DNA of 32,000 nucleotides from Candidatus Heimdallarchaeota archaeon (GTDB lineage Archaea; Asgardarchaeota; Heimdallarchaeia; Heimdallarchaeales; Kariarchaeaceae): the NCBI GenBank assembly GCA_030149205.1, contig JASBSB010000003.1, positions 390,001 through 422,000 of the forward strand. The letters are read 5' to 3'. A program made the position numbers and the translations under genes. The notes below the pieces were generated by a model. It saw nothing but the letters and a program-made list of their open reading frames with translations. It did no database searches and was not told where the DNA came from. Positions 1 to 32,000 of this stretch are shown here, piece after piece (positions within the stretch are counted from its first letter, which is position 1; each line of letters starts with the position of its first letter).

Positions 1-1
1 T

Positions 2-604
2 CTTCTTTTCTGTGTGCATAGAAGTTCTGAAGAGAAGAAATATGAATATTTAAAATTATTGCCAACCACCTTCTTGGATCAATTTCCGGGTTCATTTCTT
101 AACATATATTTCCTCCTTCTATCTGAATCTAAAGATGAAAAGGAAAAAGCAGCTATGAATTTAGTAATCTATAATTTCTCTATCCTTGATTTAGCTAGTT
201 TAAACAGAGAAGACTTCAACATTTTAACAAAAATAATGACGGAGATGAAAAGAGAAGATGAACTACTTCAAGAATTCGAACGAAGAGGGATCGATGAGAG
301 GCTTATCAATTATTGGGAGAAAAAGACTCACAGCGAAAAATCTAAATTTATTGACCTGGTCAAAGCGTCAGCATTCTTTAGAAGAGGAAAACATACAAAG
401 GAATTGATATTTGCGTTGGAAAGGATTTTAGAAATAACAGAAAAGAAATCAAGAGCAAAGTATAAAGACTATTACGAATTAATTAGCCTTTATCGTGAAA
501 TTGGAGATAAGGAAAAAGAAGCAGAAACTGAAGAGAGATTTACTAAACTGAAATCTAAGCGAAAACATCGTAAGAGTGGAAAGCGAAAATCTAAGAAATA
601 CTGA
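2..604 (+). CDS. Hypothetical helical (TPR-like) protein, 5'-partial
   Basis: The frame is open from the window edge (CTT CTT TTC TGT GTG...), so the track's GTG at 14 is probably not the real start. Amphipathic helical pattern (YYELISLYREIGDKEKEAE) and a basic C-terminal tail. Confidence 0.6.
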   Translation, partial: LLFCVHRSSEEKKYEYLKLLPTTFLDQFPGSFLNIYFLLLSESKDEKEKAAMNLVIYNFSILDLASLNREDFNILTKIMTEMKREDELLQEFERRGIDERLINYWEKKTHSEKSKFIDLVKASAFFRRGKHTKELIFALERILEITEKKSRAKYKDYYELISLYREIGDKEKEAETEERFTKLKSKRKHRKSGKRKSKKY

Positions 605-674
605 AGATAGCCCTTGAAACTATAACATACAAGCTTTGAAATTCTCTCCAACACTAAAAAATTTAAATATCTTC

Positions 675-2105
675 CTACTCTCTCCTCCAGATTGTACCAC
701 TCTTATTGTCTTCAAGTATAATCCCCCGCTCTTTTAACTCATCCCGAATCTTATCTGATAGTGACCAATCTTTTTCTGAACGGGCCTGATTACGAATCGC
801 TATCTGCTCTTCTATCCACTCAACTTCCTTATCAACTGTGTTGTCTTCGGATTGCAAGATTCCAAATACAAATAACATTTGTTGAAACTCATGCAGAGGG
901 TTGAGAAATAGATGTCCACTAACCTTTGGAGCTACTCGAATAAACGAGTTAATTTCTTTTATCACCTTTTGAAATACAACAATGGCATCGGGTGAATTAA
1001 AATCATTCAATAGCTTACTCTGCAACTCAGTAAGTAAGGCTGATATTTTCAATGAAAATTCAACCACCTCTGGTGGTGATTTGAACTCTCCATTTTGCCT
1101 AGTCAATGCTTTGAATGCTGTATAAGTTGATCGAAACTTCTCAATCTGGGTCTTCGAATCTCTTAAATATTCTTCAGAATACTCTAGTGGCTTTCTGTAT
1201 TGAGCTTGCAAATAAAACCATCTTAGTGTATCTCCGTCATAGGTTTCAAACACTTCCTCTAGGTTCTTGAAATTGCCTGTGCTCTTACTCATCTTATCCT
1301 TGTTTATGGTAAGGAACCCATTATGAACGAAGAAATTGGAAAATTTTTTACCAGTGAACGATTCTGATTGAGCAATCTCATTTGTGTGATGAGGAAAGGC
1401 CAAATCTCTACCGCCACCATGGATATCAATGGTCTCTCCTAAAAGAGAGTGAATCATTGCAGAACATTCAATATGCCAACCGGGCCTCATTTTTCCCCAA
1501 GGTGTTTCCCAAAATGGTTCTTTAGGTTTAGAAAGTTTCATCAGAGCAAAATCCTCCCTACTTTCCTTGTCATATATATTTTCATCTGCCTCAGCAGATT
1601 GGGATTCCTCCAATTTAAAGTTTACAAGTTTTCCATAGTTCTTGAATTTCTTAACTCTAAAATAAACACCTGACTCTCTAGAATAAGCAAACCCTTTTTG
1701 AATTAGAACTCTGGTAATTTCCTCCATCTTAGGAATATATTCCGTTGCAAGAGGTCTGAGATTGGGCTCCAGAATGTTAAGAGCTAAATAATCGTGCTCA
1801 ATTGCTGGGATTATTTTCTGAGCTAATTCAGCTACAGAGATTCCATCCTTCTCTGCCTGAACAATCATCTTATCATCAATATCTGTGTAATTTGAGACAA
1901 ATTTTACACGATACCCTAAAAACATTAGCACCCGTCGTATGAAATCGAAAACCACCATTGACCTTCCATGTCCATGATGTGCCTTTGCATAAACTGTTGG
2001 TCCACACACGTACATTTTTACCAGATTACCTTCAATTGGGATAAATTCCCTGGTTTTGTGAGTCTGTACATCATAGATCTTAAGTCCAGTTTCGAATTTT
2101 TTCAC
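675..2105 (-). CDS. cysS: Cysteinyl-tRNA synthetase (class I)
   Basis: MYVCGPTVY, HIGH-type motif (HHGH), GRPGWHIECSAM-like segment (MRPGWHIECSAM), DIHGGGRDLAFPHHTNEIAQS, KMSKS, and C-terminal anticodon-binding helix (SDKIRDELKERGIILED). Confidence 0.98.
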   Translation of the reverse strand: MKKFETGLKIYDVQTHKTREFIPIEGNLVKMYVCGPTVYAKAHHGHGRSMVVFDFIRRVLMFLGYRVKFVSNYTDIDDKMIVQAEKDGISVAELAQKIIPAIEHDYLALNILEPNLRPLATEYIPKMEEITRVLIQKGFAYSRESGVYFRVKKFKNYGKLVNFKLEESQSAEADENIYDKESREDFALMKLSKPKEPFWETPWGKMRPGWHIECSAMIHSLLGETIDIHGGGRDLAFPHHTNEIAQSESFTGKKFSNFFVHNGFLTINKDKMSKSTGNFKNLEEVFETYDGDTLRWFYLQAQYRKPLEYSEEYLRDSKTQIEKFRSTYTAFKALTRQNGEFKSPPEVVEFSLKISALLTELQSKLLNDFNSPDAIVVFQKVIKEINSFIRVAPKVSGHLFLNPLHEFQQMLFVFGILQSEDNTVDKEVEWIEEQIAIRNQARSEKDWSLSDKIRDELKERGIILEDNKSGTIWRRE

Positions 2106-2299
2106 AAAGATTTTTCAAACTTAACCTTTTAAAAATATCTGTTAGTGGTACATTACTTGAATACCGATAGATAAGTTAAAAATCATAATTATTGCATTCT
2201 TAGATAAGTGATTCATGTAAAATGTAGCTCTGATTGCTGTTATCGTTCAAATCACTTGTTAGGATAAAACTGTATTAAAACGAGTATATTGGTTAATAA

Positions 2300-2743
2300 C
2301 TAGACATGCATGGTTAATTGTACCCCATCCTGTTTAAACCCATTCTTAAGATAAAATTCTCTTGCAGGTCGGTTTTCATACCCAACTGTCACCTCGAGCA
2401 CATTAATTTTTCTTTCCTCAGCAAATGAATTCAGCTCGTCCAAAAGCATCTTTCCAATATTCTGACCTTGAAATGCACGATCAACTACCATCTCATCAAT
2501 TCTTAAGGTCAATCCCTGACCCACAGTGTGCCTGAGAACTGAGTGAAGAATGGCGACAATTGTCTCACCGACGGTGGCTACATGAAGATGATTGAAATCA
2601 TTCTCCAGCATTTTTTCAAGATTTTCTAAGGTTAAAGGAACATAGTGTTCTGTTTTCTTAACTTGATAGAGTTGTTTACTAAGCTCAAGGATTGCATTAT
2701 AATCCTCTTTTTTTGCCAATCGTGTTGAAATATTGCTAGACAT
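2300..2743 (-). CDS. GNAT family N-acetyltransferase
   Basis: Acetyl-CoA motif A (MVVDRAFQGQNIGKMLL) and motif B (NRPAREFYLKNGF). Confidence 0.9.
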   Translation of the reverse strand: MSSNISTRLAKKEDYNAILELSKQLYQVKKTEHYVPLTLENLEKMLENDFNHLHVATVGETIVAILHSVLRHTVGQGLTLRIDEMVVDRAFQGQNIGKMLLDELNSFAEERKINVLEVTVGYENRPAREFYLKNGFKQDGVQLTMHV

Positions 2744-2952
2744 AGGTCATAGTTTTCAATTTACATATTAAAGTTACCAACTTAGCCCAATTTATTTCGA
2801 CCGCTTTTTGTGTAATTTCATGAATTTGTCCAATACATTGTGATTACGAGAAACTATCAACCTGAGTGCTACCCAGAATGATGAGGTTTTGTTACCCCCA
2901 AGGGGTAAACAAAAAGAATACCTTTATATTGTCGAATGTGGCTAATGTAATC

Positions 2953-4443
2953 ATGAGTGAAACAACACCTGCATTGAGCAGATTCTTTAATCACGCTCGA
3001 TCATTCACAAAGTATGGCATTGTTTTGTTCGTGGTGACCTTTTTGGTGGTCGCATTTGTATACAATTCTGGACCTCCAACTGCAACATCATTTACGCTAA
3101 AACAAAACCAGACTGTTAGTTTAACCTTTTATCGAAATAACTTTGGTCAGTCACAAATTGGAGTCTTCACTGACAATAATCACCAAAATAATGATCATTT
3201 ACCACAACAAACAGCACTTTTAAGAGTTCAGGTATTTAAGGTTACAGGGAATGTATTAACCATTGTACCAGGTTTAGATTATAACACCTATGGTCAGATG
3301 AAATTTTATGATCTGGGGCCAGGTGAATATAGGGTCATTGTAACAAATATCTCCCCAGTTATTGCCACAGGTAATGTGGTTGCGGCAACCTTCAGCCCAT
3401 TATACATTGCTGTCGCATTTTTGTTCATAATGATTACAAACTTATATTTTGGACTTGGAATAATCTTTTTCCCCTTTTATTTCATCTTGCTGTTGGTGGA
3501 TATGACTTCCAATAAGAAGAGATCAGTAAGTTCAAGTTCTACAAGTGGATCAAACGCGCTGCCCTTAGAAAGTGGAACTGCCTCGACAACAGCTGTAAGC
3601 TCAGAACCACAACCCACTAGAAGAGAAGCAATCAGCTCAAGGATAACAGGTGTCTCCGAAACTGTCCAAGCTAAGGTTCGAGAGGCAAAGCAATACACAG
3701 AAAACAGGAGAGCAAATGCATCAGGATTTAAACAGAATGATCTCTCAACAGGTGACTATATACTCTTAGGTATAGCTGGACTATTCCTCCTGATTGGTGT
3801 CTTTTCCTCTGAACCGAGATTATTATTATTCTCTATAATTTTGGGTTCATTAACACTTATTTCTATTAATAAAAAAGAGAAAAGAAGGGTTAGGTTACTT
3901 AGGGCTATGTACAAGAATAGACCCACACCTTACACTGTGAGAGTCTCTGATTTAAGAACACTGTTACGCAGAACTGAATCGCAGGTGGTTAAGGATCTGA
4001 CATCAATGGAATTAGACTATGGATATCCTATCAAGTTGGATACCACCTCTGGATCTGTAATAATAGAGGATGATCTATCTAAGTTCTTACCTGCAAATGA
4101 TCCAGTTAGAAGAGGAAAGTACATTGAGAACTATTCAAGCTCTAGACCTTCAGTACCAGCTCAGCCTGTTCAAACTGTTTCTTCACCCAGTTCGGCTGAA
4201 CGAACTGAATCAAGCAATACCTCAATTTTGCGCAGGGAATCTCAGACTTCAACTGCACCAACTGACAAAGGTGTATCAGGAACAGAGATTGGAGGGTCTG
4301 TGCTAAGACCCAACCCTGAAGTTTCCAAACCCGCACCAGTAACATCAGATGAAACAAAGCCAAAAACCAAATTCTGTGTGGAATGTGGAACAGGGTTACC
4401 AGAATCTGCAAGATATTGCTACGAATGTGGAAGCAGAACTTAG
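2953..4443 (+). CDS. Multi-pass membrane protein with possible winged-helix segment and C-terminal zinc ribbon
   Basis: Three hydrophobic blocks, Ser/Thr/Pro-rich linkers, terminal CVEC-x10-CYEC. ATG 2953 (MSETT) is preferred over the track's 2866 start. Confidence 0.75.
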   Translation: MSETTPALSRFFNHARSFTKYGIVLFVVTFLVVAFVYNSGPPTATSFTLKQNQTVSLTFYRNNFGQSQIGVFTDNNHQNNDHLPQQTALLRVQVFKVTGNVLTIVPGLDYNTYGQMKFYDLGPGEYRVIVTNISPVIATGNVVAATFSPLYIAVAFLFIMITNLYFGLGIIFFPFYFILLLVDMTSNKKRSVSSSSTSGSNALPLESGTASTTAVSSEPQPTRREAISSRITGVSETVQAKVREAKQYTENRRANASGFKQNDLSTGDYILLGIAGLFLLIGVFSSEPRLLLFSIILGSLTLISINKKEKRRVRLLRAMYKNRPTPYTVRVSDLRTLLRRTESQVVKDLTSMELDYGYPIKLDTTSGSVIIEDDLSKFLPANDPVRRGKYIENYSSSRPSVPAQPVQTVSSPSSAERTESSNTSILRRESQTSTAPTDKGVSGTEIGGSVLRPNPEVSKPAPVTSDETKPKTKFCVECGTGLPESARYCYECGSRT

Positions 4444-4610
4444 TTTGTGCTCAACTAAAAATTAAATTTAATAAAATAATAAATTAGGACTCAATCAAAA
4501 TATAGAGCAAACATCAATTCTTAATGGAAGTTTTTGAGAGAATTTTTTTTCAATGTAATTTCTTCATAGTAATTATCTCAGCCTTTAATTCCATCAAGAA
4601 ATCTGAGTCT

Positions 4611-4641
4611 GTAATCACATCCAGTAATCACATCCAGTAAT
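4611..4641. repeat. 13-bp tandem repeat (GTAATCACATCCA x2 + GTAAT)
   Basis: Read directly: gtaatcacatcca gtaatcacatcca gtaat. Confidence 0.85.
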
Positions 4642-4921
4642 TTTAATCCTTTTACGCAAATTGTAACTTATTGTGGAGAGAAATGTTTAGAAATAGACTA
4701 AATGAGCATCAATGTTGTTGGGAAAATTTAAGCTTCAAATTTGGATTAAAGTATTAAGTGTTTATTGCTAAATCTCAAACCTGACAGGGAATTTGACACG
4801 TTTTAGGACAGGTAGAAGGCTAGAGTTTGTTACCTGAAGCCTTCAAAATCAAAGATTAATTTGTGATCAAGATATTCTTTCTTACTATTGGTCTTCAGAT
4901 CTTAATGCTTTAAAATTATTT

Positions 4922-5491
4922 TTAACTGTACGTGAAATAGTCAACTGGAGGATCTCGTTTAAATTTCTCATTATATGCTAACTTTTCGATCGAACGAATA
5001 AAATCAGATTTTGCATCACTGTAATTTTCTCTTGGTATGCTGCTTGCCACAAGTTTAAGCTTTAACTGATAATATTCCTCTCTCGCCTTTGGGTGGGATC
5101 GCAAGTAATCTCTGAATAAAAGATGACGAAAATGAAACTTATGCCCTCTCTCTACCATATGAAGGTGCTCAATCGAAATATTCTCGTGGTCATTATTCAG
5201 ATGACGAACAAAATACCGACGAAAGGGTAAAATTATATTCCATTTCTCGACGTAACGGTAACCTGCCTTCTGAAGTAGTGGAATAAACTCAGATTCCTCT
5301 GCAAGAGAATGTAATTCAACTCCTATATCAATAATAGGTTTAGCACCTAGTCCAGGAACAGAGGTGCCCCCAACATGTTCTACACTGTAAATATAATGAC
5401 CAATAGTTTTCAAAAGAATGTTTCTTCCTTCTTCAAATTTGGAAGGCCAACTTTCATCATAGTCTACCAAATACAACTTATCACGAAACAC
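4922..5491 (-). CDS. GrpB/UPF0157 family nucleotidyltransferase-fold protein
   Basis: LVDYDESWPSKFEE, EHVGGTSVPGLGAKPIIDI, HLHM, FRDYLRSHP, Y..AKSDFI family motifs. Confidence 0.92.
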   Translation of the reverse strand: MFRDKLYLVDYDESWPSKFEEGRNILLKTIGHYIYSVEHVGGTSVPGLGAKPIIDIGVELHSLAEESEFIPLLQKAGYRYVEKWNIILPFRRYFVRHLNNDHENISIEHLHMVERGHKFHFRHLLFRDYLRSHPKAREEYYQLKLKLVASSIPRENYSDAKSDFIRSIEKLAYNEKFKRDPPVDYFTYS

Positions 5492-5756
5492 AATACAGTC
5501 TTAATTTGTAACTATATTAAATACCTTAAAGATGCCCTTTATCTGACTTACCAAATTCTCCTGGTTGTAATTAGTCTCAGAGAATACCTACCTTTCTAAA
5601 GATAAACTTAACTTAAAGTAACCAAATCTAACAGTTTTCAAAACTTCAAGTATTACGTATTTTTTGTTCTTGCCATTTATTTTTAACTTTTCACCATGTT
5701 ATTCAATATTTATCTACAAAGTAATTGTTTTATTCTTTCTTATTAAATTCAGAACA

Positions 5757-7568
5757 TTGAACATTACAGAATCATCAGATTCAATTGCACACTCTTACAC
5801 AAGAAAACCCTATTACAGAAATGGGACTACCTTATTTCTGTCATTCTTTAAAAGACAACCCGGAAAATTGAGTCTAGCTATTTTTGCATTTGCACTCACC
5901 TCAATTTCTGCTTTAATACCAGCTATACTTGTAGGAATGGCAATTGACGAGCTCACCAATTTCGGTTTTGACTCAACTGTTTGGCTTTACTCAGGTCTAA
6001 TTGTCTTATCAGGTGTTTTTTATTATGTTGTGTCATACTTCTCACTGTATACTTATATAACACTGGCCTTCAGCTATGAGAGAGATATCCGACAGGAGTA
6101 CTTTGACAGAATACAACAGCATAGCTTAACCTTCCATGATGAAAATAACTCCTCTAAGTTGCTCTCATTGGGAGTCACAGAGATAACTCAAATGAGACAA
6201 GGAATAATGCCTGGGACGAGATTCATTATCCAAAATATATTTTCAATAATCTTTATCACTTATTCAATTTACAGGGTAACTGACATTTCCAAACTCTATA
6301 TCACCTTTGGGGGATTTGCATTGTATTACATTGTAGCAATTTACCAATCTAAGAAGATCATACCAGTAAGAACTCAACTCGCAAACACTGTAGGGGAGTT
6401 AACGGAGGAATCGCAGGAGATATTCAAAGGAATCGAGGTTGTCAGATCCTTAGGGTCAAGACTGCGAGAAATCCAAAGATTTAGAACCACAAGTAAAAGG
6501 TACTCAAAGCTAGGAATACAAGAGGGACAAATGGCATCATTCTACTGGCCTGATCTCATTTTGCTATCATTGACAGCCGTGTTATTCTGGCTAACCCTTC
6601 TCGATGTCACAAACAAAGTTATTTCTGTCGGAGATATGGTTCAGGTGCTCGGTCTGTTGTTAACCCTTCAGTTATCTAGTTCTTTTATGCCTCAGATATT
6701 TTTGTCCATTAATGCGGCTCTTACAAACTCAAACAGAATATGGAAAAAAATGAACTGGCAGGATCCACAACCTGACAAGATGATCACTAAAGATTTAGAG
6801 GTCAACTGGGATGGAGACCTGAAATTTGAGGATGTGACATTTACTTACACTCAGTCAGAAAGACCTGCCTTAGAAGAAATAAATATTTCAATACCCCCTC
6901 ATAGCAAAGTGGCTTTGATCGGAGGTCCTGGATCAGGGAAGTCAACATTTCTAAAACTGCTCTTACAGCTGTACCTACCTCAGAAGGGAAGAATCACGAT
7001 CTCTGGAGTTGATTTTCAAGACATCAAAGTGGATGAGGTAAGAAGAAACGTTAGTAGGGTTGAACAGGAAGTATTTCTCTTTTCAGGGACAATTCGAGAT
7101 AATATTGCATTCGCAAAACCTGATGCATCTGACGAGGATGTCATTGCTGCTGCTCAGGCTGCTCAAGCGCTTGAATTTATCAAGCAGCTTCCTGATGGAA
7201 TCTATACCAAGATTGGTGAAAGAGGTGTTGATATCTCAGGGGGTCAAAAACAAAGGTTAGCTATTGCAAGAGCGATACTTGCAGACCCCAAGATTCTATT
7301 GCTAGATGACAGTGCATCTGCCTTAGACAGTAAAACTGAGGAGCTGTTAAGAATCGCCCTAGATAACCTTTCAAAGGACAGAACCACTATTACAGTGACC
7401 CAACGATTAAACACTTTGGTTAGAGCAGATCTCATAATCTTATTGAAAAAGGGAAAAGTTCTCGCCTCAGGCACACATAAAGAACTGTTAAAGGACTGTG
7501 AAGAATATCAGAACATTTTCAAGTTGCTACCGGAATCTGAACAGTTACTAGCTCAGGAGGGAGATTAA
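5757..7568 (+). CDS. Heterodimeric ABC exporter, subunit A (TMD+NBD)
   Basis: TM domain then Walker A GGPGSGKS, signature ISGGQKQR, degenerate Walker B (LLLDDS) and Q in place of the H-loop His (VTQR), typical of the degenerate half of a heterodimer. The start is uncertain: TTG 5757 preferred, the track gives 5664. Confidence 0.93.
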   Translation: MNITESSDSIAHSYTRKPYYRNGTTLFLSFFKRQPGKLSLAIFAFALTSISALIPAILVGMAIDELTNFGFDSTVWLYSGLIVLSGVFYYVVSYFSLYTYITLAFSYERDIRQEYFDRIQQHSLTFHDENNSSKLLSLGVTEITQMRQGIMPGTRFIIQNIFSIIFITYSIYRVTDISKLYITFGGFALYYIVAIYQSKKIIPVRTQLANTVGELTEESQEIFKGIEVVRSLGSRLREIQRFRTTSKRYSKLGIQEGQMASFYWPDLILLSLTAVLFWLTLLDVTNKVISVGDMVQVLGLLLTLQLSSSFMPQIFLSINAALTNSNRIWKKMNWQDPQPDKMITKDLEVNWDGDLKFEDVTFTYTQSERPALEEINISIPPHSKVALIGGPGSGKSTFLKLLLQLYLPQKGRITISGVDFQDIKVDEVRRNVSRVEQEVFLFSGTIRDNIAFAKPDASDEDVIAAAQAAQALEFIKQLPDGIYTKIGERGVDISGGQKQRLAIARAILADPKILLLDDSASALDSKTEELLRIALDNLSKDRTTITVTQRLNTLVRADLIILLKKGKVLASGTHKELLKDCEEYQNIFKLLPESEQLLAQEGD

Positions 7569-7570
7569 TT

Positions 7571-9679
7571 ATGTCGAGAAGAGCAAATATCTTGGCTGAT
7601 AAGAGCAGATCCAGAAGTTCCAAAGTGTTGCTTGTAAAGCTATGGGACTATCTCCTCCCAATGAAGAAGTACTTGGGTCTTGTCGCCTTCCTAACACTGT
7701 TTTATACTGGCGCAGTTACAATTCAACCAATTCTGGTTCAATATGCAATCAACAACCTACTTAGTGTGGGGACGTTTGCGTCAGTAGTCAACCTACTGCT
7801 GTTGTATGTTCTGCTATCAGCGGTTGCATGGATAACACAATCAACCATCAACTGGTTCTTAGCAATAGTACAAAATGACTTGGTACATCGATTGAGGACA
7901 GATACCTTTGAGAAACTTGTAGATGCAGACCTAAGCTACCATTCACAGACTCAGTCAGGAAATGTGACATCAAGAGTTGTAAACGATACTCAAGAGATAA
8001 CCGCTGGAATCACTGTCTTCACAACCAGTGCCACAAACCTGCTGGTTGCTGTTGCCACACTTTCTGTTCTGTTCTCAATCTCCATCTGGTTTGGTCTAAT
8101 TTCACTGTTAGCCATCCCTACAGCCTACATCATTACCAAGGTTATCTCGAGCAAGGGTAAAGAACGTATGCTAAAAGTCAGAGCATCTCTTGGAAGAGTG
8201 AGTGGTAAGCTCGCTGAAAATCTCGCAGGAGTTGCAGTGGCAAAATCGTTCAACCAAGAGAAGAGAACCAGCAATGAGATTCGAAAGTTAAATGACGAGA
8301 CATTCGAGTACTTCAGACAACTAGGTGCAATGATGGTATCAATCTTCCCATCAATAACTCTAGTAAGTCTGATCATGATTGCCAGTGTGCTATTCGTCGG
8401 TGGGTATCTCTACACAATCCCCATAATTACTATTGGTGCCATTTACCTAGGTACAGTGATGGTCAGGAGATTTCTAAGCCCAATACTACAGCTTTCAAAC
8501 AATATAACCAGCCTGCAGACTGCACTTGCTGCAATGGACAGAATTGTTGATATCCTAAACACTGAACCTGCTGTTGGTGACAAACCTAATGCCAAACCAC
8601 TAGTTCTTACTGGAGGTACGATTGAGTTTGAACACGTTTCATTTGAATACGTGCAAAGGGAGTCACGAAAGAATGCATCAAAGAATGGAAAAAGACCATC
8701 ATCACAAATGGAAGGAAAAACTGTAAAATCTAACAAAGAAGAAGAAAAGATACTGAACCCCTCTAAAACTGTCTCTGAAAGAAGTATCCAAGCAGATGGT
8801 AAATTAACCTCCCAAGCGGAGAGGCAGACCGATGGGCATACTACAATCAAAACTGAAACCCAAAATGATGAAAATGATCAGATTGCAAACAAACCCACAA
8901 ATGTTGACTTTAAAAAAGGAGTAGAACCAGTAAACAAAAAGGTGCTAACTGATGTTTCATTTGTTGTTCCAGGTGGTTCAAAAACCGCACTCATTGGACA
9001 TACAGGTGCAGGGAAATCAACAATCACCAAGCTTATTCTTCGATTTTATGACCCAACCTCTGGATCTATCAAGATTGACAATCAGGACTTGCGTGAGGTG
9101 ACTTTAGAATCCATTTATAACTCTGTGAGCCTTGTGACGCAGGAGCCCTACCTATTTGTAGGTACAGTCATGGAAAACATAAAGTATGGAAAGATGGATG
9201 CAACTGACGAAGAGGTCTACACAATCTCCAGATTGGTAGGTGCAGAGGAGTTCATCGATGCGCTTCCCCAAAAATATCAAACCACGCTAACTGAGAGTGG
9301 GAAATCCTTGTCTGCTGGACAGAGACAGATGATCACAATCGTCAGAACAATGTTACGAGACCCTGCGATACTAATTTTGGATGAAGCAACAAGCAGACTT
9401 GACGCTTACTCTGAGAGTTTGGTTCAGCAGGCACAGAATATTCTGTTCGAGGGCAGAACAACCCTGGTTATTGCTCATAGACTTTCCACAGTACGAGATG
9501 TTGATCAAATTGTTGTAATTGATGATGGTAAGATAATTGAGTCAGGGTCACATGAAGAACTTTACGCTAAAAAAGACATGTATTATGAGCTCTATGAGAT
9601 GTATTACTCACACCAAGGCCTGAAGGAGCTTGCCAAGCCAGAGATGATATCAGAAGAGAAAAGTCAAACAAGCGACTAG
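7571..9679 (+). CDS. Heterodimeric ABC exporter, subunit B (TMD+NBD) with ~90-aa polar insertion in the NBD
   Basis: Starts 2 nt after subunit A. GHTGAGKS, LSAGQRQ, ILILDEATS, IAHRLST motifs. Confidence 0.95.
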   Translation: MSRRANILADKSRSRSSKVLLVKLWDYLLPMKKYLGLVAFLTLFYTGAVTIQPILVQYAINNLLSVGTFASVVNLLLLYVLLSAVAWITQSTINWFLAIVQNDLVHRLRTDTFEKLVDADLSYHSQTQSGNVTSRVVNDTQEITAGITVFTTSATNLLVAVATLSVLFSISIWFGLISLLAIPTAYIITKVISSKGKERMLKVRASLGRVSGKLAENLAGVAVAKSFNQEKRTSNEIRKLNDETFEYFRQLGAMMVSIFPSITLVSLIMIASVLFVGGYLYTIPIITIGAIYLGTVMVRRFLSPILQLSNNITSLQTALAAMDRIVDILNTEPAVGDKPNAKPLVLTGGTIEFEHVSFEYVQRESRKNASKNGKRPSSQMEGKTVKSNKEEEKILNPSKTVSERSIQADGKLTSQAERQTDGHTTIKTETQNDENDQIANKPTNVDFKKGVEPVNKKVLTDVSFVVPGGSKTALIGHTGAGKSTITKLILRFYDPTSGSIKIDNQDLREVTLESIYNSVSLVTQEPYLFVGTVMENIKYGKMDATDEEVYTISRLVGAEEFIDALPQKYQTTLTESGKSLSAGQRQMITIVRTMLRDPAILILDEATSRLDAYSESLVQQAQNILFEGRTTLVIAHRLSTVRDVDQIVVIDDGKIIESGSHEELYAKKDMYYELYEMYYSHQGLKELAKPEMISEEKSQTSD
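9177..9643 (+). repeat. Direct repeat copy 1 (3' part of ABC subunit B), paired with 12784-13250
   Basis: Manual ungapped alignment: 467 nt with about 30 mismatches (~93-94% identity). Confidence 0.95.
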
Positions 9680-9872
9680 ATAGTTTTACAGCTTTAATCT
9701 GTTCACCTGATTTTCCTGTGATTATCTGGTATTGGATCCACTCTGCAAAATCTAGGCACACAATTTTGGGGCTAAAGGAGCTTTGCATGATAGAGATGAC
9801 AAGTAAATGAGCACAACAGCATAGGGACATGTTCTAGAGATAGACTCGATGGCATCTCATTCATTAAAGACT

Positions 9873-10141
9873 ATGGGAAAAATCTTTTAGGTAGAAGACT
9901 TTAACATATTAAAGTCATCAATCTTTGAAATGATAAAGGATTCAACGTTCTTACAGTCAAAAGAGCTCTTCAAACCCATAACACCGTCCCAAGGGAAATG
10001 ATTGCTAAGACGCATAAAAATCAAGGTCACAAAGAAGAGAAAGCTTTCCACTGGTTTTTGATAGGGGACGAATATACAACTACATTCTATGAGTTACTGT
10101 ACATTATCAAAGGTGAAAACACATTTAAAATAACATGTTGA
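9873..10141 (+). pseudogene. 5' fragment of a split tandem-GNAT pseudogene (paralog of 13446-14573); not in the ORF track
   Basis: ATG 9873 gives MGKIF*VEDFNILKSSIFEMIKDSTFLQSKELFKPITP, versus paralog MNEILQVEEFKTLEITLFEKIVNLMYLRYQEIFKPLPP. After a 1-nt frameshift near 9987 it reads PREMIAK...KEEKAFHWF...ELLYIIKGEN, versus PKEKIRK...VEEKSYYWF...HLLHMLKGDN. Confidence 0.88.
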
Positions 10142-10300
10142 ATAAATAATTTGGTTTTTTTTTGCTCTAAAATTGCAGACACAAGTTGAATATTGTCTTA
10201 TACCATGTGTGTGTAAAAATGTCATAGTTGAAGATAAAAAACAATTGAAACAACTTTAAAGCAAACATATTTTTATAATCTGATTTAATTAAATTTAATA

Positions 10301-10831
10301 ATGATCCCTAAGGCAGTTAAAATATTTCACAAGCATTTTAAACTTATTGGTTTCCTTTCAGTAATATTTTGTACAATTATTTCTTTGACTTATATGTTGT
10401 CAACACGACAAAATCTGCATTTAGAGGAGAGGTTTCCACTAATTCCATTTTATTTGATATTTCTTGCTTTAATAATCATTTCTTCATTATATTGGAGTCT
10501 CAGTTTAATAATTTACACCAAGAGAAATATTGGATCATTATTTGATAGGTCAGTTAAGGCAATTTTGATTTTTAAAACATGTGTGAAGGTAATCAACCTT
10601 TTATGTATTGCCTTTGTTTGTATAATTTTACCACCTTCTCCGCTTTCCTTCATTGGGCTCATTATATTATGGTCGCGTCCATTTTCTATTTTTGCTGTCA
10701 CAACTCTAATCCTATCGTTTTTCATAATTATTGATATTTATGGAGCTGATTACATTGGCAATCGGTGGAATAATGATATAATTAAAGGATTAAACTGGAG
10801 TAATCGTGAATTGAGCATCAAGAATAATTAG
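10301..10831 (+). CDS. Orphan multi-pass membrane protein (low GC)
   Basis: 176-aa ORF with about 4-5 hydrophobic segments. Sampled 60-nt lines are 22-27% GC. It sits between the two halves of the GNAT pseudogene. Confidence 0.6.
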   Translation: MIPKAVKIFHKHFKLIGFLSVIFCTIISLTYMLSTRQNLHLEERFPLIPFYLIFLALIIISSLYWSLSLIIYTKRNIGSLFDRSVKAILIFKTCVKVINLLCIAFVCIILPPSPLSFIGLIILWSRPFSIFAVTTLILSFFIIIDIYGADYIGNRWNNDIIKGLNWSNRELSIKNN

Positions 10832-10867
10832 CTGTTAATTCACCTATTTTTTATAGGAAACAACGCC

Positions 10868-11545
10868 CCAACTGAGTTTGAAAAGTACCTCATAGGGGAA
10901 GGGTTCACACGAACGATTTCCAACCGAACCAGCGGGGCAGACCTACGGGAATTTTCAAAAGCTGATGTGAAGACAAGGGCAGTAGAGCTAAAAGAAAGAG
11001 GTGACCTGAGAGGCTTTAAATTTGTGTTTGTAGAGGATTACAGGTTCAAAGAGAACACTGAGATAGACTATCAAGACTATGTGCAAGCGCTTGAATCCAT
11101 CTGGAACGATATGCCACGTGATGAGGCAAGCTGGGAGGATGAGACCCTAACCAAGGAGTATCATCAGGAGTTTTACAAACTTGGGTCTGTTGTTGGAACA
11201 TATCCCTGGACATACGTTGCTGTTCACAGAGAAACAGGAAGGGTGGCTGGCATGACTGAGACATGGTTAGATACACTACAGCCAGAGATAGCCGATCAGG
11301 GTGACACTGGGGTCATAAATGAGTTCCGCGGAAACAGGCTGGGATTGACACTCAAGTATCTCATACTGGAAAAACTGCTAACTGACCCATGAAGTTCTAA
11401 GGCTGTCTACTGGGTAACCAACAACGCATTCTCAAACTCTCACATGCTTGCAATCAATGATGAACTGAAATATGAATTTCTTAAGAGAAGAAACACATTT
11501 GAGATGGATAAATCTGGGTTTAAAAAATTCCTAAATCAGTCATGA
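10868..11545 (+). pseudogene. 3' fragment of the split tandem-GNAT pseudogene
   Basis: PTEFEKYLIGEGFTRTISNRTSGADLREF aligns to paralog YTDFERYLLSQGYKMTITDRSSGADLTEF. There is an in-frame TGA at 11390-11392 (paralog CGA at 14418-14420), after which homology continues (WVTNNAFSNSHMLAINDELKY) to TGA 11543-11545. Confidence 0.93.
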
Positions 11546-11919
11546 GATTTCGGTTGAAAGGTTTTTAAATTGGTGTGATACTGAGCTAATAAAAAATTGC
11601 TATAATTTGTCAATTACCTGATAATGAATTATTTTTAAAAGTATACAAAAATTAACTTCCTAATAAAATCCTCGATTTCCCAATGTAAACAAAATTATTA
11701 TAACTTTAAATCACATCGCTAAACTAAAGTTACAAACATCATGAAATTTTGAGATTATAATATAAGAAAGTATTATAAATCACTTGAAAATGTATATAAA
11801 CAACAAAAACAGCCCTTTAAATCTAAAAAGCGTTTATTCTGCGGTGAAATCTGTACTTCAGTTCGTCATTGATTGTCAACATATTTGAGCTTAAGATTGT
11901 ATACAGATACCTGAGTTTA

Positions 11920-12789
11920 ATGAAGAAAGCTGGGATTATACCAAAGATTGAGATAACAGATGAAAAATTATACTACGGAGAAAATTTAACAAAATTCAGC
12001 AAATTAACTGGATTAGTGATAGTTGGTTTAATATCGGCTTTATATGCCTTATACATTTTGTTGAATATTTTTAAAATTATAAAAACTGTGGGGAAGGGTG
12101 CCACCGAAATTTATATTCTAACATTAGTTATAATTCTAAATTTTTGTGTTTTAGTTGTGGGGGTTGTGATTGTAAGCAATGAACTTGGAAAATTAATTGG
12201 TTTCATTGAGCAAAAAGTAGAGACTAGAAATTTAATCAAAGGTGCAGTAATTATCATTTTTAGCTTATTCTTCGGTTTTGTAATTAATTTCTATATCCAA
12301 TATAAAACAGAGAGTTCATCAGTTGCTATTTTTCAAGATTTAGTTTTTCCTTGGTTTTTTCACTGGGTAGGTCTTATGCTTATAGGATTCATAGGCTATG
12401 GGTCTGCAACTTCCTACGTTGAATTAAGAATTGAGAATGAATCTAAATATATTTATCTTATTAGAAAGTCAAGGATTGGGAAGGGACCAATCAATTTTAA
12501 GATAAAATTCAGTGATTTTGATATGATACTTGTCACTGGTCCTGGAAAAAGTCCAGCAACCTCTAAATCCTTTTACATTTATCTTTACCTGATGAAAAAG
12601 AATGCAGATGGAACTCTTGAGAATATCCTAGAATCTGATGAATATTTATTTGGAAACAGAAAAAAAGTTACATGTAAAGTACTAGAAGGAATTGCATCTC
12701 TTTATAATTTTCATTGGGGTGTGATGAAGTTAGATGGGAAGCTAAAAATGGTTCAATTTAGTTCAATTGAAGCTGGTTGCACTACATAA
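11920..12789 (+). CDS. Orphan multi-pass membrane protein with soluble C-terminal domain (low GC)
   Basis: Four hydrophobic segments then a beta-rich-looking region. Sampled lines are 27-28% GC. The stop TAA lies inside the duplicated ABC sequence. ATG 11920 is preferred over the track's 11869 start. Confidence 0.65.
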   Translation: MKKAGIIPKIEITDEKLYYGENLTKFSKLTGLVIVGLISALYALYILLNIFKIIKTVGKGATEIYILTLVIILNFCVLVVGVVIVSNELGKLIGFIEQKVETRNLIKGAVIIIFSLFFGFVINFYIQYKTESSSVAIFQDLVFPWFFHWVGLMLIGFIGYGSATSYVELRIENESKYIYLIRKSRIGKGPINFKIKFSDFDMILVTGPGKSPATSKSFYIYLYLMKKNADGTLENILESDEYLFGNRKKVTCKVLEGIASLYNFHWGVMKLDGKLKMVQFSSIEAGCTT

Positions 12790-13274
12790 AGTATGGAAAG
12801 GTGGATGCAACTGACGAAGAGGTCTACACAATCTCCAGATTGGTAGGTGCAGAGGAGTTCATCGATGCACTTCCCCAAAAATATCAAACCATGCTGACTG
12901 AGAGTGGGAAATCCCTGTCTGCTGGACAGAGACAAATGATCACAATCGTCAGAACTATGTTACGAGACCCCGCGATACTAATTTTGGATGAGGCAACGAG
13001 CAGACTTGATGCTTACTCTGAGAGTCTGGTTCAGCAGTCACAGAATATTCTGTTCGAAGCTAAAACAACCCTGGTTATTGCTCATAGACTTTCCACAGTA
13101 CGAGATGTTGATCAAATTGTTGTAATTGATGATGGTAAGATAATTGAGACAGGATCACATGAAGAACTTTGCGCTAAAACAGACAAGTATTATGAGTTCT
13201 ATGAGATGTATTACTCACATCAAGGTCTGAAAGAACTTGCAAAACCTGAGGTTAAAACAGAAGAAAAGAAATAA
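12784..13274 (+). pseudogene. 5'-truncated copy of the ABC subunit B NBD (repeat copy 2)
   Basis: Near-identical to 9177-9643. It lacks the TMD, Walker A and Q-loop, and homology starts abruptly at ACATAAAGTATGG. Confidence 0.92.
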
Positions 13275-13445
13275 AAAAACTCCTAATATTTTTGATTGAT
13301 ATTATCACCAGATACAAAATGTCCACCTGTTCTCGAATGATTTAAAAATTGATGTTTTCACAGAATTCTACATACCCACTGTAGTAATTTTGAAATTCAA
13401 CGCAATCATAAGATACATTCATTAACTTTCTCTAAACCTGACATT

Positions 13446-14573
13446 ATGAATGAAATATTACAGGTAGAAGAATTCAAAACACTTGAAATTACCTTATTTG
13501 AGAAAATTGTTAACCTTATGTATCTCCGCTATCAGGAGATCTTTAAGCCCTTACCCCCCTATCCAAAGGAAAAAATCAGAAAGATGCTTTCAAGCCCTGG
13601 ATATGTTGAAGAAAAGAGTTATTATTGGTTTAAGTTAAATAATGGCACGCCGGTAGCCTATTGTCATTTGTTACACATGCTCAAAGGTGACAACATGAAA
13701 TTATTTTGGATCAAAGCTTATACTCATCCTGAACACAGAAGAAAAGGTCACTTTAAAGAGCTCCTGAAAGAAACAGTACCAAAGATCCCTGAATACGCAA
13801 AGACGCTGATGGTAAGAACCTTTTCCACAAAAAATTCTGATGAAAATTCTAAGAAGAACTTAACAGAGAACTCAACAGAGACCGCTTATGTTTACTACAC
13901 TGATTTTGAAAGGTACCTATTGAGTCAAGGATACAAAATGACCATCACAGACAGGTCCAGTGGGGCAGACCTGACAGAATTTAGAATTCAAGATATCAAG
14001 CAAAAAGTGACAGAATTGAAGGGATTGGCTGAGCAAAAGGGGTTCAAGTTTGTATTTGTAGAAAATTACAGATTTGAGGAACAACCTGAAATTGATTATC
14101 AAGATTACCTGAAGGCACTTGAATCAATCTGGAATGACATGCCCAGGGATGAGGCAAGCTGGGAGGATGAGACCCTAACCAAGGAGAAACATCAGGAATT
14201 CTTTAAACTTGGATCCTTAATTGGTACATTTCCATGGACTTTTGTTGCCCTGCATGTAAAGACTGGGAATGTTGCAGGTATAACAGAAACATGGTTGGAC
14301 AAATTCCAACCAGAAATAGCAGAACAGGATGACACTGGTGTGATAAGGGAATTTCGTGGGAACCGGCTCGGTCTGACGCTCAAGTACCTCATGCTTGAAA
14401 AATTACTTACAGATCCTCGATCCTCTGAGGTAAAATTTTGGGTGACAAACAATGCGTTTTCCAACTCACACATGCTTGCAATCAATGATGAGCTGAAATA
14501 TAGGTTTCTCCAAAGAATAAACACATTTGAGATGCATAAATCTGGATTTGTAAGTTATCTTGGTCAATCCTAA
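13446..14573 (+). CDS. Tandem-domain GNAT family acetyltransferase (intact copy)
   Basis: THPEHRRKGHFKELL and GVIREFRGNRLGLTLK motif-A segments; C-terminal TNNAFSNSHMLAINDELKY motif B. Confidence 0.88.
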   Translation: MNEILQVEEFKTLEITLFEKIVNLMYLRYQEIFKPLPPYPKEKIRKMLSSPGYVEEKSYYWFKLNNGTPVAYCHLLHMLKGDNMKLFWIKAYTHPEHRRKGHFKELLKETVPKIPEYAKTLMVRTFSTKNSDENSKKNLTENSTETAYVYYTDFERYLLSQGYKMTITDRSSGADLTEFRIQDIKQKVTELKGLAEQKGFKFVFVENYRFEEQPEIDYQDYLKALESIWNDMPRDEASWEDETLTKEKHQEFFKLGSLIGTFPWTFVALHVKTGNVAGITETWLDKFQPEIAEQDDTGVIREFRGNRLGLTLKYLMLEKLLTDPRSSEVKFWVTNNAFSNSHMLAINDELKYRFLQRINTFEMHKSGFVSYLGQS

Positions 14574-14716
14574 TCTTCCAATTCTCCAAGAAAAATACTT
14601 TTTTCAAATAAGATTCGCTAAATCGGTTTATTCAAATCTATGAAACTTGATAACAATAATTAATCTGTGAAATTAACTAAACTTAGTAGACAAGATTAAG
14701 ATTTGAAAATTGAATG

Positions 14717-16237
14717 TCACGAAACAAAATTATCTAAGTCCTTAGAGAGCTGTTTGAGTGAAGGAAGATGCATATACATCATATGTCCTGCCTCATAGAA
14801 CCTCATTGTGATATTCTTTCTCAGACTCTCATCAAGCTTCATATGATTAAACGTGTAGTTGGTTGCAAAGTATGGAGTCGCCATATCATAGTACCCAGAT
14901 CCCACAAAAACGCGAAGGTTCTGATTCTTACTCATTGAGTCCCTCAATGTCTCAGCAACATCTACAAACTGATTATTATGCTCATTAAACTTCCATGTCT
15001 GATAAAGTGAAGCAAGTATCTTATAGTCAAGATCCGACTCAAATCCAAGCTCCTCTCGGATGTAATCATTGAATGTTGCAGTGTATGCTCCCTGAATTAC
15101 TGGATAGCTTGGATCATAGCTGTACATATCATCAACGCCATCTCTGTCTATACCTTTAAACCTGCTGTCTAACCTACCTACCGTCCTGTTCTCATCTCTG
15201 AGAAGCTCTTTTGCAAATCTGTGGATATCAATTCGAAGGTGCGTTCTACTTAGGTAGGTCTTAGAAAGACTGGTAAATCTGTTTAGCTTTTCAAGTACAC
15301 TTTCCTTTAGCTCATTATCAATATCATCTCCATCAAATAGGGCACCAAGATACTCGTTTCTGCAAAACTCCTCGACCTCTTTTAAGAGTCCACTTAAACT
15401 CTCCGATTTTACCTTGCCGTGATATCGAGCAGTTGCTGCATATGTTGGGAGATATAAAAGGTGAGGCTCATCATTCCCAGTTCCAAATCTGATGGTCTGA
15501 AAGTTGAGTACTGAAGAAATGAGCATGATACCATTGAGATAAAAACCTAGGTTGTTCTGAAGGTATCCAGACAATCCAGCAGCTCTGGTTGTTCCATAGC
15601 TCTCTCCTATTAGATATTTGGGAGATTTCCATCTAGAGTTTCGAGAGGTGTACAACCTGATAAAATCACCCACAGATTCTAGGTCTTTTTTGAACTGATG
15701 AAATTCTGTTGGGTCTTCACCCTCAACAGATCGACTGAATCCTGTGCTTACTGGATCTATGAAGACCAGATCCGATGACTTTAAAAGTGAATACTCATTG
15801 TCTACCAACCGGTATGGGGGTTTTGCGGGTTGTTCATCCTCCTCAGCTATGACTCGCTTCGGCCCCAACAACCCTAAATGCAACCACACAGATGATGAAC
15901 CTGGTCCACCATTGAATGAGAACGTGAGAGGACGTTTTGAGTAATCTTCTGTACCGAGCTTAGTGTACGCTATGTAGAAGATCCTCGCTTTTGGTTTAAC
16001 CTCTTCCTTGTTGTCTTCCTCTCGAAGCACTGCGTAGCCAGTTTCAGTCCTGTATCTGAGTTCTTTGCCATTGAGTGTGATAGAATGCTCTCGGATGACA
16101 ACCTCATCTTTAACCTCTGGTTTTGAATCCTTTCCATTGGCATCGCTTTTGGAATTTCCTGTAGAATCTTCCTTGAAATTATCCTTGGAGCTGTCTTTGG
16201 AATTTTTTTGTGTATTATTCTTAGAATTCTCTGACAT
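14717..16237 (-). CDS. Serine carboxypeptidase, peptidase S10 family (bacterial-type)
   Basis: FNGGPGSSS, nucleophile GESYG, YYDMATP (Asp), EAGHMMY (His). Charged N-terminal extension and no signal peptide. Confidence 0.95.
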   Translation of the reverse strand: MSENSKNNTQKNSKDSSKDNFKEDSTGNSKSDANGKDSKPEVKDEVVIREHSITLNGKELRYRTETGYAVLREEDNKEEVKPKARIFYIAYTKLGTEDYSKRPLTFSFNGGPGSSSVWLHLGLLGPKRVIAEEDEQPAKPPYRLVDNEYSLLKSSDLVFIDPVSTGFSRSVEGEDPTEFHQFKKDLESVGDFIRLYTSRNSRWKSPKYLIGESYGTTRAAGLSGYLQNNLGFYLNGIMLISSVLNFQTIRFGTGNDEPHLLYLPTYAATARYHGKVKSESLSGLLKEVEEFCRNEYLGALFDGDDIDNELKESVLEKLNRFTSLSKTYLSRTHLRIDIHRFAKELLRDENRTVGRLDSRFKGIDRDGVDDMYSYDPSYPVIQGAYTATFNDYIREELGFESDLDYKILASLYQTWKFNEHNNQFVDVAETLRDSMSKNQNLRVFVGSGYYDMATPYFATNYTFNHMKLDESLRKNITMRFYEAGHMMYMHLPSLKQLSKDLDNFVS

Positions 16238-16705
16238 TATGCTGAGATGGTTATTGGCTTTTTATACTTATTGAGTTGGCTAAACAAGAGATGTCAATCT
16301 TTTGGAGGTTGAGGGAGATAATGATATTGATAAGGTGATCAATTAAGCTGAACAAAGATGTGGGCTGAACATTGAATACAGAAGTAAACACTACTGTAAG
16401 CACAAGAGTGAGTATAACTGTTAACTCATATACGAACACAATCATGAACACATCTGTGAACTTCGGTATAACATAAAGGTGAATGAATTTTTGGAAGTTA
16501 TTTGAATCAACTTCGAGAAATTGCCATGAGGGAACACAGTAGAGATTTCTCCGCAAAATTTGATAGCATGGTACAAATTTAGTGTTGTACTGTATAATTC
16601 AGGTAATAAAGAATATATCTTGGAGAAATTCAAGAAATATGGAGATTTTGTTCTTCATCAGGGTATGATAAAAAGAAGTTTTTGAATACCCCATAGGAGC
16701 TAAAA

Positions 16706-17458
16706 TTGGTGCCACGCTATACCATCTCAGACATACTTGTTGTGATTCCAGCCTACAATGAAGAGGAGACCATAGTTCCCACAGTAGAAAAGATCAAGCG
16801 GTATACGAACAACATAGTGGTGGTTGACGATGGTTCCACTGATAAGACTGCAAGTCTGGCAAGAGGAACTGGGGTAAAAGTAATATCTTATCAACCCAAT
16901 CAGGGGAAGGGGATGGCATTACAGGCAGGAAGAAGGTTCTTCTTGGAAGAGACAGAATTTGAGATCATGCTCATCATGGATGGGGATGGACAACATCAAC
17001 CCAAATATATTCCGCTGTTCATCAACAAATTCAACTCAGATCCAGAGATTGATTTTGTGCTAGCCTCAAGATTTGGGACTGATGACTGGGTCTACAACAT
17101 GCCATTTTTGCGTAAGATATCCAATCTTCTCTCCAGGTTTGGGCTATGGGTTCTGTATTTTGGGTATGTTGTTGAGGATCCCCAGAACGGATTCCGTGCG
17201 TTTGACAGAAAGGCACTTAAAATACTTGACTTTAAACCTCAATTTCCAAAGGAAAGGTATGGCTTTGAGGCAGAGACAGAGATATTGATTGATGCACGTA
17301 TTCATGGGTTAAAGCATGGAACGATACACATACAATCACTTTACTTTGATGACCGAATCTCTAAATTCTCACTGTTTATGGACACGTGGAAGATTCCTGG
17401 GGTCATGGTAAAGAACTTTTTTGCAAGAAAACCTTGGTTATATAGGCGTAGGTTTTAA
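16706..17458 (+). CDS. Glycosyltransferase family 2 (DPM-synthase-like)
   Basis: IPAYNEE, VVDDGSTD, NQGKG, MDGDGQH, SRF, GFRAF; GGAG upstream of the TTG start. Confidence 0.93.
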   Translation: MVPRYTISDILVVIPAYNEEETIVPTVEKIKRYTNNIVVVDDGSTDKTASLARGTGVKVISYQPNQGKGMALQAGRRFFLEETEFEIMLIMDGDGQHQPKYIPLFINKFNSDPEIDFVLASRFGTDDWVYNMPFLRKISNLLSRFGLWVLYFGYVVEDPQNGFRAFDRKALKILDFKPQFPKERYGFEAETEILIDARIHGLKHGTIHIQSLYFDDRISKFSLFMDTWKIPGVMVKNFFARKPWLYRRRF

Positions 17459-17527
17459 CATCAGTATTTTGAATTTGTCCAGTTTGAGAATCAGTCATGT
17501 AAAAAGAATAGGTATAGGTGTAATAGA

Positions 17528-18889
17528 TTATTTTGGTAAAAATAGGGTTAGATCACCAAATTCATGCCAAGTATAACCTAGACTCATTGCTTTATTGTAG
17601 GCTTTCAAAAGATTATCCTTATCTTGAGAAAATCCTGCAATAAGTGAGAAGTGTGAGCTATTTGGTAAATGCATCCCTGTAAGAAGTGCATCGCAGAGAT
17701 AAAATGATGAATTTTCTTGAAATTTAATTCTGGTAGTACCAAAAACACCATTTGAATCTATTTGAATGCCTTGGAGTTTAGAATCTGTTAATTTAACCCT
17801 AACCTGGGTTGAACTAGATGAACCATCAACCTGTTCCAAAAAATCAGATAGCAAAATTATGATGTCATCTTTTCTCATTGGTTCATCAACGTTATTTTCA
17901 GCTCTTTTTAGCAGAAGTTCTTTAAATAAAGATTCTAAGGCTCTTAAAACAGTAGTTCCAACTGCAACTACTTTACCACCTCTTCTTTTGGTTTCAAGGA
18001 TATTTTTGATTGTGCTGAATGAGATAAAATATTTTTCGGGTAATGGGAAAAAGGCATCCAGCTCCTCAGATCCAGTACTTGAAAGACCAGCAGAATGAAG
18101 TAAGGACACGACAGAAATATTCCTATCTTTGAGTCTCTTAACAAGATTCCAAGATAACTGCAAGGCAGCGGAAGGTGGTTCAACAGAGATAGGGATTGTT
18201 GAGAAGATTGTTTGGTGATCCCAGAGGGAAAGCTCCTCTTCTATGTATGAATACCTTATCAATTTCCCAGACCTGTATATTTCTCCAAGAACCTCATCAG
18301 CAGTAATAGGTTGAGAACTCCATTTACCATTTTTTAACACCTTTACAAATTCCACCGTTATGAATCGTTTAAAGGTATCATGTATTTCTAAGACCTTAAG
18401 TCCAACAGTGGAGCTGAGCAGAACGATATCTGATTCCTTCAGGTCGGAGGGTTCCTCTCGTTCCTCAGTTGGTAGTTCTAGGGATTTGGATGACGTATTT
18501 TCGTTTCCTGTTTGCTTAAAGATTATGGCTTTCCATCTCTTAAAACTCCTTAATTTCTGATCAATATTAGCTGCCAATCGTATCTCAACTGCCTCTAGTG
18601 TTCTTGAGTTTCTTCCAATGAGAGATGCTGGAAGGGTTGCACTCTCGTTAACGATTACGAGGTCATTTGAAGACAATATTTCTGGAAGATGAAACAGCTT
18701 TCTGAAGCTTTGTCCCTCAGATTTGAAGACCATTAGATTTGTGTTCTCATCCCTGATTCTACTTTTGTGTGCAATTGGAACCTCATCGCTAATTAATAGT
18801 TTTTGGGTATTCAATTGCGTTTGCTTAGGCTTGTCTTTCTTACCGAGATTTACCTTGGGGTGACCGTTAATCAAAGAAAACTCCTCCAT
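17528..18889 (-). CDS. QueA-like protein (S-adenosylmethionine:tRNA ribosyltransferase-isomerase fold, divergent paralog)
   Basis: LVIVNESATLPASL, SVEPPSAA, VAVGTTVLRALES, LLTGMHLP, WHEFGD. These match the QueA fold but differ from canonical NDT.VIPARL, APTAGLHF, TNFHLP and FFSYGD. Overlaps the SDR stop by 19 nt. Confidence 0.85.
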   Translation of the reverse strand: MEEFSLINGHPKVNLGKKDKPKQTQLNTQKLLISDEVPIAHKSRIRDENTNLMVFKSEGQSFRKLFHLPEILSSNDLVIVNESATLPASLIGRNSRTLEAVEIRLAANIDQKLRSFKRWKAIIFKQTGNENTSSKSLELPTEEREEPSDLKESDIVLLSSTVGLKVLEIHDTFKRFITVEFVKVLKNGKWSSQPITADEVLGEIYRSGKLIRYSYIEEELSLWDHQTIFSTIPISVEPPSAALQLSWNLVKRLKDRNISVVSLLHSAGLSSTGSEELDAFFPLPEKYFISFSTIKNILETKRRGGKVVAVGTTVLRALESLFKELLLKRAENNVDEPMRKDDIIILLSDFLEQVDGSSSSTQVRVKLTDSKLQGIQIDSNGVFGTTRIKFQENSSFYLCDALLTGMHLPNSSHFSLIAGFSQDKDNLLKAYNKAMSLGYTWHEFGDLTLFLPK

Positions 18890-19677
18890 TCATCAGATGC
18901 GTATCGTACCTTTCGACTTCCAGTTAAATAGTTTGATTGGTTTGGTTCATCGGATTTAGAATTTACCTGATTATCTGAATCATCTGATTTTCTTGCTGAT
19001 TTCGAGATTAATGTTTCAATGAACTGAATTAAATCTACTGCCACATCTTTTGGATCATAAAGCTCATCTCTGTTTGCATCTGGAATTGCATCGAAATGCA
19101 TTGGTGTTGCCATGTCTCCTGGATCCAGTGAAACAAACCTCACCTCTGTATCTTTTAGTTCCTCACTCCAGATTCTGGTTAATTGATCCAATGCTGCTTT
19201 TGAGACACTGTATGAACCCCAGTTTGGATAAGCCTGCACAGCAGCATCTGAAGATATATTGATCACCAAACCCGAATTCTGTAAAATTAGCTTTGACATC
19301 AACGCTTTGGTAAGTCTAAAGGGTCCAAGCAAATTCGTTTGAAGTACCTGTTCTAAATCCTCACACTCAGTGTCATTCAGACTCTTAAGAGGGGTAATCC
19401 CAAGATATGAGGCATTATTGATCAAGACATCCACCCCACCAAGTGTCCCAAATATCAATCCAGAAAGCCTGTAAATTAAGTCTTTATCAGAGATGTCACC
19501 TTTCACGATTATGACTGTAGGAATCTCAGTTTTTAATTTATCCAGTTTTACTTGATCCCTTGCCACAGTTAATATATTTGCCCCCTTGTTGATCAGTTGC
19601 ATCACAAGCTCTTTTCCCAAACCAGATGTCCCTCCAGTTATCACCACATTTTTGTTTTTCCAATATGTATCTGTCAT
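18871..19677 (-). CDS. Short-chain dehydrogenase/reductase (classical SDR)
   Basis: ITGGTSGLG, NNAS, catalytic S and YSVSK, LDPGDMATPM. Confidence 0.95.
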   Translation of the reverse strand: MTDTYWKNKNVVITGGTSGLGKELVMQLINKGANILTVARDQVKLDKLKTEIPTVIIVKGDISDKDLIYRLSGLIFGTLGGVDVLINNASYLGITPLKSLNDTECEDLEQVLQTNLLGPFRLTKALMSKLILQNSGLVINISSDAAVQAYPNWGSYSVSKAALDQLTRIWSEELKDTEVRFVSLDPGDMATPMHFDAIPDANRDELYDPKDVAVDLIQFIETLISKSARKSDDSDNQVNSKSDEPNQSNYLTGSRKVRYASDEWRSFL

Positions 19678-19738
19678 ATGTGTTCTGAGTAATATTATAG
19701 AGATGAGATAAAATATACCTATTGGTTTATAAAATCTA

Positions 19739-19775
19739 TAAAATTTCTGAGGGTTGATTTTTTTCAGAAATTTTA
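19739..19775. promoter_or_regulatory. Perfect 12-bp inverted repeat, candidate operator in the divergent promoter
   Basis: TAAAATTTCTGA (19739-19750), 13-nt spacer, TCAGAAATTTTA (19764-19775). The operator role is inferred. Confidence 0.6.
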
Positions 19776-19832
19776 ATTGGTTTTCATCTCAGGAATCAAA
19801 ATTTTCTTAAGGTTGCAGTACTAATTTTCTTT

Positions 19833-20627
19833 GTGAGTCATAAGGAAATCGAGTCAATTCAGATTGATGAGTACTCTCCCGATATTTCTCAGTATAGTAA
19901 AACCAAGAGAGACCTACTACTGCTTTTGAAGAGAGAGGGTAACCTGACTTTGACAGAGCTTGCATCAAGACTTAATCTAAGTAAGATGGGGGTAAGTAAA
20001 CAGTTGGGCCAGCTTGAATCAATAGGGGTTGTAGAACGTACTTACCTTAAGAGAGGTAGGGGGAGACCAGCAGTAAGTTTCCAGTTAGGAGAATCATCCA
20101 AAAACATATTCCCAAGAGCGTATGCTTCATTAACCATCTCCACACTAAAGTTCATCAAGAGTAAACTCGGTATTGGTGCAATTAGAGAGCTGTTGCAGGA
20201 GAGAAAAGTAGAGGTTCTCTCAGGTTACAAAAATGAACTGGAAGATAGCTTAAAAAGTGATTCTGGAGAGAAGCCAACCCAATTTTTGCAGAAGAAGAAA
20301 ATTAAAAATTCAAAATCACAAGAAGATTATTTATCACAGAGTGAATTATCTACTAATGATAAAAGTGACACTTCATTCCTTACTAAAAAAGTATCATGGT
20401 TAGCCCAAAAAAGGGATCAGGAAGGATACATGGTGGAGCTTAAGGTCATTAACAGTGATAAATTTGAGATGTTGGAATTTAACTGCCCAATCTTTGATGT
20501 GGCAAATGAATACTGGGATGCCTGTGTTAAGGAGCAAGAGCTCTTTGAAGACTTGCTTGGTGTTCCTGTAAAAACCACTCACAGGGTTGTAGCTGGGAAT
20601 AATGTCTGTAGATTTTTGATTGGATAA
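19833..20627 (+). CDS. ArsR/SufR-like winged-helix transcriptional regulator with C-terminal three-Cys (putative Fe-S) domain
   Basis: N-terminal HTH (LTELASRLNLSKMGVSKQLGQLE), GRGRP wing, C-terminal NCP-x12-C-xxE...C pattern. Confidence 0.85.
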   Translation: MSHKEIESIQIDEYSPDISQYSKTKRDLLLLLKREGNLTLTELASRLNLSKMGVSKQLGQLESIGVVERTYLKRGRGRPAVSFQLGESSKNIFPRAYASLTISTLKFIKSKLGIGAIRELLQERKVEVLSGYKNELEDSLKSDSGEKPTQFLQKKKIKNSKSQEDYLSQSELSTNDKSDTSFLTKKVSWLAQKRDQEGYMVELKVINSDKFEMLEFNCPIFDVANEYWDACVKEQELFEDLLGVPVKTTHRVVAGNNVCRFLIG

Positions 20628-20766
20628 AAGTACTGCATTCACTGCAATATTTACACTGATTAAATAAGATAAAGGATGCTTCAATATTCCGTCAAACTGA
20701 ATATAATTGAATGAATTTATTTGTATGATAACGTCTAATTTATTTTGGAATCAATAATCTTGAGAT

Positions 20767-22053
20767 GTGGGTATTGAAACTAGGACATCTGGATCAAATG
20801 GTTTGATTCAAAGGTCTAAACGTTCAGCATGGATTTATTATGTATTTCAAATGATGCTCAGTTTCTCACAGAACCTTGCATATCAATACATTCCTTTGTA
20901 CAATCAGAAACTAGGTGCAGATGAGGTGGAGATGGGATTGATGACAGCAGTTCAAAATGTGTTTTCGACAGGCTTAAGTCCCATTTGGGGAAAAATTTCT
21001 GATCAGAAAGGTCGTCGATTATTCTTGTTGATTGGCTCATTTACTGCAACTGTTAGTGCCTTTACACTTGTGTTTGCAAGAAATCCGAATGATGTGTTGA
21101 TCTCTATCGCCATTAATTCCATTGGTTTATCCATGTTAATTCCAGCTTGGCAAGGTGCGATAGCAGATTATACTGAGGGTCAGGATAGGGGGAGTTTTAT
21201 TGGAAAGATAGTTGGTTCTTCTTATGCCTATGTGACACTTGCCTTGATCCTTTATTCCTTTTTTGCGCCATCTTTACCTATCACAGAGATAGAACAGTAT
21301 CGAATTCTAATGATAGTTTCAGCAAGCAATTTTGGGATAATGATCTTTCTGTCTTGGTTGGTGCTTGATGTAAGAAAGAATGGGGAAACTAGAAAGCAGT
21401 ATAGTCTATTTGAACCTTTTAAGGATAAGACCTACAGGAGATTCCTTATTGTAATACTCTTTTGGTGGTTTTGGATGAGTTTAGCATGGAGTTACTTTCC
21501 AACAGTAATAGCAGGTGTAATCAACGCCTCGGTGTCTGAGGTTGCATGGATGGCAATAGCAGGTACAGTCGTACAGGCAATTTCTTCATACAAGATGGGA
21601 TCATTGATCCAGAGGATAGGAGAAAGAAAATCTATAATCCTGGGTTTTCTTACCTTTACAATTGTTCCAATAAATTTTGCTTTTGCAACCGAGTGGTGGC
21701 ATCTTTTACCTGCACAGATAATTTCAGGAATTGGGATTGGCTTTGGATTTACCGCGCTTCAGACATATATTCTAAATATAGCAGGGTCTGAAAAGGCTGG
21801 GAACTATCAGGGGACGTACAATCTTCTTTGGGGAATAGTAACATTTGTGGGCTCATACTTTGGTGGTTGGATGCTGTTATGGTTAAAAGATACTGTGGGA
21901 ACTCTTCCATTGGCATTGACATATGCATTGTTGATAGTTGCAATGTTGCGATTCTTTTCGAATTTCATCATGATCTTCTTTCTACCAGACTCTAATGCGA
22001 ACAAAACTCAACCTCCAGAATTATACCCATCTGTGTATCCCCTTGATGAATAA
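20767..22053 (+). CDS. Major facilitator superfamily transporter
   Basis: About 12 TM segments; motif A GKISDQKGRR and its repeat GSLIQRIGERK. Confidence 0.93.
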   Translation: MGIETRTSGSNGLIQRSKRSAWIYYVFQMMLSFSQNLAYQYIPLYNQKLGADEVEMGLMTAVQNVFSTGLSPIWGKISDQKGRRLFLLIGSFTATVSAFTLVFARNPNDVLISIAINSIGLSMLIPAWQGAIADYTEGQDRGSFIGKIVGSSYAYVTLALILYSFFAPSLPITEIEQYRILMIVSASNFGIMIFLSWLVLDVRKNGETRKQYSLFEPFKDKTYRRFLIVILFWWFWMSLAWSYFPTVIAGVINASVSEVAWMAIAGTVVQAISSYKMGSLIQRIGERKSIILGFLTFTIVPINFAFATEWWHLLPAQIISGIGIGFGFTALQTYILNIAGSEKAGNYQGTYNLLWGIVTFVGSYFGGWMLLWLKDTVGTLPLALTYALLIVAMLRFFSNFIMIFFLPDSNANKTQPPELYPSVYPLDE

Positions 22054-22157
22054 TCCTAAGGTGTTGTCTTTAATTAGCATAATTGTAATTGTTATCATAA
22101 GGTAGTATTTTTAGTTAGAGTAATTGTTATTGTTGATGAGTTTTCGTTTCGTTTAAA

Positions 22158-23459
22158 CTAGACCCAGATTAATTCAATCTTAATTGATGTGTGACTTAAC
22201 CGCATTTTGAATGATTCGACAAGAAATTTTTCTGGTTCTGATTTTGTGGAGAGTTTAATCCTTAGATTTAGAGATGTATGATCTTCTTCCTCAATCCAAG
22301 GCTCTAGTGAGATCAAGGTTTTCTCAAGGTTGTTTTGGGTTAACAATTCTCTGTTCAGTTCAAACCCTCCTTTTGTTTTCATCCAGCAAATGGGTAGTCT
22401 TGTCAACAGTCTTAGTGGGGATTTTGGGGATTTTGAAGGCTTGACTTTTGTCAGAGATAGTTTCTTTATAAAATTACCTACAAATGAAGGTTCTTTACCT
22501 GAATCTGGAGACAACTTCCCCAGCCTATCATAAGAACTTTCCCATTGAAAAAGTCTTTGGGCAACCTCAGTCCAACTTCTATGATTTTTTGTACTCTTAG
22601 TAACTAGTGTAAGATGCTCTCCTGCAACTAATCCAATATAGGGAAGATAAGACTTGAATTGAGTAAATCCTCCGTTAAGTTTTTCAGGAACAGGTACAAT
22701 ATCTTTCCAAGCCCCCCAATAAGCCTCTTCTGGTCCATATTTTAAAAATTGCTTCTTTCTTTCTGTGCTGAGCTCGTCAGAATCATATACTGTCCATAGG
22801 AGTTCATCAATTAGTAAAGCAGATGGTGACCGTCGACCTAGCTTTCTTTTTGGGTTCCAATCTGGGATAAGGCGATGAAATGTCCATAGCATTTTGAATA
22901 CATTTGAGGCAGTTGGATGAGAAATCGCGATATGCACTTTTTCTTTTTCTTTAGGAGAAAGGTTTGAAATGTCTACTAATCTTTTAAATTCATCCCATTG
23001 ATCCTCACATTGCAACCATTCAAAAATTGCTGAGAGAAAGGGAAGATAAGCACCATCAACGTTCATCTGTCGATACCCTGTGTTTAACGGTCTCAAAAGT
23101 TGATCGATATCATCATCGAACCCTGACCACTGTACTTCCAAAAATTTTTCTGCTGCACACTGAATATTCCAAACTACTTTGGAGGTATAGAACCTATGGT
23201 GACCGGTCTCTGTTTCTTCAGCTTTGATAACAAAGGTGTCTGGCTTGCTTTCAACAAATAATTGTGGAGTATCAATTTCCCAGTCTTTTGGAATCCACCG
23301 ATAATGAATTTGTTTATGACTTGGACAGAATGCACCCTTAAATTCAAATCTTCTGTGTGTAATAATCGGGTCAACCTCACCACAACATGGACAGACCTCC
23401 TCATGGAGATCTTCACGAAGGGGAAATAGTTGATCTGAACCACACTCTATTACTTTCAA
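22158..23459 (-). CDS. Hypothetical protein with N-terminal Cys/His cluster; fourth gene of the vWA-kinase-PP2C operon
   Basis: 433-aa ORF. TTG start 5 nt after the PP2C stop with GAGGT upstream; CPCC-x18-CPSH motif. Confidence 0.8.
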   Translation of the reverse strand: MKVIECGSDQLFPLREDLHEEVCPCCGEVDPIITHRRFEFKGAFCPSHKQIHYRWIPKDWEIDTPQLFVESKPDTFVIKAEETETGHHRFYTSKVVWNIQCAAEKFLEVQWSGFDDDIDQLLRPLNTGYRQMNVDGAYLPFLSAIFEWLQCEDQWDEFKRLVDISNLSPKEKEKVHIAISHPTASNVFKMLWTFHRLIPDWNPKRKLGRRSPSALLIDELLWTVYDSDELSTERKKQFLKYGPEEAYWGAWKDIVPVPEKLNGGFTQFKSYLPYIGLVAGEHLTLVTKSTKNHRSWTEVAQRLFQWESSYDRLGKLSPDSGKEPSFVGNFIKKLSLTKVKPSKSPKSPLRLLTRLPICWMKTKGGFELNRELLTQNNLEKTLISLEPWIEEEDHTSLNLRIKLSTKSEPEKFLVESFKMRLSHTSIKIELIWV

Positions 23460-23464
23460 GAATT

Positions 23465-25321
23465 CTAAACCTCTAACTCAGCCCAATGTAAGATAATGAT
23501 ACTTTGATCATCAGTAGGTGTTGGATGAAAATCTTGTCTGGAGTTATTGTCGACACAGCAATTTGCAGTGATCCATTTCTTGAGGAGGACATTATATTCT
23601 TCCTCTGAAGAATTTGAACCCGGTACTAACACCTTCTTATAGAGGTGGTTAAGCACTTTTCCAGAACCGAATGATATTCCATCAGAGGACATTAAAATTG
23701 TCCCTCCGTTTAGATTCTGAATAGTTACCACAGGTTTTCCCAGTATGCCAAAGCTGGTAACTGCACTTTTCAAGTTCTTTTTCCTATCTTGTTGAGGGAA
23801 TAACAACTTTGAGAATCCCGTAAATTCTTTATTGAAATAAATCGCGTGTCCATCTCCAACCCAACCGAAGAAAAGACGATTATTTGCAACAACACTGACA
23901 AGGAAGGTAGTTGCACCTCCTGATAATTCTGTGTTTAAGCAGGCTCTGTTTATCGAGGAAACTAATAACGACTCCCATTGACTAAGAGAATCATTCTTGG
24001 GATCAAATTCCTCCTTAAAAACTTTGATGAATTCTGAGGGTAATCTTCTGGCAAGTTCTCTTGAAGCCTTTCCTTCGTTGCTCACCCCATCACAGAGAAT
24101 GATTCCTCTTATGAGGTTCCCAATTTCAAACGATTCTACATAATCCTGATCCTTGTTTAAATAAGGATTTAAAGCTGAAGCAACTAAAAATTTAGGTTCA
24201 TTATTGATTGTTGATTGTTTTGTATCAGTAATTTTGGTGTTGATTTGATCATTGGATGGTTTTTCAAAATTGGAGGAACTTTGGTAGTTTGATATCATGG
24301 ATTCAATTTCTGCACTTTGTGAGATCCTTATCGAATTAATTTCCCGTTGAATCTCTGCTAGTCGATCTACAGTTAGCTGATTTGGATCAGACGAATTACC
24401 AATTTCCATTACTTTAGGATCAATGATGTTGTTTAGACTTCCATTCTCATAACCCTTCTTCTTATTGGTCAAATGCACGTTTGAGTTTGTTTGTTCAGAG
24501 CCTTGACCAAATGGCTTGTTTTTTGTATGGTTTGATCCATAATCTGGTACTTTATTTTCCTCATTCTGCACTTGCTCGTTTAAGTGTTCATTGGAGTCAG
24601 AATAAGAAGATTCTCTTCCTAAATTATTAATTTCTTTTTTATGTAGATGGGATGGTTGCAACTCTGAGCTTTCTTTTATCCTTTCTTCATGGTTATATTC
24701 ATTTTCAGACTTGTAAGTATCATTTGATATGTGATCTCCATCTGAATCTGATACTGAATGTTTGGGGTTCCCAAGGTTGACAGAACCTTGATTGGTGCTA
24801 ATTCCTGAAGAATTTGTTTGATATCCTTCTTGGAGGTCAAGTTTAGGGTCTTTTGATTTGATTACGTTAGTGCTCCTCATAGGTCGAGGTACGCTAACGT
24901 GTTCATCGTTAGAATATCTTTTTTGAGAAACAGGTGTATTTTTGGTACTTGAATCAGCAATAGACAAAGTAGAATCTATCTGTTTATTAGAAGTTCCAGT
25001 TCTACGTTGTTGTGGATTATTAGTTTGATCAAAAGTTGCTTGAGATTGATTAAATCCTGTGAGAGAGCTTTCAGATGTCTTCAATTCATCGCTTTCATCC
25101 CCTGCCCATAAATATTTCCAAAATCGCTTCAACAGAGGTGGTTTTCTTTTCAGGTACATGGCTTCAATTTCTCTGTTATATTTTTGCACCTGTGTTTCCA
25201 CAGCCACTTTTAAAAGTTCTTTAACATCAGGATGAGTCCCAAATTTAGTCACCATGATGTCAGTTCGAATTTCAAATTCATGGAGGAATTTTTCGAGTAA
25301 TTTTTGTTCTTTGGATTTCAT
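23465..25321 (-). CDS. PP2C/PPM-family phosphatase with N-terminal helical domain and long disordered linker
   Basis: C-terminal ~245 aa carry the metal-binding motifs DQD, LCDGVS, VGDG, SSDGI, DDQSII. ATG 25321 follows AGGTGA (which contains the kinase stop) by 4 nt and is preferred over the track's 25396 start. Confidence 0.88.
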   Translation of the reverse strand: MKSKEQKLLEKFLHEFEIRTDIMVTKFGTHPDVKELLKVAVETQVQKYNREIEAMYLKRKPPLLKRFWKYLWAGDESDELKTSESSLTGFNQSQATFDQTNNPQQRRTGTSNKQIDSTLSIADSSTKNTPVSQKRYSNDEHVSVPRPMRSTNVIKSKDPKLDLQEGYQTNSSGISTNQGSVNLGNPKHSVSDSDGDHISNDTYKSENEYNHEERIKESSELQPSHLHKKEINNLGRESSYSDSNEHLNEQVQNEENKVPDYGSNHTKNKPFGQGSEQTNSNVHLTNKKKGYENGSLNNIIDPKVMEIGNSSDPNQLTVDRLAEIQREINSIRISQSAEIESMISNYQSSSNFEKPSNDQINTKITDTKQSTINNEPKFLVASALNPYLNKDQDYVESFEIGNLIRGIILCDGVSNEGKASRELARRLPSEFIKVFKEEFDPKNDSLSQWESLLVSSINRACLNTELSGGATTFLVSVVANNRLFFGWVGDGHAIYFNKEFTGFSKLLFPQQDRKKNLKSAVTSFGILGKPVVTIQNLNGGTILMSSDGISFGSGKVLNHLYKKVLVPGSNSSEEEYNVLLKKWITANCCVDNNSRQDFHPTPTDDQSIIILHWAELEV

Positions 25322-25325
25322 GAAT

Positions 25326-26213
25326 TCACCTGAAACATCTAGATCTGAAAGATGACCAAACCTGTTTCGCTGTTGGTCTCTTCTCCTGATCCTCATAGTT
25401 CATAAATACCTGCCCTATGGTTGCGGTAGCTATGGTATGGTTCATTACTTGGCGCACTTTATCAAGTATGGACTTATTTAAGTTTGGTTGAACCTTTGAG
25501 TGTTTAGATACAACCTCAAATTCTGGTGGCCAGATTCCTAACCCATTCTCTTGAATTTCAAGGAGCTCTAGGATGCTTTTATGGTCTGCAACACTCAAAA
25601 AAAAGAAGGGAGAATACCCAGTTAGTGCCTTCATAATAAGTGAAGCTAACCACCAGATGTCTGAGCTGAATGTAATCTCATTGTTTACTACCTCAGGAGG
25701 AATAGGCCAATCAGGAAATTGAATGTGCCCTTGCACAATTGGTTGAAGTTTCTTCTTCCTCTCTGGAGAGTATCCTGATCCATCAAAGTCAATGATTGCG
25801 ACCCTCCCAACATTGGAATAAAGAATATTTAAAGGGGCAAGATCTGAATGAATGATACTGTTGGAATGAATTTCCACAAGCCCAGCGGATAATCCTATAG
25901 CTATTCTCTCCCGATTCTTTAATCTTTTGGGTGGGCTGTACCCCTGGTAATAATCCTCAAATGTGCGATGTTTAAAGAGTCTGTAAAGCATAATTGGATT
26001 ACCTTCATTATCTGACCCATTATCAACCATCCAAGCCCTGGAAAGTGCACCGGTCTTGGGTTTGGAGATAATATTCCCTATTTTTCTCGCCCTTCGTTGA
26101 GCTTGCACAGAGTTTGAGTCTAACTGATTATACACTTTTAAGGCATATGTATCCCCTAGTGCTCTCACTTCATAAACTGTGCCTTGAGCACCCTGACCCA
26201 AACTTTGGATCAT
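25326..26213 (-). CDS. Ser/Thr protein kinase (TerY-P/YegI-like), possibly N-terminally extended to 26258
   Basis: LGQGAQGTVY, YALK, IHSDLAPLNIL, IIDFDG, PPE, SDIWWLA, RPT subdomain motifs. Confidence 0.92.
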   Translation of the reverse strand: MIQSLGQGAQGTVYEVRALGDTYALKVYNQLDSNSVQAQRRARKIGNIISKPKTGALSRAWMVDNGSDNEGNPIMLYRLFKHRTFEDYYQGYSPPKRLKNRERIAIGLSAGLVEIHSNSIIHSDLAPLNILYSNVGRVAIIDFDGSGYSPERKKKLQPIVQGHIQFPDWPIPPEVVNNEITFSSDIWWLASLIMKALTGYSPFFFLSVADHKSILELLEIQENGLGIWPPEFEVVSKHSKVQPNLNKSILDKVRQVMNHTIATATIGQVFMNYEDQEKRPTAKQVWSSFRSRCFR

Positions 26214-26268
26214 CTTAACCCTCGTCTTTCCATTCTTCGCAAGTTTTAAATGAATGATAGTCTCACCT

Positions 26269-26925
26269 TTATTTTCTCATTGCGATTAATGATGACCTTT
26301 CTAACAACCCACGTAAGTCATCTGGACTTGGGTCTTTTTTGAATAGATCAGGTGTTGAGACAAGATCCTTTAACAGTTCTTCTGCAGCATTTCCAAATGC
26401 TCCTGCTCCTACTGTGTACAGGTTTGCAAGCTTCATACCTCGTTGTTTTGGGTCATCTCCACGGTTCACCCATCCATCAGATAAGAGAATGATAGCTACC
26501 TTTCTTGCATCTGAATCAAGTTCTGAGCTTCTGTTCATGAACTCATCAGCTTTCTGTTCTGCCCATTGCAATCCTGCATCTAGGTTTGTGTTTCCATGAG
26601 GTCTTGGTAACTCTACTGGATTTTCTTTTGGTAATGCAATCACACTGGTTGTGTCAAGAATCTCTGTAACATCATTACTAAAAAGAGCAATTGCAATATT
26701 AAAACTGGATGCAGCCCTAGAACTTTGTAATCTTTGAATAAAGCCATTTGTAGCTTCTTCTGCCTCTTTATATTTGGGTTCTCCGGATGAGCCTTCTTCA
26801 TTCATACTACCTGATGCATCATATACTATGAGAACGAGCTCTTCTACGGTAATTGTTACAAAATCATCTGATAATCCCATGTCATCAAGACCAAGATCAA
26901 AAATTTCGTCTTCTTCACTGTTCAT
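26269..26925 (-). CDS. von Willebrand factor A domain protein (TerY-like)
   Basis: Complete MIDAS: YDASGSM, GNTNLDAGL, LLSDG. GAGTGAT upstream of the ATG. Confidence 0.92.
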   Translation of the reverse strand: MNSEEDEIFDLGLDDMGLSDDFVTITVEELVLIVYDASGSMNEEGSSGEPKYKEAEEATNGFIQRLQSSRAASSFNIAIALFSNDVTEILDTTSVIALPKENPVELPRPHGNTNLDAGLQWAEQKADEFMNRSSELDSDARKVAIILLSDGWVNRGDDPKQRGMKLANLYTVGAGAFGNAAEELLKDLVSTPDLFKKDPSPDDLRGLLERSSLIAMRK

Positions 26926-27064
26926 TTGTTATCACTCTTTGTCATACTCAAACTGATTTTGATTTGAATTAGTAATTGTGAAGTTTCAAAAGCTGTCCAT
27001 CCTATATTTTCACAATTTGAGTTTTGGATGTGAGTTTATAAGTGTATAAATGAATAAGATATAA

Positions 27065-27991
27065 ATGAATTACAAGATTGATACTTTCCAAAAGGACTAC
27101 ATCAAGGATCAGGTAAGAATTGGAGCAGATATATTCAACAAATGGAAATTTGGAGGACAAACCACAGAAGAGCAATTATTAAAGACATATGCTTCCCCAA
27201 ATTTTGACCCAACCACCAGATTTTATGCTTTAGACCAAGATGGTAAGGTTCATGGATTTTTGACTGCTGAGATTAAAGAGGATGGAAATAGCGCATGGTT
27301 CGAGTTTCCGTATATTGAGGAAGCATTTAGAGATGAAATCAATGAATTCCTGATTGAACATGCAATAAAATCACTTAAGTCAAGAGGTGTGAAGAAATTA
27401 GTTACTCGAGCGGGTCCCTACTGGGAGCCACAATTGTTGCAATGTCAAAAATATGGTTTTATACAGGAAGATCCAATAGTTTATGCTCTTTTCTTGGATC
27501 TAAATCAATTCAATTTAGCCTCAGATGTTGTAGAATATGACCCTATACAACATTCTGATATTTTGAAGGCACATTTTATGGACAAATTAAAAGTTCCCGT
27601 TGACCAAGTGGACGCAGCGTTAAACCGAGTGAATCAATTAAACGTTGGTGATGAGGGGTTAAACCCCTGGAATATAAAATATAAATTGGTAGCAAGAGGA
27701 ATAAAACTGGACAAAGGCGAGATTATAGGAAGGGTGACCGTCTTACGTACAGAAACCTTCCCTAAGAATGAGTCACAGATAATTGGTGGGCTTTATGCTA
27801 AAGACAACAGCACTAAGATCACAAGAGACTTACTCAGGTTCTCGGTTGAAAGCTCACTTAAACGTGGTTATGATAGAGTACGTGTTCATATTGGAATGTG
27901 GGGGGCAATTCAGGATTATGAATCACTCGACAAAATTGGATTAACATTACCTGATAAACCTGTTCTGTCCTACTATTCAAAGGAAATTTAA
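27065..27991 (+). CDS. Hypothetical protein, probable tandem GNAT fold
   Basis: FYALDQDGKVHGFL...PYIEEAFRDEINEFLIEHAIKSLKSRGVKKL...QKYGF, with a second similar repeat (LLRFSVESSLKRGYDRV). The acetyl-CoA loop is degenerate. Confidence 0.65.
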   Translation: MNYKIDTFQKDYIKDQVRIGADIFNKWKFGGQTTEEQLLKTYASPNFDPTTRFYALDQDGKVHGFLTAEIKEDGNSAWFEFPYIEEAFRDEINEFLIEHAIKSLKSRGVKKLVTRAGPYWEPQLLQCQKYGFIQEDPIVYALFLDLNQFNLASDVVEYDPIQHSDILKAHFMDKLKVPVDQVDAALNRVNQLNVGDEGLNPWNIKYKLVARGIKLDKGEIIGRVTVLRTETFPKNESQIIGGLYAKDNSTKITRDLLRFSVESSLKRGYDRVRVHIGMWGAIQDYESLDKIGLTLPDKPVLSYYSKEI

Positions 27992-28172
27992 ATGAGCCTA
28001 ACAATGAAGGATTCTCAAATCGAATTTGTTCTATCCAAAACAAAAAGTACCTTCCCCGCAGATAGGTGGAACTTGACCTTAGGGTAAAGATGATTTGAAA
28101 TATCAACAAATTAAGAATACTTGTCTTTGGCTGAGGCGAAGAATAAAATAACAGATAGAGTATTCTTTCAAT

Positions 28173-29213
28173 ATGAAAGCAGCTTTAATTACAAAACATG
28201 GAGGATCAGAAGTTCTTGAGGTAAAGGAAGTTGATAAGCCCACAATCGAACCTGATGAGGTATTGATAAAGGTTTATTACAGTGCCTTAAATCGATTAGA
28301 TCTATTTGTCAGAAATGGGTCTCCAAATCTTAAAATACCTCTTCCTCATATCAGTGGTTCAGACTTTGTTGGGGAAGTTGTTGAATTAGGGGAGACTGTC
28401 AAAAATGTTATCTTAGGAGATGTAGTAGCAACAAACGCAGTAAACTTCTGTAATTCCTGTGATCAGTGTTTACGAGGAGAACACAGTCTCTGTGAAAATT
28501 TTTCAATGATAGGAGAACATAAATGGGGAGGTTTAGCAGAGTTTGTTAAAGTACCTTCAAGGAATGTTATTACCATCCCAAGAGGTATTGATTTAAAATC
28601 AGTTACTGCATTAGGATTAACCGGGCTAACTGCATGGAGAATGTTATCAACAAGAGCAAAACTAAGACCTGGGGAGATTGTGGTTATTCCAGGGGCAGCA
28701 GGTGGCTTATCTGTTGCAGGGATTCAAATTGCAAAGTTGTTTGGTGCTAAAGTCATTGCATTGACAAGTACTGTCGAGAAAGAAAAATTTGTAAAATCAG
28801 TTGGGGCAGACATCACACTGAATTACAAATCCCTCCCCAATTGGTCAAAAAAAATCAGAGAGCTTACGAATGGATCTGGAGCTGATGTGATCTTTGAATC
28901 TGTTGGAGAAGCAACATGGACAGAGAGCTTAAAATCACTGAAAAAAGGCGGAAGATTGGTCACAGCAGGTGCTACAACTGGATTTTCAGGTAAAACAAAT
29001 ATTGGAGCAATTTTTTGGTTTCAACAAAGCATACTAGGTTCAACTATGGGAAATATGAAAGAGTTTCAGGAGGTATTAGCTTTAATATTTTCAGGGAAAC
29101 TAACTGCATACATTGATAAGGAATATCCCTTGGATAAAATTAAAGAGGCAGAAGAGTATCTTGAATCCGGAAAACAAATGGGAAAAATTTTGATAAGCAT
29201 AAATCCAGAGTAA
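28173..29213 (+). CDS. Medium-chain dehydrogenase/reductase (Zn-ADH-like/quinone oxidoreductase type)
   Basis: Structural Zn site CNSCDQC-x7-C and nucleotide loop PGAAGG. The catalytic-Zn positions are non-canonical (ALNRLD, GSD instead of GHE). Confidence 0.93.
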   Translation: MKAALITKHGGSEVLEVKEVDKPTIEPDEVLIKVYYSALNRLDLFVRNGSPNLKIPLPHISGSDFVGEVVELGETVKNVILGDVVATNAVNFCNSCDQCLRGEHSLCENFSMIGEHKWGGLAEFVKVPSRNVITIPRGIDLKSVTALGLTGLTAWRMLSTRAKLRPGEIVVIPGAAGGLSVAGIQIAKLFGAKVIALTSTVEKEKFVKSVGADITLNYKSLPNWSKKIRELTNGSGADVIFESVGEATWTESLKSLKKGGRLVTAGATTGFSGKTNIGAIFWFQQSILGSTMGNMKEFQEVLALIFSGKLTAYIDKEYPLDKIKEAEEYLESGKQMGKILISINPE

Positions 29214-29319
29214 TTTTGTCGAATTTGAATAACTTTAGCATATTTTTGGTTTACGAGGATTAGTTATGAGTAAAATTTCTAATAAAATTTCTAAATAAAT
29301 CTCAGAATAAATTCAAGGT

Positions 29320-29652
29320 TTATCGATTCTTCCTTCGTTGACCTTTAGGTCTGAAAGATGATCTCATTGACCTTCTATCTCTTCTCTGTTTTTTAGGTCT
29401 AGGGACAACATAAACCTTGATTGGTAAATTTCCTACTATTGCTTTTTTAAAATTAACAGCTAAGTAAGGACTTTCAACAGAACCAAATGGAAGGTCAACT
29501 TCTCCAATTTTGGCATATTTTCCATGATTCTTAACGTATACCTTACTTCTCATTGGAGGGATAAACTCGGGTTTGTGAATTATGGCTTGATTGTTAACAG
29601 TATGTGAAACATTGCCTAAAGTCTTGTACTCAGTCTCTTTACCATCTATCAT
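29320..29652 (-). CDS. gar1: H/ACA RNP component Gar1/Naf1
   Basis: LGNVSH...IGEVDLPFGSVESPYLAV; ATGA overlap with srp19; conserved archaeal context. Confidence 0.85.
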   Translation of the reverse strand: MIDGKETEYKTLGNVSHTVNNQAIIHKPEFIPPMRSKVYVKNHGKYAKIGEVDLPFGSVESPYLAVNFKKAIVGNLPIKVYVVPRPKKQRRDRRSMRSSFRPKGQRRKNR

Positions 29653-30044
29653 GTTTTGCTCTTCACTTTCTTTCTCTTTTTAGCAGATTTGGTTCGCTGC
29701 CTTTTAGTGCCTTCCTCAGACTTATGATCCGGGATTATCTTTTTCTTAGGGACAAACCGCTTTGCCTTTTTTGCAATATCTTTGAGTAGTTTCTCCTTTG
29801 GTAATTTGTTATTTTTATCTATAGCAATGAGAATTCTACCATTGTGTTGAACCCAGTTTCCGGGGTAAGATTTTTCTTTCTCCACCTGAATTTCTAGTCC
29901 CAATGATTGACAAGCTTTAGAAAACCTGGCCAGTGCAATGTTTTCCATAGCAAGTGATTTGTTCACCCTCCTTCCATCACGTCTAGATCTATTTTTATCA
30001 AAGTATTCTGGATAAATAACTTGAAATTTTCTCCGACGTAACAT
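29649..30044 (-). CDS. srp19: Signal recognition particle protein SRP19
   Basis: IYPEYFDKNRSRRDGRRVNKSLA, KSYPGNW, KEKLLKDIA. Confidence 0.96.
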   Translation of the reverse strand: MLRRRKFQVIYPEYFDKNRSRRDGRRVNKSLAMENIALARFSKACQSLGLEIQVEKEKSYPGNWVQHNGRILIAIDKNNKLPKEKLLKDIAKKAKRFVPKKKIIPDHKSEEGTKRQRTKSAKKRKKVKSKT

Positions 30045-30057
30045 TTTATCAGTTCAC

Positions 30058-30447
30058 TTATTCAGAGGTTTCTAATAGTACACCATTGAGGACAGATACT
30101 TGACCTGGTCGACTTGTAACCCTTACTTCCCCTAACTCTGTCGATAAGATTGCACCTTTTGTAACTATTTTTCGCCTTGTAAAATCTCTCGAAGCTGGAT
30201 TCGTCTCAAGTCCAGAGACTTTCACCTTACTGGTTTTTTGAGTCTTAGGATCAAACACGTTGATATATTCAATTGAGAGGAGTTTATGTTTGATATTTCC
30301 ACCAAACGTTCTCACAACCTTTTTCTTTTTAGATCGAATGTGAGTTGCTACAGGATCTCTTCCTCTGAATCTTAAACGTTTCCCCATGCTCTTGTGCCTT
30401 AGTCCTCCACTGATTTTCCTTTTGCTTGGTCCTCGATATTGTACCAT
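30058..30447 (-). CDS. rps8e: 30S ribosomal protein S8e
   Basis: SKRKISGG, VRTFGGN, ETNPAS, IVTKGAIL.TELG...VTSRPGQ. Confidence 0.97.
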   Translation of the reverse strand: MVQYRGPSKRKISGGLRHKSMGKRLRFRGRDPVATHIRSKKKKVVRTFGGNIKHKLLSIEYINVFDPKTQKTSKVKVSGLETNPASRDFTRRKIVTKGAILSTELGEVRVTSRPGQVSVLNGVLLETSE

Positions 30448-30582
30448 GATTATCTACAAGCTATTTAGATGTTGTTTACATTTAAAAGAATCGAAACAGT
30501 ACAAAATTTGTCAAAGTATCAGCAATTTAATTTAAAATCTTGATTTTTTTTTAGTAGATTTAATAAGAAACAAATAAAGGAG

Positions 30583-30927
30583 CTAATTACCCCATAACTT
30601 TAGAATGGCATGTCCATAGTTGTAAATAAATATGATAAGTCCAGAAAGTACTGTTGACCAAATCATCCAACCATTTAATTTACTGACCCATGGTTTGTTC
30701 GCTAATTCAGGTTTGTACCCATAATAAAGTGTAATTGCGAAAAACACGATCAGCAACCATAATCCCTGTGTTGCCCAATGATGATATAATGGGGGCCAAG
30801 CTTTCATAAAATCAAAAAATGGGTGCACCAACTCCTTTATTGGGACAAGAATTCCATTTAACCAAACAGCAACTATATACGCTATTTCAGCACCAACAGT
30901 CCAAGAACTTAATGTAGATTTTTCCAT
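30583..30927 (-). CDS. Small three-TM membrane protein with HHW motif
   Basis: Hydrophobic segments with HPFF, YHHWAT and YGH. GAGGTGA (containing the upstream stop) lies 5 nt before ATG 30927, which is preferred over 30948. Confidence 0.75.
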   Translation of the reverse strand: MEKSTLSSWTVGAEIAYIVAVWLNGILVPIKELVHPFFDFMKAWPPLYHHWATQGLWLLIVFFAITLYYGYKPELANKPWVSKLNGWMIWSTVLSGLIIFIYNYGHAILKLWGN

Positions 30928-30937
30928 AATTTTCACC

Positions 30938-31395
30938 TCAATATCCATGCGCCAGTCTGAGTGTCATTGTTATGATAGCACCCATACCTTCCATAAGTAA
31001 ACCAACTACGAATATCATTAAAGCAGATGTCAGAGCAAATTTTCGAGCGGTTCTGTTGTTTACTAGATCTTCAGTAAATACAATAAATGGCAGTAGTAAT
31101 GAAGCCAAAACATAAAAGAAAAACCAGTGTTCTTTCACCTCAGTGAATATTGAATGTCCCCAGAAATAGGAACTTCCCTTAATAACATTCTTGTCTGGGC
31201 CATAGTAATAGATATAGAACCAGCCCGCAAAGAAGTAAGTCAACACCATTAAGGTGACGGTGAGAATTGTTGCCCATTTAATTCTATGCAAATTCTCTGG
31301 TGAAGCATCTCTGATTTCAATCGCTGCCCAAAGGCAAAAATCAGAGACAAAACACCTAACAAAGCGTGTGTTAGTATTAATAATGGATGTGTCAT
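30938..31395 (-). pseudogene. His-containing four-TM membrane protein interrupted by a single-base frameshift (true lesion or sequencing error)
   Basis: ATG 31395 with GGACGTGA upstream gives MTHPLLILTHALLGVLSLIF. A -1 shift at the T5 (31336-31340) or T3 (31330-31332) run joins it to WAAIEIRDASPENLHRIKWATIL..., the frame of the track's 30938-31291 ORF. Confidence 0.8.
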
Positions 31396-31917
31396 TGTTT
31401 CACGTCCTTAGTTACGTATTGTAACTAATCGAAATAATATACTAAATGAAGTATTTAAAGTTTTTTGGAAAGAACTAATTCACAATATAAAAAAAAAATA
31501 TCCATATAAAACTTAATATATTGAATAAAATAATGAAAATATAAATGATTTATGATAAATTCCATTATTTAGAATTATTTTAATATGGATTGATTATTTT
31601 TTGATTTAATCAAATATCACAATAATTCCAATATTTTTGCGAAATATCTCCAGAAAACTAATTACCAATTATTTTGAGAAATTTACTTGTTTAGAGTATA
31701 AATTGTTAATTATTCAGTATTTGTTAGATTTAAAAAAAGTTCAATTTATGTAGTAATATTAGTAATTTTCTTTTGGGAAAAATTCTTGATATTATAGTAA
31801 TAATATTTTTCAAACTTAAAAGGGAATTTCATAAGAATTTATTACTAGCTTACATATTGTATTAATACCTAATAGTTAAATTTGATATTTTAATGGGTGA
31901 AATATTAAGTGATACTT

Positions 31918-32000
31918 ATGGTTGATGTAGGATTATTTATCTGGTTACCAATAGTGATTACAATTATTGCTATAATCTATGCCTTTTGGCTTCGAAGTAA
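31918..32000 (+). CDS. Start of a membrane-anchored protein, 3'-partial
   Basis: GTGAT upstream, then ATG: MVDVGLFIWLPIVITIIAIIYAFWLRS running off the window. Confidence 0.5.
   Translation, partial: MVDVGLFIWLPIVITIIAIIYAFWLRS

Follow-up and report, generated by a model that had tools for sequence, protein, structure and literature searches.

Within the 32,000-nt stretch of DNA analysed here (the window), three intact ORFs make up the locus, just where the preliminary description had put them: a QueA-like gene and an SDR gene on the (-) strand and, on the (+) strand, the gene for a SufR-like regulator (Table 1). An MFS gene lies on the same strand as the regulator, 139 nt downstream of it, and is possibly a member of the regulon that is specific to this locus; no MFS homologue was found adjoining the SDR/QueA-like pair in any of the 84 other loci that were compared. 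The motifs NESATLPA, EPPSA, TGMH and WHEFGD, which had been reported for the QueA-like translation, were all found in it, and the host is indeed archaeal, its nearest homologues being named Heimdallarchaeota and Hodarchaeales.

Table 1. Features of the locus; positions are those of the 32,000-nt window.
Feature	Position	Strand	Remarks
QueA-family protein, SDR-linked non-canonical subfamily	17528..18889	-	453 aa from ATG 18889; 448 aa from alternative TTG 18874
Classical NADP(H)-type SDR (cofactor suggested by sequence)	18871..19677	-	268 aa; first gene of two-gene operon; predicted partner subunit of the QueA-like protein
Divergent promoter region, A/T-rich, 155 bp	19678..19832		holds candidate operator at 19739-19775
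SufR-like (COG2345-type) wHTH regulator	19833..20627	+	264 aa; probable [4Fe-4S] site
MFS transporter, drug/H+ antiporter type	20767..22053	+	MFS_1 128.9 bits; weak Tet/EmrB-type matches

The 19-nt overlap that had been described between the SDR and QueA-like genes holds if translation of the latter starts at the ATG. The alternative TTG has a GGAGG 8 nt ahead of it, and a start there would instead create a 4-nt TTGA overlap, similar to the ATGA overlap of bacterial homologues. Furthermore, the term ‘paralog’ used for the QueA-like gene is a misnomer, as the genome carries no canonical QueA, and the gene is rather a xenolog. Since low-complexity insertions occur alike in all three proteins of the locus and in neighbouring genes, we regard them as a trait of this genome and not as a sign of decay. 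PADLOC gave no defence-family matches for the two enzymes, and only generic wHTH matches for the regulator.

Family placement of the QueA-like protein

The QueA-like protein matches Pfam PF02547 (Queuosine_synth) with 149.5 bits over residues 39-449, and stays below both NCBIfam equivalog cut-offs for QueA, with 119.2 versus 324 bits for NF001140, and 81.9 versus 267.45 for TIGR00113. Its AF2 model (pLDDT 85.7) adopts the QueA fold, and the only structures matched by Foldseek were those of QueA itself (EC 2.4.99.17; 1VKY, 1YY3 and 1WDI), at E-values of 1e-16 to 1e-20. The same two-domain fold is thus shared with these solved structures at a sequence identity of 18-20%, and the beta-barrel insertion domain of the QueA family is retained. 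In a quick IQ-TREE search that included seven canonical QueA sequences, these formed one clade (SH-aLRT 100) which excludes every SDR-linked sequence; the window’s protein does not cluster there and is found among the SDR-linked sequences. It sits on a long branch (1.29), has about 100 extra residues, including species-specific segments at residues 1-32 and about 325-385, and is only 30-39% identical to copies from the same genus. Of the columns of alignment A1 that are invariant within the subfamily it keeps 33 out of 33, and the subfamily motifs NxSxTxPxS, W-x2-Q, EPPSA, G-x-H-x-P-x2-SH and HE[YF]GD are all present.

A comparison of 88 SDR-linked with seven canonical QueA sequences revealed 11 positions that are switched at the level of the family: T85, Y213, E237, S240, S270, G405, S412, H413, L417, H442 and E443. 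Common to both are N81, E285, G311-T312-T313, R316 and E319 (together GTT-x2-R-x2-E), D400, H407 and P409 (H407-x-P), and the G-D of G445 and D446. The canonical motifs PLPPYI, AAPTAGLHF, NFHLPxSTL and FFSYGD do not occur in the QueA-like protein; in the SDR-linked family, PLPPY has become QY-x-Y, AAPTAG has become EPPSA, N-F-H-L-P-x-STL has become G-x-H-x-P-x2-SH, and FFS[YF]GD has become HE[YF]GD. The equivalog scores, the tree and the switched positions therefore bear out the earlier view of a non-canonical member of the QueA family that is not a queuosine enzyme, and the pair almost certainly has a role other than queuosine synthesis. Isoelectric points showed no useful difference between canonical QueA and SDR-linked proteins.

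In the AF2 model, the conserved residues are placed at the C-terminal ends of the beta-strands, the same face on which an unresolved ligand lies in 1VKY (PMC1282579). Because the residues common to the whole QueA family are kept, the protein probably still binds SAM, and probably retains QueA-type ribosyl chemistry, as judged from these conserved residues. To our knowledge, no complex of QueA with SAM has been solved.

The window contains no tgt or que gene, as had been noted, and the genome as a whole (93.5% complete) has no bacterial-type tgt either: its only TGT-family gene encodes the archaeosine enzyme TgtA on contig C8, with 430 bits for TIGR00432 versus 87 bits for Q-type Tgt. QueC is present on contig C4, and no match to QueF was found in the genome at this level of completeness. 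The host is thus without a Q pathway, which corrects any inference that this Asgard lineage makes queuosine. Among actinomycetes that carry the pair, five genomes had no real QueC and no QueF, and TGT was missing from all four that were tested for it. In five Q-proficient bacteria, the SDR-linked type (125-294 bits) coexists with canonical QueA (347-478 bits). Given that the present host has TgtA only and no QueF, and that the pair-bearing actinomycetes lack QueC, QueF and TGT, the acceptor is not preQ1-tRNA. The SDR-linked family differs from QueA not only in being paired with an SDR, but also in being found in hosts without TGT, QueF or QueC. Public records name its homologues S-adenosylmethionine:tRNA ribosyltransferase-isomerase, which for the SDR-linked proteins we flag as a systematic misannotation.

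The SDR partner and the distribution of the pair

The SDR (Pfam adh_short, 151.4 bits) carries all of the classical motifs, i.e. T14-G15-x3-G19-x-G21, N87-N88-A89, S143 and Y156-x3-K160, and an arginine after strand 2 (R40) suggests that its cofactor would be NADP(H). With the SDRs that precede QueA-like genes at 31 further loci it shares 33-58% identity, as well as TGxxxGxG, R40, S143, Y156-x3-K160 and an unusual DPGDMxTxMH motif, and identity to the window’s SDR tracks the QueA-like clades. In 79 of the 84 other loci, the gene immediately ahead of the QueA-like one, in the same orientation, encodes an orthologous SDR, which is the arrangement found here; of the five exceptions, three lie at the edge of a contig. 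The linkage between the two genes is thus strongly conserved, and the bacterial SDR plus QueA-like pairs that had earlier been mentioned do exist and are very common.

A model of the SDR in complex with the QueA-like protein reached a score of 0.73, versus 0.00 for the best of three controls; the score is a model confidence and not a measurement. In a calibration that is rough only, own alignments having been used, 58 of 80 solved complexes attained this mark, as did two of 110 mismatched pairs. Runs agreed in at least 98% of contacts, with a partner pLDDT of at least 85, and the surface predicted for SDR docking extends to residues adjoining the conserved motifs of N81 and Q226-T227. The model as such supports the two proteins binding each other. 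A solved QueA-SDR complex was not found by Foldseek. Likewise, no SDR-QueA fusion was seen among proteins of 794-2265 aa, which is a weak negative since a fusion of about 600 aa would be smaller, and would fall in the first homologue search, of which the best 120 matches were listed.

The 84 other loci are spread over about 12 bacterial phyla and Nitrososphaera. In a sample of 301 Asgard genomes, the QueA-like family occurs in only six, all belonging to one taxonomic family, and because of this limited occurrence the pair was probably acquired from bacteria. The archaeal QueA-like sequences group together (support 91), nested with bacterial ones in a larger group whose support is 99. Two related genomes, G003 and G009, contain broken remnants of the gene, which shows that it is dispensable and that it could be drifting in the window’s genome as well.

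The regulator and the shared promoter

Matches to the Pfam wHTH families HTH_24, MarR and HTH_20 cover residues 22-70 of the regulator, which scores 79.9 bits for TIGR02702 (SufR), below the cut-off of 178.8. The earlier assignment as a three-Cys, SufR-type regulator is well founded, as every cluster ligand of SufR and its GRP AT-hook are present. C218, C231 and C259, spaced as C-x12-C-x27-C, and E234 correspond to C179, C192, C220 and E195, the ligands of M. tuberculosis SufR, which also has a GRP AT-hook (75-GRP-78) (bioRxiv 10.64898/2025.12.26.696629). G77-R78-P79, C218, C231, E234 and C259 are invariant in seven pair-linked regulator orthologues. A [4Fe-4S] site is probable from this ligand set, although such a set alone is no proof of cluster binding (bioRxiv 10.64898/2025.12.26.696629). 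The linker of the regulator holds a species-specific low-complexity insertion of about 40 aa.

With the SufR/COG2345 proteins of M. tuberculosis (Rv1460), Synechocystis and Streptomyces, the regulator shares the N-terminal wHTH, the GRP AT-hook, the x12/x27 cysteine spacing, the Glu three residues after the second Cys, and an A/T-flanked palindrome in its own promoter. Unlike these, it is linked to the SDR/QueA-like pair, here and in six other loci, and is located away from the suf genes: sufB/sufD, sufS and sufU are found at 238-244 kb on contig C4, which is another contig than that of the regulator, and no regulator of this type lies beside them there. It is a single-copy gene, no other COG2345 gene having been found in the genome, and could act in trans as a general suf regulator.

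The palindrome in question is a perfect 12-nt inverted repeat, TAAAATTTCTGA-N13-TCAGAAATTTTA, which is the candidate operator of Table 1. Its core, TTTCTGA-N(11-15)-TCAGAAA, has one occurrence in the 3.3-Mb genome, at this promoter, and a copy of the repeat with two mismatches inside the suf cluster is a match at chance level. The A/T-rich flanks of the repeat fit the recognition of such flanks by the AT-hook, as described for SufR (bioRxiv 10.64898/2025.12.26.696629). Its sequence differs from that of the SufR operator CAAC-N6-GTTG, which is absent from the 155-bp intergenic region. No operator could be shown to be common to this locus and those of the Pyrinomonadaceae or of Nitrososphaera, which have palindromes of their own, TTTCTAAAG...CTTTACAAAG and GTAAAC-N6-GTTTAT. 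Regulation of the pair in the present genome is suggested by the adjacency of the genes, by the inverted repeat, and by analogy with the six bacterial or thaumarchaeal loci.

Upstream of the pair, the 84 other loci carry an XRE-cupin regulator in 28 cases, SoxR in eight and a SufR-like regulator in six, the latter from Acidobacteriota (four), Chloroflexota (one) and Nitrososphaera (one). Of the three-gene linkage proposed earlier, it is therefore the pair that is conserved, whereas the SufR-like regulator accompanies it in only those six. Both this regulator and the MFS gene are absent at the pair in L113, which is of the same genus, and in L015, these being the Heimdall relatives with a readable flank; in two others (G001 and G005) the contigs were too short for the flank to be read.

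The SoxR proteins of Pseudomonas and Streptomyces respond to redox-cycling metabolites. Similar to the oxidoreductase and efflux regulons that SoxR controls in non-enteric bacteria, the present locus has an Fe-S redox sensor, here a probable one, divergent from a small operon for an oxidoreductase and a second enzyme, with an MFS exporter adjoining. Eight loci of the same cassette even carry a true SoxR upstream, with the motif CIGCGCLSxxxC, whereas here the sensor is of the SufR-like family, which is unrelated to it. We found no QueA-fold protein in a SoxR regulon described in the literature. The occurrence of two unrelated Fe-S sensor families, SufR-like and SoxR, beside the pair points to a role in redox stress. 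In nine Bacillota loci, the pair is followed by a gene of the VOC/glyoxalase fold.

Proposed function and its alternatives

No enzyme apart from QueA is known for which SAM serves as the ribosyl donor, and the whole family has been regarded as bacterial tRNA enzymes with a single function (PMC1282579). No paper on an SDR-linked QueA-like subfamily was found in the literature covered, which did not extend to subscription journals. The gene structure, the family placement, the absence of a Q pathway, the SDR linkage, the conservation of the regulator’s ligands and the modelled complex incline us, with considerable reserve, to the view that this is a widespread and as yet undescribed two-enzyme cassette, which has passed from bacteria to one Heimdall-type family, is controlled by stress, and has a substrate other than a 7-deazaguanine.

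From here we infer how SAM use, the reaction, the class of substrate, repression and the inducing signal might fit together. An NADP(H)-dependent SDR and the QueA-fold enzyme would be made from one translationally coupled transcript, and the two would form a heteromer whose substrate is not a 7-deazaguanine of any sort, preQ1-tRNA included. Within it, the QueA-like subunit would bind SAM, release adenine and methionine, and transfer or cyclise the C5 unit. The 11 replaced positions, which lie on the same catalytic face and introduce new Glu, His and Tyr residues, may have made the enzyme accept a different nucleophile, for which a small molecule is the most likely candidate, while the SDR would reduce or oxidise a carbonyl or hydroxyl either before or after the ribosyl step. 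As such, the SAM-ribosyl transfer coupled to NAD(P)H reduction that had been suggested from sequence is plausible, with a small molecule being a likelier substrate than RNA. While it carries its [4Fe-4S] cluster, the regulator would occupy the inverted repeat and keep the shared promoter repressed; once oxidative, nitrosative or iron stress had oxidised the cluster or led to its loss, the operon would be freed, and perhaps the regulator-MFS unit too. A more specific version, which we put forward only tentatively and consider somewhat doubtful, holds that the complex, as a SAM enzyme system of a new kind, responds to Fe-S or redox stress by making a C5 carbocycle or sugar derivative, free or conjugated, out of the ribosyl of SAM, yielding a small-molecule protectant, conjugate or signal and not an RNA modification, and that horizontal transfer has spread it over about a dozen bacterial phyla, Heimdall-type Asgard archaea and Nitrososphaera.

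The SDR-linked sequences make up a second large branch of the QueA family, tied to a dehydrogenase partner, independent of queuosine, and switched, as their neighbouring genes suggest, by three families of stress sensors. Together, these properties point to an unrecognised SAM reaction and to an unrecognised arm of the redox-stress response. Furthermore, the newly defined SufR-like (COG2345) regulator family would gain a concrete target outside suf.

Could the pair modify RNA instead, by placing a SAM-derived carbocycle on some other amine-bearing tRNA or rRNA nucleoside, with the SDR finishing the group and stress inducing both? That the QueA family is known solely as a tRNA enzyme, and that the beta-barrel insertion domain and the residues shared with QueA are kept, would agree with this, yet we consider it rather unlikely. 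The distribution is patchy and accessory, with six of 301 Asgard genomes and remnants in sister genomes, the pair is under the control of stress or small-molecule sensors, and its hosts have no obvious amine-bearing nucleoside in common, several lacking every one of the 7-deazaguanine genes. In addition, SDR docking near N81 and Q226-T227, as predicted, would leave less room for a tRNA. We give a similarly low probability to the QueA fold having been recruited for chemistry that does not involve SAM, such as the isomerisation or ring-opening of a nucleoside-like or epoxide metabolite, in detoxification together with the SDR. The switched E237, H413, H442, E443 and Y213 could form a metal or acid-base site that QueA lacks, and both the VOC/glyoxalase-fold gene that follows the pair in Bacillota and the control by SoxR-type sensors of redox-cycling compounds would suit such a role. 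However, no residue that the two branches of the family both conserve has been lost, which is most simply explained by a retained cofactor site, and no data suggest an alternative ligand.

Least probable of all is a true QueA, producing epoxyqueuosine on tRNA from salvaged preQ1. While the Queuosine_synth match in Pfam and the names given to homologues in public records would allow for it, it is contradicted by the missing bacterial-type TGT and QueF, by scores below the equivalog cut-offs, by the position outside the canonical clade, by the coexistence of the SDR-linked type with real QueA in Q-proficient bacteria, and by its occurrence in genomes without any TGT. Finally, the cassette in this particular genome could be a relic in decay that does little or nothing, in which case the regulator would simply have its own gene, that of the MFS transporter or those of suf as its target. 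The long branch and lineage-specific insertions of the QueA-like protein, the broken copies in G003 and G009, the regulator and MFS gene being unlinked to the pair in L113 and L015, and the two-mismatch repeat inside the suf cluster would all be in line with this. We nevertheless hold it to be improbable: the insertions are a trait of the genome, the repeat in the suf cluster is at chance level, both enzyme ORFs are intact, the QueA-like fold is predicted with confidence, and all of the subfamily-invariant residues are retained along with the catalytic residues of the SDR.

The SDR-linked QueA-like protein and its genes

The QueA-like protein of the window scores 119 and 82 bits on the NCBIfam QueA equivalogs, under their cut-offs of 324 and 267. 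A tree was built from 88 sequences of the SDR-linked kind, with seven canonical QueAs drawn from the same bacterial genomes. A branch with a support of 100 sets the canonical proteins apart. The protein of the window groups with four sequences of its own archaeal family (support 91), and this group is joined with two bacterial sequences (support 99). As such, both score and placement bear out the preliminary description of a non-canonical QueA, and the motifs quoted there are all found in the translation. The AF2 model, built from an alignment of 29 sequences, reaches a pLDDT of 85.7. Its only structural matches are the three solved structures of QueA, with which it is 18-20% identical. Comparing both branches column by column, N81, E285, GTT-x2-R-x2-E, D400, H407-x-P and G445-D446 are kept in both, and 11 positions are fixed differently (T85, Y213, E237, S240, S270, G405, S412, H413, L417, H442 and E443). 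Most of these residues lie, in the predicted model, at the C-terminal ends of the alpha/beta-domain strands, the face at which an unresolved ligand was seen in 1VKY (PMC1282579). The residue map would fit a cofactor site that is retained and an acceptor site that is re-tooled.

Features of the SDR/QueA-like locus and its surroundings (window positions, or protein residues where stated)
Feature	Position	Strand	Description
QueA-family protein	17528-18889	minus	453 aa, intact ORF; Pfam Queuosine_synth 149.5 bits
SDR	18871-19677	minus	268 aa, intact ORF; adh_short 151.4 bits
Regulator	19833-20627	plus	264 aa, intact ORF, divergent; Pfam wHTH families
MFS transporter	20767-22053	plus	after regulator; Pfam MFS_1
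Inverted repeat (candidate operator)	19739-19775		perfect 12-nt repeat, A/T-rich outer arms
Serine carboxypeptidase S10 match	14717-16237	minus	506 aa; PF00450, 68.9 bits
Low-complexity insertions	QueA-like residues 1-32 and about 325-385; SDR about 224-255; regulator about 141-198		rich in K, S, N, E and D

The three genes of the preliminary description lie where it placed them. The two-gene operon is bounded on its other side by a convergent GT2 gene, and the GC content does not change along the locus. The 19-nt overlap claimed for the two genes stands if the QueA-like gene starts at ATG 18889, and falls if it starts at TTG 18874. This alternative start, within 18871-18889, has GGAGG 8 nt before it and forms a TTGA with the stop of the SDR gene, which would give a coupling like the ATGA overlap in most bacterial homologues. 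All three proteins carry species-specific hydrophilic insertions that are not present in orthologues, those of related genomes included. With a comparable N-terminal tract in the nearby S10 peptidase, the insertions appear to be a trait of the whole proteome of this organism. The S10 family is mostly eukaryotic, and the presence of a member in an Asgard genome may be of interest.

Hosts, deazaguanine genes and the acceptor

The genome measures 3.3 Mb in 12 contigs, of which C7 holds the window, and is 93.5% complete; the closest homologues of the window's QueA-like protein come from archaea named Heimdallarchaeota and Hodarchaeales. The genome holds a single PF02547 gene, that of the window. 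Regarding a bacterial-type tgt, which the preliminary description proposed to look for, the only TGT-family gene lies on C8 and scores 430 bits on TIGR00432 (cut-off 350) versus 87 bits on the Q-type Tgt model; by these scores it is the archaeosine TgtA. QueC is present on C4, and no QueF match was found in this 93.5% complete genome. With TgtA and QueC and without QueF, preQ0 and archaeosine are expected, and preQ1 and Q34 are not.

The acceptor of the QueA-like enzyme cannot be preQ1-tRNA, because canonical QueA coexists with it in hosts that have the Q pathway, and other hosts carry it without TGT, QueC and QueF. Five bacteria with the pathway hold both types, at 347-478 bits for canonical QueA and 125-294 bits for the SDR-linked type; in Neobacillus niacini (L074, L076) the pair lies ~5 kb upstream of canonical queA on the same strand. 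Four actinomycete genomes carrying the pair (3.6-9.1 Mb) have no TGT-family gene and a single PF02547 gene each, of the SDR-linked type, and neither a real QueC nor QueF was found in five such genomes. The Nitrososphaera host has one TGT, within a 511-aa open frame, the length of which suggests the archaeal type.

A family profile found the QueA-family gene in six of 301 sampled Asgard genomes, all six within one taxonomic family, and two further Asgard copies are broken remnants. This single-family distribution, together with the tree, suggests that the gene was acquired once from bacteria and later lost in places. The remnants, truncated or stop-interrupted, lie in two related genomes (L115, G003:C212, locus positions 5629-6063; L013/L122, G009:C323), the former with no adjoining SDR; some members of the Heimdall-type family are losing the cassette. 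In the tree, the copy of Nitrososphaera falls with those of Pyrinomonadaceae, and its SufR-like gene came along, indicating a transfer separate from the Asgard one.

The SDR partner and the divergent regulators

The SDR and QueA-like pairs that the preliminary description mentioned for bacteria do exist: the SDR lies directly upstream on the bacterial contigs examined, as well as on a Heimdall LC-type contig. Scanning species-representative genomes, we found it there in 79 of 84 loci, and three of the other five sit at contig edges; the SDR link is strongly conserved. Hosts span Myxococcota, Acidobacteriota, Pseudomonadota, Bacillota, Actinomycetota, Cyanobacteriota, Chloroflexota, Planctomycetota, Gemmatimonadota, Verrucomicrobiota, Deinococcota, Melainabacteria and Nitrososphaerota. 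One exception, in a Solirubrobacterales MAG (L091:3576-6020), is a single 814-aa open frame joining a response-regulator receiver domain, an SDR and a QueA-like domain, which may be naturally fused or may stem from an indel error of the long-read assembly. The linked SDRs are orthologous (33-58% identity to that of the window). Besides the classical residues of catalysis, they share a DPGDMxTxMH motif, which is unusual, and an Arg of the kind typically seen in NADP(H) enzymes.

A model of the SDR/QueA-like complex scored 0.73, the best of three controls scoring 0.00; of solved complexes, 58 of 80 reach this mark, as do 2 of 110 mismatched pairs, a benchmark that is only rough, as own alignments were used. 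Contacts agree between runs for at least 98%, with partner pLDDT of at least 85. The predicted interface involves residues 82-84, 197-206 and 222-233 of the QueA-like protein, adjoining conserved motifs, and residues 69-81 and 127-132 of the SDR. Foldseek found no solved QueA-SDR complex, and thus none for the model to remember. The modelling supports binding between the two proteins.

The regulator of the window is, as its sequence indicates, a SufR-like, COG2345-type protein. G77-R78-P79, C218, C231, E234 and C259 are invariant in all seven pair-linked regulators aligned (from the window's genome, Nitrososphaera, four Acidobacteriota and one Chloroflexota), and map, in M. tuberculosis SufR, to the GRP AT-hook and to C179, C192, E195 and C220, the ligands of the [4Fe-4S] cluster, as assigned in a recent cryo-EM preprint that also proposes COG2345 members to regulate pathways beyond suf (bioRxiv 10.64898/2025.12.26.696629). 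Three points set it apart from the textbook SufR: its score is under the TIGR02702 cut-off, the genome holds no second copy, and no SufR-like regulator adjoins the suf cluster, which lies on C4 (sufB, sufS and sufU, with sufD and a Rieske gene divergent from them). A textbook SufR identity was rejected on these counts.

The divergent promoter region of 155 bp holds the inverted repeat, the 7-nt core of which, at this spacing, is unique in the genome, and we propose it as a candidate operator. A 2-mismatch copy lies at the 3' end of the suf-cluster Rieske gene (C4:243476-243508; L123:5477-5509), ~60 nt ahead of an unannotated 430-aa ORF, the genome-wide number of such matches being near chance expectation. 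Pyrinomonadaceae SufR-like loci (intergenic regions of L027, L034, L057 and L025) have common paired TTTCTAAAG / CTTTACAAAG elements, and the Nitrososphaera locus (L072) has GTAAAC-N6-GTTTAT before both regulator and SDR; these are probably lineage-specific operators.

The linkage of all three genes is not general; it is the SDR/QueA-like part that is widely kept. In 28 of the 84 other loci, the SDR is divergent from an upstream gene for an XRE-cupin regulator; in eight this gene encodes a true SoxR with CIGCGCLSxxxC, and in six a SufR-like protein. Among archaeal relatives with readable flanks (the G001 and G005 contigs being too short to tell), neither the regulator nor the MFS gene accompanies the pair in a genome of the same genus (G002) or on the LC-type contig. 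In G002, the SDR is divergent from an unannotated 353-aa protein and then a small cupin (L113:4565-4936 and 4933-5994). A role in redox stress is suggested most strongly by the recruitment of two unrelated Fe-S sensor families to one enzyme pair.

Proposed reaction and alternatives

With moderate confidence, we lean towards a redox-derepressed heteromeric enzyme. Its QueA-like subunit would carry out ribosyl chemistry of the QueA type with SAM, on a nucleophile other than a deazaguanine, most probably a small molecule, and the SDR would catalyse an NADP(H)-dependent step; the MFS exporter may have been added in this genome. An RNA target of the pair, other than the excluded preQ1-tRNA, we consider unlikely. 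A reaction without SAM, set beside a cofactor site that appears retained, seems improbable to a similar degree. Related genomes do hold remnants, and the reading frames here are intact; that the cassette is a local relic in this genome is very doubtful. A true QueA is scarcely credible for a protein outside the canonical branch.

A VOC/glyoxalase-fold gene directly follows the pair in nine Bacillota loci (121 aa in Neobacillus niacini). Some enzymes of the VOC fold open epoxides, and the end product of QueA chemistry is an epoxide, which we note as a lead only.

What the first reader, a model, noticed from the sequence alone, without database searches (positions are those of the whole stretch)
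22158..26925. Archaeal four-gene vWA-kinase-PP2C-X operon: a rearranged TerY-P-like phosphorylation switch with an extra gene
Seen in sequence: four co-oriented, tightly packed genes, each with an SD-like motif, two of which (AGGTGA) abut or contain the preceding stop. The vWA has a full MIDAS, the kinase has its catalytic Lys/Asp/Asn, and the PP2C has all metal-binding Asp motifs. Established: the vWA+PP2C+kinase triad is the TerY-P module (E. coli YegL/YegK/YegI), described in Ter stress-response loci and reported as anti-phage, usually in the order vWA-PP2C-kinase with extra domains on the kinase. Differences here: archaeal host, kinase before phosphatase, a bare ~300-aa kinase with no TM or C-terminal module, a phosphatase with a ~370-aa N-terminal arm, and a coupled fourth gene of unknown family. 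Inference: an undescribed defence or stress system in which the vWA senses, kinase and phosphatase toggle, and gene 4 is the effector or substrate.
Basis: partly seen in the sequence, partly recalled or inferred. Interest (0 to 1): 0.88.

Follow-up and report, generated by a model that had tools for sequence, protein, structure and literature searches.

The report
Asgard four-gene kinase-phosphatase switch operon
Four tightly packed genes (a metal-site adaptor protein, a protein kinase, a tethered PP2C phosphatase and an orphan zinc-ribbon protein) form a real operon kept in the same order in about ten genomes of one Asgard archaeal family, so it is a lineage-specific variant of a known phosphorylation triad whose biological role is still open.

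Summary
On the minus strand at 22158-26925 lie a 218-aa vWA protein with a complete MIDAS, a bare Hanks-type kinase, a 618-aa PP2C_2 phosphatase (helical head, roughly 300-aa disordered linker, catalytic domain) and a 433-aa protein with no family.

The host is an Asgard archaeon (Kariarchaeaceae, Heimdall group). The order vWA-kinase-PP2C-gene 4 recurs in every related locus I could read, about nine distinct lineages, all in this family, with stop/start overlaps and differing neighbours.

Gene 4 has only about six relatives among 1.84 billion protein representatives. It has no Pfam, PADLOC or NCBIfam match and no significant fold match. It carries a Cys/His zinc-ribbon-like N-terminus, a confidently modelled helical core and a small alpha/beta C-domain.

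The module resembles the TerY-P triad in domain content only. It shows no specific similarity to E. coli YegL or PphC, the kinase has no C-terminal fusion, and the gene order differs. A sister triad in canonical order, without gene 4, exists in the same family.

Nothing supports a defence role beyond the analogy, and the neighbours are housekeeping genes. The kinase probably starts at a conserved ATT codon.

Verdict: new variant of a known kind, moderate interest. The scan noted other TerY-P-like four-gene modules before, on other DNA (e1-4229261).

The parts
26269..26925 (-). vWA protein, 218 aa. It has a conserved acidic N-terminal peptide (LDDxGLSDDF, residues 13-22) and a vWA fold with a complete MIDAS (D36, S38, S40, T113, D150).
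   Evidence: PF00092 3.8e-10. MIDAS residues are invariant in 10 homologues. It is 68-80% identical across genera, against 50-54% for SRP19.
26263..26268 (-). AGGTGA Shine-Dalgarno-like motif directly after the vWA stop codon, 7 nt upstream of the in-frame ATT at 26255-26253.
   Evidence: Read from the sequence. Related loci show the same 7-nt spacing from GAGG/GGGGTG/GAGGTG to ATT.
25326..26255 (-). Hanks-type protein kinase. It is 309 aa if it starts at ATT 26255 and 295 aa from ATG 26213. Motifs: G-loop GQGAQG, K26, HSD-LAPLN (non-RD, no catalytic-loop Lys), DFD, conserved basic C-tail WSSFRSRCFR. It has no extra domains.
   Evidence: PF00069 2.6e-19. Motifs are invariant in 5-6 homologues. 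The upstream in-frame peptide (I/M)KLxLAKxGK is conserved in six loci.
25097..25321 (-). PP2C gene, helical head (residues 1-75). The first ~25 residues (LLxxFxxEF helix) are conserved in all homologues. The AGGTGA SD at 25331-25326 contains the kinase stop codon.
   Evidence: Alignment, composition, sequence.
24197..25096 (-). PP2C gene, disordered linker rich in Ser, Asn, Thr and Gln (residues 76-375). Neither length nor sequence is conserved; the whole N-terminal arm is about 110-215 aa in relatives.
   Evidence: 15-25% hydrophobic residues, S 15%, N 12%. No alignable similarity to homologues.
23465..24196 (-). PP2C gene, catalytic domain of the PP2C_2 family (residues 376-618) and stop codon. 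The Asp-bearing motifs KDQD, CDG, SDG and DDQS and a CC...H motif are conserved.
   Evidence: PF13672 26.2 bits against a cut-off of 24. 39-51% identity to homologues. Motif conservation. It is the only PF13672 match in this genome.
22158..23459 (-). Gene 4, an orphan 433-aa protein with a TTG start. It has a Cys/His zinc-ribbon-like beta N-domain (C6, C23, C26, H35, C45, H52), a helical core (about 130-350), an invariant loop LGRRxxS (207-213) and a small beta-alpha-beta C-domain (357-433).
   Evidence: No Pfam, PADLOC or NCBIfam family. Six relatives in all from the exhaustive and word-index searches. AF2 models: pLDDT 74.9 for the whole protein and 82.5, pTM 0.82, for the core. No significant fold match.
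22821..22847 (-). Gene 4 residues 205-213 (RKLGRRSPS), a basic loop. R205, L207, G208, R210 and S213 are invariant. It is modelled with confidence, not as disordered.
   Evidence: Alignments. pLDDT 86-94 for this stretch in the core model.

Best explanation
This is a self-contained, four-protein Ser/Thr phosphorylation switch specific to the Asgard family Kariarchaeaceae. It derives from the same domain kit as the TerY-P triad (stand-alone MIDAS vWA, PP2C_2 phosphatase, Hanks kinase) but is rearranged and extended by a lineage-specific fourth subunit.

Shown: the four genes are inherited as one unit in fixed order with translational coupling. All catalytic and metal-binding residues are conserved. 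Gene 4 never occurs without the others wherever flanking sequence exists.

Inferred: the bare kinase is made at a low level from a weak ATT start. It is opposed by a PP2C that is anchored through its conserved N-terminal helix and reaches targets on a long flexible linker. Together they set the phosphorylation state of gene 4 and/or the Ser/Thr-rich linker and the vWA N-peptide. The vWA MIDAS acts as the adaptor that binds an acidic or phosphorylated ligand.

Gene 4 is the non-enzymatic output. It has a zinc ribbon, a new helical core and a small alpha/beta domain, and it most likely acts by binding nucleic acid or a partner protein. In this reading gene 4 takes the place of the zinc-ribbon or OB module that TerY-P kinases carry as a C-terminal fusion.

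For the physiological role I lean to cellular regulation (about 0.45) over antiviral defence (about 0.3).
For: The order vWA-kinase-PP2C-gene 4 is seen in G047/L006, G051/L007, G049/L008+L018, L011-13, L010, L001 and L036. Kinase/PP2C overlaps are 1-4 nt and PP2C/gene 4 gaps 5-16 nt, or a 10-nt overlap in L036. Neighbours differ between loci: MFS/GNAT here, TPR/Arf, PolD, HK-RR/GSIII and CNNM elsewhere, so the four genes are the conserved unit. Catalytic residues are invariant. Gene 4 is restricted to 4 of 400 Asgard genomes by sequence and by profile, always with the strong vWA hits. A sister triad vWA-PP2C-like-kinase without gene 4 lies in G045 of the same family (family HMM E-values 6e-23, 3.5e-18, 1.4e-31). 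TerY-P kinases are described as fused to a zinc ribbon or OB fold (PMC11090510). Gene 4 opens with a Cys/His zinc-ribbon-like motif whose residues 12-40 match a zinc-ribbon repeat protein (Zn_Ribbon_1 at E 0.13 in one member). The ATT start is supported.
Against: No biochemical or expression data exist. No phosphosite is known. The alpha-C glutamate of the kinase is not conserved (Asn here, Lys in L010), so activity is plausible but unproven. The RRxxS loop is confidently structured, which fits a binding site as well as a phospho-acceptor. The zinc-ribbon and winged-helix-like hints for gene 4 are weak (Pfam E 0.13-0.22; best Z 3.4). There is no specific sequence link to canonical TerY-P proteins, so common descent with that triad is an inference from architecture.
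Confidence: 0.55

Rival explanations
1. It is an antiviral defence system of the TerY-P kind. The vWA or gene 4 senses infection, the kinase (normally held down by the PP2C) is released, and gene 4 is a new effector or the kinase itself causes abortive infection.
For: TerY-P-like modules are reported as stand-alone anti-phage systems against T7-like phages (Gao et al. 2020, as summarised in PMC11090510, and PMC7699616). The distribution is patchy: 4 of 12 family genomes have it, and it was not found in three same-genus genomes of 82-89% completeness. Genomic position varies. Gene 4 and the PP2C evolve fastest (33-49% and 39-51% identity, against 68-80% for the vWA). The kinase and gene 4 have weak start codons. 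Kariarchaeaceae are reported to be rich in defence systems (PMC11291487).
Against: No defence, restriction or mobile-element genes lie next to the operon in any context read. PADLOC matches are kinase-domain-level only (mad6, PD-T4-6), and the NCBIfam MAD6 score is 48 against a cut-off of 460. Gene 4 shows no nuclease, pore, NADase or other effector signature. No copy is on viral contigs. The vWA is more conserved than a housekeeping protein, which is unusual for an arms-race component.
Confidence: 0.27
2. It is an ArnA/ArnB-type archaeal regulatory module. A vWA protein and a zinc-finger protein form a phosphorylation-dependent complex that controls expression of some cellular structure or response.
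For: In Sulfolobus the vWA protein ArnB and the FHA protein ArnA interact in a phosphorylation-dependent way and are controlled by ePKs and a phosphatase (PMC6509490; list). Gene 4 has a zinc-ribbon-like N-terminus. Many of the weak structural rows for its core are winged-helix DNA-binding proteins. The neighbours are housekeeping genes.
Against: No FHA domain is detected in gene 4 by Pfam at E up to 10 in any of 8 members or in the fold searches. The vWA has no C-terminal extension like that of ArnB/vWA2, and its profile does not match that structure's sequence. All winged-helix rows have Z of 3.4 or less.
Confidence: 0.1
3. It is a partner-switching device. The C-terminal beta-alpha-beta domain of gene 4 is a STAS-like anti-sigma-antagonist domain that is phosphorylated by the kinase and dephosphorylated by the PP2C, as in SpoIIAA/RsbV systems.
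For: About 10 of the 50 best rows for residues 357-433 are STAS or anti-sigma-antagonist structures (Z 4.0-5.2). One AlphaFold DB row is a STAS protein. Every homologue has a Ser near the N-terminus of the second helix of that domain. PP2C phosphatases are the classical partners of STAS proteins (established knowledge).
Against: The Z values lie below the tool's stated noise level of 7-8 and are tied with generic Rossmann-like fragments. The domain is shorter than a STAS domain. The Ser is not in one aligned column. Partner-switching kinases are GHKL-type, not Hanks-type. No Pfam STAS match appears.
Confidence: 0.07
4. The genes are neighbours by chance, or gene 4 is an unrelated passenger.
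For: None beyond the lack of functional data.
Against: Order and coupling are conserved in all readable loci at 33-80% protein identity and in different surroundings.
Confidence: 0.02

Closest known systems
TerY-P triad (Anantharaman, Iyer and Aravind 2012; anti-phage TerY-P of Gao et al. 2020), as described in PMC11090510 and PMC4978471
   Same: It shares a stand-alone vWA protein of about 220 aa with a MIDAS, a PP2C-like phosphatase and a Hanks-type Ser/Thr kinase in one operon. It shares the proposed logic of a metal-site adaptor with an opposing kinase and phosphatase.
   Different: The order is vWA-kinase-PP2C instead of vWA-PP2C-kinase. The kinase has no C-terminal zinc ribbon or OB fold. 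The PP2C has a helical head and a long disordered linker. There is a conserved fourth gene of an orphan family. No Ter, McrBC/CoCoNuT or DNA-processing genes are nearby. The host is an Asgard archaeon.
E. coli YegL (vWA) - PphC (PP2C) - YegI (kinase)
   Same: The Pfam families are the same: PF00092 and PF13672. YegL is almost the same size (219 aa) as the vWA here (218 aa).
   Different: There is no significant pairwise similarity for the vWA (E 2.2) or the PP2C (E 0.07), and only 20% identity for the kinase domain. The E. coli proteins do not score with the Kariarchaeaceae family HMMs (E above 0.1). YegI is 648 aa with a large C-terminal region.
Sister triad in another Kariarchaeaceae genome (G045:C111): vWA 256 aa, PP2C-like 679 aa, kinase 343 aa
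   Same: It holds the nearest detectable relatives of all three enzymes (family HMM E-values 6e-23, 3.5e-18, 1.4e-31). Its phosphatase is also long and its kinase is also bare.
   Different: It has the canonical TerY-P order and no gene 4. Its phosphatase falls below Pfam detection.
Sulfolobus ArnA/ArnB module (PMC6509490)
   Same: It is an archaeal system in which a vWA protein and a second, FHA-containing protein are controlled by ePKs and a phosphatase (PMC6509490; that ArnA also carries a zinc finger is from my own knowledge).
   Different: No FHA domain is found here. The vWA lacks the beta-sandwich and helix-bundle extension. The phosphatase is a PP2C, not a PP2A. There is no sequence relationship.

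Membership tests
TerY-P triad | Stand-alone vWA protein with an intact MIDAS | tested here: met
   PF00092 3.8e-10. D36/S38/S40/T113/D150 are invariant.
TerY-P triad | The vWA belongs to the TerY/YegL subfamily | tested here: inconclusive
   BLASTP against YegL gives E 2.2. YegL scores E 1.1 with the family HMM. No TerY-specific model was available in the libraries.
TerY-P triad | PP2C-like phosphatase in the operon | tested here: met
   PF13672 PP2C_2, 26.2 bits against a cut-off of 24. E. coli PphC is in the same family (5.7e-52). The Asp motifs are conserved.
TerY-P triad | Ser/Thr kinase fused at its C-terminus to a zinc ribbon or OB fold (PMC11090510) | tested here: not met
   The kinase ends 16 residues after the conserved subdomain-XI Arg (R279). 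There is no further domain.
TerY-P triad | Gene order vWA-PP2C-kinase | tested here: not met
   The order here and in all orthologous loci is vWA-kinase-PP2C.
TerY-P triad | Recognition by the DefenseFinder Gao_TerY models, or anti-phage activity | not testable with these tools
   PADLOC-DB gives no match even for E. coli YegL and PphC (control), so its silence on these proteins is uninformative. No DefenseFinder models were available and no experiment was possible.
ArnA/ArnB module | FHA-domain partner protein | tested here: inconclusive
   No FHA match in Pfam at E up to 10 in 8 members. None appears among the fold-search rows. The N-domain model has low confidence at residues 80-130.
ArnA/ArnB module | vWA with a beta-sandwich and C-terminal helix bundle carrying the phosphosites | tested here: not met
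   The vWA is 218 aa and the Pfam VWA match covers residues 31-207, which leaves no room for extra domains.
Partner-switching (STAS / PP2C / anti-sigma kinase) | STAS-fold substrate domain | tested here: inconclusive
   Residues 357-433 give Z 4.0-5.2 to several STAS structures, below the noise level. No Pfam STAS match.
Partner-switching (STAS / PP2C / anti-sigma kinase) | GHKL-type anti-sigma kinase | tested here: not met
   The kinase is Hanks-type (PF00069).
MADS defence kinase MAD6 | Score above the NCBIfam NF047741 cut-off | tested here: not met
   48.2 bits against a cut-off of 460, covering the kinase domain only. The PADLOC mad6 match (4.8e-23) covers only profile positions 57-272 of 659.

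The most novel reading that the evidence does not exclude
Gene 4 is a new-fold output protein that exists only as the fourth subunit of an Asgard-specific vWA/ePK/PP2C switch. Its activity, for example nucleic-acid binding through the zinc ribbon and helical core, would be toggled by phosphorylation at the invariant RRxxS loop and read out by the MIDAS site. This would be a previously undescribed signalling or immune device in the archaeal group closest to eukaryotes, built from eukaryote-style parts.
Probability: 0.2. Interest if true: 0.7.

Novelty: new variant of a known kind. Interest (0 to 1): 0.45.

Why it matters
Kariarchaeaceae belong to the Heimdall group, which is close to the origin of eukaryotes. 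Ser/Thr kinase, PP2C and vWA signalling is typical of eukaryotes but barely studied in Asgard archaea. This operon is compact and conserved, and all four parts can be expressed. It offers a tractable case for learning how a MIDAS adaptor, a bare kinase and a tethered phosphatase cooperate, and what the orphan fourth protein does.

It also shows that TerY-P-like triads recruit different fourth components in different lineages; the scan recorded another such case on other DNA. The apparently conserved ATT start of the kinase is a small but testable example of non-canonical initiation in archaea. Without functional data it remains a candidate, not a discovery.

Tried and rejected
- **Complex prediction.** vWA + kinase + gene 4 with gene 4 as the partner gave no verdict (score 0.14, mark 0.32). 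It is evidence neither way.
- **Expression.** No RNA holder is listed for the stretch, only three DNA metagenome runs.
- **PADLOC.** No match for the vWA, the PP2C or gene 4. The control shows that PADLOC also misses E. coli YegL and PphC, so this says nothing about TerY-P membership.
- **Gene 4, sequence searches.** Pfam at E up to 10 on all members, NCBIfam and the ESM Atlas feature search (best 0.79) gave nothing. The PDB sequence profile returned only designed Top7-like proteins at E 0.06.
- **Gene 4, fold searches.** The whole model was searched by Foldseek against PDB, AFDB clusters and Atlas, and by VIA wide. The core model was searched by Foldseek against PDB and AFDB clusters and by VIA wide. 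Only weak matches came back: best Z 5.6 on the C-domain and 3.4 on the core.
- **STAS profile test.** It could not be built. Only one STAS protein was found in 13 related genomes.
- **Viral contigs.** No relative of gene 4.
- **Wider relatives of the vWA.** The genome contigs pattern scan found only the same family.
- **Profile search for gene 4 in 400 Asgard genomes.** Beyond the four carriers there were only per-genome E-values of 0.002-0.008, taken as noise.
- **Conservation yardstick.** A housekeeping comparison with the ABC-type ORF at 7571-9679 was useless because of about 80 paralogues per genome. SRP19 was used instead.
- **Tandem repeats in the PP2C linker.** Nothing meaningful.

Full report
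**What is there.** The minus strand between 26925 and 22158 carries four ORFs with no other gene between them. They are flanked by a convergent MFS transporter gene and a divergent GNAT-like gene.

- Gene 1 (26925..26269, 218 aa) is a vWA domain protein (PF00092, 3.8e-10).
- Gene 2 (ATG at 26213, ends 25326) is a protein kinase (PF00069, 2.6e-19).
- Gene 3 (25321..23465, 618 aa) matches PP2C_2 (PF13672) at residues 407-562, just above the curated cut-off (26.2 bits against 24).
- Gene 4 (23459..22158, TTG start, 433 aa) matches nothing in Pfam, PADLOC or NCBIfam.

Gar1 and SRP19 genes a few kb away show an archaeal host. The vWA relatives on record are named Candidatus Kariarchaeaceae or Heimdallarchaeota, so this is an Asgard archaeon of the Heimdall group. 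No tRNA or Rfam family lies in the window.

**Is it one unit?** Yes.

Gene 4 has one relative in the 5.8-billion-protein word index and four more among 1.84 billion representatives read exhaustively by phmmer. A search of 400 Asgard genomes finds gene 4 only in the window's genome and three others of the same family. This holds both with the protein and with a profile. The strong vWA hits fall in the same four genomes.

Every locus with readable flanks shows the same order:

- G047/L006: 218, 304, 445 and 443 aa.
- G051/L007: 220, 312, 377 and 378+ aa, cut by the contig end. The missing gene 4 C-terminus matches a piece on contig C210.
- G049: vWA and the kinase start on C99; the kinase end, the PP2C and gene 4 on C397.
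- A 497-kb JGI contig (L011): 217, 314, 470 and 442 aa.
- L010, L001 and L036: cut by contig ends but consistent.

There is no counter-example.

Kinase and PP2C overlap by 1-4 nt in the other loci. PP2C and gene 4 are 5-16 nt apart, or overlap by 10 nt in L036.

The surroundings differ between loci and are housekeeping or ordinary signalling genes: MFS and GNAT here; TPR and an Arf-type GTPase; PolD; a hybrid histidine kinase, a globin and GSIII; a CNNM transporter.

Identity to the window falls along the operon:

| Protein | Identity to the window |
|---|---|
| vWA | 68-80% |
| Kinase | 50-59% |
| PP2C catalytic domain | 39-51% |
| Gene 4 | 33-49% |

As a yardstick, SRP19 is 50-54% identical between these genera and 58-60% within the genus.

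**Anatomy.**

*vWA.* The MIDAS residues (DxSxS, Thr, Asp) are invariant. So is an acidic N-terminal peptide, LDDxGLSDDF, that precedes the first strand.

*Kinase.* It has the G-loop, the beta-3 Lys, H(S/A)D-LAPxN, DFD, the subdomain-XI Arg and a conserved basic tail WSSFRSRCFR. It is a non-RD kinase, it lacks the catalytic-loop Lys, and its alpha-C Glu position is not conserved (Asn here, Lys in L010). Activity is therefore plausible but not certain. It has no sensor, membrane or C-terminal domain.

*Kinase start codon.* The annotated ATG is probably not the start. The in-frame peptide upstream, (I/M)KLxLAKxGK, is conserved at the amino-acid level in six loci.

- In the window, L006 and L010 it begins with ATT, placed 7 nt after AGGTGA, GAGG or GGGGTG. 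In L010 the ATT directly follows a stop codon.
- L007 has TTG-ATT.
- G049 has GTG at that position.
- L011 has an ATG further upstream.

The kinase is then 309 aa (26255..25326).

*PP2C.* It has a helical head whose first ~25 residues are conserved, then a linker that is unrelated in sequence and variable in length between genomes. Here the linker is about 300 aa (residues 76-375), with 15% Ser, 12% Asn and 15-25% hydrophobic residues. The catalytic domain follows, with all four Asp-bearing motifs and a CC...H motif conserved. It is the only PF13672 match in this genome.

*Gene 4.* The N-terminus has invariant residues C6, C23, C26, H35, C45 and H52. Residues 12-40 match a zinc-ribbon repeat protein at E 1.4e-7.

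The AlphaFold2 model of the whole protein is moderate (pLDDT 74.9, pTM 0.53). The core, residues 130-350, folds with confidence on its own (pLDDT 82.5, pTM 0.82).

No library gave a significant match. Foldseek found nothing at E 0.001 or better in PDB or AFDB clusters, and the Atlas TM-scores were 0.24 or less.

The exhaustive VIA search gave two weak results. For the C-terminal beta-alpha-beta domain the best Z was 5.6, with about ten STAS rows at Z 4.0-5.2. For the core the best Z was 3.4, mostly winged-helix proteins. Both lie below the tool's stated noise level, so I treat STAS-like and winged-helix-like only as leads.

An invariant basic loop, LGRRxxS (207-213), is modelled with high confidence. 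It could be a phospho-acceptor with Arg at -3, or a phosphate or nucleic-acid-binding site. No nuclease, NADase, pore or other effector signature is visible.

**Relation to known systems.** The domain inventory is that of the TerY-P triad: a TerY-like vWA, a PP2C-like enzyme, and a kinase fused to a zinc ribbon or OB fold. That triad has been proposed to act as a metal-sensing phosphorylation switch and has been reported as a stand-alone anti-phage system (PMC11090510; PMC4978471; PMC7699616).

Membership is only partial. The vWA with a MIDAS and the PP2C_2 phosphatase are met. The kinase fusion and the gene order are not. Subfamily identity of the vWA is inconclusive, because the E. coli proteins YegL and PphC share the Pfam families but show no significant similarity by BLASTP or with the family HMMs. 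PADLOC cannot decide the matter, because it misses even the E. coli triad.

The nearest relatives I could find are in Asgard genomes themselves:

- G045, of the same family, has a triad in canonical order (vWA 256 aa, PP2C-like 679 aa, kinase 343 aa) without gene 4.
- G001 has a vWA-kinase-X-X-vWA cluster.

The four-gene form therefore looks like a rearranged derivative that gained gene 4. Because TerY-P kinases carry a zinc ribbon or OB fold at their C-terminus, and here a zinc-ribbon-like motif opens a separate protein, gene 4 may fill that functional slot. This is inference.

The archaeal ArnA/ArnB module (a vWA protein plus an FHA protein under ePK and phosphatase control; PMC6509490) is a functional analogue. 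Its defining FHA domain and extended vWA are not found here.

**Function.** I commit to a four-subunit phospho-switch with gene 4 as a non-enzymatic output (confidence 0.55).

- For defence: the TerY-P analogy, the patchy distribution, the variable location, fast evolution of gene 4 and the PP2C, weak start codons, and a defence-rich host family (PMC11291487).
- Against defence: housekeeping neighbours in every context, no effector signature, no viral copies, and a vWA that is more conserved than SRP19.

I put defence at about 0.27 and cellular regulation somewhat higher.

The complex prediction gave no verdict and no RNA data are available. Neither counts as evidence either way.

**Novelty and score.** I found no paper describing this arrangement in the searchable library. 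Earlier notes of this scan describe other TerY-P-like modules with different fourth genes, and an Asgard ArnA/ArnB-type operon. This locus is therefore one more lineage-specific elaboration of a recurring kit: a new variant of a known kind, with an orphan and possibly new-fold subunit. Interest 0.45.

Noticed in passing
window 26253-26268 (- strand); L006, L007, L010, L018: The kinase gene appears to start at ATT, 7 nt after a Shine-Dalgarno-like motif. The peptide encoded upstream of the annotated ATG, (I/M)KLxLAKxGK, is conserved in six loci. Four loci have ATT at that position, one has GTG and one has an upstream ATG. This is a candidate conserved non-canonical start that keeps kinase levels low.
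   Followed up: partly
L025 (G045:C111) 5212-9171 (- strand): A sister triad lies in another Kariarchaeaceae genome in canonical TerY-P order: vWA 256 aa, a 679-aa protein that matches the family PP2C HMM but not Pfam, and a kinase of 343 aa. It has no gene 4.
   Followed up: partly
L026 (G001:C19) 4768-8954 (+ strand): Another Asgard family has a cluster of vWA 243 aa, kinase 327 aa, a 446-aa unknown (weak PP2C-HMM and AAA_11 hints), a 131-aa unknown and a second vWA of 242 aa. This suggests a wider, varied class of vWA-kinase modules in Asgard archaea.
   Followed up: no
window 24197-25096 (- strand): The PP2C's N-terminal arm is about 370 aa here against about 110-215 aa in the other genomes; its linker part (residues 76-375) is rich in Ser, Asn, Thr and Gln and has no tandem repeats. 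The cause of this lineage-specific expansion of a disordered tether is unknown.
   Followed up: partly
window 26860-26889 (- strand), vWA residues 13-22: An invariant acidic peptide, LDDxGLSDDF, precedes the vWA fold. It could be a pseudo-ligand for the MIDAS, a docking motif or a phosphosite (S19).
   Followed up: no
window 17528-18889 (- strand): A 453-aa protein matches the bacterial queuosine-synthesis family QueA (PF02547, 1.6e-43) in an archaeon. It overlaps an SDR gene by 19 nt.
   Followed up: no
window 14717-16237 (- strand): A 506-aa serine carboxypeptidase of family S10 (PF00450, 7.3e-19). To my knowledge this family is mostly eukaryotic.
   Followed up: no
L011 9337-9864 (- strand): In the 497-kb JGI contig an Arf/Roc-type small GTPase gene lies 8 nt after gene 4 on the opposite strand. 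This neighbour is not present in the other loci.
   Followed up: no
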